Below, one piece after another: positions 1-11,973 of a stretch of DNA of 11,973 bases. How positions within the stretch are numbered: position 1 is the first letter of the stretch; the number at the start of each line of letters is the position of its first letter. A program made the translations under genes and the position numbers. The notes beneath the pieces are model-generated. The model had not been told where the DNA came from. It saw only the letters and a program-made list of their open reading frames with translations, and searched no databases. The stretch spans positions 416,713-428,685 of the forward strand of contig JAWQFM010000014.1 in assembly GCA_033442325.1 (NCBI GenBank). Direction: 5' to 3'. This DNA is from Salpingoeca rosetta. Lineage: Eukaryota; Protista; Choanoflagellata.

Positions 1-29
1 TTGTGTTCCTTCCATCATCACACTATCAG

Positions 30-890
<861 letters not shown>

Positions 891-1039
891 TGGCATACTC
901 AACCCGGCGATCAAAGGAAGATCGCGCACACATGCACAACATCCTCACAACACACATGCACACACAGCACCCTCACAACAGACCCACACTCGTTTTTTCT
1001 TGTGCTTGGTCTGTCGTGTCGCTGTGCGCTCTGCTTCAT

Positions 1040-1139
1040 NNNNNNNNNNNNNNNNNNNNNNNNNNNNNNNNNNNNNNNNNNNNNNNNNNNNNNNNNNNNN
1101 NNNNNNNNNNNNNNNNNNNNNNNNNNNNNNNNNNNNNNN
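1040..1139. other. Assembly gap (100 N, probably of unknown size)
   Basis: Run of exactly 100 N. Confidence 0.98.
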
Positions 1140-1703
1140 TCGACAGCACCCCCACGACGGGCCAGCACAGACATACCACACAACAACGATCATGTTGGTT
1201 TACACCCATACACTACACTCCCTGCCTTTGTGTGCACTTTGTTTGCTGTGTACGTCTGCGGGTGTGTCTGTGTCGGCGTTCATTTACTTTGTGTGTTTGC
1301 GCGTGTGTGTTTGCGTGTGTGTGTGTGTGCGTGCGTGTGTGTGCGTGTGTGTGAAGGTGAAACAGCACAGCATGTGAATTAAATGTGGCAGGTGTACGCA
1401 CGCTTCTTCACGATGATGTGGAGCAAAGAGCGCCTGCTGTCGCGGCCCATGATAGAGTTGATCATCACCATGATCGTCTCCACAGCACCCCTGCAATGTG
1501 CGACGCCAGGTGAGCGACTCACACCCGATGACGAGGACAAGCAACATGCGCTCACGCACATGAAACACCTGCACGCACGCACACATACGCACACGCGCCC
1601 GTAAGCACGCACACACAACGATGTACACGTGCAAAGCATGCACCCGCGTGTACACAATGCCAACCTCAAACTCGCACTCGGTGTCACAATACCACAGACA
1701 CAG

Positions 1704-3781
1704 GCACATGAGGGAAACGGGCTCGCATGCGCACCAATCATCGGATGGCGATGGCAACAAGTGGTGTTACGTTGACGCCACGTGCCCCTCAGCCACCGTG
1801 GACAGCGACTTCCCAGCCCTGCACCGCGCGCCCTGTGGCCTGTTCCCAGACTGTACGGACTTCTACCTCACCCGCATCTGTGCCGTGGAGCAACCCGCGT
1901 GCGAGCACGGGTTCACACGCATCAACAACCGCTGCTACAAGGTGGCGACCACGGCATCGACTGCCGGCAATTCTCCGATCACCACATCCTTTGCAGGCGC
2001 TGTGGACGCGTGCAGCGTGGACAATGCGACCGTTGTTAGCCTGCACTCTCTGCCCGAGACGGAGAACGTGGTGCAGCTGCTGCGAGACGCCGGCGTGACC
2101 AGCGCCTGGATCGGCCTGCGCACCACAGAAAATGGGGATGTGGCGGGCGGTGTTGACTACATGTGGGTGGATGGCACCCCGTTTGGTGACGTGAACAGCT
2201 TGGGTACGTTTGCCAACTGGGCAGATGGCCAGCCCACCGCGCAGGGTGGCAAGGACGGCTGTGCGTATCTCGACCTGACCAAGGACGCTGCAACAGCAAG
2301 CAACAGCACGGGTGATGACAAGCGTGCTGCTGGCCTTTGGTATGATGACGGGGTGTGCACCGCCCAGCGCGCAGTCGTCTGCAAGAAGCTGTCACCGATT
2401 GTCACGCCATCGTGCGCCTGCACGGGGCAGACCAACAGCGACGGTGATGGTGGCGCATGTGGCACCTGGTGCTATGTGTCACAGTACTGCCCACGCGCCG
2501 TTGAGGACCAGGACAACGAAGGCCTCTTCTGGGCGATTTGCCCGCGGCACTTCCAGACATCAACGACTTCAACCATGCCTGCAAGCAGCACGGCGCCACC
2601 CGAGTCCACGACAGGCGGCACCACCACAACAGCGGCACCAACGTGCCATGAGATGGACCCTTCCACGTACACGCGGGACGATGGCACATGTGCGCAGTGC
2701 ACGACCACGGACGACTGTGACACCAACCAGGTCCTGCTTGGCGAGTGTGGCATGTTCACCACGCCCGTGTGCGTTGCCTGTGACAGCACGTGTGCCGCGT
2801 GCTCTGCCCTGGGTGCAGACAAGTGCACAAGCTGTGCTGATGGGTACGTGTGGTCGCTGGATGGCAAGCGCTGCGTGTCTTCGTGCCCGCTCGGGCAGTT
2901 TGCAGACACCTCAGCAGGGCAGTGCAAAATGTGCCACGACACCTGCGCGACGTGCGATGGAACAGCAGATAACGCGTGCCTCTCCTGTGCGCCGGCATCG
3001 AACCTCTTCCTGCAGCCCAACGACAACAGCGGCGGCGGTGGTGGTGACATGTCCCGGGCGCGTGGTGTGTGTGTCGCCGAGTGCAACCGTGGGTTCTTTG
3101 CGAACCAAGAGTCGCAGCGGTGCGTGGCATGCGCGTCGTGCAACAAGGACACTGATGGCAACGCGTTGTACGAGGTGACACCATGCACGGCGACGGCTGA
3201 TGCTGTATGTGCTCGCGTCACGGCGTGTGCAGAGGACGAGTATGAAACGGCAGCGCCCACGCCAACAAGCAACCGCGTGTGTCGGATGCTCACGCCGTGC
3301 AAGGCTGGTGAATATGAGCTGAAGGCTCCAACAACAACCACAGATCGAAAATGCACGCAGTGTGCAGCCGGCACGACAGACCTTGATCCAAACAGCATCA
3401 ACGCGTGCACGACCTGTGATGCTGGCACGTACACGCCGCCTGGCCACGTTGGCCCCTGTCCCAAGTGCCCTGCCGGCACTGCGGACGATGACAGCGACCC
3501 TTCCACACCGTGTGCGGCGTGCATGCTCGGCCAAACCTATGCAGCAGCAGAGGGCAGCCTGTCGTGCTCTCGCGTGGACATGTGCGCACCGGGCGAGGAG
3601 GAGGCGCTTCGCCCCACCACCACCCGCAACCGCGTGTGCGTCGCATGCACGATGGGGACGTTCAACGCCATTGGTGGCAACGGCACGCGCTGTGTCCCGT
3701 GGACCACATGTGGTGCGGGCATGCAACCGAGCAACGACGCCCCACCAAGCGCCTCACAGGACCGCACGTGCGTGCCGTGTG
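1704..3781 (+). CDS. Receptor long exon: WCYV module, C-type lectin-like domain (1900-2388), WCYV module (2413-2544), Thr/Ser linker, furin-like repeats (~2779-3133), TNFR-like repeats
   Basis: Open frame with CEHGFTRINNRCYK..CS..NATVVSLHS..E..WIGL..WVDGTP..NWADGQP..C..WYD..C..VVCKK (CTLD), CDSTCAACS..KCTSC..CHDTCATCDG..CLSC (furin-like) and PTPTSNRVC-type repeats. The start at the AG ending 1703 is tentative. Confidence 0.85.
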
Positions 3782-6700
3782 NNNNNNNNNNNNNNNNNNN
3801 NNNNNNNNNNNNNNNNNNNNNNNNNNNNNNNNNNNNNNNNNNNNNNNNNNNNNNNNNNNNNNNNNNNNNNNNNNNNNNNNNNNNNNNNNNNNNNNNNNNN
3901 NNNNNNNNNNNNNNNNNNNNNNNNNNNNNNNNNNNNNNNNNNNNNNNNNNNNNNNNNNNNNNNNNNNNNNNNNNNNNNNNNNNNNNNNNNNNNNNNNNNN
4001 NNNNNNNNNNNNNNNNNNNNNNNNNNNNNNNNNNNNNNNNNNNNNNNNNNNNNNNNNNNNNNNNNNNNNNNNNNNNNNNNNNNNNNNNNNNNNNNNNNNN
4101 NNNNNNNNNNNNNNNNNNNNNNNNNNNNNNNNNNNNNNNNNNNNNNNNNNNNNNNNNNNNNNNNNNNNNNNNNNNNNNNNNNNNNNNNNNNNNNNNNNNN
4201 NNNNNNNNNNNNNNNNNNNNNNNNNNNNNNNNNNNNNNNNNNNNNNNNNNNNNNNNNNNNNNNNNNNNNNNNNNNNNNNNNNNNNNNNNNNNNNNNNNNN
4301 NNNNNNNNNNNNNNNNNNNNNNNNNNNNNNNNNNNNNNNNNNNNNNNNNNNNNNNNNNNNNNNNNNNNNNNNNNNNNNNNNNNNNNNNNNNNNNNNNNNN
4401 NNNNNNNNNNNNNNNNNNNNNNNNNNNNNNNNNNNNNNNNNNNNNNNNNNNNACTTTACCAGGGTGTGCGATGACATTCACGACTGCCCGTCTGGGTCCT
4501 ACCAAGTCCACCCGCCCACGCCTGTGTCCGACAGAGGTGCGTGCGTGTGTGTGTGTGGGTGTGTGGGTGTGTGGGTGTGGGGGGGGGGGTTGACCCGCTT
4601 GATGCTGTTCCTTATTGCTGTTTGCCTGTTTGTTGCGTTTGTTTTGAACGCACGGGCAGATCGTACCTTGATCACACACGCTCACGCACACACTCTCACT
4701 CATCCACGCACACACACACACACACACACTCGCGCACACGAACACAAAATTGGTCATGCGCCCCATGCTGTGTTTCTGCCTGTTCCGCAGTGTGCGCTGG
4801 CCTGACCACTTGCGGGGAATATGAGGTCGTGGCGATGGAGCCCACGCCGACATCAGACCGAGGTGAGGTGAAGCAATGTTTTGTGCAGTGGCTGCACGCA
4901 CGAGAATGAAACCTGGCATAGCAGTGTGGCCATGTGCGCACTCACAACCATACACACACACATGCGCGCGCACGCACACGAACAACACCCCCTGTCGCGT
5001 ACCCACGCACACACACACACACATACACACACACTACATTACCCCATCCCTCCCCACATTGACAGTGTGCGAGTCGTGCGATGGCACGAGCGAGTACTTC
5101 AAGGAAGGCGAGTGCGTTGCGGTGACCGAGTGCCCGCCTGGTATGATCACGCTCGCTGATCCAACACCCTCGACGGACCGCACGTGCACGCGCTGCCCCA
5201 ACAAGCACTTCAAGGCCACAGCAGGGCAGGAGGAGTGCCAGCCGTGGACGGACTGTGTTGTTGGCGAGGTGGTGACAACCGCGCCAACAGCAACCTCCGA
5301 CCGCGTGTGCCAGCTGTGTGACCCCACATACAATCAGTATTCCAGCAACCCGACCGCCACGCAGTGCGAAAACGCAACGGTGTGCGAGCCTGGCACATAT
5401 GTCGACGTCCCTCTCACATCGACACGCGACCGCAAGTGTAAGCCGTGTCCGTCTGGCACCTTCAGCAACGAGGCCAACATGGCATCGTGCACACCCGTGC
5501 AGCCGTGTTCCGTTGGCTCTGGACTTGTGACGGCAGCCACACCCTCCACTGATCGCGTCTGTGCACCGTGCTCGCCACCGCACACGTTCTCCTCCACGCC
5601 AACACTGGAAGCGTGCGCGCCCGTGAGTGACTGTGCGCCCGGCTATGAAGAGGACACACCACCCACGCTCACCACCGACCGAACATGCACCCCATGCGAG
5701 GCCACGGTGACGTTCAAGGCGGAGAGCGGACAGGCAGCGTGCCAGAGCGTGAGTGCGTGCCCTGCTGGCCAGGAGGAGGACATTCCGCCAACAACATCCA
5801 GCGATCGTGTGTGCAAACCGTGCGGTGATGGCACCTTCAAAGCAGGGGAAGCAGGCATGTGTCAGCCGCACCGAGGGGTGTGTCAGCCTGGCACGCACGA
5901 GGTGACATCGCCAACCACCAGCACGGACCGCAGCTGTGAATCCTGTCTGGTTGAGAACAGCGAGTACCAGGACGAGCAAGGTGTGTATTTGTGTGTGTGT
6001 GTGTGTGTTTGTGTGTGCTTGTGTTTGTGTGTGTTTGTGTGTGCTTGTGTGTGTGTGTGTGTGCTCGTGTGTGCGCTTGTGTGTACTTGTGATCGTGCTT
6101 GTGTGTGTGCTCTTTTTTTTTGTGTGTGTGTGCATTTTTTTTGTTGTTACATGTAACTGTGGGTTTCTGCCGCTATTGTGCCACGTGCATGGATCGCGGG
6201 AGCAGAGACTCAAGTGACTCAGAGACCGCCAAAAACGTGCATTGCCAGTCCACTCACCATAACTTTCACCGCATCTCCCCACCGCTTCCCTTCTTGATGT
6301 TTTTTTTGTTCACAGACAAGAGCACGTGCAAAGTACTGACAACGTGTCGTCCCGGGTCGTACGTGAGCGTGATGCCGCTGCCAGCGCAGAACCGCGAGTG
6401 CACGGCCTGTCCCGCTGGTTCCTATTCCGACACCGAGAACGCAGCACAGTGCACACCATGTGGCGAGGGCGAATATCAGGACGCGCGCTCGAGTGTCAAG
6501 TGCCAGCCCGCGCGCGTGTGCGGCGTTGGCGAGTTTGTGTCTGCTCCCGCCACTTCTTCATCGGACACGCAATGCGGTCGCTGCGACGGCACCACGGAGT
6601 TCCAAAACGAACCGGGTACGAAACAGTGCAAGTGTGCATATGTGTGTGTGTGTGTGAAGTACGTGTGTGTGTTTGTTGTGCGTACATGTGTGTGTGTGTG

Positions 6701-9382
6701 AAGTACGTGTGTGTGTTTGTTGTGCGTACATGTGTGTGTGTTTGTTGTGCGTGCATGTGTGTGTGCGTGTGTGTTTGTTGTGCGTGCATGTGTGTGTTCG
6801 TGTGTGCGTGTGTTGGTCCTTGTGCGTGCATGTGTGTGTGTGTGTGTGCGCACTGCGCATGCCTGGTGGCTTTTAATTTGTCTCTCACAATCCACTACTA
6901 ATCTTTCCCTTGTTGTCTTCGTGTCTTGTTCTTCACCCCCCACCACTACCACCACACCACCACACCACCACACCACCACACCGCCTACCTGTAGACCAAA
7001 CCTCGTGCAAGCCCGTGCGCGTGTGCGGTTCGCTGGAGGAGCAAGTTGTGCCACCGACAGCTGTGAGCGACCGCGTGTGCCAGTGCAAGCTCGGCGTCGG
7101 TTACGTAGACAACGGCGCCACCGCGTGCACGCCCGTCTCCGTGTGCCAGTCTGGCCACGTGGAATTTCTCCCCGCCACGCGCACTTCTGATCGCGTGTGC
7201 GTGATGCGGGGCAGTGCGGGCTCGCTCCAAGTGCAGTTTCGCGCCGACTTTTCCATCCTGCAAAACGCGGAGGAAGAGGCGACGTTCCTTCAGCTGCTGT
7301 TCTCCGCATTGCGCAACACCACCCTCAGCGCACGTGGCGGCGTGCCTGCAGGCAGTGACGACGTGTACTTCAAGGGCGTGCTGTCGGCAGGCAGCATCCT
7401 GGCCGATGTGGGCGTGTCCAACGGCAGCCTGGTGCCCATGCTCCAAGGCGCTGTTGAGAGCGGTCATGTGGCGTTCTGGTGGCGCGCAAAGCAGCAGCGC
7501 TTTGTTGCTGTGCTGGCGGGGCCCTGTCCACCAGGTTACATCTCGCCCTCGGGCTCACGGCCAAACTGCACCGCGTGCCCCGCCAACACACACGTGCGTA
7601 CGCGGTGCTTGTAGGGTGGTGCGTGTGTGTGGGTGGGTATGTGCGTGTGTGTGGGTGAGAATGAGTGAGTGAGTGAGTGAGTGAGTGTGTGTGCGAGTGA
7701 GTGAGTGTTTGTGGAATGTGAGTGTGTGTGCGTGTGTGCGTGAGTGCGTGAGTGCGTGAGTGAGTGAGTGAGTTGTGTTTGTGTGTACGAACAAGTGTTT
7801 GTCCTCTGTTTCACATCTGGCATTTCTGCGTATTGCTTTTGACTTCCCACTTCTTCGTTTTTCACAAACCAGGCAAATGATGCGGCCACGGTGTGCACGC
7901 CGTGTCCTGATGGCTGGACATCACCCGAGGGCAGCGCTGACACAAACAACTGCCAGCCGCCTGTGACGGTGTCTCCCACGCCAACAACTACCCCGCAAGG
8001 TGACATTATTGTTGTGTGTTGATGCTCATGATGTTGGTGTCTGTGTTGAGGCTGATGTCTGTCGCAATGAAACGTGCGTTGGTGTTTCATTCCTCGGCAC
8101 ATTGTGCGCTTGGTTGGTGTTGTGCCTTTTCCTTGTTGAGCGGCGACCATCGCTAACGCTGCTGCTCTGTATCATGTCGCTGTGTTGTTGTTTGTAGGTG
8201 GCACGCGCTCCCCAGAGAAGTCCAGCAACACTGCCGCTGGCAACACGGGTCTCATTGTCGGCATCGTCGGTACGTCACGCAGTCATCAAAGTGGTGGTGG
8301 TGGTGGTGGTGGCAATGATGGATGGTGGATGGGAACGTGGAGGGGTTGATAGCGCTGCCCATGCATGCCGCATGCATGTGACATGCTTTGCCGTCTCTCA
8401 CATGACTGCACACACACACAGTTGGAGCACTGGTGCTTGGTGCGTGTGTTGTTGTGGCAGCCCTCATTCTCCGCCGTCGCCGTGCACATGTCCTGCAACC
8501 TCCCCGCAAGTCCCGAGGTGCGTCCGCGCACGTGTGTGTGTGTGTGTGTGCGTGTGTGTGTGTACATTGCGTGTGCGTGTGCGTAAATTGTGTGACTTAG
8601 CCGCACCTGTTGCACAGCGTGCATGCTGTTGTCATCCATACTTTGCCCTTGACATTTGCTAGCGTTGCAATGTCTCACGACGGCTTGTTCCTCGTCCCTC
8701 CACCTCTTCCACCTCTCTTCCCTGTCACCTTTTCACGTCCTGTTTAACAAAATCAACAGATGGCCAGCAAAGCGCATTCCACAACCCGCCGTATGAGGAT
8801 CCAACGTCGCTGACGCGTGGTGGAGATGCCGACACTGGCTACGACAACGTGCCTGGCTATGGCGAGGGAGACGGTGGCTATGACCATGTTCCCGGCATTG
8901 GGCCTGCGCTGTCCAACCCAACGTATGACACGGCGCTGTTTGCCAGCGCCGATCCGCCATACGACACGCTTGACGCCGCCCTCGACGAGGACGACAACAT
9001 GCAGCACGTGCACGGGTACCTCGACGTTGTTGGGTTGCAAGACCAGTGGTGTGGATACGGATGCCATTGTCGCAATGTGGTTGTTCTTAAGCATCCCCTT
9101 TTCCGTTCCAATCTTGGCCTTCCCCGTCTCCCTCTGTTCGTTGCCAACAATGTCCAATTTGCTGAAGCGCCTTGCATTCACGACTGGATCGCCGTTGAAC
9201 GCCAAGTACATTCATCTATTCATTGTCCACTGCTGTGGCATCTGGGAGGGAAGGCGATCGTTGCTTGGCTTTCACGAAAATCAATTGGAAATTTTCACGA
9301 GAACGGAAGAAGAAGGACCATGCCATCATGGTGTGTATGTATGCCAGGTGCTGTGGCCGTTACACTGTCTCCCCAAGAGTGA
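1704..9382 (+). CDS. Large single-pass membrane receptor/adhesion protein (C-type lectin-like + furin-like + TNFR-like Cys repeats + SEA-like + TM + Tyr-motif tail), whole gene model
   Basis: Exons ~1704-3781[gap], [gap]4453-4536, 4791-4862, 5066-5980, 6316-6615, 6995-7593, 7873-7999, 8198-8269, 8422-8517, 8760-(9382). All eight junctions after the gap are GT-AG and preserve frame and repeat motifs. The 5' start and exact C-terminus are uncertain. Confidence 0.85.
3782..4452. other. Assembly gap (671 N) inside the receptor gene
   Basis: N run; the same repeat type is encoded on both sides. Confidence 0.98.
4453..4536 (+). CDS. Receptor exon (3' part after gap): FTRVCDDIHDCPSGSYQVHPPTPVSDR
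   Basis: Repeat motif; donor GTGCGT at 4537, phase 1. Confidence 0.85.
4791..4862 (+). CDS. Receptor exon, one 24-aa repeat: VCAGLTTCGEYEVVAMEPTPTSDR
   Basis: Acceptor ttccgcag, donor GTGAGG; 72 nt, phase 1-1. Confidence 0.88.
5066..5980 (+). CDS. Receptor exon with 7 TNFR-like ~42-aa Cys repeats
   Basis: Acceptor ttgacag, donor GTGTGT; 915 nt, phase 1-1; C..G......PT.TSDR.C..C..G.F motifs. Confidence 0.92.
5981..6135 (+). repeat. Degenerate (TG)n intronic microsatellite
   Basis: TG-rich run directly after the donor site. Confidence 0.85.
6316..6615 (+). CDS. Receptor exon, Cys-rich repeats (DKSTCKVLTTCRPGSY...EFQNEP)
   Basis: Acceptor ttcacag, donor GTACGA at 6616; 300 nt, phase 1-1. Confidence 0.88.
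6632..6850 (+). repeat. TG-based intronic minisatellite with a 44-nt higher-order duplication
   Basis: gaagtacgtgtgtgtgtttgttgtgcgtacatgtgtgtgtg starts at 6656 and again at 6700; tttgttgtgcgt(a/g)catgtgtg occurs four times. Confidence 0.85.
6995..7593 (+). CDS. Receptor exon: two Cys repeats, SEA-like module, start of ephrin-receptor-like Cys repeat
   Basis: Acceptor cctgtag, donor GTGCGT (phase 0); Cys-free alpha/beta segment LQVQFRADF...LSAGSILADV, then CPPGYISPSGSRPNCTACPANTH. Confidence 0.88.
7618..7786 (+). repeat. (TG)n/(GAGT)n intronic microsatellite
   Basis: gagtgagtgagtgagt and tgtgtg runs. Confidence 0.85.
7873..7999 (+). CDS. Receptor exon: ANDAATVCTPCPDGWTSPEGSADTNNCQPPVTVSPTPTTTPQ
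   Basis: Completes the ephrin-receptor-like (GCC2/GCC3) Cys repeat; acceptor aaccag, donor GTGACA. Confidence 0.87.
8198..8269 (+). CDS. Receptor exon: stalk and start of TM helix (GGTRSPEKSSNTAAGNTGLIVGIV)
   Basis: Acceptor tttgtag, donor GTACGT; 72 nt, phase 1-1. Confidence 0.87.
8422..8517 (+). CDS. Receptor exon: rest of TM helix and basic stop-transfer (VGALVLGACVVVAALILRRRRAHVLQPPRKSR)
   Basis: Acceptor cacacag, donor GTGCGT; 96 nt, phase 1-1. Joined TM is LIVGIVVGALVLGACVVVAALIL followed by RRRR. Confidence 0.88.
8760..9382 (+). CDS. Receptor cytoplasmic tail exon with Tyr motifs (NPPY, YDNV, YDHV, NPTY, YDTL, GYLDV)
   Basis: Acceptor caacag in phase 1; acidic, Gly/Pro/Tyr-rich to ~9030. 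The frame stays open to TGA 9380-9382, but the part after ~9045 is doubtful. Confidence 0.75.
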
Positions 9383-10001
9383 GTGAGGGCTTGAGGGTGC
9401 TGTTGTGTGTTGTGGTGTGCTGGGTGCTGTGTTGTGGTGTTGTGTTGTGTTGTGCTGTGTGCTGTGTATGTGGAGGGGTCTTGCTGCAGCACCAACCTTG
9501 ACCAAAGACTGCATTGCACTGTCCACATGGCCAATTGGTTGTCCTGACTTCTTTGTGTGGCTTGGGTTTGTTGTCACACATAATGCTGTCATGGATATTG
9601 TAGGGGGTGCTACTGAACACACGCTTGGGAACTCCCATCGCGCCTGTCACGCCACGATACGCCACCGCTTCCTCCAGTAAGCACCACGACCACAAGTTAC
9701 ATGTCTTCTGGCACGCTCACTTGGGTTCACATCCATGATCCTATGATTCAGACGCGCACGCGCACGCAAACATACAACACATACACACGCCCATCACACA
9801 TGCACAAAGCTATTCACACATGCACTTGCATTCACCTTGCACTCGCTGGCAGCTGCGCTACTTGACACCGGCACATACACACACACACACACACACCGTC
9901 AGTGTCTACTGCATCCAGCTCAGCACATTTCACAGCCAGGTTCCTCTGTGGTCGTGTGCGATCGACGTGAGCATGGTGCTTGCAGCACAACTGCATGCCA
10001 A

Positions 10002-10029
10002 ACAACAACAGCAACAGCAGCAGCAGCAA
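10002..10029 (+). repeat. (CAA/CAG)n trinucleotide repeat
   Basis: caacaacagcaacagcagcagcagcaa. Confidence 0.8.
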
Positions 10030-10064
10030 CGCTCAGGCGCCCCTCGCGTAATCCACATTCATCG

Positions 10065-11707
10065 ATGAAACAAAGACAGCGCGAACAGCCATCAACACGG
10101 CTGCTATACTTGCTGTCCTCCAGTGCCTCTCTGAGTTGCGCAGCCCCACGAGCCAGGACGGCCCTGACCTGGCCTTTCGCTGCCTGCGCAGATCTTGATG
10201 CGTGCGCGTCCGTTGGGTGTGAACAGCACTGCGTGCGAACAACACTGCGTGTGCGGCACTTGCACGCCACACGCTAGTTTCATCGTGTCTTTCACTCTCA
10301 ATGAAACGTCAGCCTACTCTAGCACACGGCTGCGACAGGCAACCCCCACCTCCACGTTCAGCATCCCCAACACCGCAAGCGTGTGGCAAACCATAGCCGT
10401 GACATTTACAATTGATGAGCGCTGCCGATGCCAGCACCAGCGACCGCGCATGCAGCCACCATGACATCCTAGTCATGGGAAAGACCCCGTGGTGTACACG
10501 TGCGCCTCCGGTATCGTCATTTACTACAACACCACATCCAGCAGCACGCCCACCATTCCCTTCACATTGACCCCGTTCATGTGCGCATGCCAGGCTGATC
10601 AGACCTACACCGACACGGAGCTGGCCTGCCGCGACATCAGCGAGTGCAACCCAGGCGCGGTTGAGTGCGCATGTGTCGGCGAGTGGGTTGGCCCGATGTG
10701 CAGTGATGACACCAACAGGCCGCCAGAACGCATCTCCCTCGGCACCACGCGCGTGCCAGAGAACAGCTTCCCGCTGCCCCTCATCACTGTCCCTGTGGAT
10801 GGGTCGGCCATCGAGGCTGCTGTGTGTGCAAAAAAACACCGGCGCCATTGCCCAGCTGTTGGCTGACTTTCTTGTGCGTGTCAACGTTGAAGATACCAAC
10901 TACGCGCCAACAGCCCTGCTACCTGATACCGCCAGTATTGCGGAGAACACGCCTATCGGCACCACCGTGGCCCACATTACTTTTGTGAATCTCAGGCAAC
11001 GCACCGTACAGCGACGCGAGCAACACTGGCTTTGAACAACCTGTGCGTGAGCTCGTACATGCATGCTTGTGTGTGTGTGTGCGTATGTGTGTGTATGTGT
11101 GTGCGTGTGTTTGTGTGTGTGTGTGTGTTTATGTGTATGCGTGTGTGCGTGTGTGTTTGTTTGTGTACATGTTGCTTTTTTGTGCATGGGCATGTGCTGA
11201 ACGCGTTGATGCCAGTGCGTGCTTGTGTTTGTGCACGCAAACACTTTCGGCACTCATTCGTTCGCTCAACATCCACCTGAAATCCGCCCGCTCACCACCT
11301 TCTTCAGAACACGACCTTTGCTCTACTTTGTCGTGGACGATGCTGGCGAGGTCTCGTTCGTTATCGTTCACGACAGGGCCGGCGATGGATCTGGCGGCCA
11401 AATTAACATCGAACTCGACGCCCCAGGTAATGCAGCCACCTGTTTGCTTGCATGCAAGAGAGAATGAGCTTGGGTATTTGAACGCGAGTGCTTGAACTTG
11501 TGTGCTTGAACTTGGGTACTTGGCAGGTTACGCATCGCTACCCTCGCAGGTGTTTGAAATACACTCCATTCAACAAACGCTCACGTGAAGGTTTCCTTGC
11601 ACCACACGCTGTTGACTGTTACAGATCTCATTGGCACGGGCGTGGACCTCGTGCTCGGAGATGATCCAGGACGATACAAGGACCGAAGCACCTGCGAGCG
11701 ATCAACG
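10065..11707 (+). pseudogene. Disrupted EGF/cadherin-repeat cell-surface protein gene (pseudogene or error-rich assembly); segments ~10065-11042, 11308-11426, 11625-11707
   Basis: EGF-like CADLDACASVGCEQHC and CRDISEC..CACVGEWVGPMC; cadherin-type DDTNRPPERISLGTTRVPENS and VNVEDTNYAPTALLPDTASIAENTPIGTTVAHI. Reading through needs several +1 frameshifts and a bypass of TGA 10462-10464. Splice sites 11043 GTGCGT, 11307 AG, 11427 GTAATG, 11624 AG and 11708 GTAAGA are intact. Confidence 0.65.
11060..11170 (+). repeat. Degenerate (TG)n intronic microsatellite
   Basis: TG-rich run downstream of donor 11043. Confidence 0.85.
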
Positions 11708-11973
11708 GTAAGAGGAACAGCATCATCTTTTCTGCGCCTGTCTGGCCTGCTTTGATGTGTCTTATCACAGCTCCAAACACCGCCACAGTCACAAGCTGCG
11801 ACGAAATCCCTCCTCCCCAATGGCGCGTATGCTCAACTCCGACTCACACATCCAACCAAACATCATCATGCGTGTCACATCGTCACATCATCACACCACA
11901 CACCACCATCACTCGTCTCTGCAGAGCACGTCCGATTGCTACACCTTCGATCCAAACACCATGACTGGCTACT

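Follow-up and report, generated by a model that had tools for sequence, protein, structure and literature searches.

The question raised by this locus is whether it encodes, as a preliminary description of the sequence proposed, an unusual lectin-tipped receptor without a kinase, and whether such a receptor is peculiar to it. The window (the whole stretch of Salpingoeca rosetta DNA analysed here, 11,973 nucleotides) contains a gene annotated as the hypothetical protein PTSG_05162 (1,552 aa). The spliced model of the preliminary description has the same exons as this database model; the translation of the large exon, which lies in an open frame at 1564-3781, is 100% identical to P0001 (PTSG_05162), and each splice site was checked and found to be GT..AG with fitting phases. 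Exons were searched one by one, and full-length queries were made with database proteins only (P0001, P0011 and others). Antisense and neighbouring open frames gave no credible Pfam matches. PTSG_05162 is mentioned in no paper that we found, and the literature on choanoflagellate C-type lectins with TNFR, SEA domain or NPxY yielded nothing on this receptor family; in a figure legend of PMC4342544, TNFR and CLECT appear merely as domain labels for ichthyosporean and corallochytrean kinases. The features of the locus are as follows.

1545..1697, + strand: intron-like stretch at the start of the duplicated block, 100% identical to C17 (upstream of 1545 unrelated), closed by the acceptor CCACAG that the annotated model employs
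1698..3781, + strand: large exon entering the gap (open frame, Lectin_C, TNFR_c6, EGFR match, P0001 identity)
1701-1742, + strand: divergent patch in the first part of the large exon
about 1741-1881, + strand: mini-module 1 with WCY motif (family alignment A2)
about 1897-2391, + strand: C-type lectin-like domain (CTLD; Lectin_C profile)
2410-2541, + strand: mini-module 2 (CxCxG..C..WCY..C..C), then a Thr/Ser/Pro linker
about 2650-3130, + strand: EGFR/furin-like Cys repeats (EGFR domain IV match, E 1.2e-4)
3130-3781, + strand: TNFR-type repeats of the large exon (TNFR_c6, E 1.8e-10)
3782..4452, no strand: assembly gap of 671 N, its content judged from the C17 copy
4463..4536, + strand: exon, part of a TNFR-type repeat (splice sites; acceptor ctttaccag genuine, same in C17)
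4791..4862, + strand: exon, part of a TNFR-type repeat (splice sites and phase; identical in C17; in P0001)
5066..5980, + strand: exon, about seven TNFR-type repeats (TNFR_c6 E 8.4e-28 in 5 stretches; PDB RANK, CD40, TNFR2)
6316..6615, + strand: exon, TNFR/GCC-type Cys repeats (splice sites; in P0001)
6995..7593, + strand: exon, two TNFR-type repeats, SEA-like module and first GCC-type half-repeat (TNFR_c6 E 5.7e-9; fold searches)
7204-7521, + strand: SEA-like ferredoxin-fold module, Gly-Ser at 7390-7395 in the beta2-beta3 hairpin
7873..7999, + strand: exon, second GCC-type half-repeat and Thr/Pro-rich linker (splice sites; orthologues align)
8198..8269, + strand: exon, Ser/Thr linker and start of the transmembrane (TM) helix at about 8248 (hydropathy peak; splice sites)
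8422..8517, + strand: exon, remainder of the TM helix (8422-8471), RRRR stop-transfer (8472-8483) and start of the tail (hydropathy; splice sites)
8760..9046, + strand: tail exon to the homology end (translation; motifs common to S. infusionum, H. gracilis and P0015)
9047..9199, + strand: non-homologous 3' end (annotated splice from ~9048 to 9167, ending CALHSRLDRR and a stop)

A second copy of this gene, 98-99% identical to the window copy, lies on contig C17. Homology between the two extends from 1545 to 9046 only, and the flanks are unrelated. By this alignment, the 3' part of a large gene exists in two copies, one of them at 1545-9046; the copy on C17 is full-length, and the window locus is a duplicate of the larger gene that has been cut at both ends. 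The C17 locus is colinear with residues 76-2785 of the S. infusionum protein P0021. The window copy is without the signal peptide, ~1,300 N-terminal residues and the final 21 codons; its coding capacity runs from the first mini-module onward and comes to ~1,756 residues, including the part hidden in the gap. No signal peptide follows the annotated start, MCDAR. A tblastn search of 20 kb of C14 with P0001-P0004 recovered no upstream exons, and the 14 kb sequenced upstream hold no N-terminal exons. A possible first exon at 1413-1509, with a hydrophobic stretch and a GTGAGC donor, was dropped: neither the acceptor at 1698 nor that at 1704 is in phase with it, the sole compatible one being a weak acceptor at 1636/1637. 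Within the 42-nt patch at 1701-1742, a Cys and a Trp of mini-module 1 are destroyed in the window copy. The gene end proposed earlier, at 9030, lies close to the homology end at 9046, but the final 10 residues of the annotated model are foreign to the parent gene, in which the same exon runs on as PQHDDHDGDYKLDLNESDVDA and then stops. The annotated model of PTSG_05162 is truncated and spliced across the gap, and its users would be better served by the C17 locus or by full-length orthologues.

The counterpart of the 671-N gap in C17 is 1,038 bases long and N-free; by this comparison, the large exon continues for 501 nt into the gap, which further hides two introns, one of 248 nt and the greater part of one of 157 nt, with a 142-nt exon between them. 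The coding sequence hidden in it, again judged from C17, is 643 nt, or ~214 codons of TNFR-type repeats, with two introns. Both exon pieces from C17 match Pfam TNFR_c6 (E 2.1e-12 and 2.4e-10). Because C17 reads across the gap with in-phase TNFR-repeat exons, the gene is continuous. The preliminary description had named a split into two genes within the gap as a finding that would overturn it. Such a split, into a secreted lectin/Cys-repeat protein and a TM/tail protein, finds its sole support in the existence of the gap and in the artificial annotated junction over it, where the annotated donor at 3767 serves only to skip the gap. Against it, C17 crosses the 1,038 bases with exons of the same repeat type in phase, and the transcriptome-derived orthologues are single complete ORFs; by these comparisons it is refuted for the gene family, and we consider it extremely improbable. 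A frame directly after the gap (FTRVC...) was also considered as coding, with the acceptor at 4462 as wrong, and rejected, since C17 has stops upstream of the acceptor.

Orthologues with the same layout are present in at least five other choanoflagellate species. The complete ones from S. infusionum (3,073 aa) and Hartaetosiga gracilis (2,987 aa) have signal peptides, a CTLD in the middle of the protein and the same C-terminal layout as the window copy. The domain order of the family is signal peptide, two Kre9/KNH Ig-like domains, three PAN/Apple domains, GCC-type repeats, a SEA-like module, two unnamed beta-rich modules, a CTLD between two mini-modules, EGFR/furin-like repeats, a long TNFR-repeat rod, a second SEA-like module with GCC repeats, a TM helix and a tail of 100-220 residues. 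The suggestion that the architecture has no animal counterpart held insofar as no animal protein matches beyond the CTLD part, but the same layout in other choanoflagellates means that the receptor design is uncharacterised yet not unique. A conserved uncharacterised receptor family is now defined, in both choanoflagellate orders.

The CTLD itself was borne out, with Lectin_C (PF00059) matching 1888-2400 (E 4.6e-10; 40.6 bits against a cut-off of 22.6) and a fold that Foldseek places at a TMt of about 0.8 to CD23, langerin and DC-SIGNR; in a 286-residue model (pLDDT 63.8), the CTLD alone was confirmed. Two readings attached to it did not survive. The receptor is not lectin-tipped: in complete orthologues, which are about 3,000 residues long, the CTLD is found around residue 1,380, and ~1,300 residues lie N-terminal to it in the C17 copy as in the orthologues. 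Nor is the idea of glycan sensing borne out, as the residues that define a Ca2+-dependent sugar-binding C-type lectin (EPN/QPD and WND at Ca2+ site 2) are missing family-wide, by our reading of the Ca2+/sugar positions by eye from alignment A2. The EPN/QPD site reads QPT in S. rosetta and EPS, EPA, APA, FPT, LSP, YPQ or YPR in relatives, and the WND site reads W-Y-D-D in S. rosetta and is unconserved among the relatives. The mini-modules had no match in a Pfam search; from their WCY motif one might guess at a kringle/FNII-like fold. For the proposed furin part, 2650-3130 matched Drosophila EGFR 496-590 (phmmer E 1.2e-4), and Pfam gave no furin match at E up to 1. The TNFR-like rod is firmly supported: TNFR_c6 (PF00020) matches three exon stretches (E 1.8e-10, 8.4e-28 and 5.7e-9), the repeats match RANK, CD40, DcR3, TNFR2 and p75NTR among PDB sequences (E 1e-8 to 1e-5), and the rod comprises about 15-20 Cys-repeat modules in series.

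The module at 7204-7521 was modelled with the topology beta-alpha-beta-beta-alpha-beta (pLDDT 72.6). The juxtamembrane SEA module claimed earlier can be kept as a SEA-like fold near the membrane but not as a strictly juxtamembrane one, two GCC-type Cys half-repeats and a Thr/Pro linker lying in between. Its structural matches include the membrane-proximal domain of SorCS2 (Z 8.0), the SEA domain of a transmembrane protease (2e7v; Z 6.5), the Gpr126 ectodomain (Z 5.9) and MUC16 SEA5 (Z 5.7); this range of 5.7-8.0 is no higher than that of unrelated ferredoxin-like folds (RRM, Cas6, GGDEF), the fold being very common. Pfam SEA (PF01390) did not match 6877-7611 or 7180-7520, a PDB profile search with alignment A1 of the module returned nothing below E 0.7, and a protein atlas search gave uninformative bacterial hypotheticals (top score 0.87). 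Gly63-Ser64 of the module falls in the predicted beta2-beta3 hairpin, where SEA domains cleave. The Gly before the Ser is invariant, L-S-x-G-S-I is kept in three craspedids, and in P0012 the sequence is A-G-S-I-V-V. In its predicted ferredoxin-like fold close to the membrane and its hairpin Gly-Ser, the module recalls the SEA-domain membrane proteins (MUC1, MUC16, TMPRSS, Gpr126 and choanoflagellate Sema-FN1) and the membrane-proximal domain of SorCS2, although the motif here is G-S-I-[LIY]-A, not G-S-V-V-V. SEA domains with G|S[V/I]VV have been described in craspedid semaphorins (PMC8011033).

The C-terminal part is that of a kinase-less type I membrane protein, as first described. A single hydrophobic segment (KD 3.07 over 19 residues) is followed by RRRR, and the homologous part of the tail, ~95 residues long, contains 7 Tyr and matches no Pfam domain, whether catalytic, death or other; the search for a kinase domain with Pfam covered the tail exon and the downstream frames, with the tail taken as about 95-120 residues. 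Its Tyr motifs are conserved between species. In the window they are FHNPPY (8777-8794), GYDNV (Tyr 8840), GYDHV, NPTY (8915-8926), PPYDTL (Tyr 8960) and GYLDV (Tyr 9017). The membrane-proximal FxNPxY stands at the same place in four proteins (FHNPPY, FFNPTY, FQNPLY and FTNPMY) and reads FHNPLY in the C17 copy. All orthologues retain it, along with another NPxY, G-Y-x-x-V in several repeats and, at the C-terminus, GYL[D/H]V. Near the membrane and conserved, FxNPxY has the features of an internalisation or PTB-docking signal and is a putative docking site. Some motifs, such as TGYDNV and SGYQDV, fit the ITSM/ITIM-like pattern [S/T]-x-Y-x-x-V. No strict ITAM (YxxL/I, 6-8 residues, YxxL/I) occurs in the tail; the nearest pair is YDNV-x9-YDHV, with Val at +3 and a spacing of 9 residues. 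Short Tyr motifs are easy chance products in acidic, Gly-rich tails.

Machinery for phosphotyrosine signalling is abundant in choanoflagellates, and the earlier proposal that the tail recruits cytoplasmic kinases has candidate readers in S. rosetta. Its sequences include 19 PTB/PID profile matches above the Pfam cut-off, and in one open frame among them (C8:1434295-1437096) a tyrosine kinase domain (E 3e-79) comes after the PID. NPxY peptides, the LRP3-derived FTNPVY being one, are bound by a PTB-kinase of Monosiga (PMC3082566).

The window thus holds a half-copy of a large-receptor gene. We favour, with a probability of roughly 0.6, the reading that proteins of this family bind at the cell surface and are linked to PTB, SH2 or AP-2 adaptors, by a logic like that of LDLR or CED-1/Draper. 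In such a receptor, the large ectodomain would bind a particulate or surface ligand, for example prey bacteria, substrate or another cell, and the rod, with its roughly 20 Cys-repeat modules, would keep the binding domains tens of nanometres off the membrane. The SEA-like module, with its conserved Gly-Ser, may cleave itself and serve as a mechanical break point. The membrane-proximal F-x-N-P-x-Y would dock PTB proteins, either endocytic adaptors or choanoflagellate PTB-tyrosine kinases, and the repeated G-Y-x-x-V and Y-x-x-L could be AP-2 or SH2 sites. Such a receptor would link ligand binding to uptake or adhesion signalling although it has no kinase of its own. The family, whose tail motifs FxNPxY and YxxV/L are the same short motifs as those of animal endocytic and phagocytic receptors, offers a genetically tractable candidate for kinase-less receptor signalling before animals, with PTB-kinase fusions that could read the motifs.

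For the window copy itself, the competing explanation is that it yields no useful protein, being a dead partial duplicate or a mis-assembly of near-identical copies, with PTSG_05162 a prediction artefact. The confinement of homology to 1545-9046 between unrelated flanks fits this explanation, as do the missing signal peptide and arbitrary MCDAR start, the absence of N-terminal exons from the 14 kb of sequence that precede the gap, the scrambled 42-nt patch, the replaced final 21 codons and the donor annotated solely to skip the gap. Gaps of 5,362 N, 100 N and 671 N surround the locus, window 1-1039 is duplicated 9 kb away and the S. rosetta assembly is a 454/Sanger hybrid (PMC4054682). However, the 1,518 aligned codons of the window copy contain 0 stops or frameshifts, its splice sites are all intact and a model in which one copy drifts neutrally is rejected (P 8e-5). 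The codon differences from C17 are 26 synonymous and 12 nonsynonymous, and the pN/pS between the copies of 0.15 (1,518 codons) argues for a protein from the window copy, as its truncated ends argue against one. The tail exon differs from that of C17 at 14/285 nt (10 synonymous and 4 nonsynonymous codon differences), which indicates that the copies are distinct and not the same reads placed twice. We regard a dead or artefactual copy as possible but doubtful. A 1-nt deletion in C17 opposite window 3107, inside a two-A run (AA in the window, A in C17), could reflect either a true frameshift or an error of 454 sequencing. C17 also has a tandem partial duplicate.

As to function, the preliminary description had in mind a lectin-tipped glycan/bacteria sensor resembling an immunoreceptor. 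In such a sensor, ligand binding at the CTLD would cause recruited Src-type kinases to phosphorylate the tail Tyr, with SH2 signalling as the result. The conserved Tyr motifs, some of them ITIM/ITSM-like, the PTB-kinase fusions of S. rosetta and the abundant phosphotyrosine machinery would suit it, but we think it unlikely with the CTLD in mid-protein, the canonical Ca2+/sugar residues missing family-wide, no strict ITAM in the tail and a best-conserved motif, FxNPxY, that is a classic endocytic/PTB signal rather than an SH2 site. Less likely again, it seems, is a protein with a mainly structural role in the surface coat or in adhesion, like a transmembrane mucin, with tail motifs for trafficking and turnover only. 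Each full-length protein does have two SEA-like modules with adjoining Thr/Ser/Pro linkers, PAN/Apple and Kre9/KNH domains are typical of adhesive surface proteins and choanoflagellate Sema-FN1 offers a precedent for a SEA break point (PMC8011033); yet long mucin-type repeats are absent, and the strong conservation of several Tyr motifs beyond one sorting signal suggests more than trafficking. An extension of the adaptor-coupled receptor that we favour, to which we likewise give little credence, is that the family is a pre-animal uptake receptor of the CED-1/Draper/LRP type, with PAN/CTLD binding, a SEA force link and a PTB-kinase relay, and the window half-copy possibly an expressed variant. 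If this were true, the PAN/CTLD ectodomain would take hold of prey or partner cells, a SEA-like module would cleave itself as a link sensitive to force, and the FxNPxY and G-Y-x-x-V motifs would bring in choanoflagellate-specific PTB-tyrosine kinases to phosphorylate the tail. An immunoreceptor-like relay would then have been assembled prior to animals, and the window half-copy, a recent duplicate, could be an N-terminally truncated variant such as a decoy or a constitutive form.

CED-1/Draper/MEGF10 are kinase-less type I phagocytic receptors in which small disulfide-rich repeats build a long rod and the tail has a membrane-proximal NPxY (for a PTB adaptor such as CED-6/GULP) and YxxL-type motifs. 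The family appears analogous to them in its rod, absence of a kinase, and NPxY and Y motifs, but the likeness is one of logic only: no sequence homology was detected, the rod here is of TNFR/furin type and theirs of EGF type, and the choanoflagellate protein adds PAN, Kre9/KNH, CTLD and SEA-like modules. As in LDLR/LRP (FDNPVY in LDLR), an F-x-N-P-x-Y is found, here ~25 residues past the TM helix, in a protein without LDL-A or YWTD modules and with many more tail Tyr motifs. The mannose receptor family (MRC1, PLA2R, DEC-205, Endo180), whose members are endocytic, gives the top sequence and structure matches for the CTLD unit; both are type I with Tyr-based tail motifs, and the kringle-like FNII before CTLD1 is reminiscent of the WCY mini-module. 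However, the family here has a single CTLD instead of 8-10 and, by Pfam on full-length orthologues, neither ricin-type CysR nor FNII, and the mannose receptors have no TNFR rod or SEA-like modules. The TNF receptor superfamily (p75NTR, CD40, RANK, TNFR2) shares the Cys-rich repeat type PF00020, with 1-6 repeats against about 15-20 here. As a functional family it is marked by a death domain or TRAF-binding tail and by a trimeric ligand of TNF type; the tail here has no death domain or other Pfam domain, and no TNF-like ligand is known from choanoflagellates. Receptor tyrosine kinases with TNFR/furin-type Cys-repeat ectodomains occur in the same organisms, and the present family differs from them in having, in place of a kinase domain, a tail of 100-220 residues made up of short motifs.

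The window locus is a truncated duplicate that belongs to a conserved, so far unrecognised family of choanoflagellate receptors. The gene lies on the plus strand (about 1,700 to 9,050) and has many exons, with GT..AG introns packed with (GT/CA)n repeats between Cys-rich open stretches. Used as query in a word search, the first large open frame matched an annotated Salpingoeca rosetta protein at 100% identity, hypothetical protein PTSG_05162 (1,552 aa; UniRef name "C-type lectin domain-containing protein"), which is mentioned in no paper found in our literature search. The exons derived by hand are those of the annotation:

1698-3781.., plus strand, large exon, running on into a gap
4463-4536, 4791-4862, 5066-5980, 6316-6615 and 6995-7593, plus strand, exons after the gap
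7873-7999, 8198-8269, 8422-8517 and 8760-9046.., plus strand, exons toward the 3' end

Exons were searched individually by reference, full-length queries being database proteins only; no sign of human sequence was seen. This check bore out the parts listed in the preliminary description, which was largely right as an observation. Pfam finds Lectin_C at 1888-2400 (E 4.6e-10), and a structure model of 1702-2560 resembles C-type lectin-like domain (CTLD) structures (TMt about 0.8). TNFR_c6 matches three stretches of exon sequence (E 8.4e-28 at best), and exon 5066-5980 matches RANK, CD40, DcR3, TNFR2 and p75NTR in a PDB sequence search. The furin-like part (2650-3130) is without a Pfam match and aligns to Cys-rich domain IV of Drosophila EGFR at E 1.2e-4. 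The TM helix is one strong hydrophobic segment, divided between two exons and followed by RRRR; the tail has seven Tyr, with NPPY and NPTY among its motifs, and no domain in the Pfam search. Beyond the gene, a Pfam search of both strands of 9400-11973 gave no credible domain (best, Cadherin_4, E 0.015, 10571-11032, plus strand).

Two Cys-rich mini-modules without a Pfam match (1741-1881 and 2410-2541) flank the CTLD in all family members, with the pattern C-x-C-x-G ... C-x-x-W ... W-C-Y-[VT]-S-x-x-C-P-x-A ... [LM]-[WF]-x-x-x-C. With their motifs PWCY and W-x-Y-C they are reminiscent of kringle or FNII domains, a putative likeness.

Searched exhaustively, the mini-module/CTLD/mini-module unit had no more than 12 protein matches at E up to 1e-10. 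Matches spanning the whole unit are all choanoflagellate, or metagenome or transcriptome records without stated origin; in animal proteins (e.g. mannose-receptor-like) the match is limited to the CTLD.

Family members (source, database protein, length)
Salpingoeca infusionum, P0021, 3,073 aa, complete
Hartaetosiga gracilis, P0022, 2,987 aa, complete
Helgoeca nana, P0128, 2,095 aa
Codosiga hollandica, P0038 and P0130, 1,269 and 1,293 aa
Stephanoeca diplocostata, P0011, 2,192 aa
Tara Oceans and other metagenomes, P0012 and P0015, 2,404 and 3,247 aa

The complete orthologues (P0021, P0022) have signal peptides and the order Kre9_KNH x2, PAN x3, Ephrin_rec_like (GCC) repeats, CTLD, TNFR rod. Their CTLD lies at about residues 1,380-1,495, so the lectin domain is mid-protein and the receptor is not lectin-tipped, contrary to the preliminary description.

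A genome search revealed a second copy on the minus strand of contig C17. By blastn, window 1532-3781 aligns to it at 98.3% identity, 4453-8420 at 98.7% and 8409-9046 at 93%, with no alignment outside these segments. Opposite the 671 N at 3782-4452, C17 has 1,038 bases without N: 501 nt more of the big exon, a 248-nt intron, a 142-nt exon and a 157-nt intron ending in ctttaccag, the acceptor annotated at window 4462. In C17, the two exon pieces that the gap conceals encode TNFR_c6 repeats. The gene therefore runs through the gap without a break, with about 214 residues hidden, and the possibility that two genes meet there, raised earlier as a potential refutation, is not borne out. The donor annotated at 3767 is artificial and serves only to skip the gap. 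Reading FTRVC directly after the gap as coding was rejected, since C17 has stop codons before the annotated acceptor.

On both sides of the block 1545-9046, the sequences of the two loci are unrelated. Upstream of the shared block, C17 carries about 10 kb of additional exons that encode, among others, PAN domains; they run colinear with the S. infusionum orthologue over its residues 76-1300. An unnamed module of about 130 residues without a Pfam match occurs twice there (L019:2907-3701:- and L019:4060-4296:-, L019 being a piece of C17), directly before the first mini-module on its N-terminal side; it carries motifs such as GxWxGxY..., FxHGxYC and GITDRxFxRE and has equivalents in P0003, P0004, P0011 and P0021. 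At the other end, the C17 ORF stops 21 codons past the window copy's loss of homology (...QDQPQHDDHDGDYKLDLNESDVDA, stop). The window copy is without a signal peptide, its annotated start being MCDAR. An ATG-started open frame at 1413-1509, MMWSKERLLSRPMIELIITMIVSTAPLQCATPG, has a hydrophobic core and a strong donor (GTGAGC) at its end; its phase is compatible only with a weak acceptor at 1636/1637, and it is a possible, though unproven, new first exon of the truncated copy.

The locus lies in a 454/Sanger hybrid assembly (PMC4054682). Besides the gap, there are 100 N at 1040-1139 and a 5,362-N run (C14:411351-416712) that ends exactly where the window begins. Window 1-1039 is 100% identical to G000:C14:407690-408728, a stretch of the same contig that lies 9,023 bases further upstream, and this duplication beside gaps looks like redundant contig placement; the long N run may alternatively stand for withheld sequence. 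A 42-nt patch (1701-1742) has about 50% identity to C17 between perfectly identical flanks (155 nt before, plus the sequence after); it replaces ...SDELSQRGGSCDAW... by ...HMRETGSHAHQSS..., with loss of a Cys and a Trp of the first mini-module, and could be filler DNA at a duplication junction or low-quality sequence. Against a dead duplicate, the window copy has no stop and no frameshift across 1,518 aligned codons, and its 26 synonymous and 12 nonsynonymous differences from C17 (pN/pS 0.15) reject neutral drift of one copy (P 8e-5). Window 4464-6614 has zero substitutions over 450 codons in four exons, whereas 14 of the 285 nt of the tail exon (8762-9046) differ, a pattern suggestive of patchy gene conversion between paralogues; introns differ by microsatellite indels. 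Judged from its sequence, the truncated copy may be either functional or a pseudogene.

The full-length copy has irregularities of its own. It is 1 nt shorter at window 3107 (one A of CCAAGAG missing, AA vs A), shifting the big-exon frame; this may reflect either a real lesion or a run-length error of the homopolymer type in 454 data. In addition, part of its sequence (equivalent to window 1743-2024) is duplicated in tandem over 0.49 kb (C17:1098900-1099190 region; rc 16815-17250 in reverse-complement coordinates), with GGACAA microhomology at the junction, the same place as the 5' end of C14/C17 homology. Splicing from a donor in the first copy (CAG/GTGTCG; slash, splice point) to the acceptor CCACAG/ that follows the 155 shared nt would remove the duplicate in frame; this may be an intron born by duplication.

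At the EPN/QPD position, family CTLDs have QPT, EPS, EPA, APA, FPT, LSP, YPQ or YPR; WND is not conserved, and the long-loop Cys is missing from some members. Judged by these residues, the domain is no canonical sugar binder, and the glycan sensing suggested in the preliminary description is probably wrong.

The proposal of a kinase-less receptor with functional Tyr motifs appears right, given motifs common to the tails of four proteins and no Pfam domain in the tail. About 25 residues past the membrane these four have F-x-N-P-x-Y (FHNPPY, FFNPTY, FQNPLY, FTNPMY), then a second NPxY, repeated G-Y-x-[D/E/H/N]-V, and G-Y-L-[D/H]-V at the C-terminal end. FxNPxY is of the classic LDLR type, a signal that PTB adaptors recognise. 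In S. rosetta, 19 PID matches exceed the cut-off. One single open frame of 934 residues (G000:C8:1434295-1437096; L026:796-3597:+) has a PTB/PID at 372-478 followed by a tyrosine kinase domain at 528-799 (E 3e-79); by its domains it is an HMTK-type PTB-kinase and thereby a candidate to read the FxNPxY tail. A Monosiga HMTK-type member binds NPxY peptides (PMC3082566). Most likely, the family would act as binding receptors that PTB, SH2 or AP-2 adaptors connect with adhesion signalling or uptake, with CED-1/Draper and the LDLR family as the closest putative analogues.

The SEA-like module, modelled from a five-sequence alignment (pLDDT 72.6), has a beta-alpha-beta-beta-alpha-beta topology. Its best structural neighbours include the SorCS2 membrane-proximal domain (Z 8.0), a protease SEA domain (Z 6.5), the Gpr126 ectodomain (Z 5.9) and MUC16 SEA5 (Z 5.7), and RRM, Cas6 and GGDEF folds reach similar scores. 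A SEA-like identity is plausible but unproven. Its sole invariant Gly, followed by Ser, lies in the beta2-beta3 hairpin, where SEA domains have their self-cleavage site. L-S-x-G-S-I is kept in three craspedids, and SEA domains with this motif were previously described in craspedid semaphorins (PMC8011033).
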